From: Eubacteriales bacterium
GTDB taxonomy: Bacteria; Bacillota; Clostridia; Oscillospirales; QAKW01
Assembly (NCBI GenBank): GCA_045541535.1
Contig: JAZQJG010000034.1
Span: forward strand, 86,143 to 150,142
Direction: 5' to 3'
Length of the DNA stretch: 64,000 nt
Part shown: piece by piece, positions 1-64,000 of the stretch
Layout of the letters: each line of letters opens with the position of its first letter
Position numbering within the stretch: position 1 is the first letter of the stretch
Position numbers and translations under genes: made by a program
Notes under the pieces: model-generated
What the model saw: the letters and a program-made list of their open reading frames with translations, nothing else
What the model was told of the DNA's origin: nothing
Databases searched by the model: none

Positions 1-1276
1 CTACGGTAGCACGGGACTGAAATTGGAAAAAACCTGTGCAGCCGCTCTTACCAAAATGATTGACGCTTGTTATGCCGCTGTCGGCGGAGAAAAGTTGTGG
101 ATGTATTCCGGCTATCGCACCTACCAGACGCAGTATAATAAGTATTACGGAAAAATCAATCAGTACGTATCGCAAGGTTATTCACAAAACAAGGCCAAAG
201 AACTAACCGACCGTTATTATGCCCCTCCCGGCGGCAGTGAACACCACACCGGTCTTGCGGCAGATATCTGTACGCCCTCCGTGGTGAACCGATACGGCCA
301 GCTCCATGAATCCTTTGGTACCACAGCACAAGGAAAATGGTTACGACAGAATGCACATAAATACGGCTTTATCCTGCGGTACGATCAAGGGAAAGAAAGT
401 ATTACCGGATATAATTACGAGCCTTGGCATTTTCGCTATCTCGGTAAGGAGCACGCTCAAAAAGTATACGCTTCGGGACTGACCTATGAAGAGTATTACA
501 ACAAACTACACACCACCGTCTCAAAACTGAAAAAAGCGCCAAATATCGCAATTAACGGGCAGAAAATTTCTTTTTCCGCGCCCTCCGGTACTGAAATTCG
601 ATATACAAACAACGCGCAACCCCCAACACTCACTTCTGCTAAATACAATAGCACTCTAAGCGGCAAAAATGTCACATATAAGGCCATCGCCTGTTACAAC
701 GGTTACACCTCCCCCATTGCTACTGTAACTGTTACTGCATACGGAGATGTATTTAAAGATATTTCCGTTAAAGATTGGTTTTATAGATCAGTCAGCAACG
801 CCGTGCACCAAAAACTGTTTTCCGGAATGGGTGACCACACCTTTGCCCCTAACGGTACGATGACCAGAGCCATGCTCGTACAGGTATTGGCCAACGTCAG
901 CGGTGTAGACCTTTCAAAATACAATGGCAAAACCAATTACAAAGACGTAAAAAAGAGCCGGTGGTATGCGCCTGCGATCCAATGGGCCAGCGAGCAAGGC
1001 TACGTCAGCGGTATGGGAAACAACCTGTTTGCACCGGAAGCGGCCGTTACCCGCGAGCAGGTATGTACTATGATCTATAACCATTCCGGCGACAATGATA
1101 ACAACCCACGTCCCAATTTTAAAGACTCCGGAATTATCTCCAAATGGGCATACAAAGGAGTAGCATATTGTGCCGCACACCAAATCATCTCAGGATATCC
1201 TGACGGTACTTTTCAACCGCAAAAGAAAGCCACCCGTGCGGAAGTCGCAAGAATCGCCCTCAGTTACGTAGCATAA
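1..1276 (+). CDS. VanY / peptidase M15B-type D-alanyl-D-alanine carboxypeptidase with three C-terminal SLH domains (5' end probably outside window)
   Basis: The frame is open back to nt 2, and the listed 'M' at 23 is a TTG. VanY-type zinc motifs SEHHTGLAADI and EPWHFRY are present. The C-terminal third has three SLH-like repeats (FKDISVKDWFY..., YKDVKKSRWYAPAIQWA..., FKDSGIISKWAYKGVAYCA...). Confidence 0.85.
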   Translation, partial: YGSTGLKLEKTCAAALTKMIDACYAAVGGEKLWMYSGYRTYQTQYNKYYGKINQYVSQGYSQNKAKELTDRYYAPPGGSEHHTGLAADICTPSVVNRYGQLHESFGTTAQGKWLRQNAHKYGFILRYDQGKESITGYNYEPWHFRYLGKEHAQKVYASGLTYEEYYNKLHTTVSKLKKAPNIAINGQKISFSAPSGTEIRYTNNAQPPTLTSAKYNSTLSGKNVTYKAIACYNGYTSPIATVTVTAYGDVFKDISVKDWFYRSVSNAVHQKLFSGMGDHTFAPNGTMTRAMLVQVLANVSGVDLSKYNGKTNYKDVKKSRWYAPAIQWASEQGYVSGMGNNLFAPEAAVTREQVCTMIYNHSGDNDNNPRPNFKDSGIISKWAYKGVAYCAAHQIISGYPDGTFQPQKKATRAEVARIALSYVA

Positions 1277-1306
1277 ATTAAAGCGTGCCAATGGCACGCT
1301 TTAATT
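1276..1306. terminator. Bidirectional intrinsic terminator between convergent genes
   Basis: Perfect 15-bp inverted repeat AATTAAAGCGTGCCA/TGGCACGCTTTAATT. It is AT-flanked and overlaps both stop codons. Confidence 0.7.
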
Positions 1307-1973
1307 ATTTTATTGTCCAATCAATGGGCGAAAGACCGTTTTTAATTAATATCTCGTTGGTTTTGGAAAAATGCTTACAGCCGAAAAAACCGTTATGCGC
1401 CGATAATGGACTGGGATGAGGCGCTTGCAACAAGATATGCTTCGGATTGGTTATAAGGGACGCTTTAGCCCTGGCATTGGCTCCCCAAAGCAAAAAGACC
1501 ACCGGCGTATCTTTTTCATTCACCGCACGAATCACACGGTCTGTAAAAATCTCCCAACCCTTCCCTTTGTGGCTGTTGGGCTGTCCTTCACGCACGGTCA
1601 GAACGGTGTTTAATAACAACACGCCTTGCTCAGCCCAAGAAGTGAGTTCCCCATGCTGTGGCGCCGGAATCCCGACGTCATCCATCAATTCTTTAAAAAT
1701 ATTCTTTAAGGACGGCGGAGCAGGGACTCCCTTTTTTACCGAAAAGCACATCCCGTGCGCTTGTCCGGGGCCGTGATATGGATCCTGCCCCAGCATTACC
1801 ACCTTAACGTCCCTGCAAGCAGTGGTACGCAAAGCATTAAAAATATCATACATGCCGGGATAAATCCGGTGCTTTTTATATTCTTCTTTTAAAAAAGCAC
1901 GAAGTTGTTTGTAATACGGCTGATCAAATTCTGCTCCGAGAATCTGATCCCAATCGTTTTGAAAAGAAACCAT
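1305..1973 (-). CDS. ung: Uracil-DNA glycosylase, family 1
   Basis: Motifs GQDPYHGPGQAHG and HPSPLSA; 222 aa. Confidence 0.95.
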   Translation of the reverse strand: MVSFQNDWDQILGAEFDQPYYKQLRAFLKEEYKKHRIYPGMYDIFNALRTTACRDVKVVMLGQDPYHGPGQAHGMCFSVKKGVPAPPSLKNIFKELMDDVGIPAPQHGELTSWAEQGVLLLNTVLTVREGQPNSHKGKGWEIFTDRVIRAVNEKDTPVVFLLWGANARAKASLITNPKHILLQAPHPSPLSAHNGFFGCKHFSKTNEILIKNGLSPIDWTIK

Positions 1974-1976
1974 ATA

Positions 1977-3179
1977 TCAAAAATATCCTTTAAAATTAAC
2001 CCTAAGATCACTTTTCGGAAAGAGATAAGCATACAGTTCCAAAAAGAAATCGTCCGTCATACCTGCAATAAAATCCACTACAATTTGATCAGGATCCTCC
2101 AAGCGATACGGCTCGGTGCGGTAAAAAGATCGCTCAATCCCATCAATGTGATGCGTAAAGATCACCGAACTCTCATCGCCATCTAAAAGTTCTTTGCGCA
2201 AACGCTGATAAATTTGTTCCATCATCGGCTCAATGGCGGTATCATAACTATCGTTTCCCACTTGATAAATCAACTGATAATTTGCTTTTTTAGCCGCGGA
2301 AAGAGCCTCAAAATATTCTTTATCCAGTCGAATGTATGGGTGGCCATAGCTGTTTTGTATGATATTGACCGTCAAATTATTGATGATCTCGGCATTTGTG
2401 GCACCGATAGGACCATTCGGAAAAGAACACCCTTCCGGGAGTTGCTTCATTTTCACAGCATCCTGACGATCTTTGCCAAGATACGCAATAATGTCACAAA
2501 TCCGTACCACACACCCCTCCAACGTAGAGGGTACCATCTTAAGATTGTTGGCTTTATCAAGATAACAGCTTTCCACTGCCGCATCCAGTTGAACAAAAGA
2601 CGTCATTTCCTTGGGGCTGTATTCCGACAATTCCATCTCCCCGTTATGCCCCAAGATGCCGCTGAGGGTTTGCAAAGTAAGATTATAAGGAATCAACCGA
2701 TCAAGCACCCGCACGCTGTGAACGTTATGTTGAAAACTCCGTCCGGTATATCCGTTGTACAAACGGTCCAGCATTCTTTCACCTGCGTGACCGAAAGGCG
2801 TGTGTCCGATATCGTGACCCAGAGCAATGGCCTCAATCAAATCCAGATTGAGATTCAGCACCTTGCCGATATTGCGGGCAATGCGGGATACCAACTGTAC
2901 GTGCTGAGCCCTACGGGTGATATCATCATTTTTGGAAAAAGAAAAAACCTGAGTTTTGTCGGCATAACGGTCAAAATATTCGCTATGCAAAATTTTTTCG
3001 CAATCACGTACAAAGGTTGGTCGCCACAGATTGGCCACATCTTTTTTCTCATTCCGACGCACAGCCAGCTCATCTTTAAAGCCAAACCTCGGTAAAGTCC
3101 CTTGTATGCGATCCTCCTCAATGCGCTGAATCAAGGCGGCATCCAATTGATCAAATTTCAACTTTCTATTATTTAACAT
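1977..3179 (-). CDS. HD-domain dGTP triphosphohydrolase-like protein
   Basis: HD motif LGHDIGHTPFGHAGE. The likely start is the ATG at 3179 (MLNNRKLKF), overlapping the radC stop. The longer ORF to 3251 lies inside radC. Confidence 0.85.
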   Translation of the reverse strand: MLNNRKLKFDQLDAALIQRIEEDRIQGTLPRFGFKDELAVRRNEKKDVANLWRPTFVRDCEKILHSEYFDRYADKTQVFSFSKNDDITRRAQHVQLVSRIARNIGKVLNLNLDLIEAIALGHDIGHTPFGHAGERMLDRLYNGYTGRSFQHNVHSVRVLDRLIPYNLTLQTLSGILGHNGEMELSEYSPKEMTSFVQLDAAVESCYLDKANNLKMVPSTLEGCVVRICDIIAYLGKDRQDAVKMKQLPEGCSFPNGPIGATNAEIINNLTVNIIQNSYGHPYIRLDKEYFEALSAAKKANYQLIYQVGNDSYDTAIEPMMEQIYQRLRKELLDGDESSVIFTHHIDGIERSFYRTEPYRLEDPDQIVVDFIAGMTDDFFLELYAYLFPKSDLRVNFKGYF

Positions 3180-3861
3180 GACGCAAAAGCCCCGTTGCCG
3201 CCATAGAAGTAGCCTGATCACCGCATACGACGATATGATCCACCAGCACAATGCCGCAAGCCATCAGTTTTTCACCCACAAATTGCGTTGTCATAATATC
3301 TTCCGAAGAAGGTTCGGGATGAGCGAAATGATTATGGGCCAACACAACCATAGCGGCTCTGAAACGCAAGGCCGCATCCATCAAGGAGCGAGTTTCAATC
3401 TTGAGAGCATCAATAGAGCCTTTACAAATCATTTCACAACTGATCAAACACCAATTCTTATCCAAAAATGCGGCATATAACTGCTCTTCCTTGGCACCAA
3501 CAAATTTTGGTATAAAAAACTCTTCTCTCGCAAAGGCGCGGGAAAGAGAAATCCGACTATGCCGTGCAGGATCATCCAGATAACGCTTGGCCAGCTGTGG
3601 CACAAGAGTCAATAACGATGCAGCGTGTTGGCCGATTCCGGGCACACGCATAAGTTCTCGACTGGTGGCATTGAAAACGCCGTTCAAAGAGCCAAATTCA
3701 CGAATCAATTGGTGTGCCAATGGATTTACATCTTTTTGAGGAATAGCAAAGGTAAGCAAATACTCCAAAACCTCATGGTCTTCAAAGCCATCCAGGCCCA
3801 CTCTTTCAAATTTGGATTTTAAACGGGAACGATGCCCTTGATGCATATGCGGTTCACTCAT
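3169..3861 (-). CDS. radC: RadC-family JAB/MPN-domain protein
   Basis: N-terminal HhH region (MRVPGIGQHAASLL) and the JAMM-like motif HNHFAHPEPSSEDI. Confidence 0.9.
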   Translation of the reverse strand: MSEPHMHQGHRSRLKSKFERVGLDGFEDHEVLEYLLTFAIPQKDVNPLAHQLIREFGSLNGVFNATSRELMRVPGIGQHAASLLTLVPQLAKRYLDDPARHSRISLSRAFAREEFFIPKFVGAKEEQLYAAFLDKNWCLISCEMICKGSIDALKIETRSLMDAALRFRAAMVVLAHNHFAHPEPSSEDIMTTQFVGEKLMACGIVLVDHIVVCGDQATSMAATGLLRHVK

Positions 3862-3988
3862 TTTTCAACGCCTCCTATTAGAAATATTATATATAAGTTG
3901 ATGAAGATTGTCAAATTTTCAAAAACCAATTGACGAGAAGCCCTATATTTGGGTATACTTATAGTCAGAAATCTCAAAGGGGCTCGTT

Positions 3989-4939
3989 ATGAAAGAATTT
4001 GTGATCACCAAAAACGACAGCGATCAGCGTTTGGATAAATTTATCAGCAAAATCACCACCAACCTCTCCGGACCGTTGTTATATAAATACTTACGAAAAA
4101 AAGCCATCAAGGTCAACGGAAAGAAAAAAGAAATTTCATATCGCCTGCAAGAAAACGACGTGGTCACTCTCTATATCAATGACGAGTTTTTTCCCGATAG
4201 TTCCCCACTATTTTTGAAACTCAAGGGCAACTATAATCTTGATATCTTATACGAAGATGAAAACGTCTTACTTGTAAACAAAGCGCCCGGCCTGTTAGTG
4301 CACGAGGACGACAAGGAGCAACTGCATACGCTAATCAATTACATCCTTGCGTATCTATACAATAAAAAGGAATATGATCCTGAAAGCGAAAATTCCTTCG
4401 TGCCCGCCCTTTGCAACCGCATCGACAAGAATACCGGCGGTATTGTGATCGCTGCTAAAAATGCAGAATCCGGTAGAGAAATGTACGACATTATCAAAAA
4501 TCGTCAAATTCAAAAGCTTTATCTGGCCTTGGCTCACGGAAGAATGCCAAAAAACAGCGACATCCTGACCGCATACCACGCGAAAGATGCAAAGAATAAC
4601 CAGGTCTACGTTTACAACACTCCCGCTCCCGAACGCAAAACCATCAAAACGGGATACCGAGTACTGAAAAGTAACGCCAATGTAAGCTTACTGGAAGTAG
4701 AACTATTCACAGGTCGCACCCATCAGATCCGTGCCCACCTTGCTCATATCGGTCATCCTCTGCTGGGAGATACCAAATATGGCACAAAAGCAAACAATGA
4801 TCGCCTTCCCTTCCGTTATCAAGCGCTATACGCTTACAAGCTTCGCTTTTTAATTCAAAACGAAAATTCTCCTTTATATTATTTAAATCAAAAATCTTTT
4901 GAAGTAAAAAACGTTTATTTCAAAGACTTTATAAAATAA
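3989..4939 (+). CDS. RluA-family 23S rRNA pseudouridine synthase (RluC/D-like) with N-terminal S4 domain
   Basis: Motifs NRIDKNTGGIV (catalytic Asp) and HQIRAHLAHIGHPLLGDTKYG. Confidence 0.9.
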   Translation: MKEFVITKNDSDQRLDKFISKITTNLSGPLLYKYLRKKAIKVNGKKKEISYRLQENDVVTLYINDEFFPDSSPLFLKLKGNYNLDILYEDENVLLVNKAPGLLVHEDDKEQLHTLINYILAYLYNKKEYDPESENSFVPALCNRIDKNTGGIVIAAKNAESGREMYDIIKNRQIQKLYLALAHGRMPKNSDILTAYHAKDAKNNQVYVYNTPAPERKTIKTGYRVLKSNANVSLLEVELFTGRTHQIRAHLAHIGHPLLGDTKYGTKANNDRLPFRYQALYAYKLRFLIQNENSPLYYLNQKSFEVKNVYFKDFIK

Positions 4940-4966
4940 AAAACAGAGCAAATGCTCTGTTTTTTA
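4938..4966. terminator. Bidirectional intrinsic terminator
   Basis: AAAAACAGAGC-AAAT-GCTCTGTTTTT lies between the convergent rlu and nfnB genes. Confidence 0.75.
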
Positions 4967-6352
4967 TTATTTTCGGATATATTCATCAATAGCATTCGCC
5001 GCATTTTTGCCGGCGCCCATGGCAAGAATTACCGTAGCCGCTCCGGTTACGGCATCACCACCGGCAAACACGCCTTTTCTACTGGTCTGACCGGTAACCT
5101 CATCTGCAATAATGCCGCCCCAGCGCTGGGTTTCAAGGCCTTCGGTGGTAGATTTGATCAACGGATTGGGCGAAGTTCCGATAGAAACAATCACGCAATC
5201 ACAATCAATCACAAACTCGGAACCGGGCACCTCCACAGGACGCCGTCTGCCGGAAGCATCCGGTTGTCCCAGCTCCATCCGAACGCATTCAATGCCGCAA
5301 ACATTCCCCTGTTCATCACCCAAAACACGTACAGGATTGTTGAGGAGCTTGAAAAAGATTTCCTCTTCTTTTGCGTGCTCCACTTCTTCTTTACGGGCAG
5401 GAAGCTCTACCTCAGAGCGACGGTATACGACGGAAACCTCCTGTGCCCCAAGACGTTTGGCACAACGTGCCGCATCCATCGCAACGTTTCCGCCGCCAAT
5501 CACAACTACTTTTTGGGCTTTTTGGATCGGCGTTGCGCTGTCACTGCGATATGCCTTCATCAGATTAACGCGAGTCAGAAATTCATTGGCAGAATATACG
5601 CCCTTCAGATTTTCACCGGGGATGCCGAGAAACTTGGGAAGGCCCGCACCGGAGCCAATGAAAACAGCCTCAAATCCCATATCCAGTAATTCATCAACGG
5701 AAAACAGACGACCGATCACCATATTGGTTTCAATCTTCACACCAAGTTCCTTCAATCGGTCAATTTCCTGTTGAACGATCTTTTTCGGCAAGCGAAATTC
5801 AGGAATGCCATAAACCAATACACCGCCGGCACAATGAAGCGCCTCAAACACCGTCACTTCATATCCTTTTTTAGCCAGATCACCGGCACAGGTCAAACCT
5901 GCGGGGCCCGAACCGACAACCGCCACTTTGTGTCCGTTACTCTTTGGCTTGACCACTTCACGTGCCGCAAGAGCATTATGTCGGTCAGCTACAAAGCGTT
6001 CCAATCTTCCAATGGCAACAGGCTCACCTTTGATACCACGAACACAGCGTTGTTCACACTGTGTTTCCTGAGGACATACCCGTCCACAGACCGCAGGCAA
6101 AGACGAGGACTGCTGAATAACTTGATACGCTTGCTCAAAATTTCCATCACAGATTTCTTTGATAAACGACGGAATATCAATAGAAACGGGACATCCCGCC
6201 ATACAAGGCTTATTTTTACACTGTAAGCAGCGGTGCGCTTCGTCAATTGCTTGTTCTTCCGTATAGCCCAACGCTACCTCATCAAAGTTTTTGTTTCGGA
6301 TCAGCGGATCCTGGGAGGGCATCGGTTGTTTGGTCAAAGACATATTTGCCAT
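4967..6352 (-). CDS. nfnB: GltD-like NADPH-dependent oxidoreductase, NfnB/SudA-type large subunit (Fe-S + FAD/NAD(P))
   Basis: Cys clusters CLQCKNKPCMAGCP and CGRVCPQETQCEQRC; dinucleotide fold VAVVGSGPAGLTCAGDL. It sits immediately downstream of a PyrK-like subunit. Confidence 0.8.
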   Translation of the reverse strand: MANMSLTKQPMPSQDPLIRNKNFDEVALGYTEEQAIDEAHRCLQCKNKPCMAGCPVSIDIPSFIKEICDGNFEQAYQVIQQSSSLPAVCGRVCPQETQCEQRCVRGIKGEPVAIGRLERFVADRHNALAAREVVKPKSNGHKVAVVGSGPAGLTCAGDLAKKGYEVTVFEALHCAGGVLVYGIPEFRLPKKIVQQEIDRLKELGVKIETNMVIGRLFSVDELLDMGFEAVFIGSGAGLPKFLGIPGENLKGVYSANEFLTRVNLMKAYRSDSATPIQKAQKVVVIGGGNVAMDAARCAKRLGAQEVSVVYRRSEVELPARKEEVEHAKEEEIFFKLLNNPVRVLGDEQGNVCGIECVRMELGQPDASGRRRPVEVPGSEFVIDCDCVIVSIGTSPNPLIKSTTEGLETQRWGGIIADEVTGQTSRKGVFAGGDAVTGAATVILAMGAGKNAANAIDEYIRK

Positions 6353-6353
6353 C

Positions 6354-7193
6354 TCACTCTACCCCCTTAAACAAATTGCAGGTATTTTCGTGGGCTTTTC
6401 TTTCAAAATCGTGATACATAGAAGACCGCGCCATCGCTTCGTCGAAATCTACCTGATGACCATCAAATTCAGGGCCGTCAACACAGGCAAATTTCGTCTC
6501 ACCACCGACACTCAAACGACAACCTCCACACATACCCGTGCCATCAATCATAATAGGATTCATAGAAACAACAGTCTTAACACCGTATTCCTTAGTCAGT
6601 GCAGATACAAATTTCATCATAGGCAAAGGTCCGATGGCGATCACTTCATCAAACTGTTCACCGTCATCAAGTTGTTTACGCAAAGCATCGGTAACAAAGC
6701 CACGCTCACCGGCACTACCGTCATCCGTCATTAAAGTAAAATGATCACAAGAAGCCGTAAATTCATCCTGTAATATCACAAGGTTTTTGTTGCGGAAACC
6801 GACAATGCCGTGCACGCAAATGCCGCATTCGTGCATTTTTTTGGCCACAGGATATGCAATGGCGCAACCAACACCGCCGCCGATGACGGCAACCTTTTTG
6901 AGATTATCCATTTCCGTTGGCTTGCCGAGCGGCCCGACAAAATCACACAGACGATCGCCCTGACGCATATGATTCAATTTTTCCGTTGTCCCGCCAACCA
7001 CCTGAAATATGATCGTAACCGTACCACGTTCAGCATCATAATCGGCGATGGTGAGCGGAATCCGTTCACCGTCAGCATCTGTGCGCAGAATCACAAACTG
7101 ACCGGGACGGGCCTTTTTGGCAATCAACGGCGCATCAATTTCCATCAGAGTGACGGTGGGATTCAGTTCTTTTTTCAACAAAATTTCAAACAC
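6354..7193 (-). CDS. nfnA: PyrK-like FAD/[2Fe-2S] electron-transfer subunit, NfnA/SudB-type
   Basis: C-terminal motif MCGGCRLSVGGETKFACVDGPEF. The likely start is the GTG at 7193, preceded by GAGGAA. It ends 1 nt upstream of nfnB. Confidence 0.8.
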   Translation of the reverse strand: MFEILLKKELNPTVTLMEIDAPLIAKKARPGQFVILRTDADGERIPLTIADYDAERGTVTIIFQVVGGTTEKLNHMRQGDRLCDFVGPLGKPTEMDNLKKVAVIGGGVGCAIAYPVAKKMHECGICVHGIVGFRNKNLVILQDEFTASCDHFTLMTDDGSAGERGFVTDALRKQLDDGEQFDEVIAIGPLPMMKFVSALTKEYGVKTVVSMNPIMIDGTGMCGGCRLSVGGETKFACVDGPEFDGHQVDFDEAMARSSMYHDFERKAHENTCNLFKGVE

Positions 7194-7331
7194 AAATATT
7201 CCTCGTTTCTTTTGCAAAACTATGTTTGACAAACGTAAACTACATATTACATATTGTAACACTATTTTATAAAAAAGCAAGAAAAAAGACTATCACAAAA
7301 CGCACTTACTTTTGTGCTATTTTAACAAATG

Positions 7332-7360
7332 AAAAAAGACATCCCGAAGGATGTCTTTTT
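7332..7360 (-). terminator. Intrinsic terminator after the tRNA-Leu pair
   Basis: AAAAAAGACATCC-CGAA-GGATGTCTTTTTT lies directly after the tRNA 3' end. Confidence 0.8.
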
Positions 7361-7448
7361 TGGTGCGGGTAAGAGGACTTGAACCTCCACCGGTGCAATA
7401 CCGACTAGAACCTGAATCTAGCGCGTCTGCCAATTCCGCCATACCCGC
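7361..7448 (-). tRNA. tRNA-Leu (anticodon CAG), CCA encoded
   Basis: The reverse complement reads GCGGGTATGGCGGAATTGGCAGACGCGCTAGATTCAGGTTCTAG...GGTTCAAGTCCTCTTACCCGCACCA. It has anticodon loop TTCAGGT and a long variable arm. Confidence 0.9.
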
Positions 7449-7453
7449 ATGTA

Positions 7454-7540
7454 TGGTGCAGACGGCGGGACTTGAACCCGCATCCCATCGCTGGGACTAC
7501 CACCTCAAAGTAGCGTGTATGCCAATTTCACCACGTCTGC
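7454..7540 (-). tRNA. tRNA-Leu (anticodon GAG), CCA encoded
   Basis: The reverse complement reads GCAGACGTGGTGAAATTGGCATACACGCTACTTTGAGGTGGTAG...GGTTCAAGTCCCGCCGTCTGCACCA. It has anticodon loop TTGAGGT and a long variable arm. Confidence 0.9.
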
Positions 7541-7572
7541 ATATCCACACGCTGCTCATCAGCGCAGGATTT

Positions 7573-7601
7573 ATTATAACAAGCAAACTCTTAAAAGTCA
7601 A
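7573..7601 (-). promoter_or_regulatory. Sigma-A-type promoter for the tRNA-Leu pair
   Basis: TTGACT-17 nt-TATAAT on the minus strand, about 30 nt upstream of the first tRNA. Confidence 0.6.
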
Positions 7602-7635
7602 GTGTTTTTTTAAATAAATATCAACTTTTTCAAAG

Positions 7636-7668
7636 ATTTAAAAGGAAAGACGGTGAGAACACCGTCTT
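7636..7668 (-). terminator. Probable terminator after the SLH surface protein gene
   Basis: AAGACGGTG-AGAA-CACCGTCTT hairpin followed by a T-rich tract on the minus strand. Confidence 0.55.
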
Positions 7669-7688
7669 GCCTTTTGGATTTGTTAATC

Positions 7689-10220
7689 TTATGCGGCGTG
7701 ATTATAAATAATCACAGCAACGTCTGCGCGGATGATGCTATCCTTGGGGTTGAAGTTTTTGCCATCACCCTGAATCAAGCGATAGTAGTTAGCAAGCTTG
7801 ATGGACTTGAGGGCCCAGGAGCTGATCTCCTTAGCATCGGCATATTTACCTTTAAATGCACTCTCAATCGCATCGGCTTCTGCTTTATACATCTTGTTTA
7901 CGGTAGTTTTATCAGCCGCAGCAATACTACGCAGGAAAACAGCGGTAAATTGCTCTCTGGTAGTGGTGGAGGAGCCTGCAAAATACAGATTTCCATTGTC
8001 AGAAATACCGGAAATCAAGCCGGCAGCAGTGGCCGTGCGGATGTAAGGCAATGCCCAGGGAGCTTCGCTCTGCATCTCAAAGAAATCATCATAGATTTCA
8101 TGCAGCTTAACGCCGTCAGCCATATCAACGTTCAAACCGCTCAAAGTAACCATTACCTTGGCCAATTCGTATCTGGTGATGTTGGCAGTGGCATTAACTC
8201 TCTTATTCTGGTCACCCACAAAAATGCCATAACCTTCATTATTTAAATAGTTTACGGCTTTGCGAGCATAAGCAGGGACACCGGCGAGATCGGAATAAAT
8301 CACAGCGTCACGATCGGAAACAACCGTTACGGGAATAGCCGCAGACTTCTCACCGTTTTCAGCAGTAACCTGAATGTAGAAGTAGTTGTACTTGGATTCC
8401 AGATCCACCTTGGTGGTGCTGGGTGCTTCGTACTTGCAAGCGGGATCCAAATAGAATTTGTAAGTAGCCTTGGTGTCAACGTTAACACTGGGCTTGATGG
8501 ACTTAACGCCGGCAGGCATCTCAACGTAATAACCGCCGTCTGCTTCAGTCAGAAACTCGGCGCCGGGCACGCCAAACAGGTGCAGCTTACAGTCGTTGGA
8601 GCCGCCAGACTCCTCAACGCCGTCTACAGGGAATGCAAAGATGCTGACATCATAATACTCAGTGGTGCTACCGTTGGTGGCAACCAGATATGCAGTAGTA
8701 ATATTCTCCTCTTTATTCAGAGAAATCTTGGAAATGAGCTTGCTCTGGGTATTGTCGGTATAAATCTTAACGGTAGTGCCACTCTTGGCAGTCATATTGG
8801 TCTCGGGTGAGAAGGTGTAAGTGCCGGATTCTTTGTCGGCAGGATAGATGTACAGACGTCTGGTATTATTATATTTCAATACCTCTCCGTCGTTCCATGC
8901 GGTAATCAAGTTGGGCGTGCTGTCCTGCAAGATCGCAGAAGTGGAAGAGAAGCTCATTGCAGCACCCTTACCATCGTAGAATTTATTTGTAGAATCAAAA
9001 TAGTACGGATAGGAAGAACTACTGGAAAGCGGAGTTTTATAACCCTCGAAACGGTTTCCGCTAATCTCCATATGCGTGTAAGAAGGCGTTCCGCCGACAC
9101 CGTCATAGTAAGTACCAAAGGCAGGAGAGCCGTCACCCGTAGACATAACGAAGAGATTGTCTTTACAAGTAAACTCTTGATTATGATAGGAGATCTGGTC
9201 CTGAATAGTTCTGTTACCAACAGCGGTAGCAACATTTATAAAATCATTACCAATCATTTCAAGGATAACGCGGGAACGCATCTGAATGCCAGCAACACCG
9301 CTCTCACGAGCAGCAAAGTTGATGGAGTTGATGCCGCCGAAATCCTCAAAGTGATTATAGAGGTATCTACGAGCAAGCGCCTTATCGGGAGCCAAAGAAT
9401 TAGAGGGAGAAATACCACCAAGATATTCAATAAGACTGTTGGTATTTTTGTCGGCGCCGGATTTCATATGAGCAACATAACTGTTTTGGATCGTAACGCT
9501 CTCGGCCTTTGTATTATGGAATCTGGAAACAGCGTCGTTTTTGTCTGCACGGATGCTATCAATCGTGACGTAACGATTGATAGTGTCAGTGTTCATCAGA
9601 AAATATGAATCGCAAGAACTGTCTTTAAAAAACAGATTCTTGAAAGTATAGTTAACGATGATTTTTTCCGCAGCACGGGTGGTGTCCTTGATTCTACCGG
9701 AGCCGGTGAAGGCAATACCGTCAATGACAACGTTATTACAGCCGGTACCGATCAAGATGTCCGTGGTGAAGACGGCTTCCTTAGTGGGATCCAGGCTTCT
9801 GTTGTTCTTAAGCGCCCATTTTTCCATAGAAGGATCATAATCGTCCAAATAGGGACTGTTATTGGGGTTTTTGCCGAAATACGGTCCGCAAAGGTTGATA
9901 TCACTGCTCAAAGTGATGGGATCGCTGTAAGTACCGGGAGCCAAAACCACCGTTCTTTCAACGCCTTCGGGCAACCAAGCGGCAGAAGCAGCCTCTACAG
10001 TCGCAAAAGCATTTAAACCAAACTCAAGCTGATACAGTTCGCCGCCCAACTCATAGTCAAACTGCTCCTGCAACGTAAGACCGGTCCAATCGTCGTTTAC
10101 AACCAGATAACCCTCAGGCAACGCAGAGTATACCGGGGCTGCAAAAACGAAGCAGGACATTGTGGACAGCACCAACAAAACTGCAATTGTCAGCGCCAAG
10201 ATCTTTCTACCTCTTTGCAT
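7689..10220 (-). CDS. Large secreted cell-surface protein: signal peptide, beta-helix-like repeat region, Ig/cadherin-like modules, three C-terminal SLH domains
   Basis: N-terminal signal peptide (ILALTIAVLLVLSTMSCFVFAAP). Parallel beta-helix-type segments are present (NNVVIDGIAFTGSGRI...). The SLH repeats are at the C-terminus (PAYARKAVNYLNNEGY, EAPWALPYIRTATAAGLISG, ISSWALKSIKLANYYRLIQG). Confidence 0.8.
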   Translation of the reverse strand: MQRGRKILALTIAVLLVLSTMSCFVFAAPVYSALPEGYLVVNDDWTGLTLQEQFDYELGGELYQLEFGLNAFATVEAASAAWLPEGVERTVVLAPGTYSDPITLSSDINLCGPYFGKNPNNSPYLDDYDPSMEKWALKNNRSLDPTKEAVFTTDILIGTGCNNVVIDGIAFTGSGRIKDTTRAAEKIIVNYTFKNLFFKDSSCDSYFLMNTDTINRYVTIDSIRADKNDAVSRFHNTKAESVTIQNSYVAHMKSGADKNTNSLIEYLGGISPSNSLAPDKALARRYLYNHFEDFGGINSINFAARESGVAGIQMRSRVILEMIGNDFINVATAVGNRTIQDQISYHNQEFTCKDNLFVMSTGDGSPAFGTYYDGVGGTPSYTHMEISGNRFEGYKTPLSSSSSYPYYFDSTNKFYDGKGAAMSFSSTSAILQDSTPNLITAWNDGEVLKYNNTRRLYIYPADKESGTYTFSPETNMTAKSGTTVKIYTDNTQSKLISKISLNKEENITTAYLVATNGSTTEYYDVSIFAFPVDGVEESGGSNDCKLHLFGVPGAEFLTEADGGYYVEMPAGVKSIKPSVNVDTKATYKFYLDPACKYEAPSTTKVDLESKYNYFYIQVTAENGEKSAAIPVTVVSDRDAVIYSDLAGVPAYARKAVNYLNNEGYGIFVGDQNKRVNATANITRYELAKVMVTLSGLNVDMADGVKLHEIYDDFFEMQSEAPWALPYIRTATAAGLISGISDNGNLYFAGSSTTTREQFTAVFLRSIAAADKTTVNKMYKAEADAIESAFKGKYADAKEISSWALKSIKLANYYRLIQGDGKNFNPKDSIIRADVAVIIYNHAA

Positions 10221-10349
10221 TACATTTCCTCCTCATTGGGGCAATTGAACAAAAGAAACAATAGAATTTTGTTCACTTTGCACAATGCCCAGTTATATAC
10301 ATTAATCATAGCATATTTATATATATATTTCAAGCAGATTTTTGCTTTT

Positions 10350-10395
10350 TTTAAATAAATATTAAGGAGACGATACAAAACCGTATTGTCTCCTT
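10350..10395 (-). terminator. Probable terminator after the PqqD-like gene
   Basis: AAGGAGACGATAC-AAAACC-GTATTGTCTCCTT hairpin with one mismatch and an AT-rich tail. Confidence 0.5.
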
Positions 10396-10428
10396 TCTAA
10401 GCACAATGGAGTGCGCCGATATAACACA

Positions 10429-10689
10429 TTACTCCTCCAGCAAGTCGGCCTCTCTGAGTTTTTGCAAAAAACACTCCACGTCTTTGAGAAGTACGTCAGA
10501 ATCCACTTCATACAGTTCCAGCATTCCCCGCACCAACTCCTCCGAAGTGCAATCCGTTTGCAACATTTCCCAAAGATCAACACCGCTTTGATTTAAGGTC
10601 ATCAAATAATTGTTATCCAGCTCTTCTACAGAAACGATCACTGCGCTGTCTGCAACTTTTCTCAAAGCGTAACCGTCTTTAATTCTCAT
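10429..10689 (-). CDS. PqqD-family small protein (RiPP recognition element-like), stand-alone
   Basis: The 86-aa product matches the PqqD pattern: beta-strand start (GYALRKVADSAVIVSV), then LNQSGVDLWEMLQTDCTSEELVRGMLELYEVDSDVLLKDVECFLQKLREADLL. A strong RBS (GAGGGAGGAG) precedes it. Confidence 0.8.
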   Translation of the reverse strand: MRIKDGYALRKVADSAVIVSVEELDNNYLMTLNQSGVDLWEMLQTDCTSEELVRGMLELYEVDSDVLLKDVECFLQKLREADLLEE

Positions 10690-10737
10690 ATTCTATCTCC
10701 TCCCTCGCCCACCAAGCCTGCGATTTGCAACAAAAAC

Positions 10738-10766
10738 ATTATATCACTCATCAAAGAGGATGTAAA
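10738..10766 (-). promoter_or_regulatory. Sigma-A-type promoter dedicated to the PqqD-like gene
   Basis: TTTACA-17 nt-TATAAT on the minus strand, between the pstB stop and the PqqD-like start. Confidence 0.55.
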
Positions 10767-10768
10767 GT

Positions 10769-11563
10769 TTATTGTCTGAGATATGCCGCCGTTCGATTAT
10801 CTCTCGGACAATCAAAAAGTTGCGACGTTACACCCGTTTCCACCAATCTGCCTTGCTCAAAATAGGCCGTATGATCACAAACAGTTTTAACTTGACGCAG
10901 ATTGTGAGAAACCAACAGCATTGTAAGTTTCCCCTTCAACGAAATCAGCAATTGTTCAATGTGTTCCGTGGAAATCGGATCCAAAGCCGAGGTGGGTTCG
11001 TCTAACAACAACACTTCCGGTTTTACAGCAAGCGCCCTAGCAATGCAAAGACGTTGTTGTTGTCCGCCGGACAGACCACGCGCAGAAGAGTGCAACCGAT
11101 CCTTGACCTCGTCCCATAGAAAGGCGTTGCGCAGGCTTTCCTCCACCACACAATCCAGCCTTGATTTATCTTTTACGCCGAGGCCTTTTGGCCCAAAGGC
11201 AATATTTTTATATATTGACATCGCGAAAGGCGTGGGCCGCTGAAATACCATCCCGATTTTTCTACGAAGCGCTAACGCCGGCAAGTCCGAAATGCTACAT
11301 CCGTCCAGTGAAATCTCACCTTTCATCCGATAACCGTCATTTAGTTCATTAATGCGGTTAAAGCACTTTAAAAACGTGGTCTTACCACATCCGGAGGGGC
11401 CGATCAACGCCATGATCTCCCCATTATTTACAGAAAGTGAAACGTCAAAAAGCACCTGGTCTTTTTTAAAAAATACCGACAAATTGTCACAACGCAACTC
11501 GCTCAACGCACATCCCCCGCCGCAATAAATTTTGAAACAAGAAACAACATCACTGCGAAGCAC
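10769..11563 (-). CDS. pstB: Phosphate ABC transporter ATP-binding protein
   Basis: Walker A GPSGCGKTT and signature LSGGQQQRLCIARAL; PstB-typical FNRINEL. The true start may be the TTG at 11506, which forms a TTGA overlap with the pstA stop and is preceded by GGGGGA. Confidence 0.9.
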   Translation of the reverse strand: MLRSDVVSCFKIYCGGGCALSELRCDNLSVFFKKDQVLFDVSLSVNNGEIMALIGPSGCGKTTFLKCFNRINELNDGYRMKGEISLDGCSISDLPALALRRKIGMVFQRPTPFAMSIYKNIAFGPKGLGVKDKSRLDCVVEESLRNAFLWDEVKDRLHSSARGLSGGQQQRLCIARALAVKPEVLLLDEPTSALDPISTEHIEQLLISLKGKLTMLLVSHNLRQVKTVCDHTAYFEQGRLVETGVTSQLFDCPRDNRTAAYLRQ

Positions 11564-12315
11564 AACAGCACCGCAGAGGTGGCATATGCCTCCGAAAGAA
11601 ATAAACCTTCACCGGCCAACGTATATACTTGCACCGCAAGAGTTCTACCGGAGGATAGAAGTGAAGAAATCACGCCCCCCGCCGTCCCGAGAGTGAAAAT
11701 CAGTGCCGCCGATTCCCCCACCACTCTGCCTGCCGATAACAGTATTCCGGAACAAACGCCACGCCAACATTGGGGTAGCAGAGCAAAGAGCATCACGTAC
11801 ATTTTGCTCTGCCCCAAGGATAGACCGGACAGATACACCTCTGTCGGTACACCCTGCAACGCCTGCTCACAGCAACGAATCAAAATCGGCAAAATTATAA
11901 TTGCCATTGTCAGCGTACCCGCCAACAACGAAAAGCCCATTGCGCCCATCTCCACAAAAACCAACATACCGAATAATGCATATACAATAGATGGCACGGC
12001 GCCCAAAGAATCAATCAATGCCTGCAAAGGGCCCGTCAAACGAGGCCAGCGACGCTGGTAAAACCACAAAAACATCGCCGCAAACAATGCAATCGGAAAT
12101 GCAAAAAGCAACGTAAGCAGCACAAGGAGCGCCGTGTTATATACCGAAGGCATCACGGAATAAATCTCCCCGTCCGACAAAAATATTCCGCCGCCACGTG
12201 CGGCAACGCTTTTGGAAACGATCACGATCGGAACTATCAGTAAGAGGAATACAATTCCCGTAAAGCAAAGAAACATCACCATCTCAAACAGTTTTTCCGC
12301 CAATTTACTTTTCAT
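11503..12315 (-). CDS. pstA: Phosphate ABC transporter permease
   Basis: Polytopic permease with an EAA-type loop (GLSLGQSKMYVMLFALLP), positioned between pstC and pstB. Confidence 0.85.
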   Translation of the reverse strand: MKSKLAEKLFEMVMFLCFTGIVFLLLIVPIVIVSKSVAARGGGIFLSDGEIYSVMPSVYNTALLVLLTLLFAFPIALFAAMFLWFYQRRWPRLTGPLQALIDSLGAVPSIVYALFGMLVFVEMGAMGFSLLAGTLTMAIIILPILIRCCEQALQGVPTEVYLSGLSLGQSKMYVMLFALLPQCWRGVCSGILLSAGRVVGESAALIFTLGTAGGVISSLLSSGRTLAVQVYTLAGEGLFLSEAYATSAVLLCFAVMLFLVSKFIAAGDVR

Positions 12316-13162
12316 GTATCCATTTCCGTTTCATTTGAAAAATCAATAATTCCAATACCAATATCATTATAAGCAGCACCATTCCGCAAGCAATCAAAGC
12401 CTGTCTGTGCAACCCCGTAGCATACCCCATCTCCAAGGAAATATTGGTAGTTAAAGTTCTCACACCTCCGGCAAGGCTGTCCGGAAAAACTGCCGTGTTT
12501 CCGACGATCAGCAGTACCGCCATTGTTTCTCCCACTGCTCGCCCCAGTGCTGAAATACCCGCAGAAAAGATACCGTAAGAAGACAATGGCAATATACATT
12601 TCAAAACACTGCGGGTTTTTGTTTCTCCGAGCGCCACTGCACACATATAGTATTCTTCCGGAATGGAATCAAGTTCGCTGCTATACAACGTCATCACCGT
12701 AGGAAGCACCATTAGCGCCAGAAGCAAACCGGCAGTAAACAACGAAAAGCCCGTACCTCCAATAATTTGTTTTACCACTTTTGTCAGCAACGAAAGCGCA
12801 AATAACCCATACACGATAGAAGGAATTGACGCCATGATCCCAACCAACGTTTCAAACACTAAGCGAATGCGTCTCGACGCGTAGTATTTCCCATATATAA
12901 CTGCCATCAAGCCTGCAGGCAAAGCGAGAACGAGCGCCAGCATCGTAGTTAGAAAAGTCCCCAGTATCATTGGCAGTATTCCGAATTTTTCATCACTTGG
13001 TTTCCACACAGAGCCAAACAAAAAATCAGTCAAAGAATAGGATTCAAAAAAATTCTTTGCATCCCCATACAAGAATAGCAAGATCAACAGTACCATTACC
13101 GCAGTCAACACAGCGCTGATCCACATAAATACAAAGCCACATTTATTCCAATCAATTTTCAT
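12305..13162 (-). CDS. pstC: Phosphate ABC transporter permease
   Basis: Polytopic permease with an EAA-type loop (AVALGETKTRSVLKCILP), directly after pstS. Confidence 0.85.
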   Translation of the reverse strand: MKIDWNKCGFVFMWISAVLTAVMVLLILLFLYGDAKNFFESYSLTDFLFGSVWKPSDEKFGILPMILGTFLTTMLALVLALPAGLMAVIYGKYYASRRIRLVFETLVGIMASIPSIVYGLFALSLLTKVVKQIIGGTGFSLFTAGLLLALMVLPTVMTLYSSELDSIPEEYYMCAVALGETKTRSVLKCILPLSSYGIFSAGISALGRAVGETMAVLLIVGNTAVFPDSLAGGVRTLTTNISLEMGYATGLHRQALIACGMVLLIMILVLELLIFQMKRKWIHEK

Positions 13163-13985
13163 TCAATTCGTCCCATTTTTTCACACTCCCGGAAAAGATT
13201 TCCGAAAGTTCGCTCATCGTAAAAGAATCTTGCATATTATCAGGATGAACTATTATGGCAATGGCATCTCCGGCAATTTCTTTTACAACAACCTCCTGCG
13301 AAAGTTCATCGTCCGTCAATTCTCTGGAAGACATTGCCAAGTCAATCACTTGTCTCCCAAGCAAAGCCAGGCCCGTAGAAGAATCGTTTTGCTGCACTTC
13401 AATTGTAACCCCCGGATGCTCTTTCATATACAACGAAGAGAGCCGATTCATCAGCGGGTAAACCGAAGCAGACCCCGCAACCGTCAACTTGCCTTCAAGC
13501 TCTCTTGCCGCATCGTAATGCGTTCTCTTTACCGCCGGAAAATATCCCATCTCAACAGTTTCTTCAGCCGCCAGATCCGATGTTAGAAAAACGACAAAAT
13601 CCGACAAAACAGGGTTGGTATTTTCTTGGTTATATGCCACCAGAAAATATCGAAAAAAAGGATACTGTTTTCCATCTGTTGGATATAGCCCGTTTACGGC
13701 AACGGTTTTTACGTTGCTGCTTTCCGAAACCGAAGCCGCCGAAAGAAATCCGATGGCATCCACGTTCTGCTCCACCGCCGAGAGCATAACGGCCCCGAGG
13801 TTTGTAACGTTTGCATAGGGGGAAATCAGGTCAACGCCATCTTGCACAAGGCCAAGGACACGTGCAAAATTCTCCCGTGTGCCGGAGCCCTCTTCCCTAC
13901 AAAATAGTTGAATCTCTCCTTGGGTATATGAACAACCATTTAATAAGCAAATCGTTGCCAGTAACAAACACGTCGCCCTTTTCAA
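13152..13985 (-). CDS. pstS: Phosphate-binding lipoprotein (PBP_like_2 / PstS family), apparently circularly permuted
   Basis: Lipobox LLNGC. PstS hallmark segments REEGSGTRENF, VAGSASVYPL and IFSGSVKKWDEL are present but in swapped order. The likely start is the TTG at 13985 after GAGGTG; the ORF track lists a GTG at 13994. Confidence 0.8.
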   Translation of the reverse strand: MKRATCLLLATICLLNGCSYTQGEIQLFCREEGSGTRENFARVLGLVQDGVDLISPYANVTNLGAVMLSAVEQNVDAIGFLSAASVSESSNVKTVAVNGLYPTDGKQYPFFRYFLVAYNQENTNPVLSDFVVFLTSDLAAEETVEMGYFPAVKRTHYDAARELEGKLTVAGSASVYPLMNRLSSLYMKEHPGVTIEVQQNDSSTGLALLGRQVIDLAMSSRELTDDELSQEVVVKEIAGDAIAIIVHPDNMQDSFTMSELSEIFSGSVKKWDELNEN

Positions 13986-14046
13986 GTCACTCACCTCAAA
14001 ACTATTTTATCAACATTTTCAAAAATAATACGATGTCAAAACGGAC

Positions 14047-14075
14047 AAAAACCGCAACTCCATTCCGAGTTGCGG
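14047..14075 (-). terminator. Intrinsic terminator (minus strand) upstream of pstS
   Basis: CCGCAACTC-GGAATG-GAGTTGCGG followed by TTTTT on the minus strand. Confidence 0.65.
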
Positions 14076-14098
14076 CCAATTAATGTTATATTTCAATG

Positions 14099-14137
14099 AA
14101 AAAGACCTATGCTTTGAATCAAAGCATAGGTCTTTTA
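14099..14137. terminator. Long perfect hairpin, bidirectional terminator-like
   Basis: Perfect 18-bp inverted repeat AAAAGACCTATGCTTTGA/TCAAAGCATAGGTCTTTT with T-runs on both strands. Confidence 0.7.
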
Positions 14138-14204
14138 TGGAAAGGGTGTACAAATTCGATGCCCTTTTATTTTTTGAGCTATGTGTTCGAACTCCTACAT
14201 CTTT

Positions 14205-14388
14205 TAGAATGAAATATTTTCCTTGCGGAAAATATGAAATAATTCACTACAGTGAATTGTGAAATTTTGTGCTTACGCAGAAAGTGAAATAAAATTCGCC
14301 TATTTACATTTGCGAAGCAAATATTTCATAACGATGTTATTTCATATGCGACAGCATATTTCACTCGCCGAAAGGCGAATTTCATTGA
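14205..14388. repeat. Non-coding array of short perfect hairpins punctuated by TGAAAT (left half) / ATTTCA (right half)
   Basis: GAAAT starts at 14211, 14236, 14261 and 14286, an exact 25-nt period. ATTTC starts at 14323, 14339, 14358 and 14379. The palindromes between them are 14214-14235, 14241-14258, 14266-14283 (imperfect), 14308-14322, 14344-14359 and 14365-14378. Confidence 0.7.
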
Positions 14389-14420
14389 AAAAGCGACTTG
14401 TGTGACACAAGTCGCTTTTT
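14388..14420 (-). terminator. Intrinsic terminator after tRNA-Ser
   Basis: Perfect 16-bp inverted repeat AAAAAGCGACTTGTGT/ACACAAGTCGCTTTTT, immediately 3' of the tRNA. Confidence 0.8.
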
Positions 14421-14421
14421 C

Positions 14422-14513
14422 TGGCGGAGAGAGAGGGATTCGAACCCTCGAGACGCTATCAACGCCTACACGATTTCCAATCGTGCGCCTTCGGCCATCT
14501 CAGCCATCTCTCC
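14422..14513 (-). tRNA. tRNA-Ser (anticodon GGA), CCA encoded
   Basis: The reverse complement reads GGAGAGATGGCTGAGATGGCCGAAGGCGCACGATTGGAAATCGTG...GGTTCGAATCCCTCTCTCTCCGCCA. It has anticodon loop TTGGAAA and a long variable arm. Confidence 0.9.
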
Positions 14514-14530
14514 TCATTTGACGCTAAATT

Positions 14531-14559
14531 AGTATATATGATTTTTTAGCAAAAGTCAA
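14531..14559 (-). promoter_or_regulatory. Sigma-A-type promoter for tRNA-Ser
   Basis: TTGACT-17 nt-TATACT on the minus strand, about 18 nt upstream of the tRNA 5' end. Confidence 0.6.
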
Positions 14560-14617
14560 GACAAATTCAAAAATTCTCATTGCTTTTTTCAAAAAAACAT
14601 TTTCTCTTCTAAATTTG

Positions 14618-14645
14618 TTTACTTTAACACAAAATATGTTATAAT
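14618..14645 (+). promoter_or_regulatory. Candidate extended -10 promoter for the GH94-like gene
   Basis: TTTACT-16 nt-(TGT)TATAAT on the plus strand, about 30 nt upstream of the AGGAGG RBS. Confidence 0.5.
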
Positions 14646-14674
14646 TGTTCTATAAAAACATCAGGAGGTCCAAC

Positions 14675-16900
14675 GTGAAACAATTCGGACAATTTTGTGA
14701 AAACGGATATAAAATCACCGAGCGCAATCTCCCCCGCCCCCAGAACAACTATCTGTGCAACGACGAATACGTTGCCGCCTACTCTCAAGTGGGCGACGGA
14801 TACGGTTTTGCAAAAGACGAAGCAGGAAGAAAATTGAATATCGTAATGGACCGCGCTGTTTATATCTCTGACGGAGAGCGCTGCTGGCAGGCAGGCGGTT
14901 TGCCGGTACAGCGAAATCTGCAACATTACGAATGTGTTCACGGCATAGGATTTACCGAGGTCACCGTCAGCCACCGTGGAATTCGCACGAAATGCAGATA
15001 TTTTGTGCCCAAACAAGGAAAACGGGAATTTTTATGCGTAAGCCTTAAAAACGAAGCAAAACAAGCTAAAAGTCTGAAGGTTGTCCCCTATTATGCTACC
15101 GGTATCGATCAAAACAATCAAGGCGGTCACGGCGACTTTTGCGAAGAAAGCAACTGTGTAATCGTCTCTGCCTACGCCACCTTTGACTCCCAGCAGGCAA
15201 CAAAACATTACGCCTATCTGAGTGCTGTAGATACAGCAACCGGTTATGATGCCCGTCACAACGCCTTTATTGGTCCGTATGGTCATAAATTACAGCCCGC
15301 AGCAATTGCCGAACAAATGGGATGCACCAATTCAAACTGTATCAACGACAAAATCTGTCTCGCCCTTGAAAACAGTATCACCCTTGCTCCCGGCGAACGT
15401 AAAGTATTTTATTATGCCATTGGCGCAGAAAATTCTGCCGACCAAATTCCAACCTTCAGCGCCGAAGAAATAGATCAAGCATTTGAAGCAGTTTGCGACG
15501 CTATGGTAGACGACGGCTCTTTGCGTTTCCACACACCATGGGATGACCTGGATGCACTGAGCAACGTATGGCTTAAACAACAAGTGCGCCTCGGCTCACG
15601 TTGGGGTGCTGTTGCCTACTGCACCTTGCGTGATCTGGCTATTCATATTGAGGCGCTGAGTTGCTTTGCACCCCGGCTTGCGGCTGAAAGAATGTGCCAG
15701 CTGCTTACTCATCAATTTGAAAGCGGCCAATTGCCCCACAGCATTGAAGAAAAGCCCACCGAACTTCTCCCCTGTGCTGAAAGCACCCTGCGCCCCATCA
15801 TCACAGCATACGCCATCACAAAAGAATTGGGTGACGTGGACTTTTTGCTTCGCAAAATCCCGTTTAATAACGGCACGAATGCCACAGTATACGACCACTT
15901 GAAGCAAGCACTCTCTTATCTTTGGAAAACCACGGGACATATGGGGCTGATCAAAACTCGTTTTGATTGTAACGCAGAGCAAAACGATAAATACGTCAGC
16001 ATTCATCTATCTGCCGCCTATGTGCAGTCCGCCGAAATGTTTTCGGAGATGGCCAACTGGATCGGCAGTGCCGCCGATTCCAGAACGGGTGCCCATTATG
16101 CACAGGAGATGAAAAAGCGTGTTAACGCCTATGCCTGGAGCGAAAGCAGATACATATACGCAATCGCCGATAACAAGCATCTCATTGGCGCAAAAAGTTG
16201 TCCGGAGGGCTCACTGTTCGCTCTGCCCCAGATTTACAGCGTATTATCCGATTTCGACGTTGAGCGCAGTGCCGCCGCCATGGATTCGCTTGAAATAGAG
16301 CTAAACACCGATGCCGGTCTCCTTTACTGCGCGCCGCCTTTTTCAGAAACCAAAACTTACATTGACGGCATTGATAAGGTGCAAGCCGGCTCCAAAGAAA
16401 ACGGCGGCATTGATTTGCTGACTTCCGTGCTCAAATTGGCGGCAGACAGCAAACTGCAACGAAATGACAAAATTGATGAAGGCTTGCGGAAACTGCTTCC
16501 GGAGCATCACGAATTCGCCCCCACCTATGGTGAGCCTTACAAGCTGGCCTCCTTCTACTATGCAGAGCAAGCCGGATACCGTGCCGGTCAGGCGGACGAC
16601 CTTCCTTGTTCCGCTGCCGGTGGTGCCTTGCTATATGTAATGACACGCTATCTGTATGGAATTCGGCCGGAGTTTGGCGGTTTGCTGATCCGCCCCTGTC
16701 TGCCCGTTAGCTGGAAAGATTGTTCTCTGACAAAATGGTTCAGGGGTTGCCGTTACAACATCCACTACATCCAAAAGGACAAAGGAATCTGCAATACCAT
16801 CGACGGCATTTTTGTAAACGGAAAAGAAGTCAATCCCCAACTGCCCATTCGTCCCCAGCCCGGCAAAACGCTGAATATTGAAGTAATTCTTCGTACATAA
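14675..16900 (+). CDS. GH94/GT36-like (alpha/alpha)6-barrel glycoside phosphorylase/hydrolase family protein
   Basis: The N-terminus resembles cellobiose/chitobiose phosphorylases (FGQFCENGYKITERNLPRPQNNYL...GDGYGF...YISDGERCW). No signal peptide is evident. The start is a GTG at 14675, 7 nt after AGGAGG. Family assignment is by recollection only. Confidence 0.5.
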   Translation: MKQFGQFCENGYKITERNLPRPQNNYLCNDEYVAAYSQVGDGYGFAKDEAGRKLNIVMDRAVYISDGERCWQAGGLPVQRNLQHYECVHGIGFTEVTVSHRGIRTKCRYFVPKQGKREFLCVSLKNEAKQAKSLKVVPYYATGIDQNNQGGHGDFCEESNCVIVSAYATFDSQQATKHYAYLSAVDTATGYDARHNAFIGPYGHKLQPAAIAEQMGCTNSNCINDKICLALENSITLAPGERKVFYYAIGAENSADQIPTFSAEEIDQAFEAVCDAMVDDGSLRFHTPWDDLDALSNVWLKQQVRLGSRWGAVAYCTLRDLAIHIEALSCFAPRLAAERMCQLLTHQFESGQLPHSIEEKPTELLPCAESTLRPIITAYAITKELGDVDFLLRKIPFNNGTNATVYDHLKQALSYLWKTTGHMGLIKTRFDCNAEQNDKYVSIHLSAAYVQSAEMFSEMANWIGSAADSRTGAHYAQEMKKRVNAYAWSESRYIYAIADNKHLIGAKSCPEGSLFALPQIYSVLSDFDVERSAAAMDSLEIELNTDAGLLYCAPPFSETKTYIDGIDKVQAGSKENGGIDLLTSVLKLAADSKLQRNDKIDEGLRKLLPEHHEFAPTYGEPYKLASFYYAEQAGYRAGQADDLPCSAAGGALLYVMTRYLYGIRPEFGGLLIRPCLPVSWKDCSLTKWFRGCRYNIHYIQKDKGICNTIDGIFVNGKEVNPQLPIRPQPGKTLNIEVILRT

Positions 16901-16930
16901 AAAGTTCCACCCAACAGGGTGGAACTTTTA
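16899..16930. terminator. Bidirectional intrinsic terminator
   Basis: AAAAGTTCCACCC-AACA-GGGTGGAACTTTT lies between the convergent GH94-like and thrS genes. Confidence 0.8.
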
Positions 16931-18694
16931 TTATACTCGGTCTTTGATTTCGGTGGTGATTTTTTCCAGGAAGGCCTCTAAAGACATAGTCTCCGTTTTA
17001 GCGGTGTCACGGTTACGGACGGCAACCGTTCCTTCCTCCACTTCCTTCTGGCCGATGACCAGCATATACGGTACACGGTCAACCATCTGCGCCTCTCGGA
17101 TCAGATAACCGATCTTCTCATTACGATCATCAAGCTCGCAACGGATACCGGCAGCACGAAGGGCTTCGTACACCTTTTTGCCGTATTCGGCGCTCTTTTC
17201 AGAAACCAACAATACTTTAACCTGAGTTGGAGCAAGCCATGCGGGGAACTTACCGGCAAAGTGTTCGGTGAGAACACCGATAAATCTCTCAATGGAGCCA
17301 AAGCATACTCTGTGGATCATAATAGGACGTTGCTTTTCGCCCTTTTCATCAATATACTCAAGTTCAAAATTGATGGGCATCTGGAAGTCAAGCTGAATGG
17401 TACCGCACTGCCAGGTTCTGCCGATGGAGTCCTCCAGATGGAAGTCAATCTTAGGACCGTAAAATGCACCGTCGCCCTCGTTGACGATATAATTGAGGCC
17501 CAATTTATCCAGCGCATCCTTCAGACCGTTGGTTGCGGCCTCCCAATCCTCGTCACTGCCCATACTGTCCTCCGGACGGGTGGAAAGCTCAACAAAATAT
17601 TTAAATCCGAACTTTTCATACACTTCGTTGATCATATGAACAACGTTCATAATCTCGTCGGTAATCTGCTCTTTACGCATAAAGATATGAGCATCGTCTT
17701 GGGTAAAGCAACGCACACGGAACAGACCGTGCAGAGCGCCCTTCAGTTCGTGACGATGAACCAGACCCAACTCGCCCACACGCATCGGAAGATCACGGTA
17801 GCTGTGCGGCTGATTGCGATATACAAGAACACCACCGGGGCAGTTCATAGGCTTTACGCAGAAAATGTCTTCGTCGATACTGGTGGAATACATGTTGTCT
17901 TTATAATGATCCCAATGTCCACTGGTTTCCCACAGATGACGATTCATAATCAAAGGAGTAGAAACCTCCAGATAATTCTCTCTGGTATGGATCTCTCTCC
18001 AATAATCAATCAAGGCATTCTTCAGCGCCATACCCTTGGGCAGGAAGAAAGGAAAACCGGGGGCTTCTTCATTCATCATAAACAAGCCCATTTCTTTGCC
18101 AATACGACGGTGATCACGCTTTTCTGCCTCTTCCAGCAGTTTCAGATATGCTTCCAGTTCCTCGTTGTTGCGGAAAGCAATACCCTTCACGCGGGTCAGC
18201 ATCTTATTATCCTTGTCATTTTTCCAGTAAGCGCCGCTTTGCGCCATGATTTTAAATGCCTTGAGCGCCTTGGTATAGCACAGATGAGGGCCGACACACA
18301 TATCAATATAGTCCCCCTGCTGGTAGAAGCTGATGGGGGCATCCTCCGCCAGATCACCAATATGCTCCACCTTATAGATCTCGCCACGGTCAGCCATCAA
18401 TTTGATGGCTTCGTCTCTGGGCAAAATATAGGGTTTGATGGGTAAGTTTTCTTTAACGATCTTACGCATCTCCTGTTCAATCGCCTGCAGATCCTCATCC
18501 GTAAGCTTATCATCTCCCAGGTCCACGTCATAATAAAAACCATTGTCCGTGGCAGGACCATAGGCGAAATGAGCGTGGGGATACAGACGCTGAATCGCCT
18601 GTGCCATAATATGAGCCGCCGAATGGCGAATCACGTGCAGTTCTTCTGCTTCAGGACACTGAACGACGCTGCCGTCATTGTGAATAACTTTCAT
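16931..18694 (-). CDS. thrS: Threonyl-tRNA synthetase (short form, N-terminal TGS domain essentially absent)
   Basis: Editing-domain motif IRHSAAHIMAQAI appears by residue 22. Class II core motifs are present (FRVRCFTQDDAHIF, GAFYGPKIDF), as is an anticodon-binding domain. A Thr T-box lies upstream. Confidence 0.95.
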   Translation of the reverse strand: MKVIHNDGSVVQCPEAEELHVIRHSAAHIMAQAIQRLYPHAHFAYGPATDNGFYYDVDLGDDKLTDEDLQAIEQEMRKIVKENLPIKPYILPRDEAIKLMADRGEIYKVEHIGDLAEDAPISFYQQGDYIDMCVGPHLCYTKALKAFKIMAQSGAYWKNDKDNKMLTRVKGIAFRNNEELEAYLKLLEEAEKRDHRRIGKEMGLFMMNEEAPGFPFFLPKGMALKNALIDYWREIHTRENYLEVSTPLIMNRHLWETSGHWDHYKDNMYSTSIDEDIFCVKPMNCPGGVLVYRNQPHSYRDLPMRVGELGLVHRHELKGALHGLFRVRCFTQDDAHIFMRKEQITDEIMNVVHMINEVYEKFGFKYFVELSTRPEDSMGSDEDWEAATNGLKDALDKLGLNYIVNEGDGAFYGPKIDFHLEDSIGRTWQCGTIQLDFQMPINFELEYIDEKGEKQRPIMIHRVCFGSIERFIGVLTEHFAGKFPAWLAPTQVKVLLVSEKSAEYGKKVYEALRAAGIRCELDDRNEKIGYLIREAQMVDRVPYMLVIGQKEVEEGTVAVRNRDTAKTETMSLEAFLEKITTEIKDRV

Positions 18695-18725
18695 TTTGTA
18701 TATCTCCTTTAAATATTTTCAAATT

Positions 18726-18945
18726 AAAAACACCCCTGGCAACTCACGTTGCCAAGGGTGCGATTGCACGGTTCCACCTTGGGTTTCACTCTTACTTCTT
18801 TAACGCAGAAATACGTTATCGCTTACTGCAGTTTCGGCGATACAGCTCAGGAATGGTCTTCATCGGTTTGCTTTCGGAAGGCTTACAGCCAACGACCTCC
18901 CTCTCTGTAGAAAACGCACTCGATTACTCTTTCCGTCTTTGCTTT
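18726..18945 (-). promoter_or_regulatory. T-box leader, specifier ACC (Thr), with terminator
   Basis: On the minus strand the leader reads AGACGGAAAGAGTA...CAGAGAGG...GAAG-ACC-A-TTCCTGAGCT. The T-box core is AACCCAAGGTGGAACCGTG. The terminator is CACCCTTGGCAAC...GTTGCCAGGGGTG followed by TTTTT. The ACC specifier is at 18855-18857. Confidence 0.85.
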
Positions 18946-18951
18946 TATTTG

Positions 18952-18980
18952 ATTATAACACCAAGCGTTTCACTTGTCAA
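18952..18980 (-). promoter_or_regulatory. Sigma-A promoter (extended -10) for the thrS leader
   Basis: TTGACA-17 nt-(TGT)TATAAT on the minus strand. Confidence 0.65.
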
Positions 18981-18989
18981 TCAGTGTTT

Positions 18990-19754
18990 TTAGTCAAGAC
19001 TGCGCAGGAATTTGATGCAACGGCCAACCTCTTCGGCGCCGGTGGGATCTAAGCCCTCGGATTCAACTACCATACGGACGTTGTTCTTAATTGCCCACTC
19101 GCGGAAAACAGTGACGGGCGCCTGACCCTCACCCAAGGCCTTCCCTTTGACACCGGTGTGAACGTCATCATAATTCTTATTTTCGGGGGCAGAGGGGAAA
19201 CCGTCCTTAAGGTGGATCACGGAAATACGGCCTTTGTTTGCTTCCAAAAATGCCAACGCATCAATGCCGGAATTGAAAGCCCAGAAGGTATCCACCTCAA
19301 TTTCAACGTTGGTACGATTCAAAATCTCGGTTTCAACAATCTGACCGTCACGGTTGGGCACCAGTTCTCTGGAATGATTGTGATAACCCAGACGAAGGCC
19401 ATTATCCTTCAACATTTTTTCAGCATAGTTCAAACGAGCGATCTGAAGATCCAAAGTAAAGGCATCGCCAAAACGCATACCGGGTACGATAATGGTATCG
19501 CAACCGATGGTTTTGTGATAAGCAATGGTCTTTTCAATTTTTTCAGGAGCAAGTTCGACAAGGTGAGTATGAGTACCGGAGCAAATCAAACCATACTCGT
19601 CCAGCCAAGACTTAACATCCTCAGCAGTGTTGCCGAAAAAACCAGCAAACTCAATGTATTTATAGCCAAGTTCTGCAACCTTTTTCAGTGCGCCACGCAG
19701 ATCCTCAGCAGCCATATCGCGAATGCTGAACATTTGTAATCCGTATTCAACCAT
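18990..19754 (-). CDS. Xylose-isomerase-like TIM-barrel protein (sugar phosphate isomerase/epimerase family)
   Basis: AP_endonuc_2-type pattern: YKYIEFAGFF..., GYHNHSRE, HLKD. The start is the ATG at 19754 after GGAGG; the listed start at 19769 is a TTG inside the RBS. Confidence 0.8.
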   Translation of the reverse strand: MVEYGLQMFSIRDMAAEDLRGALKKVAELGYKYIEFAGFFGNTAEDVKSWLDEYGLICSGTHTHLVELAPEKIEKTIAYHKTIGCDTIIVPGMRFGDAFTLDLQIARLNYAEKMLKDNGLRLGYHNHSRELVPNRDGQIVETEILNRTNVEIEVDTFWAFNSGIDALAFLEANKGRISVIHLKDGFPSAPENKNYDDVHTGVKGKALGEGQAPVTVFREWAIKNNVRMVVESEGLDPTGAEEVGRCIKFLRSLD

Positions 19755-19814
19755 AGTAGTTTCCTCCAAATTTTAGTATATTTTCATTATGCCACCAAAT
19801 TTCATTAAAGTCAA

Positions 19815-19845
19815 TAAAAAAGAGCGCAGAAAAGCGCTCTTTTTA
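19815..19845 (-). terminator. Intrinsic terminator after pcrA
   Basis: AAAAAGAGCGC-loop-GCGCTCTTTTT directly after the pcrA stop. Confidence 0.7.
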
Positions 19846-22080
19846 TCACAGTTTTTCAAGCTTTGCAAAATTAGCCATCACCTTTTTGGGCAGATCAAAT
19901 TTATCAAATTTAATCTCCAACAAAGTGTCATTTCCCATATCGCGGGTAGAAAGCACCACTCCGTCGCCAAATGCTTTGTGCCGCACTCTCGCGCCCACGG
20001 CGTAATGATCTGTGCATTTTGTTCCCGTAGCGCGCCCCACCGTAGAGGTGACAGCCGCAGACGGACGCTTCGGGGTATAAGCCGGCACCCGTTGCGTAGC
20101 CGTGGCAAAGGCGGAAACCGTCGCCTTGCGCTCCTCATACAGCCGCTCTACGTTTTCTTCCGGCAACTCACGTACAAAGCGAGAGGGTTGATAATACGAG
20201 GTTTTACCGTAGAGCATTCGCTGCGCTGCGAACAAAATGTATAGCCGTTTTTTGGCGCGGGTTATGCCAACGTACATTAAGCGACGCTCTTCTTCAATAT
20301 CCTCGGGATTCCCCATACTTTGCAAACCGGGAAAAATACCGTCTTCAACGCCCACCATAAATACGTTGTCAAATTCAAGACCCTTGGCGCTGTGTAACGT
20401 CATCAGCACCACACGGTCATCTGCATCATCCAGTTGATCCACGTCTGTCATCAAAGAAATCTCTTCCAAAAACATTGCAAGAGAAGCCTGTTCATTTTGC
20501 TCCTCATACAGAGTAACGGTGGACAAAAACTCCTGCAAGTTAGCAAGTCGATCCTTGGCCTCTTCAGTATTTTCGGCCAGCAACATCTGGGTATATCCCG
20601 TAGCGGTAAACAATTCACTGACAAGTTGAGAAAGCGTCCCCGTTTCCTTAATATTCGTCAAATGGTGGATGAGGTTTGCAAACTGTTTAAGGCCGGAAAC
20701 CGCTCGGCCCAGTTCGGGGAAATATTCCGCCCGCTCCAGCACATCGAACATACTCATACCCTTTACTTGCGCAATTTCTTCCACTCTGCCTACCGTCGTA
20801 GGACCAATGGCGCGCTTGGGCTCGTTGATAATTCTTTTCAATCTCAAGTTATCGTTGTGGTTTTGAATCAAAAAGAGATAGGACAAAATATCCCGAATTT
20901 CTTTTCTGTCATAAAATCGTACGCCACCGATCACTTTATAAGCAATGCCGGATTTGACCAGAGAACGCTCAATGGCATTAGATTGGGCGTTGGTGCGGTA
21001 CAGAATGGCAAAATCCCTATACTGCGCCTCCCCCTTGGCTACCACATCCAGAATGGTATCGGTAACAAACAAGCTCTCCTCGTATTCATTGGCCAGCTTG
21101 TTCAGATATACCTTCTCTCCGCCCTTTGCCGCCGTCCACAGATTTTTTCCTTTTCTGCCTTCGTTGTGCTTGATGACGTGATTGGCCGCCTCCAAAATGT
21201 GATGGGTGGAACGATAGTTTTGCTCCAGGCGAATTACCTTTGCTCCGGGAAACGTTGTTTCAAAGGATAAAATATTTTCAATGGTTGCGCCACGGAATTT
21301 GTAGATACTCTGATCGTCATCGCCGACAACGCAGATGTTTTTATGATATTCGGAGATCAGACTTACCAGTTGATACTGTAACGGGTTGGTATCCTGATAC
21401 TCGTCCACCATTACGTAACGGAACTGTCTGCCGTAACGCTCCTTGATCTCCGGGAACTGCTCCAAAAGTTCCACAGTCTTTAAGATCATATCATCAAAGT
21501 CCAGGGCGTTGGCATCCTTAAGCTGAGCGCAATATCCCTCATACACCCGTTGAATGCACTGGTTGAGATAATTATTGCCGTATGCCTGCAAAAATTGATC
21601 CGGTAGCACACGGGCGTCCTTGGCTCTGGAAATGAGATTGAGCACCATTTTCGGAGCAATGGACTTTTCATCCATTTCAAACCGTTTGAGCAGGTCTTTG
21701 ATCACCCTGAGAGAGTCATCGGTGGCGTAAATAGAAAAATCTCGGCTATACCCCAAGTTCTCAATTTCACGACGCAACACTCTGGCGCAAAAAGAATGGA
21801 AGGTAGATGCCCAAACATCCGCGCCCGTCTCACCGATCATTGCGGCAATACGCTCCTTGAGTTCCCCGGCCGCCTTGTTGGTAAAGGTGATGGCAAGAAT
21901 CTGATAAGGCTGACACAGCCCTTGCTCCAAAATGTGAGCGATGCGCTGAATCAACACCGTAGTTTTACCACTACCGGCGCCCGCCAAAATCAGCAAAGGG
22001 CCTTCTGTGGTCAGCACCGCCTGCCGTTGCATTTCGTTCATTCGATTAAATTGCTGTTTGATTTTTTCTGTGTCCATCAC
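19846..22080 (-). CDS. pcrA: ATP-dependent DNA helicase PcrA/UvrD
   Basis: Walker A AGAGSGKTTVL, motif II VMVDEYQDTN, and the full set of SF1 motifs; 744 aa. Confidence 0.95.
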   Translation of the reverse strand: MMDTEKIKQQFNRMNEMQRQAVLTTEGPLLILAGAGSGKTTVLIQRIAHILEQGLCQPYQILAITFTNKAAGELKERIAAMIGETGADVWASTFHSFCARVLRREIENLGYSRDFSIYATDDSLRVIKDLLKRFEMDEKSIAPKMVLNLISRAKDARVLPDQFLQAYGNNYLNQCIQRVYEGYCAQLKDANALDFDDMILKTVELLEQFPEIKERYGRQFRYVMVDEYQDTNPLQYQLVSLISEYHKNICVVGDDDQSIYKFRGATIENILSFETTFPGAKVIRLEQNYRSTHHILEAANHVIKHNEGRKGKNLWTAAKGGEKVYLNKLANEYEESLFVTDTILDVVAKGEAQYRDFAILYRTNAQSNAIERSLVKSGIAYKVIGGVRFYDRKEIRDILSYLFLIQNHNDNLRLKRIINEPKRAIGPTTVGRVEEIAQVKGMSMFDVLERAEYFPELGRAVSGLKQFANLIHHLTNIKETGTLSQLVSELFTATGYTQMLLAENTEEAKDRLANLQEFLSTVTLYEEQNEQASLAMFLEEISLMTDVDQLDDADDRVVLMTLHSAKGLEFDNVFMVGVEDGIFPGLQSMGNPEDIEEERRLMYVGITRAKKRLYILFAAQRMLYGKTSYYQPSRFVRELPEENVERLYEERKATVSAFATATQRVPAYTPKRPSAAVTSTVGRATGTKCTDHYAVGARVRHKAFGDGVVLSTRDMGNDTLLEIKFDKFDLPKKVMANFAKLEKL

Positions 22081-22137
22081 GGTTACCGGTATCCTCCAAA
22101 AGTTTAATACCAGTCAAGTATAACACATTTTTATCAA

Positions 22138-22797
22138 TTATGAAATCATTTTCCCAAGTTTTTTTAATATATTTTTTTCAAGTCTTGAAACCGACACCTG
22201 TGAGATCCCCAGTGAAACAGCAGTTTCACTCTGCGTACGGTCTAAAAAGTAGCGTAGCACGATCAATTGCCGCTCCCGTCCCTCCAGTCTTTCCAGTGCT
22301 TGATGAAGAATGATATGATCCAAATCCTTTTCTTGTGTATCCTCTCCCACCAGATCAGCAAGACTCCCTCCCGCTTCGCATTCCCGGTCCAAGGATATCA
22401 CCTGATCCTTAAGTTCCAAGCACTCAACCACGTCTTCCGGGCGAAGCTGCATACTGTCGGCAATTTCCCGTACCGTTGCCTCACGTCCCAAGGTATGAAA
22501 TAAACGTTCCTCCGTTTGCCGAACTTTTGTCGCCCTTTCTTTTAGAGTTCTGGAAACCTTGATGGACCCGTTATCTCTAAAATATGTCTTCAACTCTCCA
22601 ACGATTTTAGCCACCGCATAGGTGGAAAACTTCAAATTCCGAGTGGCGTCAAAGTTTTTAGCAGCTTTAATGAGCCCGAGGGACCCAATCTGCAACAAAT
22701 CCTCAAAATCCGTTCCCCGTCCGACAAAGCGCCGCGCCACCATGGCCACCAAGCCCATATTTTCCGTCACCAATCTGTCGGTTGCCGATACGGTCAT
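22138..22797 (-). CDS. sigF: Sporulation sigma factor F
   Basis: Sigma-70 regions 2-4 are present (region 4.2 HTH SQSETAVSLGISQVSVSRLEKNILKKL). It is third in a spoIIAA-spoIIAB-sigF arrangement, with an ATGA overlap with the spoIIAB stop. Confidence 0.9.
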   Translation of the reverse strand: MTVSATDRLVTENMGLVAMVARRFVGRGTDFEDLLQIGSLGLIKAAKNFDATRNLKFSTYAVAKIVGELKTYFRDNGSIKVSRTLKERATKVRQTEERLFHTLGREATVREIADSMQLRPEDVVECLELKDQVISLDRECEAGGSLADLVGEDTQEKDLDHIILHQALERLEGRERQLIVLRYFLDRTQSETAVSLGISQVSVSRLEKNILKKLGKMIS

Positions 22798-23237
22798 ATA
22801 CCGATATCCTTGCCGCAAATCTGCTTTTCCATAAAAATTCTGGTACCTCGTCCAAGGCGAGAGGTTACCCGCACTTTATCGCAAAAGGTTTCCATAATGG
22901 TAAAGCCCATGCCGCTTCGCTCACCGTTATCACAGGTAGTATATAACGGCTCACGGGCAAGTTCAATATCGTCGATTCCACAGCCTTTATCACGGATAAT
23001 CACCTGCAGGCGGTGATCCTCAAACAGCTTGGCGGTTATGTAAATGATCCCGATCATCTCTTTATAGCCATGAACGATTGAATTGGTGACCGCTTCGGAA
23101 ACGGCCGTTTTCAACTCGCTGATTTCTTCCAGCGTCGGATCCAACTGCGCCGCGAAGGCCGCAACCGCCACTCGAGCGTAGTTCTCATTACAGGACCGGG
23201 ATTCAATCTGCAATTGCATCGTATTAATAGGTTTCAT
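22794..23237 (-). CDS. spoIIAB: Anti-sigma F factor (serine protein kinase)
   Basis: HATPase motifs EAVTNSIVHGY, DKGCGI and SGMGFTIM. The start is the ATG at 23237 after GAGGAG. Confidence 0.9.
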   Translation of the reverse strand: MKPINTMQLQIESRSCNENYARVAVAAFAAQLDPTLEEISELKTAVSEAVTNSIVHGYKEMIGIIYITAKLFEDHRLQVIIRDKGCGIDDIELAREPLYTTCDNGERSGMGFTIMETFCDKVRVTSRLGRGTRIFMEKQICGKDIGI

Positions 23238-23550
23238 AGCAACTCTCCTCAATTTTTACGTATTTTTGCAGTCCGCTCATCATAAGTACCTTGCGAATTG
23301 CACCTTTTAGGTTCACGACGATCAACTCGCCTCCCAAATTACTGCAGGTCTTGCGCCGTCCCATAATCACCGCAAGCCCTGAACTGTCCATAAATCCCAA
23401 ATTCTCAAAATCAAGATATACACGCCTTGGCCGTCGCAAAGAGATTTCAAGATCTATTTTTTCTCCAATTCCTTTGGCCGAATGATGATCCAGTTCACCC
23501 CGCAAGCCAACCCACAGCTCGTCCCCTCTTTTTTCATAGGATATTTCCAT
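23224..23550 (-). CDS. spoIIAA: Anti-sigma F factor antagonist (STAS domain)
   Basis: STAS fold with the phospho-acceptor context FMDSSGLAVIMG. The start is the ATG at 23550 after AGGAGG. Confidence 0.9.
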   Translation of the reverse strand: MEISYEKRGDELWVGLRGELDHHSAKGIGEKIDLEISLRRPRRVYLDFENLGFMDSSGLAVIMGRRKTCSNLGGELIVVNLKGAIRKVLMMSGLQKYVKIEESCYETY

Positions 23551-23565
23551 AATTCCCTCCTGAAA

Positions 23566-23603
23566 CAAAAAATAACCTTTCTGCTTAGTAACAGAAAGGT
23601 TAT
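23566..23603 (-). terminator. Intrinsic terminator after folC, abutting the spoIIAA RBS
   Basis: ATAACCTTTCTG-8 nt-CAGAAAGGTTAT followed by TTTTTTG on the minus strand. Confidence 0.7.
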
Positions 23604-23617
23604 CATAAAGAGTTTGA

Positions 23618-24916
23618 TTATTTTGTCAAAAAGGATTGGATGCCTTGTTTTTTCAACGCAAGAGCCGCTGATTCCATAATATAAAAAGAACCGCAAATCA
23701 GCAGACAGTCCTCCCCGATATCATTCAGCGCCGCTTGCACCGCTTGCTCCACCGAATCAAAAGCCATACAATTTTCGCAATAGCTTTTCGCAACGGCAGA
23801 AATCTCACGAGGTGATAAAGCGCGGGGCATATCCGGCGCTACTGCATAAAAAGCATCTGCTCTGGCAGCAAGGGATCGGATAGCAAATTCGTACTCCTTA
23901 TCCTTCATCACTGCAAAAACAATGCGTTTGCGCCGATCTTTCATACGATCCAGCAAGGCCGTCAACGCATCAATGCCTTGCGGATTATGACCGGCATCCA
24001 TAATAATCAATGGGTGCTGACTTACCCGTTCAAAACGGGCGGGCATATGGCATCGTGCAATCCCAAAGGCCACCGCATCATCCGACAAATCACAGCCGGT
24101 CTTGCGCAAGGCCTCTACAGTCTCCAACACGGTGATTGCATTATACACCTGATACTCGCCCATCAATTGCTGTGTATACGCTTTGCCGCAATAGGTAAAT
24201 TCGTTGCCGTCCAAATCCTGCCGCAAAACTTTGACGGCCGCAAGAGCGGGCAACGTCATCTCACAGCCACGCTCACTGCAGATTTCCCGTAACCTTTCAA
24301 GGGCTTCGGGAGGTTGCAAGGGATAAATCACCGCCTTACACCCGGGCTTAATTATACCGGCCTTTTCAAAGGCGATTTGCGAAAGCGTATTGCCGAGAAT
24401 ATCAGTGTGATCCAACGATAGTGCGGTGATCACGGCAACAAGTGGCGCATCAATAACGTTGGTTGCATCGAAACGTCCGCCGAGGCCCACTTCCAGTACG
24501 ACGTAGTCGCACGCACACTCCGCAAAGTAGCAAAACGCAATGGCAGTGACCACCTCAAACTCCGTCACGGCATCCCAGCCGTCCGCTTCCATTTGAGCGC
24601 AAATAGCAGAAATGCGCTCCGTATGTCTACAGAGCGCATTCTCGGAAATCTTTTCACCGTTTACTGCAATGCGCTCTCTGAACTCATAAACGTACGGAGA
24701 GGTATATTTGCCCACCCGATAACCGCCCGCCTGCAAAATTTCTGCCAGCATCGTCACCGTCGAGCCCTTGCCATTGGTGCCTGCAACGTGTACAAACTTG
24801 GTTTGTTTTTGCGGATCGCCCAATCGGCGCATCAACTCCCGCATACGCTCCAGCCCCAACTTGGAGCCGAAGCGCATAATGGAGTGAATATATTGCATTG
24901 CCTGTTCGTAATTCAA
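23618..24916 (-). CDS. folC: Folylpolyglutamate synthase / dihydrofolate synthase
   Basis: Mur-ligase P-loop VAGTNGKGST; 432 aa. It starts 2 nt after the valS stop. Confidence 0.9.
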   Translation of the reverse strand: MNYEQAMQYIHSIMRFGSKLGLERMRELMRRLGDPQKQTKFVHVAGTNGKGSTVTMLAEILQAGGYRVGKYTSPYVYEFRERIAVNGEKISENALCRHTERISAICAQMEADGWDAVTEFEVVTAIAFCYFAECACDYVVLEVGLGGRFDATNVIDAPLVAVITALSLDHTDILGNTLSQIAFEKAGIIKPGCKAVIYPLQPPEALERLREICSERGCEMTLPALAAVKVLRQDLDGNEFTYCGKAYTQQLMGEYQVYNAITVLETVEALRKTGCDLSDDAVAFGIARCHMPARFERVSQHPLIIMDAGHNPQGIDALTALLDRMKDRRKRIVFAVMKDKEYEFAIRSLAARADAFYAVAPDMPRALSPREISAVAKSYCENCMAFDSVEQAVQAALNDIGEDCLLICGSFYIMESAALALKKQGIQSFLTK

Positions 24917-24918
24917 GA

Positions 24919-27552
24919 TTAGTCCTTCTTTTCTAGTCCCGCAATAGTCGCTTCAATGGAAGCAATCAACTGCTCGAACTTTACTTTTTTCTCTTTCTCC
25001 TGTTCCACCAACTGCGCAGGTGCCTTGGCCATAAAGCCGGCATTACCGAGCTTACCGTTAACACGACCAAGTTCTGCCTTTGCATTTTCAAGTTCCTTAT
25101 TCAACCGTTTGATCTCGGCGGCGATATCCACCAATTGATCAAAAGGAATATAAACCTTACCCAAGGTGCAAACAATGTTTACCGCATTGTCGGCAGGGCA
25201 CTTCTCAACGCTGACTTCACTGGCGCCGGCCAACTTGCCAAAGAAGGGAGCGGCATCCAAAACCACCTCGGGATACTCGGTTTCAAAATACAAAGCCGCC
25301 TTTTTGGACATAGGAACGTTCATTTCACTACGACGGAACCGAATGGCCTTAATGGCATCCATCACCCGCTCCATATCCTCGGCATCCTTCGAAAAGACAA
25401 GATTTTCATCATATTTGGGGAAAGCGGCAATCATAATGGACTCGTCTTCCATAGGCATAGATTGCCAGATCGCTTCGGTCAGGAACGGCATAAAGGGATG
25501 CAGCATCTTCAGTGCGCCGGTAAATACATACAGAAGCACTCTTTGGGTTTGCTCATTCTCTTCGGTGTTATCCTTATCGTTCAGTCTGGGCTTTACAAGC
25601 TCAATATACCAATCACAGAACAGATCCCAAATGAAATCATAAACCTTCTGCAGAGCCAGACCGATTTCAAATTTATCCAGATTATCGGTAACGTCCTTAA
25701 CAACGGCATTATAGCGATCCAAAATCCATTTATCCTCTGCACGAAGTTTGGCAAAGTCGGGATGCGCATCCTCCACCGTCAGATTCATCAGAATAAATCT
25801 GGCAGCATTCCAAACCTTGTTGGCAAAGTTGCGGGAGGATTCAACGCGCTCGTCATAATAACGCATATCGTTACCGGGCGAGTTGCCGGTGGCAAGACTG
25901 AAGCGCAAAGCATCGGCACCGTATTTTTCAATAACTTCCAGCGGATCAATGCCGTTGCCCAGGGATTTGGACATTTTTCTACCCTGAGAATCACGGACCA
26001 GGCCGTGAATGAGAACGTGAGAGAAGGGTTTTTCCTTCATATGTTCCATACCGGAAAAGATCATTCTGGCAACCCAGAAGAAGATAATATCATAGCCGGT
26101 AACCAGGACGCTGGTGGGATAAAAATACTTCAGATCCTCAGTATTATCGGGCCAACCCAACGTGGAGAAGGGCCAGAGTGCGGAAGAAAACCAGGTATCC
26201 AGCACGTCGCTGTCCTGATGAATATGGGTGCTACCGCACTTGGGGCATACACTCACCTCTTCAGCGGCGACCACCATTTCACCGCAATCCTCACAGTAGT
26301 ATGCAGGAATACGGTGACCCCACCACAACTGACGGGAAATGCACCAATCACGCACGTTTTCCATCCAGTTAAGATAGGTCTTGGTAAAGCGGCCGGGAAC
26401 AAACTTGATTTCTTCGTCCTTTACCACACGGATCGCCTCTTTAGCCAACGGCTCCATTTTTACAAACCATTGTTTGGAAGAAATAGGCTCAACCGTAGTG
26501 CCGCAACGATAGCAGGTACCAACGTTGTGCATATGGGGCTTGATCTTTACAAGATATCCGCCCTCTTCCAAATCGGCGACAATCGCCTTTCTGGCCTCAT
26601 AGCGGTCCATGCCCTGATACTTGCCACCGTTCTCATTTACGCAAGCCTTGTCATCCAGCACCAAAATTTCTTCCAAGCCGTGGCGCTTGCCAACCTCAAA
26701 GTCGTTGGGGTCATGGCTGGGAGTAATCTTTACGCAACCGGTACCAAAGTCCTTTTCAACGTATTCATCGGCAACCACGGGAATCTCTCTACCAACCAAA
26801 GGCAGGATCAACATTTTACCAACCAAATGAGTATATCTTTCATCATCGGGATGCACGGCAACAGCGGTATCGCCCAGCATGGTTTCGGGGCGGGTAGTAG
26901 CGATCTCTACAAACTCATCACTATCCTTAACGGGATAACGAATGTGCCAGAAATTACCCTGCTGCTCGTCATACTCAACCTCTGCATCGGACAGAGCGGT
27001 AATACAATTGGGACACCAGTTGATAATACGGTTGCCTTTATAAATCAGACCCTTGTTGTACAGGTTGATAAATACCTCTTTAACCGCCTTGGAACAGCCA
27101 TCGTCCATAGTAAAGCGTTCTCTGTCCCAATCACAGCTGGAGCCCAATTTTTTGAGCTGATTGATAATACGGTTTCCGTATTGCTCTTTCCAAGCCCAAA
27201 CGCGCTTTAAAAACTCTTCTCTGCCCAGATCGTGACGGGTCAGACCCTCCGATTTACGCAGTTCTTCCTCAACTTTAATCTGGGTCGCAATGCCGGCGTG
27301 GTCGGTACCGGGAACCCACAGCGCATTAAAGCCCTGCATTCTCTTATAACGGATCAGAATATCCTGCAAGGTCTCGTCCAAAGCGTGACCCATATGCAGC
27401 TGACCGGTAACGTTAGGCGGCGGGATCACGACGGTAAAGGGAACCTTGTCGGAATCGGGCTCTGCATGAAAATATTTACCCTTCAACCAAAAATCGTATA
27501 TGTCCTGTTCTACTTCTTGCGGGGCATACTGTTTGGCAAGTTCTTTAGCCAT
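24919..27552 (-). CDS. valS: Valyl-tRNA synthetase
   Basis: HIGH motif ([13 protein letters not shown]), KMSKS motif (KMSKSLGN) and a C-terminal coiled coil; 877 aa. A Val T-box lies upstream. Confidence 0.97.
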
Positions 27553-27597
27553 TTTTGCATATCTCCTTTTAAATCATTTACATTTTTGTCGGGACAA

Positions 27598-27875
27598 ATA
27601 AAATGCACTCATCCCAAAGATAACTTTGAGACGAGTGCCGAAATATCGTTTCACCCGCGGTACCACTCAAATTGCAGTATTAAACCGCCACTCAGGATCC
27701 AACAATCCTTTAGCATTTACGCAGCCATCACGAGAAGATTCTACTCACGCCAAGAGCGCTTTCTTTCTTCCGGCTCGGAAGCTACAAATACAAAAGTCTT
27801 TTAATGGCTTGCACCTGCCGCCATCTCTCTGAAAAAAGAGTTCTTGTACCCTCTTCGTCATAGCCTTTATAATTT
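27598..27875 (-). promoter_or_regulatory. T-box leader, specifier GUA (Val), with terminator
   Basis: On the minus strand the leader reads GGCTATGACGAAGAGGGTA...CAGAGAGATGGCGGCAGGTGCAAGCC...TTT-GTA-G-CTTCCGAGCC. The T-box core is AATTTGAGTGGTACCGCGGGTG. The terminator is GCACTCGTC...GATGAGTGC followed by ATTTTATTT. The GTA specifier is at 27783-27785. Confidence 0.85.
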
Positions 27876-27882
27876 AATTATT

Positions 27883-27911
27883 ATATTAACACACCAAAAA
27901 ATAAAAGTCAA
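27883..27911 (-). promoter_or_regulatory. Sigma-A-type promoter for the valS leader
   Basis: TTGACT-17 nt-TAATAT on the minus strand. Confidence 0.55.
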
Positions 27912-27939
27912 TACGTCAATTCTTCTGTAGACCATAACC

Positions 27940-28425
27940 TCAGCGGATAATCTTATATGCTTCAATCAAATCATCCAACGACATACGGGCATTCGCCGGT
28001 GACGGACTGGGAAGCAAAACCGCTTCCTTTTTAATTGAGGGTTTGATCAGTTTATTATAAAGATTAAAGGCCGTCGTGCCTGTGGTGTAAATTTTGTGAA
28101 TATAGGTGTAGCGGATAATAGATGCAATGTCGTTGGGAACAGGATTACGAATGGACGCATCCGACGCTCCAACGATATCACAGCTTTCCAGCACGTCCCA
28201 CAAAGCAATTTTATGTTCTTTCAGTAGCAAAATACATTCCCGTTCATTTTGCGGCACGGGCTCATCAAACACACCGGCAAGCGTCTTCCAAAATCGGTTT
28301 TGCGGATGGGCATAGTAAAACATTTTTTCTCTGGATTTGGGAGAAGGCATTGTGCCGAGAATCAATATTTCGCTATCAGAAAAAAATATAGGGTCCAACG
28401 TATGTTGCACGTGTTGTTCATCCAT
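27940..28425 (-). CDS. DNA-deoxyinosine (hypoxanthine) glycosylase, UDG family 6-like
   Basis: LILGTMPSPKSREKMFYYAHPQNRFW matches the G(S/T)xPSxxS...FYYxHPxNxFW signature; 161 aa. Confidence 0.8.
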   Translation of the reverse strand: MDEQHVQHTLDPIFFSDSEILILGTMPSPKSREKMFYYAHPQNRFWKTLAGVFDEPVPQNERECILLLKEHKIALWDVLESCDIVGASDASIRNPVPNDIASIIRYTYIHKIYTTGTTAFNLYNKLIKPSIKKEAVLLPSPSPANARMSLDDLIEAYKIIR

Positions 28426-29267
28426 TACTTACCCTCCTCATACTCATCCAAAAATGAGTATTCCTTCCCTTTTCGCTTCCAGCCAACAAAGGTATCCAAG
28501 CACACCGAATGAATGGCGGAAAAAATACTGTTTTCAATATTTGGATTGGTTTTGCGCAGGGAGCGGATCAAAGCTTTGATCTCTTTACGCTTTGATGCGC
28601 TTTCATATTCGTCCCCAGCCGTGCGTTCCGTCAGCTTACAGGCACAGCGAATAAACTTCAAACCATTATATCGTTGCCAGGCGATAATATCCTCCTCCCT
28701 GCAGCAATACAAAGGACGAATCAGTTCCATACCTTCAAAATTCTTAGAGCGAAGTTTGGGGGGCATCGCTTGCAGCTGAGATCCGTAAAAGAGAGCCATA
28801 ACGGTAGTTTCAATCACGTCATCACGATGATGGCCCAACGCTATTTTATTACAGCCCAGCTCCTTGGCTTTAGCATACAGATGGCCCCTGCGCATACGAG
28901 CGCATAGATAACAGGGATTTTGTTCCGTCTTGTCGGCAACAGTGAAAACGTCCGTTTCAAACACAGTGATAGGAATTCCCAACAAAGCGGCGTTTTCTTC
29001 AATCTGTCTTCTATTGACGACGTTATATCCCGGATCCATTACCAAAAACACAAGTTCAAAGGGGAATTCAGAGTGCTTTTGCAGTTCCTGCATCAATTTA
29101 GCAAGCACCACGGAATCTTTACCGCCGGAAATACAAACTGCAACCTTGTCACCGGGCGACAATAGCTCATACCGTTTTACGGCGGCCACAAAAGGATTCC
29201 ATAGCTTTTTTCTATACTTTTTAATTAGACTGCGTTCCGCAATTTGTCTAGGCTCCAGTTCTCTCAC
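28425..29267 (-). CDS. PP-loop ATP pyrophosphatase, TtcA-like tRNA thiolation protein
   Basis: PP-loop CISGGKDS plus Cys motifs (CYLCARMRRG, CAC). The start is the GTG at 29267, 6 nt after AGGAGG, consistent with the upstream promoter. Confidence 0.8.
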   Translation of the reverse strand: MRELEPRQIAERSLIKKYRKKLWNPFVAAVKRYELLSPGDKVAVCISGGKDSVVLAKLMQELQKHSEFPFELVFLVMDPGYNVVNRRQIEENAALLGIPITVFETDVFTVADKTEQNPCYLCARMRRGHLYAKAKELGCNKIALGHHRDDVIETTVMALFYGSQLQAMPPKLRSKNFEGMELIRPLYCCREEDIIAWQRYNGLKFIRCACKLTERTAGDEYESASKRKEIKALIRSLRKTNPNIENSIFSAIHSVCLDTFVGWKRKGKEYSFLDEYEEGK

Positions 29268-29298
29268 CGTTTCCCCTCCTTCTTTGCAGGATGCTTTT

Positions 29299-29327
29299 AT
29301 TATATATCCAAATCGGTTTTTATGCAA
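29299..29327 (-). promoter_or_regulatory. Sigma-A-type promoter for the TtcA-like gene
   Basis: TTGCAT-17 nt-TATAAT on the minus strand, directly after the mscL terminator. Confidence 0.55.
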
Positions 29328-29331
29328 CATT

Positions 29332-29359
29332 AAAAAGCCTCCCTATGGGAGGCTTTTTT
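29332..29359 (-). terminator. Intrinsic terminator after mscL
   Basis: AAAAAGCCTCCC-TAT-GGGAGGCTTTTTT. Confidence 0.8.
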
Positions 29360-29833
29360 CTATTCAGCCGTTTCCTTAGAATCCTTTTTCAGCAGATCTC
29401 GGATTTCCTGCAACAGAGAAAGTTCGGTTTCAGCCGCAACTGCTTCTTCCTCTTCCTTCACTTCCTCTTCTTTTTTGCGCAAAGAATCAAGTTTTTTCTG
29501 AGCATTCATCATCAAACGCAAAATGCAAAAGATAGAAAAAGCAATGATCAGAAAATCAATGATGGATTGCAAAAAGTTACCGTACATCAAGGCAACCTCG
29601 GGGGTCAGCACCGTACCTGCCGCATCCTTAACCTCAGGAGTAAATACGTATTTAAGATTGTTGAGCGACACGTTACCGGTCAGCACTGCGATCAAAGGGG
29701 TGATAATATCGTTTACAAGAGAGGTAACGATCTTACCGAAAGCACCACCGATAACAACGCCGACGGCCATATCCAAAATGTTGCCTTTCATCGCAAAGGC
29801 CTTAAAATCTGCAAAAAACTGTTTCATAATCAT
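29360..29833 (-). CDS. mscL: Large-conductance mechanosensitive channel
   Basis: FKAFAMKGNILDMAVGVVIGGAFGKIVTSLVNDIITPLI is the canonical MscL N-terminus/TM1. Confidence 0.95.
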   Translation of the reverse strand: MIMKQFFADFKAFAMKGNILDMAVGVVIGGAFGKIVTSLVNDIITPLIAVLTGNVSLNNLKYVFTPEVKDAAGTVLTPEVALMYGNFLQSIIDFLIIAFSIFCILRLMMNAQKKLDSLRKKEEEVKEEEEAVAAETELSLLQEIRDLLKKDSKETAE

Positions 29834-29839
29834 ATCTCC

Positions 29840-30526
29840 TTATCCAAATTTTTTACTGTCGGCATACTCGTTGATGCCGTCATCTGTTTGTTCACTTCTT
29901 TTTTTGCTGAATAACCAATCATAGATTTCCTTGTCGGCAAAAGCAATATCCCAGCAAGCATGCGGTACGCCTTCCAACAACTTTATGTGTGCCTCACCAC
30001 CATGAGAGGCAAGATTTTCCACAAACTGGATGCTGTCCTTAGGTGAAACTGTACGATCAGCCAAACCATGAACTGTCCAGACCGGAATATGAAGCAAGGT
30101 TTTGTAATTCCACGTCATTCCGCCACCACACACCGGAAACAGGGCGGCCACGTATTCCGCCATCGACATCGCCAGTTGCCAAACTCCATAACCGCCCATA
30201 CTCACTCCAATGAGATACAAACGATCCGGATCGGCATTGGGATGGGAGAGAGCAAATTTCACAAAATCCTGTAGTTGCTCAAATACATCAAACCACGAAT
30301 CGTGCATACACATCGGCGCAAAAATGAGCGCAGGACAATCCGGTTTCCCATACAAGCTTTCCTCTTTAAAAAACGAGTTTCCGGACAACGTTTCCAGATT
30401 GGTGCCCCGCGTTCCCGCCCCATGTAAAAAAAGGATCACCGGCATCTTATCCTCAATTTTTTCAGGAGTTTTGAATAAATAATCAAAATTTTTATACTTT
30501 AAAAACTCAATCATTGCACCATTCAA
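29840..30526 (-). CDS. Alpha/beta hydrolase (carboxylesterase / dienelactone-hydrolase-like)
   Basis: Nucleophile elbow GVSMGG and HG oxyanion context (LFLHGAG); a late His (GVPHACWD). Confidence 0.75.
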
Positions 30527-32988
30527 CCGATCACGTTGTAACCTGCGGACTCAACCGTGCTTTTCAGCAGGTCATCCGGAACAGCGGAAGACATCGTAAC
30601 CGTCACCGTTCCGTCCTTATGGCTGGCGATGGCAGATGTTACACCGTCCAATGCTTCCAAGGCATTCTTGACGTGGGCTTCACAATGGGGACACATCATA
30701 CCTTCAACTTTTAATACCTTTTCCATTTTCGATTGCTCCTTTCTCTTAAAATTCGACTGCGGCTTGAAAAAATTAAGACGCAGTGCATTGCTGACAACAC
30801 AAAAACTTGACAAACTCATCGCGGCTGCACCGAACATTGGGTTCAGTTGCCAACCCAATAAATGGATAAAGACGCCGGCCGCCAGTGGAATGCCGATTAC
30901 ATTATATACAAATGCCCAGAAAAGATTTTGCTTAATGTTCCGTAAGGTGGCGCGACTCAAACGAATGGCGTTGACCACATCGGTAAGACGGCTGTTCATC
31001 AACACTACGTCTGCCGCATCCATTGCAATGTCTGCACCGGCTCCGATGGCAATGCCGATATCCGCTCGTGTCAAGGCCGGGGCATCATTGATTCCATCGC
31101 CTACCATAGCGGTGGGCTGTTTTTTACAGAGCAAAGCGATCTGTTCTTCTTTGCCTTCCGGCAAAACACCGGCTACAACGTGCTGAATACCGGCCTTGTC
31201 CGCAATGGCACGGGCTGTTTGCTCATTGTCACCTGTCAGCATAATAACACGGATTCCCATTTTTTGCAACCGTTCTACGGCAATTGAACTATCCGATTTT
31301 ATCACGTCAGCTACTGCAATCAGGCCAACAAGTTTGCCATCATAAGCAAAATACAACGGAGTTTTACCGGATTGAGAAAAAACGGTGGCTCGTTGCAAGA
31401 CGTCAGCTTCAATTTTTGCAAAGCGCCCCACGAATTCCGAATTACCCGCCACTAATATTTTCTCATCCAACAGTGCAGACAAGCCATTACCCGGATAAAC
31501 CTCAAAATCTTTCACCTCAACCAACGGAACGTCGTGCTCCTCTGCATACTGTACAACAGCAGTTGCCAGCGGATGCTCACTTTTGTATTCCAAAGCGTAA
31601 GCATATCGGAGCAATTGAGATTCGGTGATCGCAAAGGGAAGCAGATCCGTTACACGGGGTTTACCTTCTGTAATAGTGCCCGTTTTATCCAGCGCAATGG
31701 CACGAATTTTGCCGGTCTGTTCCAAAGAGGTGGCGGTTTTAAACAGGATACCGTGTTTGGCGCCAACACCACTGCCGACCATTATGGCCACCGGGGTAGC
31801 AAGACCCAAAGCGCACGGACAGCTAATCACCAAAACGGAGATACCTCTTGCCAGCGCAAAGCCAACGCTTTCTCCTAATATCAGCCAGATGGCAATGGTA
31901 ACAACTGCAATGCCAATAACTACCGGCACAAAAACGCCCGAGACACGATCGGCAATTTTGGCAATCGGAGCCTTGGAAGCCGACGCATCACTGACCATTT
32001 TGATGATTTTTGACAAGGTGGTATCCTCTCCCACCGCCGTTGCTTCACAGCGGATAAAACCGCTACGATTCACCGTTGCGGCAGAAACCATATCCCCTGT
32101 CGTTTTATCCACAGGTACGCTCTCGCCGGTCAAGGCTGATTCGTCCACTGCACTGTGACCGTCAATGATCACACCATCCACAGGCACCGCTTCACCGGGA
32201 CGAACAACAAACAGGTCTCCACGTCGTACCTGCTCCACCGGCACTACCGATTCCTTACCGTCTTTAACGATCACCGCCGTTTTGGGAGACAGATCCATCA
32301 GCCCTTTCAAAGCGTCTGTGGTCTTACCTTTTGAACGGGATTCCAGCATCTTACCGACGGTGATTAAGGCAAGAATCATTGCCGCCGATTCAAAATAGAA
32401 TTCATGCATATAGTGAGCGGCCGCCATTTGATCTCCGGCATTTACCGCAGCACTCATCGCAAACAGAGCGTAGGTACTGTAGCAAAATGCGGCGCCGGAG
32501 CCGAGCGCCACCAGGCTGTCCATATTCGGAGAACGACGAAACAAAGCGCCAAAACCGCTGACAAAAAAGCGCTGATTGATCACCATTACGGCGATTGTGA
32601 GCAACAATTGGAGCAAGCCCTGTGCCAAAAAATTCTCTTCGAGAACCCTCGGGACCGGCCAATCCCACATCATATGGCCCATAGATAAATACATCAAAAG
32701 GCACAGCAAAATCACCGAAGAAAGCAGCCGATACCGCAACCCTTTGGTTTGCTTTTCAAACGGTTGTGCCTTATCCTCTTCTTTTCCTTTTGCTCCCGAG
32801 ACGGAAGCATCATATCCCGCCGCCCTGACAGCTCCGATAATCGTTTCAGGGTCACTACCCTCCACGTTCATCGTGTTTGTGAGCAAATTTACAGAACAAG
32901 CGGTCACTTCCGGTATGGCAGACACTGCTTTTTCAACTCGCGACGAACACGCCGCACAACTCATTCCGGTTACATTGTATTTCGTCAT
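30523..32988 (-). CDS. copA: Copper-translocating P1B-type ATPase with N- and C-terminal heavy-metal-associated domains
   Basis: N-terminal [17 protein letters not shown]6 CPC ([11 protein letters not shown]), [15 protein letters not shown], and a C-terminal [16 protein letters not shown]. Confidence 0.93.
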
Positions 32989-33010
32989 TTTTCCTCCATT
33001 TCAAAATGAA

Positions 33011-33325
33011 TCAAAAGAATTTCATCACAAGTTCCGTTATCAACACACCGCCGCTGGCCAACAACGCTACAATGGTGAGACTTTTGTCAAGGTACGCCAC
33101 CAACATAGCTACCGCAAAGCCCACAACGCCGGACAGCAAATGATCCGTTGAAGAAAAAATTGCCGGGATGGTCATTACCGCCAGTACGGCATAAGGCATA
33201 TAGTGCAAAAACGATAGAATAAAGCGGTTTTTGATCTCATTTTTAATCAAAATCAAGGGAAGCATACGAATCAAATAAGTAACCCCTGCCATCACCGCCA
33301 GATAAATCCAAAAACTAATTTGCAT
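33011..33325 (-). CDS. azlD: Branched-chain amino acid transport protein AzlD
   Basis: Small four-TM protein immediately after azlC. The likely start is the ATG at 33325 (MQISFWIYLAVMAG). Confidence 0.8.
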   Translation of the reverse strand: MQISFWIYLAVMAGVTYLIRMLPLILIKNEIKNRFILSFLHYMPYAVLAVMTIPAIFSSTDHLLSGVVGFAVAMLVAYLDKSLTIVALLASGGVLITELVMKFF

Positions 33326-34034
33326 TCTCCGTCGCCTCCTTGGGTAACTCAATGGGTGCGATCAATGCCACCAAAACACTGGCAGCTACCGAACAGATGA
33401 TAATTCTGAATCCCTCGGGAATTTGATCGAGTCCGGGTAAAAAGGCAAATCCGCAACTCAACACAACAGCCGCCAAAACACAGCATAAGGTCGGCTTGCT
33501 CTGCTTGATTTCCGGAACAATAATTGCCACAAACATTGCATAAATAGCAATCCCCAACGCACTCAAAACGATTTCGGGAAACACGTTACCGGCAACTGCG
33601 CCCATAAGTGTTCCAACACTCCACCCAAGATAAGGAGTTAAAATCAATCCATACATATATGAGCGACGCACTCTCCCCTTTTGCGAGGAAGCAACGGCAA
33701 AAACTTCATCGGTATTTACAAAGGCCACCAACAGTTTATCAATCAACGTAAACCGATTATCCAGTTTCTGAGAAAGCGAAACTGACATCAGGGCATATCG
33801 CAGATTAATTACAAACTGAGCGCCGGCCAATTCCAATAGCGATCCACCTGCCGCAATGATCGGAACCGCCGCAAGCTGCCCTGCCGAGGTGACGTTGGTC
33901 ATGGAGATCATCACTGCTTCCAACACAGAAAAACCGTTCTCCAGTGCAAATATACCAAAGGCAAACGATACTGAAAAATAGCCAAAACAAATCGGCAGAC
34001 CGTCTGCTATACCTTTTCTAAATCCTTTGCGCAT
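33315..34034 (-). CDS. azlC: Branched-chain amino acid transporter AzlC
   Basis: AzlC-type polytopic protein (GIADGLPICFGYFSVSFAFG...) paired with azlD. Confidence 0.85.
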   Translation of the reverse strand: MRKGFRKGIADGLPICFGYFSVSFAFGIFALENGFSVLEAVMISMTNVTSAGQLAAVPIIAAGGSLLELAGAQFVINLRYALMSVSLSQKLDNRFTLIDKLLVAFVNTDEVFAVASSQKGRVRRSYMYGLILTPYLGWSVGTLMGAVAGNVFPEIVLSALGIAIYAMFVAIIVPEIKQSKPTLCCVLAAVVLSCGFAFLPGLDQIPEGFRIIICSVAASVLVALIAPIELPKEATENAN

Positions 34035-34103
34035 AAGAAAATTACTCCTTTACATCCAATTATTATAACACATGAAAAAAGAAAAGGAATACTTTTTTAA
34101 AAT

Positions 34104-34129
34104 AAAAAGGTGCCGATCGGCACCTTTTT
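34104..34129 (-). terminator. Intrinsic terminator after ppa
   Basis: AAAAAGGTGCCG-AT-CGGCACCTTTTT. Confidence 0.8.
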
Positions 34130-34130
34130 G

Positions 34131-34664
34131 TTATTTACAAAAGCTTTCAACATAATGATCAATGGCCCATTCAATGACCTTGATCGCTTCGTCTTTGGAG
34201 CTGACCTCGTCAACCGCCGTGGTTTTGTTCTCAAGATTTTTGTATACCGTGAAAAAGTGGCGCATTTCATCAAAAATATGTTTGGGCAACTGATCAATAT
34301 CGGTATAGTGATTGTACGTAGGATCCTCATACGGAATAGCGATGATTTTCTCATCGTTTCTGCCGTTGTCAATCATAGAAATCATTCCGATGGGATAAGC
34401 GCGCACCAAAGTTAACGGTTCCAAAGGTTCGGAGCACAACAACAAAACGTCCAGCGGGTCACCATCATCACCATAGGTGCGAGGAATAAAGCCATAGTTG
34501 GCGGGATAATGGGTGGAGGTATGCAAGATGCGGTCCAGCATAAGAAAACCGGTTTCCTTATCAAGCTCGTATTTATTTTTACTGCCCTTTGCGATTTCAA
34601 CAACACACATAAAATCATTGGGGGTAATCCGCTTGGGCGAAATATCGTGCCAAATATTAGACAT
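34131..34664 (-). CDS. ppa: Inorganic pyrophosphatase, family I
   Basis: Motifs VVEIAKGSKNKYELDKETG and DGDPLDVLLL. The start is the ATG at 34664 (MSNIWHD) after GAGGAG. Confidence 0.92.
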   Translation of the reverse strand: MSNIWHDISPKRITPNDFMCVVEIAKGSKNKYELDKETGFLMLDRILHTSTHYPANYGFIPRTYGDDGDPLDVLLLCSEPLEPLTLVRAYPIGMISMIDNGRNDEKIIAIPYEDPTYNHYTDIDQLPKHIFDEMRHFFTVYKNLENKTTAVDEVSSKDEAIKVIEWAIDHYVESFCK

Positions 34665-34731
34665 TGGAAATTCTCCTCTCAAAATAGTATTTGTATTTTA
34701 ACACACTTTTGCCCGAGTTGCAACCCAAACC

Positions 34732-36030
34732 CTACAGAATTATTTCATACACCAGCGGTCCGAGCTTCGGTTGCTCCGTTCCGATTACAAAAGCATTCTC
34801 CACAACGTCTTTACATTTTTGTGATACGCTGAGGTTTGTATGCAATGTGCAAAGAAGATCGCCTTGTTGCACATACGCTCCCGGTTTGACGTTCAAAACA
34901 ATGCCTGCGCTGTGGTCAATCACGTCGTTCTTGGTTGCGCGCCCAGCGCCCAATTCTACAGAGCACAGACCAATTTTTTCGGCATTTACCGATTGGACGT
35001 ATCCGGCCTTCTTTGCACAAACATTAACTGTATTGCGTGCCATGCTGAATTGTTCCGGATGATCAACGTAGGAGGCATCCCCCCCTTGTTCAGCAATCCA
35101 TTCTTTCATTTTTGCCAGTGCCGCGCCGGAGCAAAGCGCTTCCATCACACGACGTTCGGCCTCTTCCTGCGACAAAGCAAAAGTAATTGCAACCATTTGA
35201 CAACTCAAAGCCTTACAAATTTCAAACAAATCATCCTTGCTTTCACCCTTAAGTACAGAAATGGCTTCCTTTACCTCCAAGGCATTGCCTACGGCGTTAC
35301 CCAACGGCATATCCATGTTGGTAATCAGCGCCGCCATATTACGTCCGCATTTCTTGCCGATTTCCACCATCGACTCCGCCAGTTTTTTCGCCTCTTCGGG
35401 GGTTTTCATAAAAGCGCCACTGCCAACCTTGACATCCAATACAATATTGTGCGAGCCGGCCGCCAGTTTTTTGGACATTATGCTTGCCGTAATCAGCGGA
35501 ATACTGTCCACCGTTGCTGTGACGTCACGCAAAGCATATAATTTTTTATCAGCAGGCGTTAAGTTACCGCTTTGTCCAATAACAGCAATCCCAATCCGGC
35601 CCACTTGATGCAAAAACGCTTCGCCACTCATTGTCGTTTGATACCCCGGAAAGGATTCCAATTTGTCAACCGTCCCACCGGTATGACCCAATCCTCTGCC
35701 GGACATTTTGCTGACCTTTGCGCCGCAAGCTGCAACGATCGGCCCCACGATAAGCGACGTTTTGTCTCCAACGCCACCGGTGCTGTGTTTGTCTACAGAA
35801 AGCGTACCGAAAACAGATAGATCCAACTGATCTCCCGAAGCGGCCATCGCCGCCGTCAGCCAAGAAATTTCATCATCATTCATCCCTTGAAAATAAATCG
35901 CCATCATCAACGCAGAAGCCTGATAATCGGGAATGTTCTCAGCCGTATACTCTCTTACAAAATAGTCAATCTCTTCTTTGGACAAGTTCAGACCGTCGCG
36001 TTTCTTTTGTATAATATCATACATTCTCAT
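34732..36030 (-). CDS. pdp: Pyrimidine-nucleoside (thymidine) phosphorylase
   Basis: Motif VDKHSTGGVGDKTSL; 432 aa. Confidence 0.93.
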   Translation of the reverse strand: MRMYDIIQKKRDGLNLSKEEIDYFVREYTAENIPDYQASALMMAIYFQGMNDDEISWLTAAMAASGDQLDLSVFGTLSVDKHSTGGVGDKTSLIVGPIVAACGAKVSKMSGRGLGHTGGTVDKLESFPGYQTTMSGEAFLHQVGRIGIAVIGQSGNLTPADKKLYALRDVTATVDSIPLITASIMSKKLAAGSHNIVLDVKVGSGAFMKTPEEAKKLAESMVEIGKKCGRNMAALITNMDMPLGNAVGNALEVKEAISVLKGESKDDLFEICKALSCQMVAITFALSQEEAERRVMEALCSGAALAKMKEWIAEQGGDASYVDHPEQFSMARNTVNVCAKKAGYVQSVNAEKIGLCSVELGAGRATKNDVIDHSAGIVLNVKPGAYVQQGDLLCTLHTNLSVSQKCKDVVENAFVIGTEQPKLGPLVYEIIL

Positions 36031-36042
36031 AGCAGATCTCTC

Positions 36043-36447
36043 CTAAAGACAATCACCGGAAAACGATTGGGGCAACAGTTCCCCTAGCGTGCTTCGGGTA
36101 AAGGCATCAGTTCCTGTAATCAACAAAATGGGAAAGTCAGGACCGCAAAACTCCGCAAGTGCCTGTCTGCAGACACCGCAAGGCGTGATACCATTTTGAA
36201 TCACACCATTTTTCCCGCCGACCAGCGCCAGCATTTGAAAATTGCGCTTTCCCTCACTGACCGCCTTAAACAGTGCAGTTCGCTCTGCACAAACCGTCAC
36301 GGAATATGAAGAATTTTCAATATTACACCCACTATATATTTTCCCCTCCGTTGTCAGCAACGCTGCGCCAACCATAAAACCGGAATAGGGTGCGTATGCC
36401 GCTTTCATTGCAGAAATTGCCGCTTCGCAAAGTTTCCGTTCGATCAT
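36043..36447 (-). CDS. cdd: Cytidine deaminase
   Basis: Zinc motifs CAERTALFKAV and PCGVCRQ. The likely start is the ATG at 36447 (MIERKL). Confidence 0.9.
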   Translation of the reverse strand: MIERKLCEAAISAMKAAYAPYSGFMVGAALLTTEGKIYSGCNIENSSYSVTVCAERTALFKAVSEGKRNFQMLALVGGKNGVIQNGITPCGVCRQALAEFCGPDFPILLITGTDAFTRSTLGELLPQSFSGDCL

Positions 36448-36458
36448 TTTCTTGCCTC

Positions 36459-37607
36459 CTAAATCATAGAAGTACCGATGCAATCAAACGGAACTTCAAG
36501 ATATTTTGTCACCGTAGCCGCTATATCGGCAAACGTTTCTCTGGTACCAAGATTGGTGGGATCAACGTTTTGACCGAAACAAAGGAACGGCGTATATTCT
36601 CTGGTATGATCAGTACTGTCGTCACCGGGATCACAGCCGTGATCCGCAGTAATCATCAAAAGGTCGTTTTGTTTCATCCCTTCTAATAATGAAGGAATCC
36701 ATGCATCAAATGCCGAAAGCGCCGCCGCATAACCGTCAATATCCTGCCTGTGACCATACAGCATATCAAAGTCCACCAAATTGATAAAGCAAAGTCCCTC
36801 AAATTCTTCTTTTTGAAGCTCCAAGGCCATTTTCATACCTTCAGTGTTGGAATGTGTCGGATAGGAATGACTAATTCCTTGTCCGGCAAATATATCCGAG
36901 ATTTTGCCAACTGAATATACCTTTTTGTTTGCCGCCACAACTGCATCCAGCATCGTTGAAGTAAAAGGAGGAAGTGAAAAATCTTTTCGGTTGGCCGTGC
37001 GAGTAAAAGAAGGTGCCTCCCCCGTGAATGGTCGTGCGATCACTCTTCCAACACCGTGCTCACCCTGTAAAAGTTTGCGGGCCATACGGCAGTAATCATA
37101 CAGCTGATCCAGCGGCACAATGCTTTCGTGTGCGGCAATTTGGAAGACGCTGTCAGCAGAAGTATAAACGATCAAATCACCGGTTTTCAAATGTTCTTCG
37201 CCGAAATCAGCAATGACCTGGGTACCGGAATAGGGTTGATTACACAAAATGCCTCTCCCCACCTCTTTGGAAAATTGCTCAAGTATCGTGGCGGGAAAGC
37301 CATCCGGATATGTCGGCATAGGATTCTGGGAGATTAGGCCTGCAATTTCCCAATGACCGATGGTCGTATCCTTCCCCATTGATTTTTCACTCAAACGCGC
37401 ATACAAAGCGGTCGGACATTTCGTTTGCTCCAAGCAAGACACGCCATCAATATTACCGAGACCCATCTTGATCAAATTCGGAATATGACATTTTTTTGAC
37501 GAAGAAACTCTGGCAAGCGTATTACAGTTTTTATCTCCAAATAATTCCGCATCGGCCATTTGCCCGATCCCAAAAGAATCCAACACAATTAAAAACACGC
37601 GTTTCAT
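36459..37607 (-). CDS. deoB: Phosphopentomutase
   Basis: Motifs LIVLDSFGIG and ITADHGCDP. The likely start is the ATG at 37607 (MKRVFLIV). Confidence 0.93.
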   Translation of the reverse strand: MKRVFLIVLDSFGIGQMADAELFGDKNCNTLARVSSSKKCHIPNLIKMGLGNIDGVSCLEQTKCPTALYARLSEKSMGKDTTIGHWEIAGLISQNPMPTYPDGFPATILEQFSKEVGRGILCNQPYSGTQVIADFGEEHLKTGDLIVYTSADSVFQIAAHESIVPLDQLYDYCRMARKLLQGEHGVGRVIARPFTGEAPSFTRTANRKDFSLPPFTSTMLDAVVAANKKVYSVGKISDIFAGQGISHSYPTHSNTEGMKMALELQKEEFEGLCFINLVDFDMLYGHRQDIDGYAAALSAFDAWIPSLLEGMKQNDLLMITADHGCDPGDDSTDHTREYTPFLCFGQNVDPTNLGTRETFADIAATVTKYLEVPFDCIGTSMI

Positions 37608-37649
37608 TACATTCACCTCATCAAAAGCCACGAATCAAAATTACCATCA

Positions 37650-38333
37650 TCAATAGGAGCTTTCATTTCCTTCTTCATTATTATGATTCTTTACAATCTT
37701 TACAATACGGCTGGTGCCCAGGCGTGAAGCCCCTAAAGCAATAAAATATTCAGCATCGTCAAGGGATGCTATGCCGCCGGCGGCCTTGATTTGCACGTGT
37801 GGCGCCACGTGTTGGGCAAACAACGCAATATCTTCTTTTGTAGCGCCGCCCTTTGAAAAGCCCGTGGAAGTTTTGATAAAATCAGCGCCGGAGGCCGATA
37901 CGATTTGACACATCTGGATTTTTTCGCATTCGCTGAGCAAGCAGGTTTCAATAATCACCTTCAAGACCCGATCTCTGCAAGCAGCTCTGAGCGCCTGGAT
38001 CTCTTTTAATACGGCGTCGTAGTTCTTTTCCTTCAGCCAACCGATATTGATAACCATATCAATCTCATCGGCGCCGTTATTCACCGCATCCTCTGCCTCA
38101 AAATACTTTGCAGCCGTAGTCATATATCCGTTAGGAAATCCGATTACCGTGCAAATTTTAAGTTTGTCGCCGACGTACTCCTTGGCTGCCTTGACATAAC
38201 ATGGCGGAATACAAACGGATGCTACGCCATATTTTATACCGTCATCACAAATTTTCCGAATATCAGACCAAGTAGCATCAGGCGCAAGAAGCGTGTGATC
38301 TACCTTATTTAAAATCTCATTCATTTTCATCAA
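37650..38333 (-). CDS. deoC: Deoxyribose-phosphate aldolase
   Basis: VDHTLL, ASVCIPP, and the Schiff-base lysine context FIKTSTGF. Confidence 0.93.
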
Positions 38334-38365
38334 CCGCCACTCCTTTTATTATTTCTTCTTATTTT

Positions 38366-38394
38366 ATTATATCAAACATTTTATAATGATTCAA
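38366..38394 (-). promoter_or_regulatory. Sigma-A-type promoter for the deoC-deoB-cdd-pdp operon
   Basis: TTGAAT-17 nt-TATAAT on the minus strand. Confidence 0.6.
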
Positions 38395-38397
38395 CAT

Positions 38398-38431
38398 AAA
38401 AAAGACCTTTGCCGTTGCAAAGGTCTTTTTT
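38398..38431 (-). terminator. Intrinsic terminator closing the polysaccharide locus
   Basis: AAAAAAGACCTTTGC-CGTT-GCAAAGGTCTTTTTT directly after the stop at 38432. Confidence 0.85.
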
Positions 38432-39559
38432 CTATAACCCGACTCTGGTTAAAAAGTCAAAAAGTTTTTCTCCCTCTTCCCGTTGAGAAGAACGTCCGAT
38501 AGAAAGATGCTCACTTGCCGTTTTAAATTTTTTCGGATTCAATAGGCGAAGCCAGCGACGGAATTGATACCATAGAAGCAAATGTTTTTTACCTTCCAAA
38601 GAGGGGTACAGTTCTTTTAAATCCTCGTAAGACCAAAACAGCCTGGAAAACAAATAACCCAATTGGCCACCATTTCGTTTTTGTTCAATGGCAACACGAT
38701 TCTTTGTGGTTCCAAACACCGTGCCGTCCATTAAATATGCCTCCATCTGCAATAACAGATCATCCGGTGCTTCATCGGCAAACCAATAGTTCATCAGCTT
38801 GCAAATCTGTAAATAAAATTTATAAATGCCGCTTTGTTGGCATAACCGCTGCAGTTCCTCTTCATCTACTTTCAGATTCTTTTTTAGCAACCACAAATCA
38901 ACAACAAAGCGAACGCCACATCCCCCGTTGGCAAAATGATACGCCGTATGGGTCAATTGATGGAATAAGAAGAAAGTATCGCTCATCACGTACTCACACA
39001 AGCCCTCTTTTTTGGGAGCGGTATGGTCCCATACCGTTGATAATACCTGATCCATTTGTGAGTTCTTTTCAAAAAGGCTGAAATGCAGTTCCAAAAACAG
39101 CCCGTTTTTAGAACGCATAGAAACGTCGTGATAATTTCTGCTCTCAACTGCAAAGCCCAAATGCCGCACTAACGCATTGACAGCCGACTCCAATTGTTCT
39201 CTTTTTACCAAAATATCAACGTCAGATCGGGTGCGCATCCAGGGCTTTGGATAGTAACGATTGGTCACCGAACCCTTCAAAACAACAAAAACGATCTGTT
39301 CTTTTGAAAAGCACGACGACACCGCCTTCAAAATACTTTCATACTGTTCAAAACGATATGCCAGTAGCAATAACTGTTCTTTGGTTTTTGGCGAGATCGC
39401 CAGACAGTCTGATAACAAGGGTAAAATTGCTTGTTTGCGAACGTATTGTAAAATAACGTCAAGGTCTTCCGCTGGAATCATCGGGCTTTGACGATCAATC
39501 CCAAGGGAATAACGAAGGGATTTTACCAAAAGATCATAAAACCTTTTATGTTCCGACAT
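38432..39559 (-). CDS. Uncharacterised nucleotidyltransferase-family protein (NTP_transf_5-like)
   Basis: About 375 aa, soluble, with the pattern ...RSDVDILV...ELHFSLF... typical of the 'uncharacterised nucleotidyltransferase' family. Family assignment is by recollection. The start is the ATG at 39559, giving a TGATG overlap with fnlC. Confidence 0.55.
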   Translation of the reverse strand: MSEHKRFYDLLVKSLRYSLGIDRQSPMIPAEDLDVILQYVRKQAILPLLSDCLAISPKTKEQLLLLAYRFEQYESILKAVSSCFSKEQIVFVVLKGSVTNRYYPKPWMRTRSDVDILVKREQLESAVNALVRHLGFAVESRNYHDVSMRSKNGLFLELHFSLFEKNSQMDQVLSTVWDHTAPKKEGLCEYVMSDTFFLFHQLTHTAYHFANGGCGVRFVVDLWLLKKNLKVDEEELQRLCQQSGIYKFYLQICKLMNYWFADEAPDDLLLQMEAYLMDGTVFGTTKNRVAIEQKRNGGQLGYLFSRLFWSYEDLKELYPSLEGKKHLLLWYQFRRWLRLLNPKKFKTASEHLSIGRSSQREEGEKLFDFLTRVGL

Positions 39560-40743
39560 CAGAATTTTCTCCAAACCATTTTATTAACAACACCGGTGTA
39601 GGATTGAATGATTTTGACCACCTTAGTAGACACGTTTTCTTCCACATAGGTAGGAACGGGAATACCAAAATCGCCGTTTTTATTCATTTCCAGCGCCGTA
39701 TCAACGGCTTGGAGCAATGAATTCTCATCAATGCCGGCCAAAATAAAGCACGCCTTATCCAGAGCCTCGGGACGCTCGGTAGAGGTGCGGATACACACCG
39801 CCGGAAAAGGCTTGCCAACAGAGGTGAAGAAAGAACTTTCCTCCGGCAAGGTACCGCTATCAGAAATCACAGCAAAGGCATTGGATTGCAAGCAGTTATA
39901 ATCGTGAAAGCCCAGAGGCTCGTGCTGAATCACCAAGGGATGCAGTTTAAAGCCGGTCTCCTGTAAACGCTTTTTGGAACGAGGATGGCAGGAATACAAA
40001 ATCGGAAGTCCATACTTTTCAGCCATAGCATTAATCGCATTAAACAGAGAAAGAAAATTCTTCTCGGTATCAATATTCTCCTCACGATGGGCAGACAAAA
40101 GGATATATTTCCCCTTCTCCAGCCCCAGGTGATTATGAATGTCACTGGCCTCAATTTCTGCAAGATTAGCGTGCAACACTTCCGCCATAGGAGAACCCGT
40201 AACATAGGTACGCTCCTTGGGCAAACCGCATTCATGGAGATAACGACGAGCATGCTCGGAATAGGCCAGATTTACGTCGGAGATAATATCAACGATTCTG
40301 CGATTGGTTTCTTCCGGAAGACACTCGTCCTTACAGCGATTACCGGCCTCCATATGAAAAATCGGGATATGCAGACGCTTTGCCGCAATGGCAGACAGAC
40401 AAGAATTGGTATCCCCCAAAATCAGCAAAGCATCCGGCTTGATCTGATTCATCAATTTATAGGAACAATTGATAATGTTACCCACTGTAGCGCCCAGATC
40501 GTCGCCCACCGCATCCATATAAACTTCAGGCTGTTCCAATTTGAGATCTCTAAAAAACACGCCGTTTAAATTGTAATCATAATTTTGACCGGTGTGGGCC
40601 AGAATACAATCAAAATATTTACGGCATTTGTTGATCACAGCCGCCAGACGAATAATTTCAGGACGGGTACCGACAATGATCAACAGTTTCAGCTTCCCGT
40701 TATTTTGAAACTTAATGTCGGAATAATCCAATTTAATATCCAT
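39559..40743 (-). CDS. fnlC: UDP-N-acetylglucosamine 2-epimerase family (FnlC/CapG-like, UDP-L-FucNAc pathway)
   Basis: Non-hydrolysing 2-epimerase fold (LLIIVGTRPEIIRLA, HMEAGNR), third in a capE-capF-capG-type gene order. Confidence 0.8.
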   Translation of the reverse strand: MDIKLDYSDIKFQNNGKLKLLIIVGTRPEIIRLAAVINKCRKYFDCILAHTGQNYDYNLNGVFFRDLKLEQPEVYMDAVGDDLGATVGNIINCSYKLMNQIKPDALLILGDTNSCLSAIAAKRLHIPIFHMEAGNRCKDECLPEETNRRIVDIISDVNLAYSEHARRYLHECGLPKERTYVTGSPMAEVLHANLAEIEASDIHNHLGLEKGKYILLSAHREENIDTEKNFLSLFNAINAMAEKYGLPILYSCHPRSKKRLQETGFKLHPLVIQHEPLGFHDYNCLQSNAFAVISDSGTLPEESSFFTSVGKPFPAVCIRTSTERPEALDKACFILAGIDENSLLQAVDTALEMNKNGDFGIPVPTYVEENVSTKVVKIIQSYTGVVNKMVWRKF

Positions 40744-41945
40744 TATTTTACCACCTCAAAAAAAGTATCGGGACGATTGGGATCAAAGCATTCATTGGCC
40801 CACATAACCGTCACCAGGTCTTGTGTATCCGAAAGGTTAATAATGTTATGAGTATAGCCCGGCAGCATATGCACTGCTTGAATCTTTTCGCCGCTCACCT
40901 CAAACTCCAAGACCTCATCGCTTCCGATTTTGCGCTGTTGAATCAATCCGTGACCGGCAACCACAATAAAGAATTCCCATTTGGAGTGATGCCAATGCTG
41001 ACCTTTGGTAATACCGGGTTTAGAAATATTCACAGAGAATTGACCGCAGTTTTTGGTTCGAAGCAATTCCGTAAAACTACCACGATCGTCGCAGTTCATT
41101 TTCAAATCAAAGCTCACCTTTTCCGCCGGCAGATAAGAAAGATAAGTAGAATACAACTTTTTAGCAAAGGAGTTTTCGGAAATTTCCGGCATCAATAAGG
41201 TTTGTGGCTGTTCTTTGAATACGTCAAGCAGGTCGGAAATTTCACCCAAAGTCACGTGATGGGTACAGGGGACGTAGCAAAACTCACCGTTTTCATCCGA
41301 GACTGCTTGCAAGCCCTCATAGTGGCAACGATGTACTTTTCCTTTCAGAGCATTGATCATTGCCAAAACCAGATCGTCAATATACAACAACTCCAGTTCA
41401 ATTGCCGGGTCATTGACAGTGATCGGCAAGCCATTTGCAATATTATAGCAAAACGTGGCCACAGCACTGTTATAATTCGGGTGACACCATTTGCCAAACA
41501 AATTGGGAAAACGGTAAACGTATACCGACGCTCCGCTTTCTTTGCCGTAGGCGAAGAATAACTCCTCCCCTGCCTTTTTGCTCTTTCCGTACTCTCCATC
41601 AGCATATCGGCCAATCAGGGTTGCTTGTAAAGAACTGGAGAGCATAACCGGGCAATTGTTTCCGGCCTTTTTCAGTTCCTCCAAAAGCAAGGAACTAAAG
41701 CCAAAATTACCTTTCATAAACTCTGCCGGATCCTCAGGGCGGTTAACACCCGCCAAATGAAATACAAAATCGGCTTTTTTGCAATATTGGGGCAACAGCG
41801 CGGGATCGGTATCCAAATCATACAGATACAATTCATCAATCTGTAACCCCGGGTGGGTGGGATCTTTATTATCTCTAATATTCTGCAGTGCGGCAGATAA
41901 GTTTTTTCCAACAAAGCCTGCGGCACCTGTGATTAGTACGTTCAT
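40743..41945 (-). CDS. fnlB: CapF/FnlB-like bifunctional reductase (N-terminal SDR + C-terminal cupin)
   Basis: Rossmann motif ITGAAGFVGKNL and a C-terminal cupin (QHWHHSKWEFFIVVAGHG). Confidence 0.8.
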   Translation of the reverse strand: MNVLITGAAGFVGKNLSAALQNIRDNKDPTHPGLQIDELYLYDLDTDPALLPQYCKKADFVFHLAGVNRPEDPAEFMKGNFGFSSLLLEELKKAGNNCPVMLSSSLQATLIGRYADGEYGKSKKAGEELFFAYGKESGASVYVYRFPNLFGKWCHPNYNSAVATFCYNIANGLPITVNDPAIELELLYIDDLVLAMINALKGKVHRCHYEGLQAVSDENGEFCYVPCTHHVTLGEISDLLDVFKEQPQTLLMPEISENSFAKKLYSTYLSYLPAEKVSFDLKMNCDDRGSFTELLRTKNCGQFSVNISKPGITKGQHWHHSKWEFFIVVAGHGLIQQRKIGSDEVLEFEVSGEKIQAVHMLPGYTHNIINLSDTQDLVTVMWANECFDPNRPDTFFEVVK

Positions 41946-41950
41946 ATTGG

Positions 41951-43003
41951 TTACTCCACAGTTTCCAAATTGGCAAGTTCATCACGAATGTATTGCAATT
42001 CCAACAATTTTTCCTTCACCTGTTCAACGTTTAAAAGATCAGTATTGTTGGAATTGAATTCGGTCAAAGGATTTCGGCTCACGTCACCGTCGGTAAAATA
42101 CTTGTCGTAGTTCAAACCGCGTTTGTCGCTGGGCACTCTGTAAAAATCGCCCAGATCAATAGCACCGGCACATTCCTCGTTGGTAAGCAAAGTTTCGTAC
42201 ATCTTCTCGCCGTGGCGAATACCAATTACTTTAATATTTTCTTCTTTGCCGCCAAAAAGCTCGCAAACGGCTTTCGCCAATACGCCAATGGTACACGCAG
42301 GCGCTTTCTGAACCAAAATATCGCCGCTGGTGCCGTATTCAAAAGCAAACAGCACCAGGTCAACCGCTTCCTCCAAAGACATAATAAACCGCGTCATTTC
42401 GGGTTCGGTCAGCGTAATTGGTTGTCCATTTTTGATTTGTTCAATCCACAACGGAATAACCGAACCTCTGGAACACATTACGTTACCGTAGCGAGTACAG
42501 CAAATCTTTGTCTTATCGGGAGAAACAGTGCGGGATTTGGCCACCGCTACTTTTTCCATCATCGCTTTGCTGGTGCCCATTGCGTTTACGGGATAAGCAG
42601 CTTTGTCAGTGGACAAACAAATTACGCTTCTTACACCCGCATCAATGGCCGCCGTCAATACGTTATCCGTTCCTAAAACGTTGGTCTTCACCGCCTCTAC
42701 CGGAAAGAACTCGCAGCTAGGCACTTGTTTCAACGCCGCCGCATGAAAGATATAATCCACGCCGTGCATCGCATTACGAACGCTCTGCAAATCCCGCACG
42801 TCGCCGATGTAAAAAGAAATTTTATCCGCATACTGAGGATATTTCACCTGAAAATCGTGGCGCATATCGTCCTGCTTTTTCTCATCGCGAGAAAAAATAC
42901 GAATTTCGCCGATATCCGTTGCCAGAAAACGATTTAAAACTGCGTTACCAAAACTGCCGGTACCGCCGGTTATAAGTAGTGTTTTATTATTAAACTGAGA
43001 CAT
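41951..43003 (-). CDS. fnlA: CapE/FnlA-like UDP-GlcNAc 4,6-dehydratase/5-epimerase
   Basis: LLITGGTGSFGNAVLNRFL and FSRDEKKQ are typical of the FnlA/CapE/PseB-like extended SDR family. Confidence 0.85.
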   Translation of the reverse strand: MSQFNNKTLLITGGTGSFGNAVLNRFLATDIGEIRIFSRDEKKQDDMRHDFQVKYPQYADKISFYIGDVRDLQSVRNAMHGVDYIFHAAALKQVPSCEFFPVEAVKTNVLGTDNVLTAAIDAGVRSVICLSTDKAAYPVNAMGTSKAMMEKVAVAKSRTVSPDKTKICCTRYGNVMCSRGSVIPLWIEQIKNGQPITLTEPEMTRFIMSLEEAVDLVLFAFEYGTSGDILVQKAPACTIGVLAKAVCELFGGKEENIKVIGIRHGEKMYETLLTNEECAGAIDLGDFYRVPSDKRGLNYDKYFTDGDVSRNPLTEFNSNNTDLLNVEQVKEKLLELQYIRDELANLETVE

Positions 43004-43129
43004 AGTTACACACCTCTCTATTAAAATCTTCTAAAAATCATAATTTCCAACGACGCCAGCAGGCGATCGGTCTTGGAAATTATATAACCATGTATTATAC
43101 TTGCAATTATTTGTAAAAATTCATTAGAA

Positions 43130-44662
43130 TTATCTTCTAATCAGTTTTCGTTTCAAGAGGTTTTTAAAATAAATAAACTCTTTTCTTTTGAAGTTTATAA
43201 TCACAAAAACAATATTGTAAACCAATACACAAATGATGCCGTTAATCAAAAAAGCAATTATACCGGTAACGACTCCAAAAATCGGTTTGGTGATGACCAA
43301 ACAAAGAAGGGTTATTGCACTCACAATGAATGCATTTTTAAAATAATTCAGATAATAACGACAAATCCCATCACCAAAAATATTTTTATATAAATAATAT
43401 GGGAACAAAATCACATCCGCTACCAATTGACTGATCAGGGTGCCGACAAATACACCGGTTATCCCCATGAATTGCACCAAAAAAATAGAAAACACTAAAT
43501 TAATAATTGGCTTTATGACAGCAACAATGCGATCCTGTGTATAAAGTCCCCCGGCATTTCGGGTAATCATAATCGCTTGACGAACACCCAAAATATAAAA
43601 GTTAATAATCAATACAATGACGGTAATACGATTTAACAAGTGCCCCTCTCCGGTCCAGATATTCACGAACGGATCAATCAGGCAAATCAAACTGGCAGAC
43701 AGCATACCATAGATCCAAACGCAAACAAAATCGATCTTTTGATATACCTCGTAAATCTTTTCTTTATTGGCAGAAACCATCAGGTTGCCCATGCTGGCAA
43801 CAATGCCATTCAACATTTGACTCACCAGTGCATTGATAGTGGTGATAATCATGCTGTAATTGGAATAAAAGCCGGTTTCCAAAATACCAACAAACTTAGA
43901 AATAATAATGTTGTCGGTACCAAAATTTATAGCAGAACTGACGCTATGAACCAGCAACGCTTTCACTCTGGCAACAATATCCGAATAGGTTTCCTCGGTA
44001 AGTTTGTTGGAAAATCGGATCTTTACGTTTGGATACAGTTTTTTTGCCAAAATGAACTGCGCACCGTTATTGGCAATCGTAATACCAATTTGTATAATCA
44101 AATACACAAAATAGTTATGTACAACAAATAGAGTGATAATTTGGGCAATGCAACCCAGAGAGGAAACGATCATCGAAGAGACTTTGCATATCCAGTCCTT
44201 TTGGTTGGCAAAAAGAATACAGCTTCGGTAGGAAATGAAATAGGAAACCGCATTGTTAAATACCTGCAACAAAAATGCTGTTCGCAAAAAGCTCAGGTCA
44301 AAGATATTATCCTTGATCAAATACTGGATAAAAAAGGAGCAACCAACGCCCGACAGCATAATGATAGAGCCGATAATTGCATATACCTTGGCATAAAAAC
44401 TCATCAAGCGATTGATCTGTTCTTCGTCTCGCTGTTCAACCGCTTTATACATATTGTAAACAATTGCTGTACCTATACCCATCTCGCTTAAAGACAGCAT
44501 AGATAAGATATTGGTGAATAGACCATTTACTCCCAGATATTCATTGCCGAGTTTATAGATAAATACCGTGCGACAAACGAAATTCAAAACCGTTACCAAC
44601 AGTTGACTGGCAACTGATACCGTGCCGTTTCTTATTGAATTTGATAATCTTGATTCTGACAT
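43130..44662 (-). CDS. wzx: Wzx-type oligosaccharide flippase (MOP superfamily)
   Basis: 510 aa with about 14 predicted TM segments in an AT-rich stretch, located inside the glycosyltransferase cluster. Confidence 0.8.
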   Translation of the reverse strand: MSESRLSNSIRNGTVSVASQLLVTVLNFVCRTVFIYKLGNEYLGVNGLFTNILSMLSLSEMGIGTAIVYNMYKAVEQRDEEQINRLMSFYAKVYAIIGSIIMLSGVGCSFFIQYLIKDNIFDLSFLRTAFLLQVFNNAVSYFISYRSCILFANQKDWICKVSSMIVSSLGCIAQIITLFVVHNYFVYLIIQIGITIANNGAQFILAKKLYPNVKIRFSNKLTEETYSDIVARVKALLVHSVSSAINFGTDNIIISKFVGILETGFYSNYSMIITTINALVSQMLNGIVASMGNLMVSANKEKIYEVYQKIDFVCVWIYGMLSASLICLIDPFVNIWTGEGHLLNRITVIVLIINFYILGVRQAIMITRNAGGLYTQDRIVAVIKPIINLVFSIFLVQFMGITGVFVGTLISQLVADVILFPYYLYKNIFGDGICRYYLNYFKNAFIVSAITLLCLVITKPIFGVVTGIIAFLINGIICVLVYNIVFVIINFKRKEFIYFKNLLKRKLIRR

Positions 44663-44663
44663 C

Positions 44664-45701
44664 TTATACCTTCAACGTTTTTGGATGTTTTGTATCTATA
44701 CGATTCTCAATAATTGCTTTAACGCTTCTAAAAATGTTATAAATAGATAATGATCGAAAGAAGTGTGAACGAAACACCTTGTTCCTGTGCATAATATATT
44801 CTTTATAGCACATTTTAAAGAATCTGTAATTGATCTCTCTGCGAAACACGCTGTGTTTGCAATACCCCAATTTTTTGTTGGCAGACAGAAGTTTTTCTTT
44901 CCAAACAAACGTATCGGTCACCGTGTAGGCGCATTCCGAATCCCGAAGAGCGAGGTGCGTTTGCGTTTCTTGTTCGCTTGGTTCTAAATTCAAATACTCC
45001 AATTGATCCAAGCAAATCCTGTCGGCATAATACATCTGTGAATCTCTGGACTTTTGAGAAATCTGCCCGGCATGCACCCGATAAAAATACATATATTCAT
45101 CCAGAATATGAAATTTTCCGCCGAATCTGGCACAATCCACCCACAGCCGATAATCCAGCGCCTTCTTATAACGCATATCATACGTGATATTGTTTTTGCG
45201 CAAAAATTCTGTTCTGATAAGGGCGGCCCCATGGGGAAATGGCTTGCTGTTATCCCAAAACAGCCGCGCCAACAGTTCCGGCGTGGTTCTTGGAATTTTA
45301 AGCCACGGATCTTTTCTGCCGTCGGTAGCCATAAATGCCATTTGACAACTGACCAAATCGCATTCCGGATGCTTTCTCAAATAAGAAACCTGTTTTTCAA
45401 ACCGTTGGACGTCGCACACGTCGTCCGCATCCATAACCGCCATAAACTCTCCGCGCATTTGTTGCATAGCACGATTACGCGAAAATGTAACGCCAAGGTT
45501 TGTTTCATTTTCCAGTATTACAATACGTTCATCCCGTATGCCGGCAAGAGCTTTTTTGACCGGAAATTCCGATCCATCATCAACAATGATGATTTCGAAA
45601 TCATCATACGTCTGCTGTAGCATACTGTTCACTGCTTCAACGAGATATTCAGGTTCGGTATTATAACTTGCAATAATGCAAGAAATCAAATTTTTCTGCA
45701 T
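44664..45701 (-). CDS. GT2-family glycosyltransferase
   Basis: CIIASYNTEPEYLVEAVNSMLQQTYDDFEIIIVDDGS and a DAD motif (VMDADD). Confidence 0.85.
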   Translation of the reverse strand: MQKNLISCIIASYNTEPEYLVEAVNSMLQQTYDDFEIIIVDDGSEFPVKKALAGIRDERIVILENETNLGVTFSRNRAMQQMRGEFMAVMDADDVCDVQRFEKQVSYLRKHPECDLVSCQMAFMATDGRKDPWLKIPRTTPELLARLFWDNSKPFPHGAALIRTEFLRKNNITYDMRYKKALDYRLWVDCARFGGKFHILDEYMYFYRVHAGQISQKSRDSQMYYADRICLDQLEYLNLEPSEQETQTHLALRDSECAYTVTDTFVWKEKLLSANKKLGYCKHSVFRREINYRFFKMCYKEYIMHRNKVFRSHFFRSLSIYNIFRSVKAIIENRIDTKHPKTLKV

Positions 45702-45721
45702 TACAATGCTCCCTCACTCTG

Positions 45722-46843
45722 CTATAGTAGCGCTTCAAACTGCGCAATCATTTTATCAAGCACAAAAATTTCTTTAGAACGAATATCGGAAAGATTTTGG
45801 TATTTTAAAATAAGATCTCTGTTGCTCAATATTTGCTCCAATCCGTCATGAACACCTTGCTCGCTGTTCTCAGTCAAAATACCATACGCACCATTATCCA
45901 ATATTTGATCAGATCCGCCGCAATCCGTGCTGATGATAGCCCGTCCTAAAATCATAGCCTCTGAAACAGAAGTACTATATCCCTCCATTCTTGAGGAACA
46001 AATAAAAACATCACAGGCTTTCACGTATTTATGAGGATTATTCGTATAGCCGAGAAGTTCAACACAATCCGTCAAATCGTTGGATTCAATCATTTGACAC
46101 AGTTCATCTTCCTGCTCACCTGCACCTAAAATCAAAACCTTAAAATCGTTGTATTTCGAGCGCAAATCCGGAAGTGCACAAATCAAACGGTCATAGCCCT
46201 TTATAGGATGCAGACGCCCCACGGATACAAAATAAAGAATGTTTTTATCAAATTGATACTCCGGTGTCTGTTCGCTTTGCTTAATAATTGATGTTGGATC
46301 AATCGGATTGGGCAAGAAAACGATATTGCTTAATATGTGATCGCTCCACTCCCACAGCATTTCTTTTAAATTATTTGACACGCAAACAATTCTATCAAAT
46401 TTGTTAAAATATGAAATTGTTAATTTTTTACGTATCCTACCAAACAAATGTTTTTGCATTTTAAAGGGAAACCAATCGTCGTGAATCCAACATATCTTTT
46501 TCTCACGAAACCCTTTTAGGTAGTATAGCATATTCCCACTATAAGCAATAACGACGTCGTATTTTTCTTTGATAAACAATATATTAGAAAGAACAGAAGG
46601 CATAAACAGCAGGAAGTAGTGAAATATGTTAGATAAAACCCGTGGTAACTTCATTGGATCGAACGGAAGAAGATACCGCACCTTCACATTAGCCGGAATC
46701 TCATTCTCCATCGCACCACCGGCAGAGCACAATCCCAATGTGACGTCAAATTTAGAATAATCAATGTTGTTTAATATCCGCAATAAGCAAGTTTCTACTC
46801 CACCGCAAACAAATTTGTTAGTGGCAATAAATACCCTTTTCAT
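45722..46843 (-). CDS. GT4-family glycosyltransferase
   Basis: C-terminal motif SRMEGYSTSVSEAMILGRAIISTD. The start is the ATG at 46843, giving an ATGA overlap with the upstream GT2. Confidence 0.85.
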   Translation of the reverse strand: MKRVFIATNKFVCGGVETCLLRILNNIDYSKFDVTLGLCSAGGAMENEIPANVKVRYLLPFDPMKLPRVLSNIFHYFLLFMPSVLSNILFIKEKYDVVIAYSGNMLYYLKGFREKKICWIHDDWFPFKMQKHLFGRIRKKLTISYFNKFDRIVCVSNNLKEMLWEWSDHILSNIVFLPNPIDPTSIIKQSEQTPEYQFDKNILYFVSVGRLHPIKGYDRLICALPDLRSKYNDFKVLILGAGEQEDELCQMIESNDLTDCVELLGYTNNPHKYVKACDVFICSSRMEGYSTSVSEAMILGRAIISTDCGGSDQILDNGAYGILTENSEQGVHDGLEQILSNRDLILKYQNLSDIRSKEIFVLDKMIAQFEALL

Positions 46844-47865
46844 TTCATACCTCTGTGCCCAAAATATTTCACTCTCATTTTGACTCGCTCCCAAAAATAA
46901 ATACGTTTATTCCGGCGATAGATTTTTTTGTACTTTTGGTTGGATAAATCCAAAAGCTGCTGTGTTTTTTTAATCGGCAGTTGCAGTACGGGAAGCGCAG
47001 TGTAAAGTTTTGAAAACTGTTCAGATTGACGAATTTGTTCAAACCTTTGTATCTGCACTGAAAAAGAATTGTTTTTTTCTTGGTTGATACAGCCGATCAC
47101 CATATCAGCAAACTGCGCAAAAACCGCATTTTTGTAACGTTGCCGGTCATAAGCGGCATCAAGTTGCAAATCATATTCAAAATTTTTAACCACAATTTCA
47201 TAACGCTGACCGCAATATCGTCGCACGGCGCTGCCTTCTACTACCCGATAAAAATACAGATCTTCCGCAATATACAACATTTTACAGCCGTATATATACA
47301 ATTGCTGTAAAAACAAACGGTCTTCAAACAAAGGATATTTTTGAAAAGAAACGCCCGCGTTCTCGATGAGAGATCTACTAAACAATTTGTTGGTAACAAA
47401 GGTTTCAATATCTCCCTGATAATACAGCCGTTTCCAATTCTGCTCCCGCTCCGAAAAATCAAATGCACGTCCTACCGGATAATCGTGCCCATAATTCTGT
47501 CTTTTTCCGGGTATGATTCTTTTGCATATGCAGAGATCCGCCTTGTGGTTTACTGCTGCCCGGTGTAGTTTTTCCAGCATCGTTTTATCTATGTAGTCAT
47601 CCCCATCTATGAAAGATAAAAACTCACCATTTGCCACAGCCATTCCGGCATTACGTGCACTACTTACACCGCCGTTCGGCTTGTCAATCACAACAACACG
47701 AGGATCTTTGTTTTTATAATCTTCACAAATTTCCAAACTACGGTCGGTGGAACCGTCATTTACCAAAATCAATTCAAGATCGGTAAAACTTTGCCCCAAT
47801 ATACTATTAACACATTCTGCAAGGTATTGCTGACAATTGTAGACCGGTACGATAACACTGATCAT
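46840..47865 (-). CDS. GT2-family glycosyltransferase
   Basis: ISVIVPVYNCQQYLAECVNSILGQSFTDLELILVNDGSTD and an FIDGDD motif. Confidence 0.85.
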   Translation of the reverse strand: MISVIVPVYNCQQYLAECVNSILGQSFTDLELILVNDGSTDRSLEICEDYKNKDPRVVVIDKPNGGVSSARNAGMAVANGEFLSFIDGDDYIDKTMLEKLHRAAVNHKADLCICKRIIPGKRQNYGHDYPVGRAFDFSEREQNWKRLYYQGDIETFVTNKLFSRSLIENAGVSFQKYPLFEDRLFLQQLYIYGCKMLYIAEDLYFYRVVEGSAVRRYCGQRYEIVVKNFEYDLQLDAAYDRQRYKNAVFAQFADMVIGCINQEKNNSFSVQIQRFEQIRQSEQFSKLYTALPVLQLPIKKTQQLLDLSNQKYKKIYRRNKRIYFWERVKMRVKYFGHRGMK

Positions 47866-48947
47866 TGTGTTTTCTCCATTGAATTTCTTCTGAATTTAAA
47901 ATAAGCCGACGGTAAATGATATCGACACCAAAATAACAGGTTATAAAATACCACTAGCATACCGGCATTACAAATCCGACTGAGCGCAACCAAAACTTTT
48001 TGGTCAAACGGCAAAGGGCGTTCAGAGATCACTTTGACAGCTGCCCAAAACCTATCGTTGTTAAAAATGTATTTCTGGACTTCCTTCTTTTTTTGCTTGC
48101 AGGTTTTCTTTGCGCCCTTTCGATACATATTGCTAATGCAATCCGATTTGCCACCGACATACTCCTGTTGCAACCACCCCTTGTGTATTGCAAAATCGAT
48201 GTTCCAAAAAGAAAATAAATCCGTTATGGCATTGCTTCGCTTTTCACTCTGGCTCCATAAATTTTCACGATATTGAGTAACTGCCGACTCCTTATTTTCT
48301 TTGATATAGTGATAAAAAGATTCTTGCATTACGCCGATTCTTTGCACAAATTGCATACACAGGCAATTAAACAAAATATCTTCAATGGGTTCTTCTTTTA
48401 ACAAAAATTGCAATTTATGGTCACGAATAACCGAAGCGGAATACAGTTTATTACACGGTGAATATAATAAACCGTTATGACAGGATTCCAATATTAAATG
48501 CTGTATCTCTTCCGGTTTGGTAGCAATTTTGGCTTCCGAAAAACTTTTTTCTACCGAAAAACCTTCATCCACATAATCCATTTTTATGCCAAACATCAGC
48601 ATATCAAGTTGGCTCTGATTCGACACATTGACCAAATGCTCCACAGCATTGTTTTCCAAAAAATCATCCGCATCAACAAACAGAAAATACTCGCCACTCC
48701 CTACCTGAAGGCCGGCGTTCCTTGCAGAACTGCTACCCCCGTTCGGTTGATCCACCACCCGAATTCTGGGATCCGTTTTTTCATATTGTTGAGCCAATAG
48801 CAACGTATCGTCCGTAGAACCATCATTAACCAAAATAATTTCAATATTATTGTACGTTTGTGCTTGAAGTGTATCAACACAACGGCCGATATAAGGGGCG
48901 GAGTTATACATTGGTACTACGATGCTAACTAAGGGAGCGTCACTCAT
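47862..48947 (-). CDS. GT2-family glycosyltransferase
   Basis: VSIVVPMYNSAPYIGRCVDTLQAQTYNNIEIILVNDGSTD and an FVDADD motif. Confidence 0.85.
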   Translation of the reverse strand: MSDAPLVSIVVPMYNSAPYIGRCVDTLQAQTYNNIEIILVNDGSTDDTLLLAQQYEKTDPRIRVVDQPNGGSSSARNAGLQVGSGEYFLFVDADDFLENNAVEHLVNVSNQSQLDMLMFGIKMDYVDEGFSVEKSFSEAKIATKPEEIQHLILESCHNGLLYSPCNKLYSASVIRDHKLQFLLKEEPIEDILFNCLCMQFVQRIGVMQESFYHYIKENKESAVTQYRENLWSQSEKRSNAITDLFSFWNIDFAIHKGWLQQEYVGGKSDCISNMYRKGAKKTCKQKKKEVQKYIFNNDRFWAAVKVISERPLPFDQKVLVALSRICNAGMLVVFYNLLFWCRYHLPSAYFKFRRNSMEKTQ

Positions 48948-48949
48948 TT

Positions 48950-50056
48950 TTAATTCTCCTCAAAAATATCGCGATGTCTTTGTGCCATTTCTTCAAACGT
49001 ATATCCTTGAATCTTTTGCAAGTTATTCTTTGCCATTTTCTTCAAGAGATGATCATCGGAAAGCAGCTTTACCGTTGCTTCTAATAACTGATGAGCGTCC
49101 TCTGTTTTCACAATATAACCATTGCAGCCATCTTCAATCAGCTCCATACCGGCAACGCATCGGTCTGTCGTTATGACCGGCAAGCCGTGGGCCATAGCTT
49201 CGTTAATGACCAATCCCCAAATATCCTCACGAGTCGGCAATACAAACAGATCTGCCGCACGATAATACTCTTTTAACGCTGCTTTATCAATGTGGGAAAC
49301 GAAATATACGTTTTTCATACGTTGCGCGGCCACAATATCCAAGTATTCCTGCGTGGCTTCCCCGCCAATAATGCAAATTGCCACGTCATTTCCCAAAGCG
49401 CCGTATGCCTTAAGCATCACGTCGTATCCTTTGCGATGAATAAATTGCCCTACCGATAAAACCATTTGATTTTGAGTAATTCCCAGCTTTTCTCTCAAAA
49501 GCGCTTTCTCATCATCGCTGGTCGGGGAATCCAAAATATCTTTTTTATACAGAGACGAAAACTGATACGTACGAATGCGATCGAGTCTGGCACCATAAAA
49601 AGTCAAGTACTCCGTTGATTGGGCGCCGGTGCTGAAATACAAGTTTGCTCCACCTATAAAAAAGCGTTTGATCAGACGCAACAGCAAGTTCTCGTTTTTA
49701 ACCAAACCGCCGTCGACTTCCAAAGCATATTTTCTTCTTATAAGCTTCAGTTTAAGAAGAGCGAGCATTTCCGTGGGCGAGCTATACGAAGAGATCACGA
49801 TTTGATCGTACTCCCCGTATGGAAAAAAGAGCAATTGGGAAGAAAAAGACCCCTCGCGGCCGACGTCTTTGGTTTTTAAAAAGATGGGGTTAAAATTCAC
49901 CGCCAGGGAATCGTCCCAATAATCAGGCACGCCCGTAGCGTGATATCTTTCAAACACAACGGTCAAATCGCAAAGCTTACCGAGTTCGTTAAAAAAATGA
50001 ACTCTATAAATGGTGGGCATATTGGTGATCCAAAGCACCTTTTTCATCTTTATCAC
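48950..50056 (-). CDS. GT4-family glycosyltransferase
   Basis: Motif TREDIWGLVINEAMAHGLPVITTD. Confidence 0.85.
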   Translation of the reverse strand: MIKMKKVLWITNMPTIYRVHFFNELGKLCDLTVVFERYHATGVPDYWDDSLAVNFNPIFLKTKDVGREGSFSSQLLFFPYGEYDQIVISSYSSPTEMLALLKLKLIRRKYALEVDGGLVKNENLLLRLIKRFFIGGANLYFSTGAQSTEYLTFYGARLDRIRTYQFSSLYKKDILDSPTSDDEKALLREKLGITQNQMVLSVGQFIHRKGYDVMLKAYGALGNDVAICIIGGEATQEYLDIVAAQRMKNVYFVSHIDKAALKEYYRAADLFVLPTREDIWGLVINEAMAHGLPVITTDRCVAGMELIEDGCNGYIVKTEDAHQLLEATVKLLSDDHLLKKMAKNNLQKIQGYTFEEMAQRHRDIFEEN

Positions 50057-51224
50057 TTTCTTTCTTGTTCCAGGCCAATGCCATTCCGAAAAGTGCCCAG
50101 AGAAAATAACACTTCACCCCCGGTCCAAAGGGAGCGACTTGTTCAAAAAACGAATTCAGATAATAAAACAAAGCAATAATTAATAGGGCAAAATTATAAT
50201 CCGTACCGTTTTTTCTGAAACTGCTCCAAGCATAAAAGATGGGAATCAACGCCAAAACGTTAATCAAAACTCCGCCCAGCAAGCCAAGTTCCAGCAAAGC
50301 ATCCAATTGCATAATCTCAATATACGCCTGCCCTTGACCAAAAAATGGTTTTTCAAAGAACAAATCGGGAAATTCACTGATCATCGTAATTCTGCCGGAG
50401 GAAATCCCATCCAAACCAAACTCCTCACGACCGGCAAACATAACGTCATAGATCAAAAAGTCACGAAATTCTGCGCTAAAAACAAAGATCAAAAAGAAGA
50501 TCGCCACAATCAGCTTACACAGCATTCTCGTACGATGATGATAATGCTTTGAAAACAAAACGGATAAGAACACCAAAGCCAAGCCAAGCAAAGTAGCTCT
50601 GCTCTTAAGCATTAATAATGTCACTGTCAAAAAAACGGTGCCGATGTCCATCAGAACGGTCATGCCGGGAATTTGAACCCTCTTTCTGAAAATCAACAGC
50701 AACACGACAACCGTCAGCAAAATCTGAGAAACAGAGTTTTTCGACTCATAAGCATATAACCTGGACGACCAATCAAATTCGGTAGCAAAAATCGCTATAT
50801 AAACAAAAGATGCAACCACCAGGCCGGAAATGATATATGCATAGGTGATCAGTTTGAATTGATCCGGTGTCCAAAAATGGGCCAGATTATAGCAGATTTG
50901 AAAAACAAACAAACTGAGCAAGAGCGGTCTGAGCAAATATACGCCCAAGGCGTTATATCCGAAGATCTCCATCACCAAGCACTGCAAAATAATGATCACA
51001 GCCATGGTCATAATCTTATACACATCACTGATGCGCATCGCAACGTCTTTGCCCGAAGCAACAATAACGACTAAGGCCATCAAAATCCATATTCCATACG
51101 TAAGCAATCTCATACCGGAATTGCCAATCAGATCCGGTACCTGCGAAATATTTGTGACAAACACAGTGATCAGAAACAGGACCGTAATATATATATTTTT
51201 ATTGCTTTTTTGTTCTTTTTGCAC
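50004..51224 (-). CDS. wzy: Wzy-type polysaccharide polymerase / O-antigen-ligase-like membrane protein
   Basis: 406 aa with about 10-12 TM segments and a large loop, AT-rich, located inside the cluster. Confidence 0.65.
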   Translation of the reverse strand: MQKEQKSNKNIYITVLFLITVFVTNISQVPDLIGNSGMRLLTYGIWILMALVVIVASGKDVAMRISDVYKIMTMAVIIILQCLVMEIFGYNALGVYLLRPLLLSLFVFQICYNLAHFWTPDQFKLITYAYIISGLVVASFVYIAIFATEFDWSSRLYAYESKNSVSQILLTVVVLLLIFRKRVQIPGMTVLMDIGTVFLTVTLLMLKSRATLLGLALVFLSVLFSKHYHHRTRMLCKLIVAIFFLIFVFSAEFRDFLIYDVMFAGREEFGLDGISSGRITMISEFPDLFFEKPFFGQGQAYIEIMQLDALLELGLLGGVLINVLALIPIFYAWSSFRKNGTDYNFALLIIALFYYLNSFFEQVAPFGPGVKCYFLWALFGMALAWNKKESDKDEKGALDHQYAHHL

Positions 51225-52323
51225 GTTTCTCCACCAAGCTTAGATATAATTCACACAGTTTTTTTGATTCTTCAAAAATATCATACCCGGCATCCTTAAT
51301 TTGCTCAAATACGTTCCTTCGCTGTTTCGAAAACGTATTAATCACATCACACCAAAGATCAACGCCGTCCTCATCTATGGGTAAAAATTGAATTTTCCCG
51401 GGTATAATAGCCGCCTCTGTTGAAACTTTGTCGGACACAAGACAGGGCACATCAGCGGCTTGTGCCTCAATCAAGGTCACCGGCAATCCTTCAAACAAGG
51501 ACGGAAGCAACAGGACATCACACGCTTGTAGAATATCAGAAATATCGTGGCGCTGTCCCAAAAAACAAATCTTGTCTTGAACGTTTAATTGCGAAGCTAA
51601 AGCGTTAAGTTTCTTTTGATCTCCATCCCCGATCAATATCAGCTTGATGTTGCTATCAGGATGACTTGATTGCAACCTGTGCACCACACGAATGGAGAAA
51701 GTTTGATTTTTTAGAGTATTCAGATGCCCGATCTGACATAATGCCAGCGAATCTCCCAGCATCAATTGTTCTCGCATAACCGCGCGCTTGTTTGCATCAA
51801 ACGAAAAGACTTTGGCATCAATTGCATTTGGGATCACAACACTATTAACTGCCTTTCCGTACAGCCAAGCGCAGGCCGCTTTTGAACATCCAAAATAATG
51901 GGTAGCATATCGTTTTACCATCTTGCGCTGTAGTTCGCCGAGAATTTTCCTCAACATCCCCGTGCTTTGAGAAGAAGTGCTGTGAGAGTGAGAAATGCGA
52001 ATGGAAATGCCGCAAGATTTGGCAATTTTTAAAATATGGGCATTACCGACGTCAGCGTGTGCATGGATAATGTCGTAGCGGTTTTCTGTAAAAATTTCTT
52101 TGAGTTGCCGTGTGTTTTTTTTGAAATCAATTGATTTGGGAACCACGTGATAAATTTTGGAACCTCTGCTGATGATTTCTTCATCGTGCACGCCTTCCTC
52201 AAACCCATGCACCAAAAAGTCAATCTGTATTTTTTCGGGTTCTATATGACGGTAATAGTTCATCATCATAGCAGATATGCCACCACGATCCATCAGACCA
52301 CCGTTTACATACAAAACTTTCAT
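51199..52323 (-). CDS. GT4-family glycosyltransferase
   Basis: Motif SLFEGLPVTLIEAQAADVPCLVSD. The start is the ATG at 52323 (MKVLYVNGG), giving a TGATG overlap. Confidence 0.85.
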   Translation of the reverse strand: MKVLYVNGGLMDRGGISAMMMNYYRHIEPEKIQIDFLVHGFEEGVHDEEIISRGSKIYHVVPKSIDFKKNTRQLKEIFTENRYDIIHAHADVGNAHILKIAKSCGISIRISHSHSTSSQSTGMLRKILGELQRKMVKRYATHYFGCSKAACAWLYGKAVNSVVIPNAIDAKVFSFDANKRAVMREQLMLGDSLALCQIGHLNTLKNQTFSIRVVHRLQSSHPDSNIKLILIGDGDQKKLNALASQLNVQDKICFLGQRHDISDILQACDVLLLPSLFEGLPVTLIEAQAADVPCLVSDKVSTEAAIIPGKIQFLPIDEDGVDLWCDVINTFSKQRRNVFEQIKDAGYDIFEESKKLCELYLSLVEKRAKRTKKQ

Positions 52324-53513
52324 CACAATACCTCTTCGTAAAGTTTCATATACTCCAAATACTTTTCTTGGGCCGAAAAGCAAGCGGGATCATGTGAACA
52401 ACGCCCTTCTTTACAAACCCGTTCAATAGCTCGTACAACCGCTTTCAAGTCGCCCTGCGGAACTACGTTTTCCTTTTGCATAATACTTTCGGGGCTTCCG
52501 CCGGTATCATACGTGATGACCGGCGTGCCGCAAGCGAGCGCCTCTAAATTTGTTGTGGGATAATTATCCTCATAAGTCAAATTTAGAAACACGTCGGCGC
52601 TACGATATAGTTCAGCCAGTTCCAAAGTACTATTGGTTCGGCAAATACCATTTACATTATCGGGAAGGGTCCGCTTCTGCTTCTCGGAAAGACCAACCAG
52701 AATTACCGAATAATCATTACCCAGCAAATCTGCCAATTTAACAAAATCATCCAATCCCTTCCTGGGGCTCCAGTTGCTTGCAACCCCCAACACCACCCGT
52801 TTGTCAGAAACATTTTCATAGCATTTGCTCACTGTATCGGACGGCCGAAAAACTGTAAGATCAATTCCGTTATGAATTGTAATCGCAGGATATTTACTTA
52901 AAAACGACTGTTTGACAAGATCGGTAAGCCAATTTGACGGAGCCACGAATGTCATACTCTTAACCGACGTGAACAGTGATTTCTTTTTTTGAAAATTTCT
53001 GGCAGAGCGATCCATCAGCCATGAGGTCGGATATTCCTTTTTCCGGGCACATTTTTGGCACGCCGATCTCCATTGATCACATTTGATATAATCAAAGTGT
53101 GCACAATGACCGGTAAACGGCCAACAATCATGAAGCGTCCAAACAACAGGTTTATTAAACCGTGCTAAAAATAGAAATAGCACCTCAACGTTGATATAAT
53201 AGCCGTGAATGTTATGAAGATGAATAACGTCAGGATCAAACTCTTTTACCCATTTAATGAATCGTTTGGTGGCAATTCTGCTTCCGAATCCGGAAGCATC
53301 AAACAGCCGCGCCTTGAGCGCGTGAAGATTGACGTCGAACTTCGTGCCGATCTTCACAGCATATTTTTGAAATTGAGAAGGTACGTCTTCCCTTCCATAT
53401 GCAATTTTAACCTGATGTCCTTTTGATTCAAGGACTGTAGCAAGATCGGTACAAATTCTGCCTGTACTGCGGATACCGCAGACAGAGTTGATCATCAGTA
53501 TTTTCAACGCCAT
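52323..53513 (-). CDS. GT4-family glycosyltransferase
   Basis: MALKILMINSVCGIRSTGRI... and the C-terminal motif TYEDNYPTTNLEALACGTPVITYD. Confidence 0.85.
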   Translation of the reverse strand: MALKILMINSVCGIRSTGRICTDLATVLESKGHQVKIAYGREDVPSQFQKYAVKIGTKFDVNLHALKARLFDASGFGSRIATKRFIKWVKEFDPDVIHLHNIHGYYINVEVLFLFLARFNKPVVWTLHDCWPFTGHCAHFDYIKCDQWRSACQKCARKKEYPTSWLMDRSARNFQKKKSLFTSVKSMTFVAPSNWLTDLVKQSFLSKYPAITIHNGIDLTVFRPSDTVSKCYENVSDKRVVLGVASNWSPRKGLDDFVKLADLLGNDYSVILVGLSEKQKRTLPDNVNGICRTNSTLELAELYRSADVFLNLTYEDNYPTTNLEALACGTPVITYDTGGSPESIMQKENVVPQGDLKAVVRAIERVCKEGRCSHDPACFSAQEKYLEYMKLYEEVL

Positions 53514-53528
53514 TCTCCTGTTAAACGA

Positions 53529-54734
53529 TTATTTGGTCACGTCGTTCAAAATTCGTTCCAAGGTTGTAAAAAATTTATCTTGATGAAAATGTTCTTTGTA
53601 ATATGCATAAGCATTATCGCCAAGCCGTTTTTTATCCGGTTCCGCTAAAAACGCATCTACGTTTGCGGCCAGCGCGTGTGCGTCCTCGGCTTTGGAACAG
53701 TAACCGCATTTTGCAGCATTGATCACGTCAGCGGTTTCACCGTCAATGGCCGCAATGATCGGGCGACCTGCCGCCATATAGGATTGCACCTTTCCCGGTA
53801 AAGTAAGACTCAAAACCGGATCCGCCTGCATCGTCACAAGTAAAGCGTCTGCCATTTGATAAAACTGCGGCATTTCCTCAAGGGGTCTTCTACCGTAAAA
53901 AATCACCGTTTCAGTCAATTGTTTATCTTTTGTCATTTGCCGCAACCGTTCAAGATCACTGCCACTACCGACGATATGCCAGCGCAGTTGCGGGTGCTTT
54001 GACTGCAAAAGTTCAGCCGAACGCAAAATCGTTTCAACGTTTTGCGCCGTCCCCACGTTTCCTGCAAACAATAAATCGGTCGTAGTTTTCGTGTCGGCAG
54101 CGACTGCAGGCGCAAAAATGCTTTCCGCATACTGGGGCAGATGTTCAATATTTTCCTTTGAAATCTCAAACTCACTCTGCAAATACCCAGAAAACTTACC
54201 GGATGTGATCAAAATCCGATCCACCCCACGATAAATTTTTTCGGAAATTTTGTGAAAAATACGGTAGATCAGTGAGCCGTGCCGAATGCCACCGGCAATC
54301 AAACTTTCCGGCCAAAGATCCAAGCAATACAGCAGTACCGGCACTTTATGCTTTTTCTTATATGCGAGCGCCGCGCTACCCATCATAACGGGAGAAAGTT
54401 GATTCACAAAAACGACATCAAAAGCAGTGCCGTCAGAGGCTTTGATTTTTTTAACAAAAGCGGTGGAAGAAAAAGCGAAACTGAAATAATTAAGTAGACG
54501 GTATATCGCACCACTTTTGCGAGGAATCGTAAAACAACGGTGAATTTTAACGCCATTCATTGTTTCTGTCCGACGTTGTTTCTTCTCATATCCGGGATAG
54601 ATCTCTCCTTCCGGATAATTAGGAACACCGGTCACAACTGTTACCTCATGACCGCGTCGCACCAATTCTTCGCATATATCCGAAATGCGAAAAGGCTCGG
54701 GTTTATAATATTGGCAAATCACCAAGAGTTTCAT
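53529..54734 (-). CDS. GT4 glycosyltransferase, WbuB-like (candidate L-FucNAc transferase)
   Basis: The N-terminus MKLLVICQYYKPEPFRISDICEELVRRGHEVTVVTGVPNYPEG is characteristic of WbuB-type enzymes, which co-occur with fnlABC. Confidence 0.75.
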   Translation of the reverse strand: MKLLVICQYYKPEPFRISDICEELVRRGHEVTVVTGVPNYPEGEIYPGYEKKQRRTETMNGVKIHRCFTIPRKSGAIYRLLNYFSFAFSSTAFVKKIKASDGTAFDVVFVNQLSPVMMGSAALAYKKKHKVPVLLYCLDLWPESLIAGGIRHGSLIYRIFHKISEKIYRGVDRILITSGKFSGYLQSEFEISKENIEHLPQYAESIFAPAVAADTKTTTDLLFAGNVGTAQNVETILRSAELLQSKHPQLRWHIVGSGSDLERLRQMTKDKQLTETVIFYGRRPLEEMPQFYQMADALLVTMQADPVLSLTLPGKVQSYMAAGRPIIAAIDGETADVINAAKCGYCSKAEDAHALAANVDAFLAEPDKKRLGDNAYAYYKEHFHQDKFFTTLERILNDVTK

Positions 54735-55396
54735 AATTCTTTTTTGTTCGCTTCCTCATTTTCTCCTGCGGCTACTGCAACAGGCTCTTTTTTCATCTCT
54801 CCGGTACCACCCTCCGCAACACCTTTGTGCCTAAGCACACAGGTTATGGTACCGAAAAAGCATTTGCAATCAAAAGCAAAGTTGATACCATTCACGTATT
54901 CTCCGTCCAGACGAGCTTTGATCTCCAACTCAAGTTCGTCTCTACCGTTGATCTGGGCCCAACCGGTAAGACCCGGACGAACGTCGTTTGCTCCATATTC
55001 ATCACGCAAAGCAATCAGATCATCCTGATTCCAAAGAGCGGGACGTGGACCGATAATGCTCATCTCGCCCTTCAAAATATTCCAGATCTGCGGCAACTCA
55101 TCCAAACTGGATTTGCGCAAAAACTTACCAACACGGGTTATGTATCTCTCCGGAGATTTCAGCAGATGCGTGGGCATATCGTGAGGAGTGGAAACCTTCA
55201 TCGTTCGAAACTTGTACATTTTAAAACGCATCTTATGAATCCCAATACGCTCCTGTGTAAAAAATGCAGGACCGGGATCATCAATCTTGATAGCAACAAT
55301 CAAGATTAAAAACAGCCACCACAACAGGAGCAAACCCAAGATTGAAAAAAATATATCAAAAAATCGCTTAAAAAAAGATTTGTACATTTCCGTCAC
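54731..55396 (-). CDS. Initiating polyprenyl-phosphate sugar-phosphate transferase (small monotopic 'bacterial sugar transferase')
   Basis: One N-terminal membrane helix plus KFRTM and DELPQIWNILKGEMSIIGPRP motifs. It is the first gene of the locus. Confidence 0.9.
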   Translation of the reverse strand: MTEMYKSFFKRFFDIFFSILGLLLLWWLFLILIVAIKIDDPGPAFFTQERIGIHKMRFKMYKFRTMKVSTPHDMPTHLLKSPERYITRVGKFLRKSSLDELPQIWNILKGEMSIIGPRPALWNQDDLIALRDEYGANDVRPGLTGWAQINGRDELELEIKARLDGEYVNGINFAFDCKCFFGTITCVLRHKGVAEGGTGEMKKEPVAVAAGENEEANKKEL

Positions 55397-55521
55397 ACCC
55401 TTTGTTATTGCAAAAGCAAAAGGAGGATCAACACGAATTTCATAAGCAAATCAATAAACTTGCACTTTAATGCACGTAGAGACTGCTGCGATTCGGGTTA
55501 CCTCCCATATCTTGTTTATAT

Positions 55522-55550
55522 ATTTTACTATATATTATTATAACTGTCAA
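55522..55550 (-). promoter_or_regulatory. Candidate sigma-A promoter of the polysaccharide locus (about 120-nt leader)
   Basis: TTGACA-17 nt-TAAAAT on the minus strand. Confidence 0.5.
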
Positions 55551-55561
55551 GTTAACAAGTA

Positions 55562-55605
55562 AAAATAGTATAACCCCGCCGAGACTGTGCTCGGCGGGGT
55601 TATAC
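55562..55605 (-). terminator. Intrinsic terminator after the C_GCAxxG_C_C gene
   Basis: Perfect 16-bp inverted repeat GTATAACCCCGCCGAG/CTCGGCGGGGTTATAC plus a T-run on the minus strand. Confidence 0.8.
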
Positions 55606-56051
55606 TAATTTTCAGCTATCATTTGATCCAACAAAACTGCAGCATATTCAACGAATACGGCGCACGGACGTTCTTTGTAAAACTTTTCATCTCTGGGGGT
55701 TGGTTTTGCGCCCGGGGTGGTTTTGAGTCCCGAAAGCAATTCCCTGCAACAAATAGTACCAAACTTTTCTTTAAAATCAGCGGCAAGTTTTTGAATGCGG
55801 GCATAATGCTCGGTGATTACACCTTTATCGCCGATATCGCTATATCCCCACAGGTAACCGGCTACCAGAAACATACCGGTTACGGCACCGCAGGTTTCCC
55901 GCATTCTACCCATACCACCACCAAAAGAGGAGGACAATTTAAGGCAGGTTTCCTTGTCCAATCCCATCTCATCCCGAAAGGCAGTGAATACTGCTTGAGC
56001 ACAGTTATAACCGGAGCAAAATAACTCCCTTGCTTCTTTGATATGATCCAT
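55605..56051 (-). CDS. C_GCAxxG_C_C-family putative redox protein
   Basis: Motifs GYNCAQAV, CGAVTG and TICCRELL. Confidence 0.85.
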   Translation of the reverse strand: MDHIKEARELFCSGYNCAQAVFTAFRDEMGLDKETCLKLSSSFGGGMGRMRETCGAVTGMFLVAGYLWGYSDIGDKGVITEHYARIQKLAADFKEKFGTICCRELLSGLKTTPGAKPTPRDEKFYKERPCAVFVEYAAVLLDQMIAEN

Positions 56052-56065
56052 ACTTTTCTCCTTTA

Positions 56066-56863
56066 TCAGTCCACATTTAAACCTTTTTTAAGCAGTACTC
56101 CACCCACGATCAAGCCGATGATCAGCAGTGCGCTGTACGCAACATTTCCGCCAATCATCAAGGCAGGAAACACGTCAAAATTCTGGGGTGCATTCTGTCC
56201 GAAAAGTTCCAAAACTTCCCTTGAAAACGGAAAGGCGACAACGATCGTCAAAACGAACGCAATCCCTTGGGACACAAAGTATACAAGGATTCCAAACAAA
56301 AACGAAAGTCCCACTTTGCCACGGTTAAAACAATGACCGATAATCGTGCCGATATATCCGCATTGCACCATACTCATCAGCTCCACAAACACCAGAAAAA
56401 TTAGTAAAAAAACCATTACAGGTATGCTCACTTTCATTGCCTGGGAAACAGGGATGAGCATGTTTTTGAGCAACGCATAATTCTCCTTGGAATAAAATGC
56501 AATTACAATTGAAAGACACACCACGGCAAAGCTGGTGATCAGTGAGAGCATACCTGCCACAAACTTAGATACGTAATGGCTATGGCGCTTTACGGGCAAA
56601 GTATGAGTGAGATAGCTTTCATCGCCAAACAGATTGTGCCGAAAGCGGATCCAGCAATGAATTACGTTATTGATCAACGTGGAAAACAACGCAGAAATCG
56701 TGGCGCCACTGCAAATTTTCCCAATGATATTCAGTATAAAAATCTCGTCAAAACAACCGAATAATCGGGTCAACATCGCCAATCCAAGAGTGATAATATA
56801 GTACACGATCAGTGATTTGCTGAGCAAAAACCGCAGATCGTAATGAATCAATTTTTTCAGCAT
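56066..56863 (-). CDS. ABC-2-type transporter permease (six TM, uncharacterised)
   Basis: Hydrophobic 265-aa protein, translationally coupled to the upstream ABC ATPase by a 7-nt overlap. Confidence 0.7.
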   Translation of the reverse strand: MLKKLIHYDLRFLLSKSLIVYYIITLGLAMLTRLFGCFDEIFILNIIGKICSGATISALFSTLINNVIHCWIRFRHNLFGDESYLTHTLPVKRHSHYVSKFVAGMLSLITSFAVVCLSIVIAFYSKENYALLKNMLIPVSQAMKVSIPVMVFLLIFLVFVELMSMVQCGYIGTIIGHCFNRGKVGLSFLFGILVYFVSQGIAFVLTIVVAFPFSREVLELFGQNAPQNFDVFPALMIGGNVAYSALLIIGLIVGGVLLKKGLNVD

Positions 56864-57552
56864 CGAAACATCCTCCTGAAAATCTCGTCAATTGAAGCAT
56901 TCTCTCTAGTGCGCAGTTCGTCGGTTGACGAAGCCAGCACCACCTGTCCCTGATCAATAAAAATCACGTCATCCAAAATTTGCTCCACATCAGAGATCAG
57001 ATGAGTAGAAATCAGAACCGAAGCTCCCTCGTCAAAATTGGACAAAATCGTATCCAAGATATAATCCCTGGTAGCAGGATCCACACCACCCAGCGGTTCG
57101 TCCAAAATATAGAGTTTTGCCTTTCGGCTCATCACCAAAACAAGTTGTAGCTTTTCCTGCATACCCTTACTCATTTTGGATATTTTTTGTTCTTCCGACA
57201 ATCCGAGATCCTGTAGCAAACGCTTGGCACGCTCAATCTCAAAATCCTCATAGAACTGTTCAAAATATTTCAGCACAGCCGAAACTTGCATATTCTTATC
57301 CAGATACGTACGCTCCGGCAGGTAGGAAATCAACCGTTTACTCTCCACACCAATGCTCTGTCCATTCACTGAAATCATACCGCTATCAGGGGTCAGCAGA
57401 TCGTTTATCAGCTTGATCAACGTGGATTTTCCTGCACCGTTTTTACCGAGAAGTCCCACAATGCGACCGGCGCCGATCTGAAACGAAACATCCCTTAAAA
57501 TATATTGTCCGTCAAACTTTTTACTGACGTTTTTGCATTCCAGCAAACTCAT
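56857..57552 (-). CDS. ABC transporter ATP-binding protein
   Basis: Walker A GKNGAGKST, signature MSKGMQEKL and Walker B LYILDEPLGGVD. Confidence 0.9.
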   Translation of the reverse strand: MSLLECKNVSKKFDGQYILRDVSFQIGAGRIVGLLGKNGAGKSTLIKLINDLLTPDSGMISVNGQSIGVESKRLISYLPERTYLDKNMQVSAVLKYFEQFYEDFEIERAKRLLQDLGLSEEQKISKMSKGMQEKLQLVLVMSRKAKLYILDEPLGGVDPATRDYILDTILSNFDEGASVLISTHLISDVEQILDDVIFIDQGQVVLASSTDELRTRENASIDEIFRRMFRC

Positions 57553-57917
57553 TTATACTCTCCTCCCATTCCTTGAATCAAAGCAATTGTTTTTTCGGTA
57601 TCATAGCCAATGTTCTTCATATCCGACAAAAAACGCTGACCAATACGCTGGGCATATTCCGCACGAAAATCGGCAATCTTTTGGGTATCCTCACTGACGA
57701 ATTTTCCGTTGGTGCGCTCCGTATAGATCAAACCGACACGTTCAAGTTCCAGCATTGCTTTTTGTACGGTATTCGGATTGACCTTGGTTTGTAACGCCAA
57801 TTCCCGCACCGATGGCAAGCGTTCCCCCGGAGTAAGTACGCCGGAAATAATATATACCCTCAGTTGATCAACAAGCTGAATATAAATCGGCGTATTATTA
57901 TCAAACGAAAACCTCAC
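57549..57917 (-). CDS. GntR-family (YtrA-subfamily) transcriptional regulator
   Basis: The wHTH is LPSVRELALQTKVNPNTVQKAMLELE, followed by a short C-terminal domain. The start is the GTG at 57917, 5 nt after GGAGGT. Confidence 0.88.
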   Translation of the reverse strand: MRFSFDNNTPIYIQLVDQLRVYIISGVLTPGERLPSVRELALQTKVNPNTVQKAMLELERVGLIYTERTNGKFVSEDTQKIADFRAEYAQRIGQRFLSDMKNIGYDTEKTIALIQGMGGEYK

Positions 57918-57929
57918 TACGCACCTCCA

Positions 57930-57951
57930 TTGTATTACTTGGCTAATACAA
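57930..57951. promoter_or_regulatory. Candidate YtrA-type operator
   Basis: Perfect inverted repeat TTGTATTA-N6-TAATACAA lies between the -10 element and the RBS of the GntR gene. Confidence 0.6.
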
Positions 57952-57979
57952 TAATACACCATACCAATCATTTTGTCAA
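57951..57979 (-). promoter_or_regulatory. Sigma-A-type promoter of the GntR-ABC operon
   Basis: TTGACA-17 nt-TATTAT on the minus strand. Confidence 0.55.
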
Positions 57980-57982
57980 TAG

Positions 57983-58015
57983 AAAAAAGAGGTTGTACAA
58001 AACAACCTCTTTTTT
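57983..58015 (-). terminator. Intrinsic terminator after the amidohydrolase gene
   Basis: AAAAAAGAGGTTGT-ACAAA-ACAACCTCTTTTTT. Confidence 0.8.
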
Positions 58016-58021
58016 GATCCG

Positions 58022-58840
58022 TTAAAATTGCCGTTTGATGCCGTAAACTTTACAAACGTTTTCACACAAAATCATTCGTTTTTCATCTGCCGTTAACGGT
58101 AGAGCGGCAAAACGATCCAATTCTGCGGCAGAGGACCACAACGGATAATCGGTACCGAACAGAACTCTGTCGGCCCCAAAAGCGTGAATCATTTGCACCA
58201 CGGAAGCTGCATCCCGATACATCATCGTAGACGAACAATCCACACATAAATTGGGGCAATCGACCAACTTTTCCGTTGCTTCCTCCCATACCGACCAACC
58301 GGCAAAGTGGGCACCCACCATTGTAAGGCCCGGAAATTCCCGCAAGACGCGCAAAACACGGTCGGGATTGGAATTATCATAACGATAGTCCCCCGTATGC
58401 ACCAGAAGGGGTAATTTTTCCTTCTGGCAAAGTTCATAGATCCGCATACAACGCTCGTCATCCATTTTAAAGTTCTGGATATCAGGGTGCAATTTCACCC
58501 CGTGAAGCCCCAACTCCACCAGATGATGCACATCTCCCCGCTGATCTTCGCCATCCGGATGCAGGGTACCCAAACCAATCAAACGGTCGGGGTGCGCGGA
58601 AACGGAAGCAGCAATAAATTCATTGATGCTTTTAACCTGATGCGGGGTGGTTGCAACCGACTGTACCACAAAACGGTCAATACCGGCGGCAATTCCTTCG
58701 GAAAGCATTGCCTCCACCGTACCGTCGGCGTAGGGCTCTTCTCCATAAAAATCGCCGGTGCTTTTGGCCGCACGGGCGGCAATCTTTTCGGGATAGATAT
58801 GGCAATGGGCATCAATTACCAAATACTGATTTTCAAGCAT
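58022..58840 (-). CDS. Amidohydrolase-2-family TIM-barrel metal-dependent hydrolase
   Basis: Motifs IDAHCHI, HGVKLHP and FGTDYP; 272 aa. It is the last gene of the Leu T-box operon. Confidence 0.8.
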   Translation of the reverse strand: MLENQYLVIDAHCHIYPEKIAARAAKSTGDFYGEEPYADGTVEAMLSEGIAAGIDRFVVQSVATTPHQVKSINEFIAASVSAHPDRLIGLGTLHPDGEDQRGDVHHLVELGLHGVKLHPDIQNFKMDDERCMRIYELCQKEKLPLLVHTGDYRYDNSNPDRVLRVLREFPGLTMVGAHFAGWSVWEEATEKLVDCPNLCVDCSSTMMYRDAASVVQMIHAFGADRVLFGTDYPLWSSAAELDRFAALPLTADEKRMILCENVCKVYGIKRQF

Positions 58841-58849
58841 TTGACTCCC

Positions 58850-61354
58850 CTATCCTTCCAGACCCAGCTTGCGGGCGGCATCCTCACGCATTTTATATTT
58901 CAAAATCTTGCCGGCCGCATTCATCGGGAAGGCGTCCACGAAATCAATATAACGGGGCACTTTATGACGAGCCATATTTTCATTGATGTATTGCTTCATC
59001 TCGTCCTCGGTCATGCTCTCCCCTTCTTTGAGAATAATACAAGCCATAATCTCCTCGCCGTACCGTTTGTCTGGCACACCGATAACTTGTACGTCACGTA
59101 CCTTGGGATGAGTATAAATAAACTCTTCGATTTCTTTAGGATAGATGTTTTCGCCGCCGCGGATGATCATATCCTTCAGACGGCCGGTAATGAGATAATT
59201 TCCCTCGGGCGTGCGGCAGGCAAGGTCGCCGGTGTGTAACCAACCGTCCTTATCAATGGCGGCCGCAGTAGCCTTGGGCATTTTGTAATAACCCTTCATA
59301 ATGTTATAGCCGCGCGCAACGAATTCACCGTTCACGCCGTCAGGGCAATCCTCGCCCGTCTCAGGATCAACGATCTTACATTCAACGTTAGCAAAGGCAC
59401 TGCCTACCGTTTCGGTGCGCACCTCCAGAGAATCATAATAACTACTCATAGTACAACCCGGAGAGGCCTCGGTCTGACCGTAAACTGACACGATTTCCCG
59501 CATATTCATAACGTCCGGCTGAGCGGCTTTTTTCATCAGATCGGCAGGACAGTTGGCACCCGCCATAATGCCGGTGCGAATATAGGAAAAGTCGGTCTTC
59601 TCAAAATCAGGATGCTGCATCATCGCAATAAACATAGTGGGCACACCGTTAAAACAGGTGATGTGCTCGTTATGAACGCAGGACAGCGCAGGCTTGGGTG
59701 AAAAGTAAGGAATGGGATACATCGTGGTGCCGTGAGTCATAGAAGCGGTCATAGAGAGAACCATACCGAAGCAATGGAACATGGGCACCTGAATCATCAT
59801 ACGGTCAGCCGTAGACAGATCCATATGATCACCGATATATTTACCGTTATTGACAACGTTATAATGCGTCAGCATAACGCCCTTGGGGAAGCCGGTGGTG
59901 CCGGAGGTGTACTGCATATTGCAGACATCATCCTTATCCACGGCAGCCGCCATACGATATACCTCTTCCACAGGCACCTGAGAAGAGCGAGAAACCGCCT
60001 CCTCCCAAGTCATGCATCCCTTTTGCTTGAAACCAACGGTGATAACGTTTCTGAGGAAGGGCAAACGACGGCTGTGCAAAGGTTTGCCGGCTTTGATCTC
60101 CTCCAGTTCGGGGCAGAGCTTGGCAATGATCTCACCATAATGATTGTCCTTACCGCCCTCGGTGAGAATAAGGGTATGAGTGTCGGACTGGCGGAGCAAA
60201 TATTCCACCTCCGCAATTTTATAGGCAGTGTTAACGGTGACCAAAACGGCGCCGATCTTAACCGTTGCCCAGAAGGCAATATACCACTGAGGTACGTTAG
60301 AGGCCCAGACTGCTACGTGATGACCGGCTCTGACGCCCATATCAATCAGCGCTCTGGCAAAGGTATCCACGTCGTCACGGAATTCGCTGTAGGTACGGGT
60401 ATAATCCAGCGTGGTATATTTAAATGCGTACTGATCGGGAAATTCCTCCACCATACGGTCCAGCACCTGGGAGAACGTGAGATCAATTAAAAGATCCTTT
60501 TTCCAGATAAATTTGCCGGTATGGGCACGGTTATAATACAGGGTCTTTTCATTTTTGGAGGTATCGTTGAACTGTTTCATAAAGTTGACGTATTGAGAAA
60601 AAATGATCTCCATATCGTCCAGTTCTTCAGACCACTTAGGATCCCAAACCAAAGAAATAAAGCCATCGTAGTTTACGGAACGCAACGCCAGCATCATTTC
60701 TGCAATAGGCAGTTCTCCCTCGCCGGCCAGGCAAAATTCAACGCCATTCTCCGTTTTGACACCGTCACAGAAAAGAACGTGTTTTAAATATGCGCCCAGA
60801 TTCTGAATAATCTCCTCTGAGGATTCTCCTGCCCCAAAATAAGCGGCAGACATATTCCAAAGTGCCGCCAGATTGTCACAGGCAAAGCGATTGAGCATCT
60901 CCCGCAGATAAGCGGTGTTGCAGAAAATACCGGAAGTTTCAAGCAGAAAGGTGATTCCCTTCTCCTCGGCTTCAGGAAGTACCTCGGCGATACAGGCGGC
61001 AATGCCGTCCAAAGAACTCTCGTCTCCTGACATCGCCTTGATACGGACGTTGGGAATATGAAGATTGGCAGCTACCGCCATACAACGACGGATTTCATCC
61101 AAGGTTGCCTCTTTGGCGCTTTCCTCTGCCAGATCGCACAACGTGTCAATACAAGGAATCTGCAGTTTTTTCTCGTACAGACGACGCAGAGTGGCCGCCG
61201 CGGCGTAATCGTGAAAGGCGCCGCCACGGTCGGTAAACAAGCGGTTGTTGATATTGTGCAGTTCAATACCGGAAAAGCCCAGTTCTACTGCAATATCGCA
61301 AAATTCTTCAAAGGTATTGTGATGCCACCCACGGGTGGAAAAAGAGAGTTTCAT
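58850..61354 (-). CDS. Fusion protein: N-terminal xylose-isomerase-like TIM barrel + C-terminal AMP-forming acyl-CoA synthetase/ligase
   Basis: Residues ~1-270 are AP_endonuc_2-like (GFSGIELHN..., FLLETSG, ISLVWDPKW). Residues ~290-834 are ANL-type (YTSGTTGFPKGVMLTH, TGDLACRTPEGNYLITGRLKDMIIRGGENIYP, PMNAAGKILK). Confidence 0.85.
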   Translation of the reverse strand: MKLSFSTRGWHHNTFEEFCDIAVELGFSGIELHNINNRLFTDRGGAFHDYAAAATLRRLYEKKLQIPCIDTLCDLAEESAKEATLDEIRRCMAVAANLHIPNVRIKAMSGDESSLDGIAACIAEVLPEAEEKGITFLLETSGIFCNTAYLREMLNRFACDNLAALWNMSAAYFGAGESSEEIIQNLGAYLKHVLFCDGVKTENGVEFCLAGEGELPIAEMMLALRSVNYDGFISLVWDPKWSEELDDMEIIFSQYVNFMKQFNDTSKNEKTLYYNRAHTGKFIWKKDLLIDLTFSQVLDRMVEEFPDQYAFKYTTLDYTRTYSEFRDDVDTFARALIDMGVRAGHHVAVWASNVPQWYIAFWATVKIGAVLVTVNTAYKIAEVEYLLRQSDTHTLILTEGGKDNHYGEIIAKLCPELEEIKAGKPLHSRRLPFLRNVITVGFKQKGCMTWEEAVSRSSQVPVEEVYRMAAAVDKDDVCNMQYTSGTTGFPKGVMLTHYNVVNNGKYIGDHMDLSTADRMMIQVPMFHCFGMVLSMTASMTHGTTMYPIPYFSPKPALSCVHNEHITCFNGVPTMFIAMMQHPDFEKTDFSYIRTGIMAGANCPADLMKKAAQPDVMNMREIVSVYGQTEASPGCTMSSYYDSLEVRTETVGSAFANVECKIVDPETGEDCPDGVNGEFVARGYNIMKGYYKMPKATAAAIDKDGWLHTGDLACRTPEGNYLITGRLKDMIIRGGENIYPKEIEEFIYTHPKVRDVQVIGVPDKRYGEEIMACIILKEGESMTEDEMKQYINENMARHKVPRYIDFVDAFPMNAAGKILKYKMREDAARKLGLEG

Positions 61355-61356
61355 GC

Positions 61357-62736
61357 TTATGCCTCCTCGTATACGATCTTGTTGACGGCATTAATATAGG
61401 CGCGGATGCTGGCGCCGATAATATCAGTGGAAATACCGTTACCGGAATACAGCTTGCCGCCGGAACGCAGTTTGACGATGGCCGAGCCCATTGCTTCTTT
61501 ACCCTCGGTAACCGATTGAATCTGGAAATCATCCAGTTCATAGTGATAACCGATGATCTGATCAATGGCCAAAAAAGCGGCGTCAATGGGGCCGTCGCCA
61601 AGGCAAACGCCCTGCATCGGCACGTCGTTTTTACTCAGCGTAATCTGTGCGCTGGAAGAAATAATATTTCCGTTATTGATGATGTAATTTACAAGTTTAT
61701 AGGTAGCGGGCACCTGCAATGCAACGCTGGCGACAATAGCCTCCAGTTCTTTGGCGCCAACATTTTTGTTGGCGGCCACATTGCGAAATTCTTCATATAC
61801 CTTGGCCTGATCTTCCTCGGAAAGATCGTAGCCCAGCTTTGCCACCGCCGTAATGACTGCCGCCTGATCGTCGCCGGCATCCAGCCGTATACCGCTTTCA
61901 TCTGCCATAGCGACCGTGACGGCAGATTTTTCATTTTTAACGTTTTGCGCAATCCAACGGATTTGTTTTACTACACGGTGGAGTTCAGTGACACGGATAC
62001 GAGAAGCAAAACCGTAAGTATTGCCGCAGTTTTTGATCATATCGGTAAAGACCTCCAGATCCACTCCGGTGCCCTCTACACAGGCCTTAACGTCCGCCAC
62101 ACCGGCACGAACCGCCAAAATCACAGATGCACAGGCCAGACCGTTTTTATCTTCACAAGCCACCGCTACGGGTAAGTCGGTATATTCCACGATCTCACGT
62201 GCAAATGCCGCAAAGTCATCGGGCATCATTTCAGCCGCCGTATCACATACCGCTACGCAAGAGGCGCCGGCAGCCACAGCTGTTTCAATGGCCTGACGCA
62301 AAAAATCGCCCTCTGCACGGGTGGCGTCCTGCGCACAGAATTCAACCTTACCGCATTTCTCTTTGGCGGCAGAAACGGCCGTTTTGATCCACTCAAGCAT
62401 TTTATCGGGTTTACGATGGCTGATATATTCCATCCCCACGGGAGACATGGGAAGTTCAATACGAATACAAGCGTTTTCCGCATTACTCAGGGCCAAAGCG
62501 GCATTTTCAATACTCTCCATATTGCTGCCCGCCGCAACGCTGAGCGTCGCTTTTTTCACAAAAGAAGAAACGGTGCGCACAAACAGGATATCGGTTTTTG
62601 CATTGACGATTTCAGGAAGCTCGATCACATCCACGTTTAGCTTTTCCAACTGACGGGCAATCTCGATCTTTTCTTTAAAGCCGAAGACGCCGTCCTTACG
62701 GCAAAGTGTTGTGTCGGCAATTTTGATTTGTTTCAT
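61357..62736 (-). CDS. 2-isopropylmalate-synthase-like protein with degenerate catalytic motifs and an intact LeuA-type C-terminal regulatory domain
   Basis: HMGL-like barrel in which DTTLRDGEQ is replaced by DTTLCRKDG and HxH by AVACEDKNG. The C-terminal GDGPIDAAFLAI...GISTDIIGASIRAYINAVNKI matches the LeuA dimer/regulatory domain. Confidence 0.8.
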   Translation of the reverse strand: MKQIKIADTTLCRKDGVFGFKEKIEIARQLEKLNVDVIELPEIVNAKTDILFVRTVSSFVKKATLSVAAGSNMESIENAALALSNAENACIRIELPMSPVGMEYISHRKPDKMLEWIKTAVSAAKEKCGKVEFCAQDATRAEGDFLRQAIETAVAAGASCVAVCDTAAEMMPDDFAAFAREIVEYTDLPVAVACEDKNGLACASVILAVRAGVADVKACVEGTGVDLEVFTDMIKNCGNTYGFASRIRVTELHRVVKQIRWIAQNVKNEKSAVTVAMADESGIRLDAGDDQAAVITAVAKLGYDLSEEDQAKVYEEFRNVAANKNVGAKELEAIVASVALQVPATYKLVNYIINNGNIISSSAQITLSKNDVPMQGVCLGDGPIDAAFLAIDQIIGYHYELDDFQIQSVTEGKEAMGSAIVKLRSGGKLYSGNGISTDIIGASIRAYINAVNKIVYEEA

Positions 62737-62762
62737 AACAGTTCATCCTTTCATTGTGCCTT

Positions 62763-63052
62763 AAAAAATAAAAATCCCTGAGATCGGAAAAACACCGATC
62801 TCAGGGACGAAAAAACTCCGTGGTACCACCCTGTTTACCGCATAAAGCGATCACTCTTCCAGCTCTATCAAGCCGAATGCCGTGGTAACGGTGGCAAACC
62901 CGTGACCGCCTACAAGTAAAAGATTCAGCAGTCCGGCTCAGGAGTGAGACTTCTTTACTCGTTCACACTGCCTCACACCAACCGACAGCTCTCTGAAATG
63001 AATGGGAATAAAGAATAATTCCGTCATCGCCTTTAAAAGGTAGTTTTAAATT
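62763..63052 (-). promoter_or_regulatory. T-box leader, specifier CUC (Leu), with terminator
   Basis: On the minus strand the leader reads GGCGATGACGG...CAGAGAGCTGTCGGTTGGTGTGAGG...GAAGT-CTC-A-CTCCTGAGCC. The T-box core is AACAGGGTGGTACCACGG. The terminator is TCCCTGAGATCGG-7 nt-CCGATCTCAGGGA followed by TTTTTATTTTTT. The CTC specifier is at 62946-62948. Confidence 0.85.
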
Positions 63053-63059
63053 ATTATGG

Positions 63060-63088
63060 ATTATACCACAGCGTAGTTGCTTTGTCAA
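63060..63088 (-). promoter_or_regulatory. Consensus sigma-A promoter for the Leu T-box operon
   Basis: TTGACA-17 nt-TATAAT on the minus strand. Confidence 0.7.
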
Positions 63089-63098
63089 CAAAAATTTT

Positions 63099-64000
63099 TC
63101 AGTCCAGATGGTAAACCCAACCGAAGGCATCTTCCTTCTTGCCCCACTGGATACCGGTCAAGGTATCGTAGAGATGCTGAGTCACAGCGCCGATTTCACC
63201 ATTGTTGACGGTATACTTCTGATCCTTGTAACAAAGCTCGCCGATGGGAGAAATAACCGCAGCAGTGCCGCAACCCCAGGCTTCCTTCAGAGTGCCGTTT
63301 TCCATAGCCTCGGCCAGTTCGTCAATGCTCAGCAGTCTTTCACTGACTTTATAACCCTCCTTGCGCAGAACTTCCAAGCAGGACATTCTGGTAATACCGG
63401 GCAAAATGGAGCCGGAGAGCATGGGAGTAACGATCTCGTCACCGATGAGGAACATAACGTTCATAGCGCCAACCTCTTCGATGTACTTTCTTTCTACACC
63501 GTCCAGCCACAGAACCTGAGAATAGCCCTTCTGTGCGGCGCGCTCACCAGCACGGGTGGAAGCGGCATAGTTACCGCCACACTTGGCATATCCGGTACCG
63601 CCGCGAACAGCGCGAACGTCCTCGTCCTCAATCATAATCTTTACGGGATTGATACCCTCGGCATAGTAACTGCCAACGGGAGAAGCGATGATCACGAAGG
63701 TGGCGTTGTGCACGGTGTGCACGCCCAAAGATTCGTCGTTACCATACAGGAAGGGACGCAGATACAGCGAGGTACCCTCGGCAGAAGGAGTCCAATCCTG
63801 CTCACATTTTACAAACTCAGTCAGCGCTTCAAAAGCGATTTCCTCGGGAATTTCAGGTAGGCAGAGACGCTCGGCAGAGCGATTCATTCTACGGATGTTT
63901 TCCATAGGACGGAACATCTGTACCTTACCGTCCGCACGACGATAGGCCTTCAGGCCCTCAAAAATCTCAGCACCGTAATGAAGAACGGTGGAGGCAGGAT
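63099..64000 (-). CDS. ilvE: Branched-chain amino acid aminotransferase (5' end beyond window)
   Basis: The frame is open to the window edge (…HYGAEIFEGLKAYRRADGKVQMFRP…). Class IV aminotransferase motifs are present, including GGTGYAKCGGNYAAS. Confidence 0.92.
   Translation of the reverse strand, partial: PASTVLHYGAEIFEGLKAYRRADGKVQMFRPMENIRRMNRSAERLCLPEIPEEIAFEALTEFVKCEQDWTPSAEGTSLYLRPFLYGNDESLGVHTVHNATFVIIASPVGSYYAEGINPVKIMIEDEDVRAVRGGTGYAKCGGNYAASTRAGERAAQKGYSQVLWLDGVERKYIEEVGAMNVMFLIGDEIVTPMLSGSILPGITRMSCLEVLRKEGYKVSERLLSIDELAEAMENGTLKEAWGCGTAAVISPIGELCYKDQKYTVNNGEIGAVTQHLYDTLTGIQWGKKEDAFGWVYHLD

What the first reader, a model, noticed from the sequence alone, without database searches (positions are those of the whole stretch)
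14205..14388. Two divergent arrays of ATTTCA-punctuated mini-hairpins in a terminator-bounded non-coding island
TGAAAT occurs four times on the plus strand at an exact 25-nt period (GAAAT at 14211, 14236, 14261, 14286). Its complement ATTTCA then occurs four times (ATTTC at 14323, 14339, 14358, 14379). Nearly every inter-motif segment is a short palindrome with a different sequence:
- ATATTTTCC-TTGC-GGAAAATAT
- AATTCACT-AC-AGTGAATT
- TTTGTGC-TTAC-GCAGAAA (one mismatch)
- ATTTGC-GAA-GCAAAT
- ATATGC-GACA-GCATAT
- TCGCC-GAAA-GGCGA

Read in the ATTTCA orientation, the left half lies on the minus strand and the right half on the plus strand. In that orientation the loops are mostly GNRA-like: GCAA and GTAA on the left, GACA and GAAA on the right. 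Pairing is therefore conserved while the stem sequence varies. In addition, AAATTCGCC (14292-14300) is perfectly complementary to GGCGAATTT (14374-14382), which competes with the last hairpin and resembles a structural switch. No ORF of convincing length or with an RBS explains the region. The longest plus-frame readings are 17 and 49 codons and are not in register with the 25-nt period.
Basis: seen in the sequence. Interest (0 to 1): 0.65.

Follow-up and report, generated by a model that had tools for sequence, protein, structure and literature searches.

The report
Gene-less double Gut-1 hairpin array
The "island" is a complete but gene-less copy of a dispersed repeat of gut Clostridia: two mirrored arrays of 7-base words and tiny hairpins, one arm being the orphan Rfam "Gut-1 RNA". 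The repeat settles just behind tRNA-gene terminators and, in other copies, sits directly in front of a small Avd-like four-helix-bundle gene. Its function is still unproven.

Summary
Eight TGAAAT/ATTTCA words alternate with seven unrelated perfect mini-hairpins between the tRNA-Ser(gga) terminator and a second hairpin.

It is not unique. The tRNA-proximal arm reaches the Rfam Gut-1 (RF01706) threshold, and the other arm is a weaker mirror-image match. The host genome (2.25 Mb) has 44 Gut-1-like matches, mostly in mirrored pairs of about 180 bp and often at contig ends. It also has sister arrays built on other words. Relatives carry 0-43 copies. A same-genus genome has the orthologous tRNA-Ser-pstS spacer empty.

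Loops are strongly polar: C-GNA-G or C-GNNA-G on the ATTTCAC strand.

Arrays are about 50-fold enriched behind tRNA genes. About 15% of copies elsewhere are followed at once by a PF05635 gene. PF05635 count tracks Gut-1 count across 41 genomes (rho 0.85), and word type tracks protein clade.

Best reading: a non-autonomous copy of the cis element of a PF05635 cassette family, with the words as sites read by the protein. It fits a folded-DNA device better than an sRNA gene. No RNA data could be obtained.

The parts
14422..14513 (-). tRNA-Ser(gga). This is the stable-RNA gene behind which the element sits.
   Evidence: ARAGORN; Rfam tRNA match, 53.4 bits.
14387..14421 (.). Entry terminator T1. 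A perfect 17-bp hairpin flanked by an A-run and a T-run, so bidirectional. Its T-run plus CAA abuts the first word of the element (TTTTTCAA|TGAAAT on the minus strand).
   Evidence: I2. The same terminator-CAA(C/T)GAAAT junction is seen in copies from other genomes.
14318..14387 (-). Proximal arm, which is the Rfam Gut-1 match. On the minus strand it reads CAA-TGAAAT followed by four hairpins separated by (G/A)TGAAAT. In + coordinates the hairpins are 14365-14378 (TCGCC/GGCGA), 14345-14358, 14329-14339 and 14308-14322.
   Evidence: cmscan RF01706, 54.5 bits against a gathering score of 50, E = 5e-10 locally.
14292..14302 (.). Centre segment (AAATTCGCCTA). It is complementary to the first word plus the 5' half of hairpin 1 of the proximal arm (14373-14384). 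This long-range helix competes with hairpin 14365-14378.
   Evidence: I6, 14 nt, 93%. Family-wide covariation of this helix: columns 5-15 with 113-123, 99.7% paired, pair types AU/UA/CG/GC. At least five different sequence versions exist.
14207..14295 (+). Distal arm, a mirror-image sub-threshold Gut-1 match on the plus strand. It has three hairpins (14214-14235, 14242-14259, 14266-14283) between four TGAAAT words at a 25-nt period. On the tRNA-sense strand it reads ATTTCA(C/T) words with GCAA, GT/GTAG and GTAA loops.
   Evidence: cmscan RF01706, 41.4 bits, E = 1e-6 locally, below the gathering score; (D1).
14088..14136 (.). Second terminator-like hairpin T2 (14100-14136, perfect 18-bp arms) with an adjoining word (ATATTTCAATGAAAAAG). 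On the tRNA-sense strand this reads hairpin-TTTTTCATTGAAAT. It looks like the entry terminator plus first word of a second cassette that has been reduced to a stump.
   Evidence: I1; D5, 93% repeat of 14379-14393. The hairpin is 90-97% identical to the terminator behind tRNA-Ser(cga) on contig C3, and to hairpins in two congeners, one of them next to a Gut-1 match.
14052..14075 (-). Minus-strand intrinsic terminator (GGCCGCAACTC..GAGTTGCGG followed by a T-run). It closes the island before the pstS promoter region.
   Evidence: I21; read from the sequence.

Best explanation
**What it is.** Window 14207-14387 is one complete, gene-less copy of a dispersed repeat of about 180 bp found in uncultured gut Clostridia. 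I call it a double Gut-1 array.

**Grammar, read from the tRNA.** After the terminator come CAA(C/T)GAAAT, then four mini-hairpins separated by (G/A)TGAAAT, then a centre that repeats the 3' half of hairpin 1. The centre can therefore pair with the element's first 11 nt. Three more mini-hairpins follow, separated by ATTTCA(C/T).

**Proposed mechanism.**
- The words are the functional, sequence-specific sites.
- The hairpins have sequences that are free to vary but pairing that is conserved. They hold the words single-stranded and evenly spaced.
- The element is the cis part of a small cassette family whose complete members carry a PF05635 (Avd-like, four-helix-bundle, probably pentameric) gene directly after the distal arm.
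- These cassettes settle immediately behind intrinsic terminators of stable-RNA genes.
- I infer that the PF05635 protein reads the words. The loop polarity and perfect stems suggest the arrays act as folded single-stranded DNA (REPIN- or attC-like) rather than as a free-standing small RNA.

**Status of this copy.** It has no adjacent gene. The genome has no PF05635 gene of the GTGAAAT-linked clade. The copy is therefore a non-autonomous member or a relic.

**Shown:** family identity, copy number, covariation, loop polarity, enrichment behind tRNA genes, an empty orthologous site, and adjacency and co-occurrence with PF05635.

**Inferred:** that the protein binds the words, that the active form is DNA, and that the cassettes move.
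For: **Identity**
- RF01706 matches at 54.5 bits (minus strand) and 41.4 bits (plus strand).

**Repeat family**
- The own genome has 44 matches at E <= 1, 18 of them over the cut-off. Most are in mirrored pairs and many lie at contig ends.
- An unbiased screen for periodic 6-mers ranks ATATCA/TGATAT and TGAAAT/ATTTCA at or among the top.
- Chains of three or more hairpins: 58, against 5 in shuffled sequence.
- Six full GTGAAAT copies align end to end with unrelated flanks and compensatory stem changes.

**Patchiness**
- Relatives carry 0-43 copies. 27 of 41 genomes have any, and counts range from 0 to 39 within the genus.
- The tRNA-Ser(gga)-to-pstS spacer is empty in congener G001. In G005 and G031 it is occupied by arrays of the same architecture built on GTTATAT/GTGATAT words.

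**Structure**
- 29 copies: 98.2% of cells paired against 76.6% in shuffles (0/500). 141 cells changed on both sides against 37.8. Slid controls reach at most 53.6%.

**Loop polarity**
- On the ATTTCA strand 134 of 239 distinct hairpins have G..A loops. These are GNA 73, GNRA 32 and GNNA 29, and 128 are closed by C:G. Only 5 have the mirror type.

**Link to tRNA genes**
- 11 of 45 tRNA genes against 12 of 1831 ORFs have an array within 400 nt downstream. Odds ratio 49, p = 5e-13.
- In other species, 22 of 66 arrays lie within 300 nt of a tRNA (or, in one case, a tmRNA) gene. In 21 of these the array is downstream.

**Link to PF05635**
- The own genome has 6 matches, representing 5 genes. Three lie in the order tRNA, terminator, GTGATG hairpin array, promoter, gene.
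- About 10 of 66 foreign arrays are followed directly by a PF05635 ORF.
- Counts of Gut-1 and PF05635 correlate across 41 genomes. Spearman 0.85, p = 2e-12. All 16 genomes with 5 or more Gut-1 copies have the gene.
- The upstream word type needs 14 changes on the protein tree, where the minimum is 13. Shuffled labels need 30.6 on average, and none of 200 shuffles was as low.

**Other**
- No sigma-70-type promoter lies inside the island.
- In locus L059 a 37-nt exact direct repeat flanks a 765-bp insert. The insert holds a terminator, a double array and a PF05635 gene.
Against: - An RNA role is therefore not excluded.
- In two foreign loci the distal arm ends 15-25 nt before the PF05635 start codon. 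The array must then be part of that mRNA's leader.
- Clustering of word type with protein clade, and its co-segregation with the N-terminal 40 residues, can also arise from physical linkage of array and gene.
- The genome-level correlation is not corrected for phylogeny.
- This genome's most abundant array types (GTGAAAT, ATGATATA) have no cognate PF05635 gene in the assembly. The arrays therefore persist without a matching reader.
- No target-site duplication or transposase was found for the GTGAAAT copies.
- The wobble-pair test for the folding strand is weak. Arrays show G.T 3 and A.C 9 in 1424 pairs. Terminators show 27 and 16 in 2605 pairs.
- PF05635 has no demonstrated biochemical activity outside diversity-generating retroelements. 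The closest solved structure, 2RLD, is labelled uncharacterized.
Confidence: 0.5

Rival explanations
1. RNA-level partner of the cassette. The array is transcribed, either by read-through from the tRNA gene or as the 5' leader of the PF05635 mRNA. It works as a structured RNA that binds the PF05635 protein, for autoregulation, as a ribonucleoprotein or as a sponge. Solo copies such as this one would act as decoys or be inert.
For: - The Rfam Gut-1 model is an RNA model and matches.
- Covariation is strong.
- Six copies, including this one, have G-U at the first pair of the long-range helix on the tRNA-sense strand.
- In loci L117 and L138 the array ends 15-25 nt before the start codon, so it must lie in the mRNA leader.
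- Avd, the best-studied PF05635 member, binds the retroelement RNA (background knowledge, not tested here).
Against: - Strong bidirectional terminators separate the array from the tRNA gene.
- There is no internal promoter.
- Most cassettes place a good promoter between the array and the gene.
- C-GNA-G triloops outnumber GNRA tetraloops. That is the signature of extra-stable DNA mini-hairpins (background knowledge).
- The mirror grammar makes both strands look alike, which an RNA read from one strand does not need.
Confidence: 0.25
2. Host-domesticated REP/BIME-type structural repeat. The hairpin ladder acts behind highly transcribed stable-RNA genes as a back-up bidirectional terminator, a supercoil or gyrase site, or an exonuclease barrier. 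The PF05635 link would be incidental co-location in the same safe-haven spacers.
For: - The position is always just after terminators of tRNA and other highly expressed genes.
- The element has a two-fold symmetric design.
- Copies persist in this genome without a cognate PF05635 gene.
Against: - Such roles do not need conserved 7-nt words that change in concert across all eight positions of an element.
- Congeners do without the element at the same tRNA-Ser locus.
- The co-occurrence with PF05635 is tight: 22 genomes have both, 5 only Gut-1, 1 only PF05635, 13 neither. Fisher p = 6e-6.
Confidence: 0.13
3. Two convergent free-standing small-RNA genes, which is the Rfam classification "Gene; sRNA".
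For: - An Rfam match above the gathering score.
- Weinberg et al. 2010 listed Gut-1 as a likely non-coding RNA.
Against: - No promoter.
- 44 copies per genome, many at contig ends.
- The motif always forms half of a mirrored composite.
- It is absent from the orthologous site in a congener.
- The original description rested on 43 metagenomic fragments with no genome context.
Confidence: 0.07
4. A REPIN mobilised by a RAYT (IS200-like Y1 transposase).
For: - The genome encodes three Y1_Tnp-domain proteins of about 260 aa.
- The arrays are inverted pairs of hairpin units.
Against: - The two stronger Y1 matches (contigs C6 and C13) are flanked by a different palindrome, GGGGAC(N)GTCCCC. None of the three has a word-hairpin array beside it.
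- Stems vary between units and copies, unlike REP sequences.
Confidence: 0.03

Closest known systems
Gut-1 RNA motif (Rfam RF01706; Weinberg et al. 2010, Genome Biol 11:R31, PMC2864571)
   Same: - Three to four short hairpins separated by GUGAAAU, including the UCGCC/GGCGA first stem.
- Found in gut Clostridia.
- The proximal arm passes the family threshold.
   Different: - The published motif is a single arm described from 43 metagenomic fragments, with no genomic context or function.
- Here it is half of a mirrored composite of about 180 bp with a covarying long-range helix.
- It is multi-copy, lies behind tRNA terminators and is linked to PF05635 genes.
- Sister families use other words, which the Rfam model detects only weakly.
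REP/BIME elements and REPINs of Proteobacteria
   Same: - Short extragenic palindromic units.
- Arranged in inverted pairs.
- Tens of copies per genome.
- Placed at the 3' ends of transcription units.
- Hairpin pairing is maintained by compensatory change.
   Different: - No RAYT association.
- The conserved part is the single-stranded word, not the stem.
- Each element holds seven different hairpins.
- There is a strong preference for stable-RNA genes.
23S rRNA intervening sequences carrying a PF05635 ORF, and the Avd accessory protein of diversity-generating retroelements
   Same: - The same protein family: PF05635 / TIGR02436 four-helix bundle.
- A small insert with structured, inverted-repeat ends that lodges in or beside a stable-RNA gene.
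   Different: - Here the insert lies behind tRNA terminators, not inside 23S rRNA.
- No reverse transcriptase or template repeat was seen next to the cassettes examined.
- The copy in this window lacks the gene altogether.
Integron attC sites
   Same: - Structure is conserved while sequence varies.
- Short conserved words sit at fixed places.
- The proposed active form is folded ssDNA.
- The sites bound small gene cassettes.
   Different: - No integron integrase or cassette array was examined or found.
- The array lies 5' of the gene, and the gene has its own promoter.
- The architecture is a multi-hairpin ladder, not a single bulged hairpin.

Membership tests
Gut-1 RNA (RF01706) | Covariance-model score at or above the curated gathering score (50 bits) | tested here: met
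   Proximal arm 14318-14387 (-): 54.5 bits. Distal arm 14207-14295 (+): 41.4 bits, below threshold, E = 1e-6 in the local search.
Gut-1 RNA (RF01706) | Three consecutive short hairpins separated by GUGAAAU-type linkers, with covarying stems | tested here: met
   The model alignment covers positions 1-77 with all three stems. Family-wide covariation is shown.
Gut-1 RNA (RF01706) | It is an expressed non-coding RNA (Rfam type: Gene; sRNA) | not testable with these tools
No promoter is predicted inside the island.
REP/BIME/REPIN | Dispersed extragenic palindromic units arranged in inverted pairs | tested here: met
   44 matches in the genome, mostly mirrored pairs in intergenic DNA.
REP/BIME/REPIN | A cognate RAYT (Y1 transposase) gene flanked by the same repeat | tested here: not met
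   The genome has three Y1_Tnp genes. The two stronger matches (C6, C13) are flanked by GGGGACNGTCCCC palindromes, and none has a Gut-1 array beside it.
REP/BIME/REPIN | Stem sequence conserved among copies | tested here: not met
   Stems differ between units and between copies. The words are what is conserved.
MITE (miniature inverted-repeat transposable element) | Terminal inverted repeats plus a target-site duplication, with a related autonomous transposon | tested here: not met
   The ends are word-level inverted repeats only (CGAAAT ... ATTTCAC). No TSD is seen in six aligned copies or in a direct-repeat search. No transposase is linked.
PF05635 cassette (Avd-like / 23S-IVS-type insert) | A PF05635 ORF directly downstream of the distal arm | tested here: not met
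   No such ORF lies in 14040-14207. It is met for other arrays in this genome (C11, C25, C72) and for about 10 of 66 foreign loci. The window copy is therefore a gene-less member.
PF05635 cassette (Avd-like / 23S-IVS-type insert) | Placed in or directly behind a stable-RNA gene | tested here: met
   It lies behind tRNA-Ser(gga) and its terminator. Genome-wide odds ratio 49. In other species the array is downstream in 21 of 22 adjacent cases.
PF05635 cassette (Avd-like / 23S-IVS-type insert) | The protein binds the array words | not testable with these tools
   Only indirect evidence is available. Word type needs 14 changes on the protein tree (minimum 13; shuffled mean 30.6). Genome co-occurrence gives rho 0.85.
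Integron attC / gene cassette | An IntI-type integrase and a tandem cassette array with attC at each 3' end | not tested
   No integrase search was run. The arrays lie 5' of genes that have their own promoters, which is unlike attC.
Type III toxin-antitoxin RNA repeats / CRISPR | Near-identical tandem repeat units next to a toxin or cas gene | tested here: not met
The units share only the 6-7-nt word.

The most novel reading that the evidence does not exclude
Gut-1 double arrays are not RNA genes. They are the folded-DNA landing or recognition sites of a previously unrecognised class of tiny mobile cassettes. The cassettes home to the 3' flank of intrinsic terminators of stable-RNA genes.

Each cassette's Avd-like PF05635 pentamer reads its own 7-nt word, displayed between spacer hairpins. 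This gives a simple protein-word code in which the N-terminal helix sets the specificity. Many orthogonal families could then coexist in one genome (GTGAAAT, GTGATG, GTGAAG, GATGTT, GTTATAT and others).

Solo arrays such as this one would be the non-autonomous members of those families.
Probability: 0.3. Interest if true: 0.8.

Novelty: new member of a known kind. Interest (0 to 1): 0.5.

Why it matters
Gut-1 has been listed in Rfam since 2010 as an orphan "sRNA" known only from gut metagenome fragments. PF05635 four-helix-bundle proteins are common but have no assigned function outside diversity-generating retroelements.

Genome context now shows four things:
- The motif is half of a mirrored, multi-copy element.
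- The element has a strong preference for the spot behind tRNA terminators.
- It has a polar DNA-hairpin-like loop signature.
- It has a statistical and physical link to PF05635 genes whose clades match the array words.

This turns two unexplained objects into one testable hypothesis, namely that the protein binds the word array. It also cautions against annotating these loci as sRNA genes. On a practical level, the arrays account for many contig breaks in assemblies of gut Clostridia.

This particular copy adds no new kind of object. It is a clean, complete, gene-less example with an empty orthologous site in a congener.

Tried and rejected
- **RAYT/IS200 mobilisation.** Rejected. The two stronger Y1 matches are flanked by another palindrome, and none has a word-hairpin array beside it.
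- **Phage or plasmid origin.** No blastn match in the phage or plasmid collections. A pattern scan of IMG/VR contigs gave 119 stretches. Only about 10 are true hairpin arrays and the rest are unrelated tandem repeats. This was not pursued, because prophage calls next to tRNA genes may simply include host flank.
- **Wobble-pair asymmetry to pick the folding strand.** Too few non-Watson-Crick pairs to decide. Arrays show G.T 3 and A.C 9 in 1424 pairs. The terminator control is also low.
- **Target-site duplications.** None found around the GTGAAAT copies. Only locus L059 shows a 37-nt flanking direct repeat.
- **A displaced tRNA 3' fragment as an att-like repeat.** Window 14185-14196 resembles a T-loop only weakly (I14), and no convincing T-arm can be drawn.
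- **Alignment of the proximal arm.** MAFFT mis-registered the proximal arm for three sequences, including the window copy. Pair counts were therefore restricted to the long-range helix and two distal hairpins.
- **Flanking proteins.** Proteins beside the GTGAAAT and ATGATATA arrays in this genome are mostly orphans with no shared family.
- **Literature.** Only the original description and one structure-prediction benchmark mention Gut-1. Almost nothing is indexed on PF05635.
Full report
**Observation**

The sequence is as described. TGAAAT lies at 14210, 14235, 14260 and 14285 on the plus strand. ATTTCA lies at 14323, 14339, 14358 and 14379. Seven short, mutually unrelated palindromes fill the spaces between them.

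The three-word 25-nt pattern was never found in 100 dinucleotide-preserving shuffles of the window. Perfect inverted repeats at 14100-14136 and 14387-14421 bracket the island. AAATTCGCC (14292-14300) is complementary to GGCGAATTT (14374-14382). tRNA-Ser(gga) occupies 14422-14513 on the minus strand. Only short mechanical ORFs cross the region.

**What it is**

A scan of the window against Rfam puts 14318-14387 (minus strand) in family RF01706, Gut-1 RNA, at 54.5 bits against a gathering score of 50. A local scan finds a second, mirror-image match at 14207-14295 (plus strand) at 41.4 bits.

Gut-1 was described in 2010 from 43 human-gut metagenome fragments. It was called a probable non-coding RNA. 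No organism, context or function was given. The paper library holds nothing further about its biology.

**It is a repeat family, not a locus**

The assembly that holds the window is 2.25 Mb in 118 contigs, with 50.7% G+C.
- It has 44 Gut-1 matches at E <= 1, 18 of them over the cut-off. Most come as a plus-strand match followed 10-80 nt later by a minus-strand match. Many lie within 300 nt of a contig end.
- An unbiased screen for 6-mers recurring at 17-32-nt spacing ranks ATATCA/TGATAT and TGAAAT/ATTTCA at or among the top.
- Chains of three or more perfect mini-hairpins number 58, against 5 in shuffled sequence. They fall into sister families built on other words: GTGATAT, ATGATATA, ACGATG and (G)TGATG.
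- Six full GTGAAAT-type copies align from CAA(C/T)GAAAT to ATTTCAC(T). Their flanks are unrelated and their stems differ by compensatory changes.

Among 41 related genomes, copy number runs from 0 to 43, and from 0 to 39 within the genus. A pattern scan of one genome per species mostly returns Clostridia, Eubacteriales, Oscillospiraceae, Acutalibacteraceae and Ruminococcaceae MAGs from human and ruminant guts.

**The orthologous site**

I compared the region downstream of tRNA-Ser(gga) in twelve genomes.
- Congener G001 has tRNA, terminator and then pstS within about 130 nt, with no array. This is an empty site.
- G005 (same genus) and G031 (another family of the order) have an element of the same architecture at this spot, including the UCGCC/GGCGA first hairpin. 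All of its words are GTTATAT/GTGATAT instead of GTGAAAT.
- G002 has a partial TATATCAT array.
- The other seven genomes show no array there, although in two of them fewer than 200 nt of downstream sequence were available to read.

Presence is therefore polymorphic. The words of an element change in concert.

**Structure**

I aligned 29 full-length copies from this and other species.
- RNAalifold selects two distal hairpins and an 11-bp long-range helix. The helix joins the first word plus the 5' half of hairpin 1 to the centre of the element.
- On this structure 98.2% of cells are paired, against 76.6% in column shuffles (0 of 500 as high).
- 141 cells carry changes on both sides, against 37.8 in shuffles.
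- Sliding the partners by one to three columns gives at most 53.6% paired.
- The long-range helix is 99.7% paired, with AU, UA, CG and GC variants. At least five sequence versions exist.

Three segments covary: the 5' half of hairpin 1, its 3' half, and the centre. That fits two alternative folds. At the DNA level it equally fits an inverted repeat enclosing the proximal arm.

**Which strand, and DNA or RNA?**

Stems are almost purely Watson-Crick. Only 19 of 1424 pairs are non-canonical: G.T 3 and A.C 9 in the TGAAAT orientation. Intrinsic terminators of the same genome, scored the same way, are also nearly perfect (G.T 27, A.C 16 of 2605). This test therefore decides little.

The loops are more telling. 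On the ATTTCA(C) strand, 134 of 239 distinct hairpins have G...A loops. These are GNA 73, GNRA 32 and GNNA 29, and 128 of them are closed by C:G. Only 5 show the mirror type.

C-GNA-G triloops, as in GCGAAGC, are known from the literature as exceptionally stable DNA mini-hairpins. I did not test that here. GNRA tetraloops would suit either DNA or RNA.

Because the two arms are mirrored, each strand carries one arm in the stable-loop orientation. The element therefore looks the same from both strands.

No sigma-70-type promoter is predicted inside the terminator-bounded island. The only ones found belong to the tRNA gene and to the plus-strand 751-aa ORF beyond the tRNA gene.

**Context**

In this genome, 11 of 45 tRNA genes against 12 of 1831 crude ORFs have a word-hairpin array within 400 nt downstream. 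The odds ratio is 49 and p = 5e-13. The strict detector missed the window copy itself, so this is a lower bound.

Of 66 verified arrays from other species, 22 lie within 300 nt of a tRNA (or, in one case, a tmRNA) gene. In 21 of those the array is downstream. The junction is stereotyped: terminator T-run, then CAA(C/T)GAAAT.

**The protein link**

Earlier notes of this scan pointed to PF05635. I tested that lead here.
- The genome has six PF05635 matches, representing five genes (family confirmed). Only 1 of 14 control genomes has any.
- Three of the genes lie in the order tRNA, terminator, GTGATG array, promoter, gene. That array has four hairpins, a centre complementary to hairpin 1 and a short reverse arm. 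Two of these loci are cut by a contig start, so the tRNA is only partly seen in one (C25) and not seen in the other (C72). The other two genes carry tandem GAATAGT-type words.
- In the foreign loci, about 10 of 66 arrays are followed directly by a PF05635 ORF in the orientation tRNA, array, gene.
- Across 41 genomes the counts of Gut-1 and PF05635 correlate (Spearman 0.85, p = 2e-12). For presence and absence, 22 genomes have both, 5 only Gut-1, 1 only PF05635 and 13 neither (Fisher p = 6e-6). All 16 genomes with five or more Gut-1 copies have the gene. This is not corrected for phylogeny.
- I took 53 PF05635 loci, mostly from relatives with a few from other species, and labelled 41 by the word repeated upstream: GTGAAAT, ATGAAAT, GTGATG, ATGATG, GTGAAG, ATGAAG, GATGTT, GTTATAT, GTGATAT, GCTAAAT and others. 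The labels need 14 changes on the protein tree, where the minimum is 13. Shuffled labels need 30.6 on average, and none of 200 shuffles was as low.
- The word type follows the N-terminal 40 or so residues even where the C-terminal half belongs to another clade. Because array and gene are adjacent, linkage alone could produce this clustering.

What linkage does not explain is why all eight or nine words of an element are the same and change together.

The closest solved structure is 2RLD, an uncharacterized protein deposited with five chains.

**This copy**

The window element has every canonical part: four proximal hairpins, the centre, three distal hairpins and the terminal words. It has no gene. 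Some 70 nt after the distal arm comes hairpin 14100-14136.

That hairpin and the word beside it resemble the entry terminator of other cassettes. It is 90-97% identical to the terminator behind tRNA-Ser(cga) on contig C3 and to hairpins in two congeners. I read it as the stump of a second cassette.

The genome has no PF05635 gene of the GTGAAAT-linked clade. This copy is therefore non-autonomous or a relic.

**Mobility**

Direct evidence for mobility is thin.
- There is no target-site duplication in the aligned copies.
- One foreign locus, L059, has a 37-nt exact direct repeat of the upstream gene's terminator. The repeat flanks a 765-bp insert that holds a tRNA-3'-like piece, a terminator, a double array and a PF05635 gene.
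- The three Y1 transposases of the genome are not linked to these arrays; the two stronger matches sit beside a different palindrome.
- There are no matches in the phage or plasmid collections. About ten genuine arrays lie on IMG/VR contigs.

**Verdict**

The object is a new member of a known but unexplained family, Gut-1.

The best-supported reading has several parts. The element is a gene-less copy of the cis element of PF05635 cassettes, which lodge behind terminators of stable-RNA genes. Its words are read by the protein, and its hairpins present the words as folded single strands, probably of DNA.

I am about 95% sure of the identity and family properties. I am about 50% sure of the cassette and reader model as a whole, and less sure of DNA over RNA.

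Noticed in passing
window 14088-14136: A perfect 18-bp hairpin with the flank ATATTTCAATGAAAAAG. It repeats the flank of the tRNA-Ser terminator (14379-14393). The hairpin is 90-97% identical to the terminator behind tRNA-Ser(cga) on contig C3 and to hairpins in two congeners. It looks like the entry terminator plus first word of a second, decapitated cassette.
   Followed up: partly
own genome, contigs C17, C33, C34:1344-1561, C49, C54, C76, C90, C91, C98 (outside the window): The most abundant array family in this genome uses the word ATGATATA/TATATCAT with CA...TG-closed hairpins. It also lies behind tRNA genes (Asn, Val, Cys, Ala). No PF05635 gene with this exact word was seen among the 53 loci inspected.
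   Followed up: partly
own genome C100:3650-4500 and C39/C61: Two PF05635 genes are flanked by tandem or inverted heptamer words without hairpins: (GAATAGT)n upstream and its inverse downstream. This suggests the word, not the hairpin, is the constant partner of this protein family.
   Followed up: no
PF05635 proteins, alignment: The proteins are mosaic. The contig C11 and C72 proteins (GTGATG words) share a C-terminal half with GTGAAAT-clade proteins (77% overall identity to L188). Their N-terminal 40 or so residues match other GTGATG-linked proteins. Word type follows residues 12-40.
   Followed up: partly
L059:664-1466 (Acutalibacteraceae MAG): A 37-nt exact direct repeat, the terminator of the upstream gene, flanks a 765-bp insert. 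The insert holds a tRNA-3'-like stem ending in CCA, a terminator, a double Gut-1 array and a PF05635 gene. This is the clearest insertion footprint seen.
   Followed up: partly
L161 (G031), downstream of tRNA-Ser(gga): Two elements lie in tandem, one with GTTATAT/GTGATAT words and one with GTGAAAT words. Each is preceded by a near-identical terminator and followed by the same 20-nt flank (TAAAAACGNACGGTTATG). The duplicated unit therefore includes the terminator.
   Followed up: no
own genome C6:13096-13870 and C13:23676-24450: RAYT-like Y1 transposases of 258 aa, flanked by GGGGAC(N)GTCCCC palindromes. This is a separate, classical REP/RAYT system in the same genome.
   Followed up: partly
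L032 (Akkermansia sp. MAG) 5700-7000: A PF05635 gene is flanked on both sides by GC-rich double arrays with GTTATAT/ATATAAC words. The architecture therefore extends beyond Clostridia, into Verrucomicrobiota.
   Followed up: no
IMG/VR loci L304, L308, L313, L324, L209, L278, L283, L284, L287, L296: About ten genuine Gut-1-type arrays lie on contigs classed as viral. It is unclear whether they are phage DNA or host flank next to tRNA integration sites.
   Followed up: no
window 18751-18948 and 62800-63036 (minus strand): Two T-box leaders are called by Rfam at 103.9 and 118.3 bits. Ordinary features.
   Followed up: no

Follow-up and report, generated by a model that had tools for sequence, protein, structure and literature searches.

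A leucine T-box operon of gut bacteria that probably serves leucine synthesis from isovalerate

According to the work of Allison and Bryant in the 1960s, ruminococci depend on branched-chain volatile fatty acids and form leucine by carboxylation of isovalerate. The locus described here, from an Eubacteriales bacterium, resembles this branched-acid carboxylation of the rumen and gut in its inferred chemistry, namely conversion of an acid to its acyl-CoA, ferredoxin-dependent formation of a 2-oxo acid and transamination, and it belongs to organisms of the same kind. It differs in that dedicated ligases stand in place of any kinase/phosphotransacylase activation and in that each branch appears to have its own tRNA-sensing switch. 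No report tying this physiology to a T-box-controlled gene set was found in the searchable literature.

Two further systems are close to the locus. T-box- or attenuator-controlled leuA operons share with it the upstream Leu T-box and the order of an HMGL-like barrel and a LeuA_dimer domain in the first protein. However, the LeuA-like protein of the locus is about 460 aa long versus 500–520 aa in LeuA, and its gene is followed by a ligase gene and not by leuBCD. The second system is MbcS (NF047394), the methylbutyryl-CoA synthetase of Staphylococcus aureus; among curated families, it comes closest to the Ile- and Val-controlled ligases encoded near relatives of the locus. MbcS itself serves lipid synthesis and is not under T-box control, whereas these gut ligases bear an N-terminal HTH-cupin module and, with 422 and 435 bits, do not reach the MbcS cutoff of 850. 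The ligase of the locus under study is about 25% identical to them and falls into another ANL subgroup. The operon most likely lets gut bacteria build leucine from the fermentation acid isovalerate, as the gene context presented below suggests.

The analyzed window is a stretch of 64,000 nucleotides. All elements were found in its sequence on the minus strand, where the initial annotation had placed them. The 3' part of ilvE, a class IV branched-chain aminotransferase gene (63099..64000), matches the profiles NF009897 (370.9 bits, cutoff 307) and TIGR01123 (339.7 bits, cutoff 250); the gene ends at 63099 and its frame is still open at 63998, so that it is cut by the window edge and the listed ORF of 272 aa represents only a part of it. 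Next come a sigma-70 promoter, TTGACA-17-TATAAT with an extended -10 TG (63060..63088, 12/12 match), a T-box leader (62800..63036) and a leader terminator hairpin of 14 pairs with a T run (62774..62808). They are followed by the gene of a LeuA-like pseudo-enzyme of 459 aa (61357..62736), an ORF encoding a fusion of a TIM barrel and an acyl-CoA ligase (61354-58850) and the gene of a metal-dependent TIM-barrel enzyme of the Amidohydro_2 type (COG2159-type, 272 aa, 58022..58840). The stop-to-start gaps are 2 nt between the LeuA-like and fusion genes and 9 nt between the fusion and Amidohydro_2 genes. The operon terminator (57983..58010), a 9-bp hairpin AGAGGTTGT/ACAACCTCT with a 5-nt loop and a T run, was found by reading the sequence and is absent from the list of a simple terminator scanner. 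A downstream promoter (57979-57951) opens a separate GntR/ABC unit. Coordinates and sequence thus confirm the gene order, gaps and terminator given in the initial annotation, and the LeuA-like, fusion and Amidohydro_2 genes are, judging by these features, one transcription unit, predicted to be on when tRNA-Leu is uncharged.

The leader matched RF00230 over the full model (1-219) at positions 63036-62800 with 118.3 bits (E 1.4e-25; gathering score 93), and its fold z-score was -3.8. In the cmscan alignment, the specifier is CUC (Leu) at 62948-62946 in the context GAAG-u-CUC-A, with the purine A following it, and the T-box sequence GGGUGGUACCACGG with the UGGN bulge is located around 62832-62817. 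According to the sequence, the leader terminator with its T run overlaps the 3' strand of the antiterminator, and the two structures are mutually exclusive. The window also encodes tRNA-Leu(GAG), the reader of CUC (7454-7540). The promoter and Leu T-box proposed earlier are therefore both borne out by the promoter match, the covariance score and the specifier. A Leu specifier (CTC or CTG) was found in 115/115 readable leaders located directly 5' of a LeuA-like gene in related loci, namely in 71/71 close leaders (67 CTC and 4 CTG) and in 44/44 distant ones (25 CTC and 19 CTG). Neither a detectable T-box nor ilvE lies directly upstream in 24 of 77 distant loci. Together, leader structure and specifiers indicate that a leucine-sensing RNA switch controls the operon.

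The comparison set consisted of 160 related loci, 80 from genomes and 80 from metagenomes, and adjacency was counted in the loci with room for it. The MAGs behind these loci carry the labels Ruminococcus, Oscillospiraceae or Acutalibacteraceae, and many are from ruminant guts. In all genome loci (65/65) and all metagenome loci (33/33) counted in this way, the next gene after the LeuA-like gene is that of the fusion, at identities down to 37%; for the distant set, the counts are 54/54 for the barrel and 33/33 for the ligase. Co-conservation across genomes, on which the initial annotation had made its reading depend, is thus found for both the gene pair and the Leu specifier. The arrangement is far above chance expectation, and 160 other loci from genomes and metagenomes repeat it. 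In other clades, the genes of the branched-chain 2-oxoacid:ferredoxin oxidoreductase VorDABG (VOR), ilvE, the LeuA-like gene and the ligase gene occur in at least three gene orders: VOR-ilvE-LeuA-like-ligase without an intervening T-box (L120, L139, L144, L149, L158 and L160), T-box-LeuA-like-ligase-ilvE-ParA-VOR (L137), and a ligase followed by ilvE (L088 and L138). Independent gene orders therefore keep these genes together, which are the candidate parts of one route.

Pfam analysis of the LeuA-like protein showed an HMGL-like barrel (PF00682) and a LeuA_dimer domain (PF08502, residues 327-454, E 1.4e-28). These domains, together with the known occurrence of Leu T-boxes 5' of leuA (PMC2494555), could mean that the first gene encodes a working 2-isopropylmalate synthase and that the operon is a remnant of an ordinary T-box-controlled leucine pathway. 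This is hardly credible given the sequence of the protein. Its best LeuA equivalog, NF002086, gives 269 bits, whereas the cutoff is 532. The substrate Arg and metal Asp of RDGEQ were not found in it, since DTTLC---RKDG is aligned to DTTLRDGEQ of 3ewb; the HxH metal ligands were not found either, A-C-E-D-K-N-G being aligned to H-C-H-D-D-L-G. In addition, the catalytic-His segment HESGIHQDG is missing: approximately 30 residues are deleted and the remnant ESGIRLD has Arg for His. These losses are family-wide in the approximately 460-aa family (members with 67% to 31% identity), while the true LeuAs in the same alignment retain all three features. Moreover, leuBCD was not found adjacent to the LeuA-like gene in any of the 160 loci. 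Judging by the residues lost, the LeuA-like protein cannot be an isopropylmalate synthase and appears to be catalytically dead, so its reading as an active synthase was discarded. Its best-conserved part is the LeuA_dimer domain of the leucine-binding type, with a column identity of 0.88 in the C-terminal domain versus 0.75 in the barrel. At 50% identity, the family splits into more than 100 clusters, and its genes are always ligase-adjacent.

The fusion protein consists of an N-terminal xylose-isomerase-like TIM barrel (residues about 1-270, 60545..61354; Pfam span 20-237) and an ANL acyl-CoA ligase domain (residues about 286-834, 58850..60499; AMP-binding and AMP-binding_C, 299-816). The barrel was attributed to PF01261 (E 1.9e-19, 70.8 bits, cutoff 31.1), and its family profile matched Art22, MJ1311 and AsbF in the PDB. 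Foldseek with a barrel model of moderate confidence (pLDDT 73.5) retrieved the isomerase Art22, sugar epimerases and AsbF, with a TM score of about 0.7 to Art22, UlaE and AsbF. Alignment to MJ1311, AsbF and Art22 showed that the canonical Glu-Asp(xxHis)-His-Glu metal site of PF01261 is not intact: two of the four ligands are kept (E139 and H192), while Asn stands in place of the metal Asp, Ala in place of the His three residues on and Val in place of the last Glu. The invariant polar residues of the barrel are H33, N34, R57, D70, E87, R104, E139, D160, E177, H192, D197, E212 and D230. The ligase domain matched PF00501 (302 bits, E 5e-90) and PF13193 (70 bits), and its translation contains the core motifs YTSGTTGFPKG, YGQTE, TGD, GRLKDMIIRGGENIYP and GKILK, which are near-invariant across the family; the ligase identity is 68-97% across the 160 loci. 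The best NCBIfam match was PRK12583 with 655 bits, under its cutoff of 832; because the score is under every curated NCBIfam cutoff, the substrate was not assigned by homology.

In the closest relative (L001), which is collinear with the window, vorD/A/B/G are located directly 5' of ilvE in one packed operon. The order there is T-box-ligase, then T-box-ligase-ParA-like-vorD-VorB-type alpha-beta-gamma-ilvE, with gaps of 15 nt or less or overlapping genes. The ilvE orthologue (354 aa, 96% identity) is the last gene of this vor operon, VorD contains 2x[4Fe-4S], and the VorB-type alpha subunit matched NF005507 with 535 bits (cutoff 399). The vor operon has a Val T-box and encodes an MbcS-like ligase, a ParA-like ATPase, VorDABG and IlvE, and an MbcS-like ligase gene with an Ile T-box is located upstream of it. 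In related loci, the leaders of the upstream ligase carry an ATC (Ile) specifier in 7/7 cases and those of the second ligase a GTA or GTC (Val) specifier in 18/18. Ligase, oxidoreductase (OFOR) and aminotransferase are encoded together in L001, and the supercluster with VOR is seen in about 35 of 80 genome loci. VOR is also present in 9/80 metagenome loci, in several gene orders; it was not found within 10 kb in about 12 close loci. The window itself holds only the ligase and IlvE, and the presence of VOR beside its ilvE is predicted from collinearity with L001. Hence the earlier statement that no oxidoreductase is present holds for the window, but probably not for the locus, since VorDABG lies just past the corresponding edge in L001. 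These data suggest one T-box-controlled ligase for each branched-chain amino acid, with VOR and IlvE shared among the three, and the Leu, Ile and Val specifiers indicate that the ligase units are probably induced by shortage of the matching amino acid.

Purified MbcS shows selectivity for 2-methylbutyrate and isobutyrate, and isovalerate is a poor substrate for it (PMC10026030); the Leu branch would therefore use a different ligase. We propose that the fusion ligase is an isovalerate-CoA ligase, based on the Leu T-box, the linkage to VOR and IlvE and the parallel with the Ile and Val branches. In the proposed route, uncharged tRNA-Leu would switch the operon on, the fusion ligase would convert isovalerate to isovaleryl-CoA, VorDABG would reductively carboxylate it to 4-methyl-2-oxopentanoate and IlvE would transaminate the latter to leucine. 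The unit would then be one of three branches, the one for leucine; in the other two, the MbcS-like ligases with Ile and Val T-boxes would do the same for 2-methylbutyrate and isobutyrate, and VOR and IlvE, housed in the Val-controlled operon, would be common to all branches. We infer both isovalerate as the substrate and the reductive direction of VOR from gene context. The reductive isovalerate route had already been suggested in the initial annotation, and synteny, the Leu specifiers and VOR beside ilvE in relatives argue for it.

Since the Ile- and Val-controlled ligases are MbcS-like and MbcS has been shown to supply primers for branched-chain fatty acids (PMC10026030), the ligases could instead scavenge branched short acids to provide acyl-CoA primers for branched-chain membrane fatty acids. 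The T-boxes would then be a proxy signal because such primers normally derive from branched-chain amino acids. However, the Val-T-box operon co-transcribes the ligase, VOR and IlvE, and its induction at valine starvation is sensible only in the synthetic direction; in addition, three amino-acid-specific switches suit amino acid supply better than lipid homeostasis. Primer supply is consequently a quite improbable main function. Such a role could coexist with the amino acid route.

The last gene of the operon encodes a protein with a PF04909 match (E 1.7e-36, 126.9 bits, cutoff 26.4) and a complete HxH/H/H/D metal site, in which H12, H14, H148, H178 and D231 are invariant. Foldseek with its model (pLDDT 95.8) retrieved LigW, BB4693, gamma-resorcylate decarboxylase, LigJ and ACMSD, with a probability of 1.0 for the first three. 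The protein shares the fold and the metal site with these COG2159 enzymes, but it is only 15–25% identical to characterized members, is shorter (272 versus about 330 aa) and its gene lacks an aromatic-acid pathway context; BB4693 and CAC3332, its nearest relatives of solved structure, are uncharacterized themselves. Among the loci with room for it, the gene occurs in 54/60 close and 3/28 distant ones and is absent from 6/60 and 25/28, respectively. By fold and metal site, the protein is of the COG2159 decarboxylase/hydratase type and is unlikely to be an N-acyl hydrolase, and its distribution marks the gene as a clade-specific accessory that is apparently dispensable outside this clade. The initial annotation had also considered that this enzyme might free leucine bound in an N-acyl or amide conjugate. 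Apart from the name of the family and the Leu T-box control, nothing speaks for this; the nearest relatives in sequence and structure are non-oxidative decarboxylases, a hydratase and uncharacterized proteins, with no acylase or peptidase among them. Together with the missing gene in many loci, this makes release from a conjugate very unlikely.

The isovalerate route needs only the ligase, VOR and IlvE, and it leaves the obligatory dead LeuA and barrel, as well as the amidohydrolase, unexplained. The LeuA-like protein and the barrel, possibly with the amidohydrolase, could form a new multi-step route that makes the acid for the ligase or processes the CoA ester, so that isovalerate would not be the direct input. 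The many invariant polar residues of the barrel, the complete metal site of the amidohydrolase and the fact that consecutive steps are often catalyzed by fused domains are consistent with this. On the other hand, the LeuA-like family has lost all the residues that metal binding and Claisen chemistry are known to require, the barrel retains just half of its canonical ligands, and the parallel Ile and Val branches do without such enzymes. As most distant loci lack the amidohydrolase, it cannot provide an essential step. Such a route has a rather low probability, and direct activation of isovalerate remains our preferred reading.

HisZ is a dead paralogue that acts as an allosteric subunit and gives end-product feedback on HisG, a first committed enzyme. 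By analogy only, the locus is similar in that an inactive paralogue is strictly co-encoded with the first enzyme toward the same amino acid; the families are unrelated. We propose that the dead LeuA may be a leucine-binding regulatory partner that provides end-product feedback on the ligase. More specifically, and only tentatively, the approximately 460-aa protein could be an obligatory leucine-sensing ligase subunit, docked on the degenerate TIM barrel, that closes salvage when leucine is plentiful. If this is true, the first-enzyme feedback module of the classical pathway would have been recycled onto the first enzyme of its replacement pathway, and the HTH-cupin modules of the Ile and Val ligases would be its counterparts in the other two branches.

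The operon under study lies on the minus strand beside ilvE, the 3' end of which is at position 63099 and whose product passed the NCBIfam branched-chain aminotransferase cutoffs. The ilvE reading frame is open at position 63998, so the gene is truncated by the window edge. The operon begins with a sigma-70 promoter with an extended -10 element (63088-63060, 12/12 match), followed by a T-box leader (63036-62800), to which Rfam gave 118.3 bits (gathering score, 93). The cmscan alignment places CUC, a leucine codon, at the specifier position, with an A after it. The leader terminator (62808-62774) consists of 14 pairs and a T run, and the whole-leader fold beats every shuffle (z = -3.8). Three ORFs separated by gaps of 2 and 9 nt then encode a LeuA-like protein (62736-61357, 459 aa; HMGL-like and LeuA_dimer domains), a fusion protein (61354-58850, 834 aa; xylose-isomerase-like TIM barrel, AMP-binding and AMP-binding_C domains) and an Amidohydro_2 protein (58840-58022, 272 aa). 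The operon ends at a terminator (58010-57983) made of a 9-bp hairpin and a T run. Thus, all operon elements described in the initial annotation were found, on this strand and with these gaps. A separate promoter (57979-57951, minus strand) opens the next unit (56066-57971, minus strand), which encodes a PmtR-like GntR regulator, a PmtA-like ABC ATPase and a membrane protein assigned to no family; this unit is kept in L001, the locus of the closest relative. The window also contains tandem tRNA-Leu(CAG) and tRNA-Leu(GAG) genes (7361-7540, minus strand). The latter tRNA is cognate to CUC, the specifier in the operon's T-box; other clades use CUG as an alternative.

The first gene does not encode an active LeuA (isopropylmalate synthase): the best LeuA model gave 269 bits against a cutoff of 532, and catalytic residues are lost. 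DTTLRDGEQ of the Listeria LeuA structure aligns with DTTLC---RKDG, and HCHDDLG with ACEDKNG. When 1.84 billion representative proteins were searched exhaustively, proteins of 455-475 aa, ranging from 67% down to 31% identity, turned up in over 100 clusters (50% identity). In an alignment including true LeuAs, every family member of about 460 aa lacks the Arg/Asp of RDGEQ, both metal-binding His residues and a segment of about 30 residues with the catalytic His (HESGIHQDG), all of which are retained in the true LeuAs. Column identity is highest in the C-terminal LeuA_dimer domain (0.88, vs. 0.75 in the barrel); this domain alone gave no match in a PDB sequence search. One protein of LeuA length (P0498 in alignment A5, 511 aa) keeps DGEQ with the Arg replaced by Cys, has lost HxH (RAYND) and has an altered catalytic-His segment, and may belong to a second, independent degenerate LeuA lineage.

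All ANL core motifs are intact in the ligase domain of the fusion protein, whose best NCBIfam match was PRK12583, under the cutoff. PRK12583/YngI-type ligases may be located in leucine-catabolism clusters; a literature search on isovalerate-CoA ligase or YngI returned nothing pertinent. The N-terminal barrel is distant kin of the solved isomerase Art22, MJ1311, AsbF and sugar epimerases, and retains two of the four canonical metal ligands. Its closest solved relative is Art22, on which a literature search turned up only unrelated papers. As a query in a PDB sequence search, the barrel alone gave weak matches and the family profile was more informative; its structure model built from database homologues was of moderate quality (pLDDT 73.5). 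Judging by these motifs, the fusion protein is a competent ligase domain joined to a degenerate barrel.

The HxH/H/H/D site of the Amidohydro_2 protein is complete and its structure model has a pLDDT of 95.8. The protein resembles COG2159 decarboxylases and hydratases, as well as the uncharacterised BB4693 and CAC3332. It looks like an active enzyme. Given this kinship, its identity as an N-acyl-leucine hydrolase was rejected, and with it the earlier suggestion that it releases leucine from an N-acyl or amide conjugate.

To evaluate conservation, one genome per species was scanned; at least 589 genomes contained a relative, and the best 80 loci were analysed. All of these 80 come from metagenome-assembled genomes labelled Clostridia, Eubacteriales, Acutalibacteraceae, Oscillospiraceae, Ruminococcus or similar, many of them from ruminant gut samples. 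Wherever the contig extended far enough, the fusion gene directly followed the LeuA-like gene (65/65), and the amidohydrolase came next in 54 of 60 loci. A Leu codon was found in all 71 readable leaders (67 CTC, 4 CTG), and the T-box passed the Rfam gathering score in all seven close loci scanned. Distant family members combined into a profile yielded a second set, of 80 metagenome loci; one such distant protein, P0449, gave no match when used by itself as a metagenome query. The LeuA-like proteins of this set are 37-69% identical to that of the window (median 46%), and the ligase domain is still 68-80% identical. Here, the LeuA-like protein is followed by the barrel in 54/54 loci and by the ligase in 33/33, a CTC or CTG specifier is present in 44/44 leaders directly 5' of the LeuA-like gene, and the amidohydrolase comes next in 3 of 28 loci only. 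The T-box, LeuA-like and ligase unit stays intact despite differing surroundings, e.g., in the loci L016 and L017.

The pairing counts of both sets thus define an invariant core of dead LeuA plus barrel-ligase fusion, and chance co-occurrence was rejected on the same counts. The co-conservation of three genes expected from the initial annotation held for the LeuA-like gene, the fusion gene and the Leu codons of the readable leaders, but not for the amidohydrolase in the distant loci. On these counts, the amidohydrolase is an accessory specific to the window's clade; it was rejected as a core pathway step. Rfam detected no T-box in ten distant loci, so T-box control is not universal for the family. 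Five distant, apparently high-GC loci (L081, L086, L087, L140 and L148) carry the LeuA-like and ligase pair with neither a T-box nor, next to the pair, ilvE or genes for the branched-chain 2-oxoacid:ferredoxin oxidoreductase (VOR). In the distant locus L107, a T-box-like leader (1207-1472) below the Rfam gathering score precedes the genes for a ParA-type ATPase, VOR, IlvE, the LeuA-like protein and the ligase; its specifier column reads GAA, CUG being possible with a one-base shift, and the reading is not confident.

L001 was used as a collinear proxy for the contig beyond position 64000. Its IlvE and ligase domain are 96% and 97% identical to those of the window, collinearity extends down to the GntR/ABC genes, and its contig runs on beyond the point matching the window edge. 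The genes 5' of ilvE in L001 overlap or are separated by no more than 15 nt. They encode VorD (a 2x[4Fe-4S] ferredoxin), a VorB-type alpha subunit (NF005507, 535 bits vs. a cutoff of 399) and the beta and gamma subunits of a 2-oxoacid:ferredoxin oxidoreductase, preceded by a ParA/NUBPL-like ATPase and an HTH-cupin-AMP-binding ligase; another such ligase lies farther upstream. The lack of an oxidoreductase noted initially is therefore true of the window itself, but one is predicted just past its edge, since VOR adjoins ilvE in the collinear L001. This supercluster was found in about 35 of the 80 best genome loci. Distant loci show other gene orders: ParA-VOR-ilvE-LeuAlike-ligase with no T-box in between, T-box-LeuAlike-ligase-ilvE-ParA-VOR, and ligase then ilvE.

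Each of the two L001 ligases has its own T-box, whose specifier is AUC (Ile) for the ligase lying farther upstream and GUA (Val) for the one next to the ATPase gene. Among the leaders compared between loci, ATC was found in 7/7 of the former kind and GTA or GTC in 18/18 of the latter. The best match for both ligases was MbcS, the methylbutyryl-CoA synthetase of S. aureus. Purified MbcS is selective for 2-methylbutyrate and isobutyrate, isovalerate being a poor substrate (PMC10026030). In both ligases (L001:72-5285), the N-terminal 280 or so residues comprise an XRE-type HTH and a cupin domain, as they do in ligases of L003, L004, L006, L019, L022, L024, L032 and L048. This joining of a DNA-binding module with an adenylate-forming enzyme is reminiscent of BirA and could couple acid availability to transcription. 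The ParA/NUBPL-like P-loop ATPase (L001:5295-5975, with orthologues in about 45 loci) matched no NCBIfam model. Its gene always separates the vor genes from that of the Val-controlled ligase and travels with VOR when the gene order changes; a possible role is that of an Fe-S or maturation factor of the oxidoreductase.

The simplest reading of the locus is that there is one ligase per branched-chain amino acid, each induced by its own uncharged tRNA. All three ligases would feed the shared VOR, running reductively, and then IlvE, so that 2-methylbutyrate would yield Ile, isobutyrate Val and isovalerate Leu. The window would hold the Leu branch together with ilvE, the last gene of the shared operon. 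A Val T-box that switches on VOR and IlvE is sensible in the synthetic direction only, which argues against a purely lipid-primer role, although isovaleryl-CoA could serve both lipid and amino-acid ends. The three-branch carboxylation route leaves unexplained why the Leu ligase has an obligatory degenerate barrel and is always preceded by a dead LeuA. Because the pairing is strict, the spacing tight and the leucine-binding-type domain conserved, we propose, tentatively and with considerable doubt, a regulatory role for the pseudo-LeuA as a leucine-binding partner of this ligase.

A second T-box in the window (18751-18948, minus strand, 103.9 bits) lies upstream of thrS (16931-18694, minus strand; TIGR00418, 695 bits); its specifier in the cmscan alignment is ACC (Thr), an ordinary arrangement. 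No T-box was found for valS (24919-27552, minus strand; NF004349, 1273 bits) at the Rfam gathering score, in contrast to the Val and Ile T-boxes on branched-acid ligases in relatives. A Gut-1 RNA (RF01706, 14318-14387, minus strand, 54.5 bits vs. 50) adjoins a tRNA-Ser(GGA) gene (14422-14513).

The need of ruminococci and related bacteria for branched-chain fatty acids, and their carboxylation of these acids to amino acids, have been known since the 1960s; the classical chemistry of this pathway is reportedly due to Allison and Bryant. T-boxes themselves are also classical. A full-text literature search turned up no paper in which T-boxes are connected with branched-acid ligases and VOR, and no dedicated, regulated gene set for branched-acid carboxylation was found in the literature searched. 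A T-box survey mentions leuA itself only (PMC2494555). What is new here, at the level of sequence, is that an old pathway is assigned genes and a mode of regulation, and that a pseudo-enzyme family not described before comes to light. This pseudo-LeuA family is large and its role is probably regulatory. Public labels for the operon proteins are limited to "hypothetical protein" (including the LeuA-like protein), "AMP-binding protein" and "amidohydrolase", so the present annotation is uninformative. The locus offers a candidate gene set of three ligases, each with an amino-acid-specific T-box, around a shared VOR and IlvE. With relatives in at least 589 species-level genomes, it makes the old branched-acid question directly testable, and its genes would serve as markers from which dependence on branched acids, and cross-feeding, could be predicted in communities of the rumen and gut.

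Follow-up and report, generated by a model that had tools for sequence, protein, structure and literature searches.

In petrobactin synthesis the 3-dehydroshikimate dehydratase AsbF forms the 3,4-dihydroxybenzoate that the adenylating enzyme AsbC uses; the two are separate proteins of this siderophore pathway. They provide an example of a TIM barrel functionally coupled to an ANL-superfamily adenylating enzyme. AsbF belongs to the same superfamily as the barrel described here, and the metal-dependent PF01261 ketose 3-epimerases and isomerases (D-tagatose/D-psicose 3-epimerase, UlaE, FrlC, IolO and hydroxypyruvate isomerase) have the same fold. On the side of leucine metabolism, reductive carboxylation of isovaleryl-CoA, known from classical labelling in rumen bacteria, is to our knowledge the one established way of making leucine from an acyl-CoA. 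A literature search for the gene family of the activating enzyme of this route found none. The genes under T-box control are normally those whose products help to recharge the cognate tRNA.

The window analyzed here, a stretch of 64,000 nucleotides from a Eubacteriales contig, encodes a protein in which the two folds are joined in one chain:

58850..61354, reverse strand: barrel-ligase fusion ORF, 834 aa, one open frame without stop or frameshift
60545..61354, reverse strand: N-terminal domain (aa 1-270), a xylose-isomerase-like TIM barrel (PF01261) with a degenerate metal site
60470..60544, reverse strand: conserved inter-domain linker TLYYNRAHTGKFIWKKDLLIDLTFS (aa 271-295)
58850..60469, reverse strand: C-terminal ANL-superfamily AMP-forming acyl-CoA ligase (aa 296-834 plus stop codon; PF00501 and PF13193)

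A sequence-only reading of this DNA had proposed that a xylose-isomerase-like barrel is joined to a complete adenylating enzyme with no stop or frameshift at the junction. The translation confirmed the unbroken frame, and all three domains scored above the Pfam cut-offs: PF01261 at aa 20-237 (E 1.9e-19, 70.8 bits against a gathering score of 31.1), PF00501 at aa 299-690 (E 5e-90, 302 bits against 29.9) and PF13193 at aa 741-816 (70 bits against 24.5). The N-terminal region thus matches a TIM-barrel profile. The three ligase motifs named in that reading were likewise all found.

Merging of two adjacent genes by a sequencing or assembly error was considered as the origin of the fusion. The junction (aa 270-295, nt about 60470-60545) is unbroken, and its length and frame are identical across hundreds of independent assemblies, which excludes a sequencing-induced fusion. 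A continuous architecture of 815-920 aa occurs in thousands of independently assembled proteins and also in complete genomes, such as that of [Clostridium] cellulosi. The linker is conserved as well, being nearly invariant within the window's subclade, and its residues G280, W284, K286, I290, T293 and F294 are at least 90% conserved in both of the classes of fusion defined below. An artefact is scarcely credible in the face of this recurrence, and the 834-aa protein is a genuine single two-domain polypeptide.

The fusion had been regarded as unusual, a view that its frequency contradicts. The window barrel used as query retrieved 2781 proteins, and all of the best 120 of these 2781 carried the fused domains; a Class II barrel retrieved 2709 proteins at E <= 1e-40 and a Class Ib barrel 1431. 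Among gut and rumen Clostridia, the same architecture is encoded in at least 394 species genomes. Of 201 genomes sampled from the order, about 79, belonging to many families, contained the fusion, which is one of the commonest ligase architectures of this order and also occurs elsewhere in the phylum. The statement that no characterized pathway couples the two folds in one polypeptide held up, in that a literature search on the architecture found no paper describing or characterizing it.

Across the order the fusions fall into two classes. Class II is basal in the ligase tree, is monocistronic behind a Leu T-box and has an intact E-D-H-E barrel site. Class I, which includes the window protein, forms one clade in the ANL tree (support 100/100), always has a dead LeuA upstream and has degenerate barrel ligands. 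Among the matches listed, the Class I subclades were seen in MAGs only. The intact Class II barrel occurs in cultured cellulolytic Clostridia. Two divergent fusions (P0194 and P0227) are located at contig starts.

The AlphaFold2 model of the window barrel had pLDDT values of 80-94 across most of the domain. Foldseek related it to 3tva, 3dx5, 4pgl, 3cqj and 2zds with TM 0.64-0.78; D-tagatose 3-epimerases and UlaE were among the matches, and AsbF (3dx5) was one of the top ones (TM 0.74). These results confirm the (beta/alpha)8 fold. NCBIfam matches to the PF01261 epimerases and isomerases were weak (E 1e-9 to 1e-13), far under the curated cut-offs. Class II fusions, free-standing relatives, AsbF and MJ1311 all have E, D, H and E in the columns of the four divalent-metal ligands, at the C-terminal ends of the strands, and in the Class II barrel these residues are invariant, together with HH and KD. 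The window barrel, on the other hand, is substituted in three of the four columns: E139 is kept, but D, H and E have given way to N167, L194 and V236. Other Class I lineages are degenerate in other ways, and across the sublineages of the class the columns hold D/N, H/L/Q/R, E/V/A and E/K/S.

Selection on the barrel is strongly purifying (dN/dS 0.03-0.12) despite the loss of three of four canonical metal ligands, and its most likely role is therefore that of a structural or regulatory module without catalysis; the window barrel is probably not a second enzyme, and we infer that catalysis was lost in the lineage of the window. The same selection could also mean that the fusion is bifunctional here too, the barrel acting through a remodelled, possibly metal-independent site to make the ligase's acid or to act on its acyl-CoA product. 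In favor of such an enzyme, both classes conserve E31, T140, W166, E177, D197, the G211/G213/P216 loop and W237, and the Class II barrels, whose best solved sequence relative is AsbF (E 2.8e-12), retain every ligand. However, the ligand columns differ among the Class I sublineages so that no common catalytic constellation is left, and of the positions that Class II conserves at 90% or more, about 65 have loosened in Class I, against only 6 newly fixed there. We consider a second activity in the window barrel distinctly unlikely. Art22 was the second-best PDB relative, and a literature search on it gave no lead.

Genomic context was also examined for the role of the barrel. No conserved neighbor was found in 20 Class II loci, so that the context of this class holds no clue to the role of its intact barrel. 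In a Rosetta-stone test the neighbors of free-standing barrel relatives (265-290 aa, 27-32% identity), such as a peptidase M3 and a glycosyltransferase, were uninformative and included neither a ligase nor a LeuA. A free-standing paralog of the barrel had been reported within the window at 18990-19754. The ORF in question (18990..19769, reverse strand) is indeed a PF01261 member (E 3.8e-16), but pairwise comparison with the fused barrel revealed nothing significant (BLASTP E 0.54; hhalign probability 1.4%). Its kinship with the barrel is that of the superfamily only, and it was rejected as a paralog.

The C-terminal half is, by its motifs and domains, a complete AMP-forming acyl-CoA ligase. 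It carries YTSGTTGFPKG (A3), YGQTE (A5), HTGD (A7), the A8 hinge GRLKDMIIRGGENIYP and the A10 lysine motif AAGKILK, all invariant across 30 homologs, and over all 60 fused loci the sequence identity of the domain is 70-96%. In the full-length AlphaFold2 run the ligase was modelled with pLDDT 20-50 from a shallow alignment. Its best NCBIfam match was NF009233 (PRK12583), to which aa 289-831 align practically end to end (positions 15-555 of 558, E 8e-197) with the core motifs, hinge and C-terminal lysine in place. The score of 655 bits lies under the cut-off of 832, which leaves the protein outside that family, and it differs from the PRK12583 ligases also in its additional 290-residue N-terminal barrel, in its control by a Leu T-box and, in Class I, in its association with a dead LeuA. 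The PRK12583 family, to which medium/short-chain acyl-CoA synthetases of the ANL superfamily belong, itself bears only the generic name 'fatty acid CoA ligase family'.

The fusion differs from AsbF and AsbC as well. In the fusion the two folds are in one polypeptide, the ligase is of the fatty-acyl type (its best matches were fatty-acyl, malonyl and feruloyl-CoA synthetases), the gene belongs to a leucine regulon and the window barrel is without three of the four ligand residues. A coupling of the AsbF/AsbC type, which would take a catalytically competent barrel and an adenylating enzyme of the aryl-acid type, was thus not found.

The surroundings of the fusion gene contain the following features:

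63099..64000, continuing beyond the window end, reverse strand: class IV (branched-chain) aminotransferase, BCAT (PF01063)
63060..63088, reverse strand: sigma-70-type promoter-like site TTGACA-17-TATAAT with extended TG, 12/12 consensus matches (consensus match only)
62800..63036, reverse strand: T-box leader with Leu specifier CUC (RF00230, 118.3 bits against a gathering score of 93)
62774-62808, reverse strand: T-box terminator, a 14-pair hairpin followed by a T-run
61357..62736, reverse strand: LeuA-like pseudoenzyme, 459 aa, with an HMGL-like barrel and a LeuA_dimer regulatory domain
58022..58840, reverse strand: Amidohydro_2 (PF04909) protein, 272 aa, third gene of the operon (E 1.7e-36)

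The promoter-like site lies directly upstream of the T-box, whose specifier loop reads GAAGuCUCA. The T-box was kept in 57 of 67 related loci, and its specifier was always CUC, or CUG in 3 of them. Class Ib specifiers were CUC or CUG, and in Class II a CUC T-box stands directly upstream of the fusion in at least 8 of 15 loci. The LeuA-like stop codon is 2 nt ahead of the fusion ATG, and the fusion ribosome-binding site (GAGGAGG) lies inside the 3' end of the LeuA-like gene, an arrangement from which the two genes are predicted to be translationally coupled. The Amidohydro_2 gene starts 9 nt past the fusion stop behind its own ribosome-binding site (GGGGAG); it is found downstream in most loci of the window's subclade and is elsewhere or absent in others.

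The LeuA-like gene was directly upstream of the fusion in all 75 loci with enough flank. Its product resembles 2-isopropylmalate synthase (LeuA) in retaining the LeuA_dimer domain (E 1.4e-28) and in standing behind a Leu T-box like a genuine leuA. It was, however, below every NCBIfam cut-off, and in its sequence DTTLRDGxQ has become DTTLCRKDG, HCHND has become ACEDK and GERAGN is missing. All catalytic motifs were lost in the partners of all 40 Class I loci examined, and the protein is paired with a ligase rather than with LeuBCD.

On contig C34 the BCAT gene (354 aa) is followed by genes for VOR gamma, beta and alpha (178, 252 and 343+ aa). The same BCAT-VOR order was found in most related loci, with VOR and BCAT mostly upstream of the fusion. 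In the window genome the unit extends further upstream, where an Ile (AUC) T-box precedes genes for two HTH-cupin-ANL ligases, for a P-loop protein of 223 aa and for VOR, an order that is contiguous in related loci.

The window genome (97% complete) contains no IlvC and no IlvD. A second LeuA homolog was searched for in it and not found, leaving the dead paralog as its only LeuA, and the LeuB and LeuCD families are absent. Its sole Iso_dh and aconitase genes, on contig C73, were inspected by eye as LeuB/LeuCD candidates and rejected, since they resemble ICDH and an aconitase of about 640 aa beside a GntR regulator. With leuB absence scored on draft MAGs, leuB was over the cut-off in 2/41 Class I genomes (5%), 15/20 Class II genomes (75%) and 89/122 genomes without the fusion; for Class I against genomes without the fusion Fisher p = 2e-15, in a test that ignores phylogenetic non-independence. 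A VOR-beta ortholog was detected in 40/41, 20/20 and 65/122 of these genomes, respectively, which corresponds to 98-100% of the classified fusion genomes versus 53% of the others. The Leu T-box, the dead LeuA, the VOR/BCAT neighbors and the missing isopropylmalate pathway are the features that say most about function, and they were absent from the sequence-only reading.

Judged only from regulation and neighbors, the ligase most likely activates isovalerate. The reading we prefer, held with about as much doubt as conviction, is that the fusion is an isovalerate-CoA ligase feeding reductive carboxylation to leucine, and that its barrel is here a conserved, non-catalytic part. The operon, comprising promoter, Leu (CUC) T-box, dead LeuA, fusion and Amidohydro_2 genes, would be transcribed when tRNA-Leu is uncharged. 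The ligase half would convert exogenous isovalerate to isovaleryl-CoA, the adjacent four-subunit VOR, assumed to work in the carboxylating direction, would convert this to 4-methyl-2-oxopentanoate, and the adjacent BCAT would form leucine. The isovalerate route would thereby replace the isopropylmalate pathway that is missing from the window genome. The barrel may dock the dead LeuA, whose retained leucine-binding domain could exert feedback control on the ligase through such a putative contact. The cluster, with its ligases, four-subunit OFOR and BCAT, holds the enzyme set needed for the reductive carboxylation of branched-chain fatty acids as in the rumen; compared with that route and with VOR/Pfor4, direction and substrates are inferred here. 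The earlier suggestion of short and branched-chain acids as substrates fits this genomic context.

An acyl-CoA made in this way could have another fate. Clostridium thermocellum Pfor4, a four-subunit OFOR of the VOR type, interconverts branched 2-oxoacids and acyl-CoAs and provides fatty acid synthesis with branched acyl-CoA primers (PMC13011478). Isovaleryl-CoA or another branched acyl-CoA might accordingly serve mainly to prime iso-branched membrane fatty acids, the Leu T-box sensing a shortage of the leucine-derived primer; the acyl-CoA product is identical in both readings. On the other hand, BCAT belongs to the same cluster, and the association of Class I with leuB loss and the absence of IlvC and IlvD from the window genome point to amino-acid supply, as does the normal role of T-boxes in restoring tRNA charging. 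Priming as the main function is in our judgement rather improbable, and the two roles are not mutually exclusive.

The identity of the acid is a separate matter. No step from isovalerate to leucine calls for a barrel enzyme, yet the Class II barrel site is pristine behind a Leu T-box. This leaves part of the family's chemistry unaccounted for, and an acid other than plain isovalerate may be the substrate. The ligase could take another leucine-related acid, such as 2-hydroxy- or 2-oxo-isocaproate, 3-methylcrotonate or a branched acid shared with the HTH-cupin-ANL paralogs. The intact Class II barrel would imply that a carbonyl-bearing substrate undergoes an additional chemical step, the simple route has no use for the Amidohydro_2 partner, and substrate specificity is not readable from sequence. 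Against such an acid stand the presence of VOR in nearly all classified fusion genomes and the position of isovaleryl-CoA reductive carboxylation as the sole established route to leucine from an acyl-CoA. We regard a substrate of this kind as unlikely and retain isovalerate as the preferred one.

A more far-reaching version of the isovalerate reading is possible, and is offered tentatively. One ligase and two pseudoenzyme barrels would be brought together in a complex of the fusion with the dead LeuA. Leucine bound to the LeuA relic would gate the activation of isovalerate, which would be the committed step of a reductive-carboxylation route. Among gut and rumen Clostridia, a large and mostly uncultured group would have given up the isopropylmalate pathway in favor of this route. 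The Ile-T-box ligases would extend this logic to all branched-chain amino acids in the window genome, and the ancestral Class II barrel would have a catalytic activity in leucine salvage.

Many fibre-degrading Clostridia of the rumen and gut require branched-chain volatile fatty acids. Which genes activate branched-chain acids on the way to amino acids has yet to be established, and the fusion family is a testable candidate in which the Leu T-box serves as a specificity label. The link between Class I and leuB loss (2/41 versus 89/122, on draft MAGs) may be a marker predicting dependence of uncultured gut bacteria on isovalerate for leucine, or dependence for the full set of branched-chain amino acids. 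This family appears to show the decay of a catalytic barrel by several independent paths, following the recruitment beside it of a dead paralog of the enzyme that once opened the pathway, and the intact barrel of Class II would be an enzyme awaiting a reaction.

The ORF at 58850..61354 on the minus strand was listed as a single frame of 834 aa with an ATG start and no internal stops. Its product carried three Pfam domains:

aa 20-237: PF01261, xylose isomerase-like TIM barrel (E 1.9e-19)
aa 299-690: PF00501 (E 5e-90)
aa 741-816: PF13193

The barrel-ligase fusion in one uninterrupted frame, as proposed by the sequence-only reading, was thus borne out, and all three ligase motifs quoted there were found in the translation. 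The top NCBIfam model for the ligase half was PRK12583 ("fatty acid CoA ligase family"); the match covered the model from end to end but, with 655 bits, fell short of the 832-bit cut-off. An assembly artefact was ruled out by the recurrence of the same fusion across independent assemblies.

A protein search seeded with the barrel, in which the whole protein set the limits on candidate length, yielded 2781 proteins. The best 120 of these all had the fused domains, most of them complete (829-843 aa, PF01261+PF00501+PF13193) and 8 being truncated fragments; their source annotation was "AMP-binding protein" and nothing more. Scanning a single genome for each species gave 394 encoding loci, all of them in Acutalibacteraceae, Oscillospiraceae, Ruminococcus, Ca. 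Fimenecus and comparable MAGs from gut or rumen. When the window's order was sampled evenly, a barrel relative (E <= 1e-20) was present in 121 of 201 genomes, fused in about 79 (open frames of 815-920 aa) and free-standing in the remainder. Fused forms were also found in about 20 of 401 genomes sampled from other orders and classes of the phylum, and cultured carriers include [Clostridium] cellulosi, Hydrogenispora ethanolica and Dehalobacter sp. DCM.

A free-standing paralog of the barrel had also been reported in the window. That ORF matches PF01261, but a specific relationship to the fused barrel was not upheld (BLASTP E 0.54, hhalign probability 1.4%). It and other elements of this part of the window are:

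18990..19769, minus strand: free-standing PF01261 ORF
18751-18948, minus strand: second T-box leader (103.9 bits), directly downstream of that ORF and upstream of a threonyl-tRNA synthetase gene (16931-18694)
14318-14387, minus strand: Gut-1 sRNA match (54.5 bits, gathering score 50), adjoining a tRNA gene

The fusion gene is preceded by a LeuA-like gene of 459 aa, whose stop lies 2 nt before the fusion ATG and whose 3' end contains a GAGGAGG site; a 272-aa Amidohydro_2 gene starts 9 nt past the fusion stop. The leader of this operon and the elements on contig C49 of the same genome (locus L154) are:

62800-63036: T-box upstream of the LeuA-like gene (Rfam, 118 bits)
C49, 6006-6253, minus strand: Ile (AUC) T-box
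C49, 3689-5953, minus strand: HTH(XRE)-cupin-AMP-binding (ANL) ligase, 754 aa
C49, 1038-3326, minus strand: HTH(XRE)-cupin-AMP-binding (ANL) ligase, 762 aa, in tandem with the former

The specifier loop of the window T-box, GAAGuCUCA, gives CUC (leucine); a promoter-like site matching the consensus perfectly (TTGACA-17-TATAAT) lies ahead of it and a 14-pair terminator hairpin at its end. Past this leader is a class IV aminotransferase, and genes for the gamma, beta and alpha subunits of a VOR-type enzyme (four-subunit 2-oxoacid:ferredoxin oxidoreductase) follow outside the window. The beginning of the VOR alpha gene is shared with contig C49, so the cluster apparently runs on into that contig, where the order, 5' to 3', is the Ile T-box, the two HTH-cupin-ANL ligases, a 223-aa P-loop protein and then the VOR genes. 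The same order was found on one contiguous stretch in related loci. The HTH-cupin-ANL proteins are a second type of ligase fusion within the same supra-operon.

In each of the 75 loci, out of 80 related ones, that had sufficient flank, the LeuA-like gene was located about 1380 nt ahead of the fusion. Most of the 80 had Amidohydro_2 downstream and VOR with a branched-chain aminotransferase (BCAT) upstream, and the T-box was kept in 57/67, with specifier CUC or, in three, CUG.

Alignment with a relative's canonical LeuA shows DTTLCRKDG in place of DTTLRDGDQ and ACEDK in place of HCHND in the window protein, with no GERAGN; the HESGIH segment is also missing, as read directly off the two sequences. 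The LeuA_dimer domain is retained. Judged by these motifs, the partner is a catalytically dead LeuA. No second LeuA homolog was found by tblastn with this protein in the window's own genome (97% complete), in which the sole other HMGL-like match was an oxaloacetate-decarboxylase-like protein. The one Iso_dh gene found lies with the one aconitase-family gene beside a GntR regulator, and the pair resembles isocitrate dehydrogenase and aconitase. The aconitase-family gene (C73, 1429-3368, minus strand) is read in two overlapping frames of 475 and 261 aa, by frameshift or assembly error. The IlvD and IlvC families gave no match in this genome, while the same searches were positive in 14/14 control genomes. 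Taken together, these results indicate that the organism has no acetohydroxyacid or isopropylmalate pathway; it does have BCAT and VOR, together with three ligases whose leaders are Ile or Leu T-boxes.

Comparison of 60 fused loci across the order separated 40 of Class I, to which the window was added, from 20 of Class II. A LeuA-like gene, always catalytically dead, is always upstream in Class I, often with Amidohydro_2, VOR and BCAT as further neighbours, whereas Class II has no LeuA-like gene and no conserved neighbours. Class II barrels have invariant GIExRG, LLVETNG, ALWDxHH, YxHxKDS, MGEGD and SLEWxK motifs, which in Class I have degenerated in several different ways: LETSG, WNMSA, HVLFCD and SLVW in the window's subclade, WN(V/I)R, YVRLGD and AAWN in the large subclade and LLKTSG in a third. 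Identity of the window protein to Class II and a distant Class I subclade was 70-76% in the ligase domain and just 28-38% in the barrel. At least 8 of 15 Class II loci have a CUC T-box immediately ahead of the fusion gene, and in the large Class I subclade the LeuA-like gene is preceded by a CUC or CUG T-box; from these leaders both classes, intact-barrel fusions included, are predicted to be under Leu T-box control. The leuB gene (TIGR00169 over cut-off) was present in 2/41 Class I, 15/20 Class II and 89/122 fusion-free genomes, and its rarity in Class I relative to the last group gave a Fisher p of 2e-15 with phylogeny ignored. A VOR-beta ortholog was found in 40/41, 20/20 and 65/122, respectively.

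Several loci differ in their surroundings. Amidohydro_2 lies downstream of the fusion in the window (58022-58840) and its subclade, upstream of the LeuA-like gene in some loci of Class Ib, the large Class I subclade (L138, L144 and L153 compared), and is absent from some others (e.g. Ca. Fimenecus L055, L062 and L064), making it a recurrent but movable third partner. In Class Ib loci the barrel-ligase gene is followed by an HTH-cupin-ANL-type protein with an AUC T-box ahead of it, and near one (L147, 1054-1298, plus strand) is a further T-box whose specifier, read by eye, may be UUC (Phe). Methionine genes (homoserine O-acyltransferase, PF04204, and a Cys/Met-metabolism PLP enzyme) adjoin the fusion loci L002 and L003 (in both, downstream of the operon) and L090, and L002 has a Glu/Leu-type dehydrogenase (ELFV) between BCAT and the T-box.

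AlphaFold2 with 30 homologs modelled most of the barrel at pLDDT 80-94, the ligase model being poor. Foldseek matched the barrel to 3tva, AsbF (3dx5), D-tagatose 3-epimerases, UlaE and SCO6571 (target-normalised TM 0.64-0.78). AsbF was also the closest solved relative of the Class II barrel profile (E 2.8e-12), and NCBIfam matches of the Class II barrel to ketose epimerases and hydroxypyruvate/oxo-tetronate isomerases were far under cut-offs. The general ligand pattern of the xylose isomerase-like superfamily is E-D-H-E. Using this pattern, HMMER alignments to MJ1311 and an alignment to AsbF, the ligand columns of the window protein were assigned to E139, N167, L194 and V236. Most Class II proteins have Tyr at the position of H192, a residue that the window's subclade conserves, so this is not the ligand column. 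The window barrel is probably non-catalytic.

In a maximum-likelihood tree of the ligase domain all Class I proteins formed one clade (support 100/100). Class II was paraphyletic at the base, and two distant fusions with intact barrels fell outside both classes, a rooting that is tentative because the outgroup branches are long. The tree (L094-L153) does not follow family labels, since families f5, f8 and f17 are each represented in both classes and subclades of Class I contain more than one family, which suggests that the LeuA-like/fusion module spread laterally within the order. About 65 positions of the barrel that show at least 90% conservation in Class II have relaxed in Class I, including D167, H169, H170, H194, K196 and E236 (window numbering), and only six are newly fixed there. 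Barrel dN/dS between Class I pairs was 0.03-0.12, about 3 times the ligase value, with several dS saturated. The simplest reading is that an ancestral fusion would have had a working barrel, that a dead LeuA would have been recruited once, and that barrel catalysis would then have been lost repeatedly in a domain still useful.

Membership of the leucine T-box regulon implies that the fusion gene should raise the leucine pool. To our knowledge, leucine can be reached from an acyl-CoA by one route only, in which isovaleryl-CoA is reductively carboxylated to 4-methyl-2-oxopentanoate and this is then transaminated. The ligase half would convert isovalerate to isovaleryl-CoA, VOR, putatively in the carboxylating direction, would yield 4-methyl-2-oxopentanoate, and BCAT would form leucine. 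In C. thermocellum, genetic evidence links branched 2-oxoacids and acyl-CoAs through a four-subunit OFOR of the VOR type (PMC13011478). This enzyme, the Leu T-box, the adjoining VOR and BCAT and the presence of VOR-beta in nearly all fusion genomes lead us to favour slightly an isovalerate-CoA ligase. By inference only, 2-methylbutyrate and isobutyrate may be activated in the same way by the two HTH-cupin-ANL ligases under the Ile T-box. None of the proposed reactions calls for a barrel enzyme, yet the Class II barrel is intact. An attractive if rather doubtful role for the window barrel is as a contact for the dead LeuA, a putative leucine sensor.

The observation made in the sequence-only reading is real, but its interpretation as a rare coupling of two enzymes is upheld only in part: the fusion represents an uncharacterised, very widespread, leucine-regulated acyl-CoA ligase family in which the barrel is accessory and, in this genome, degenerate.
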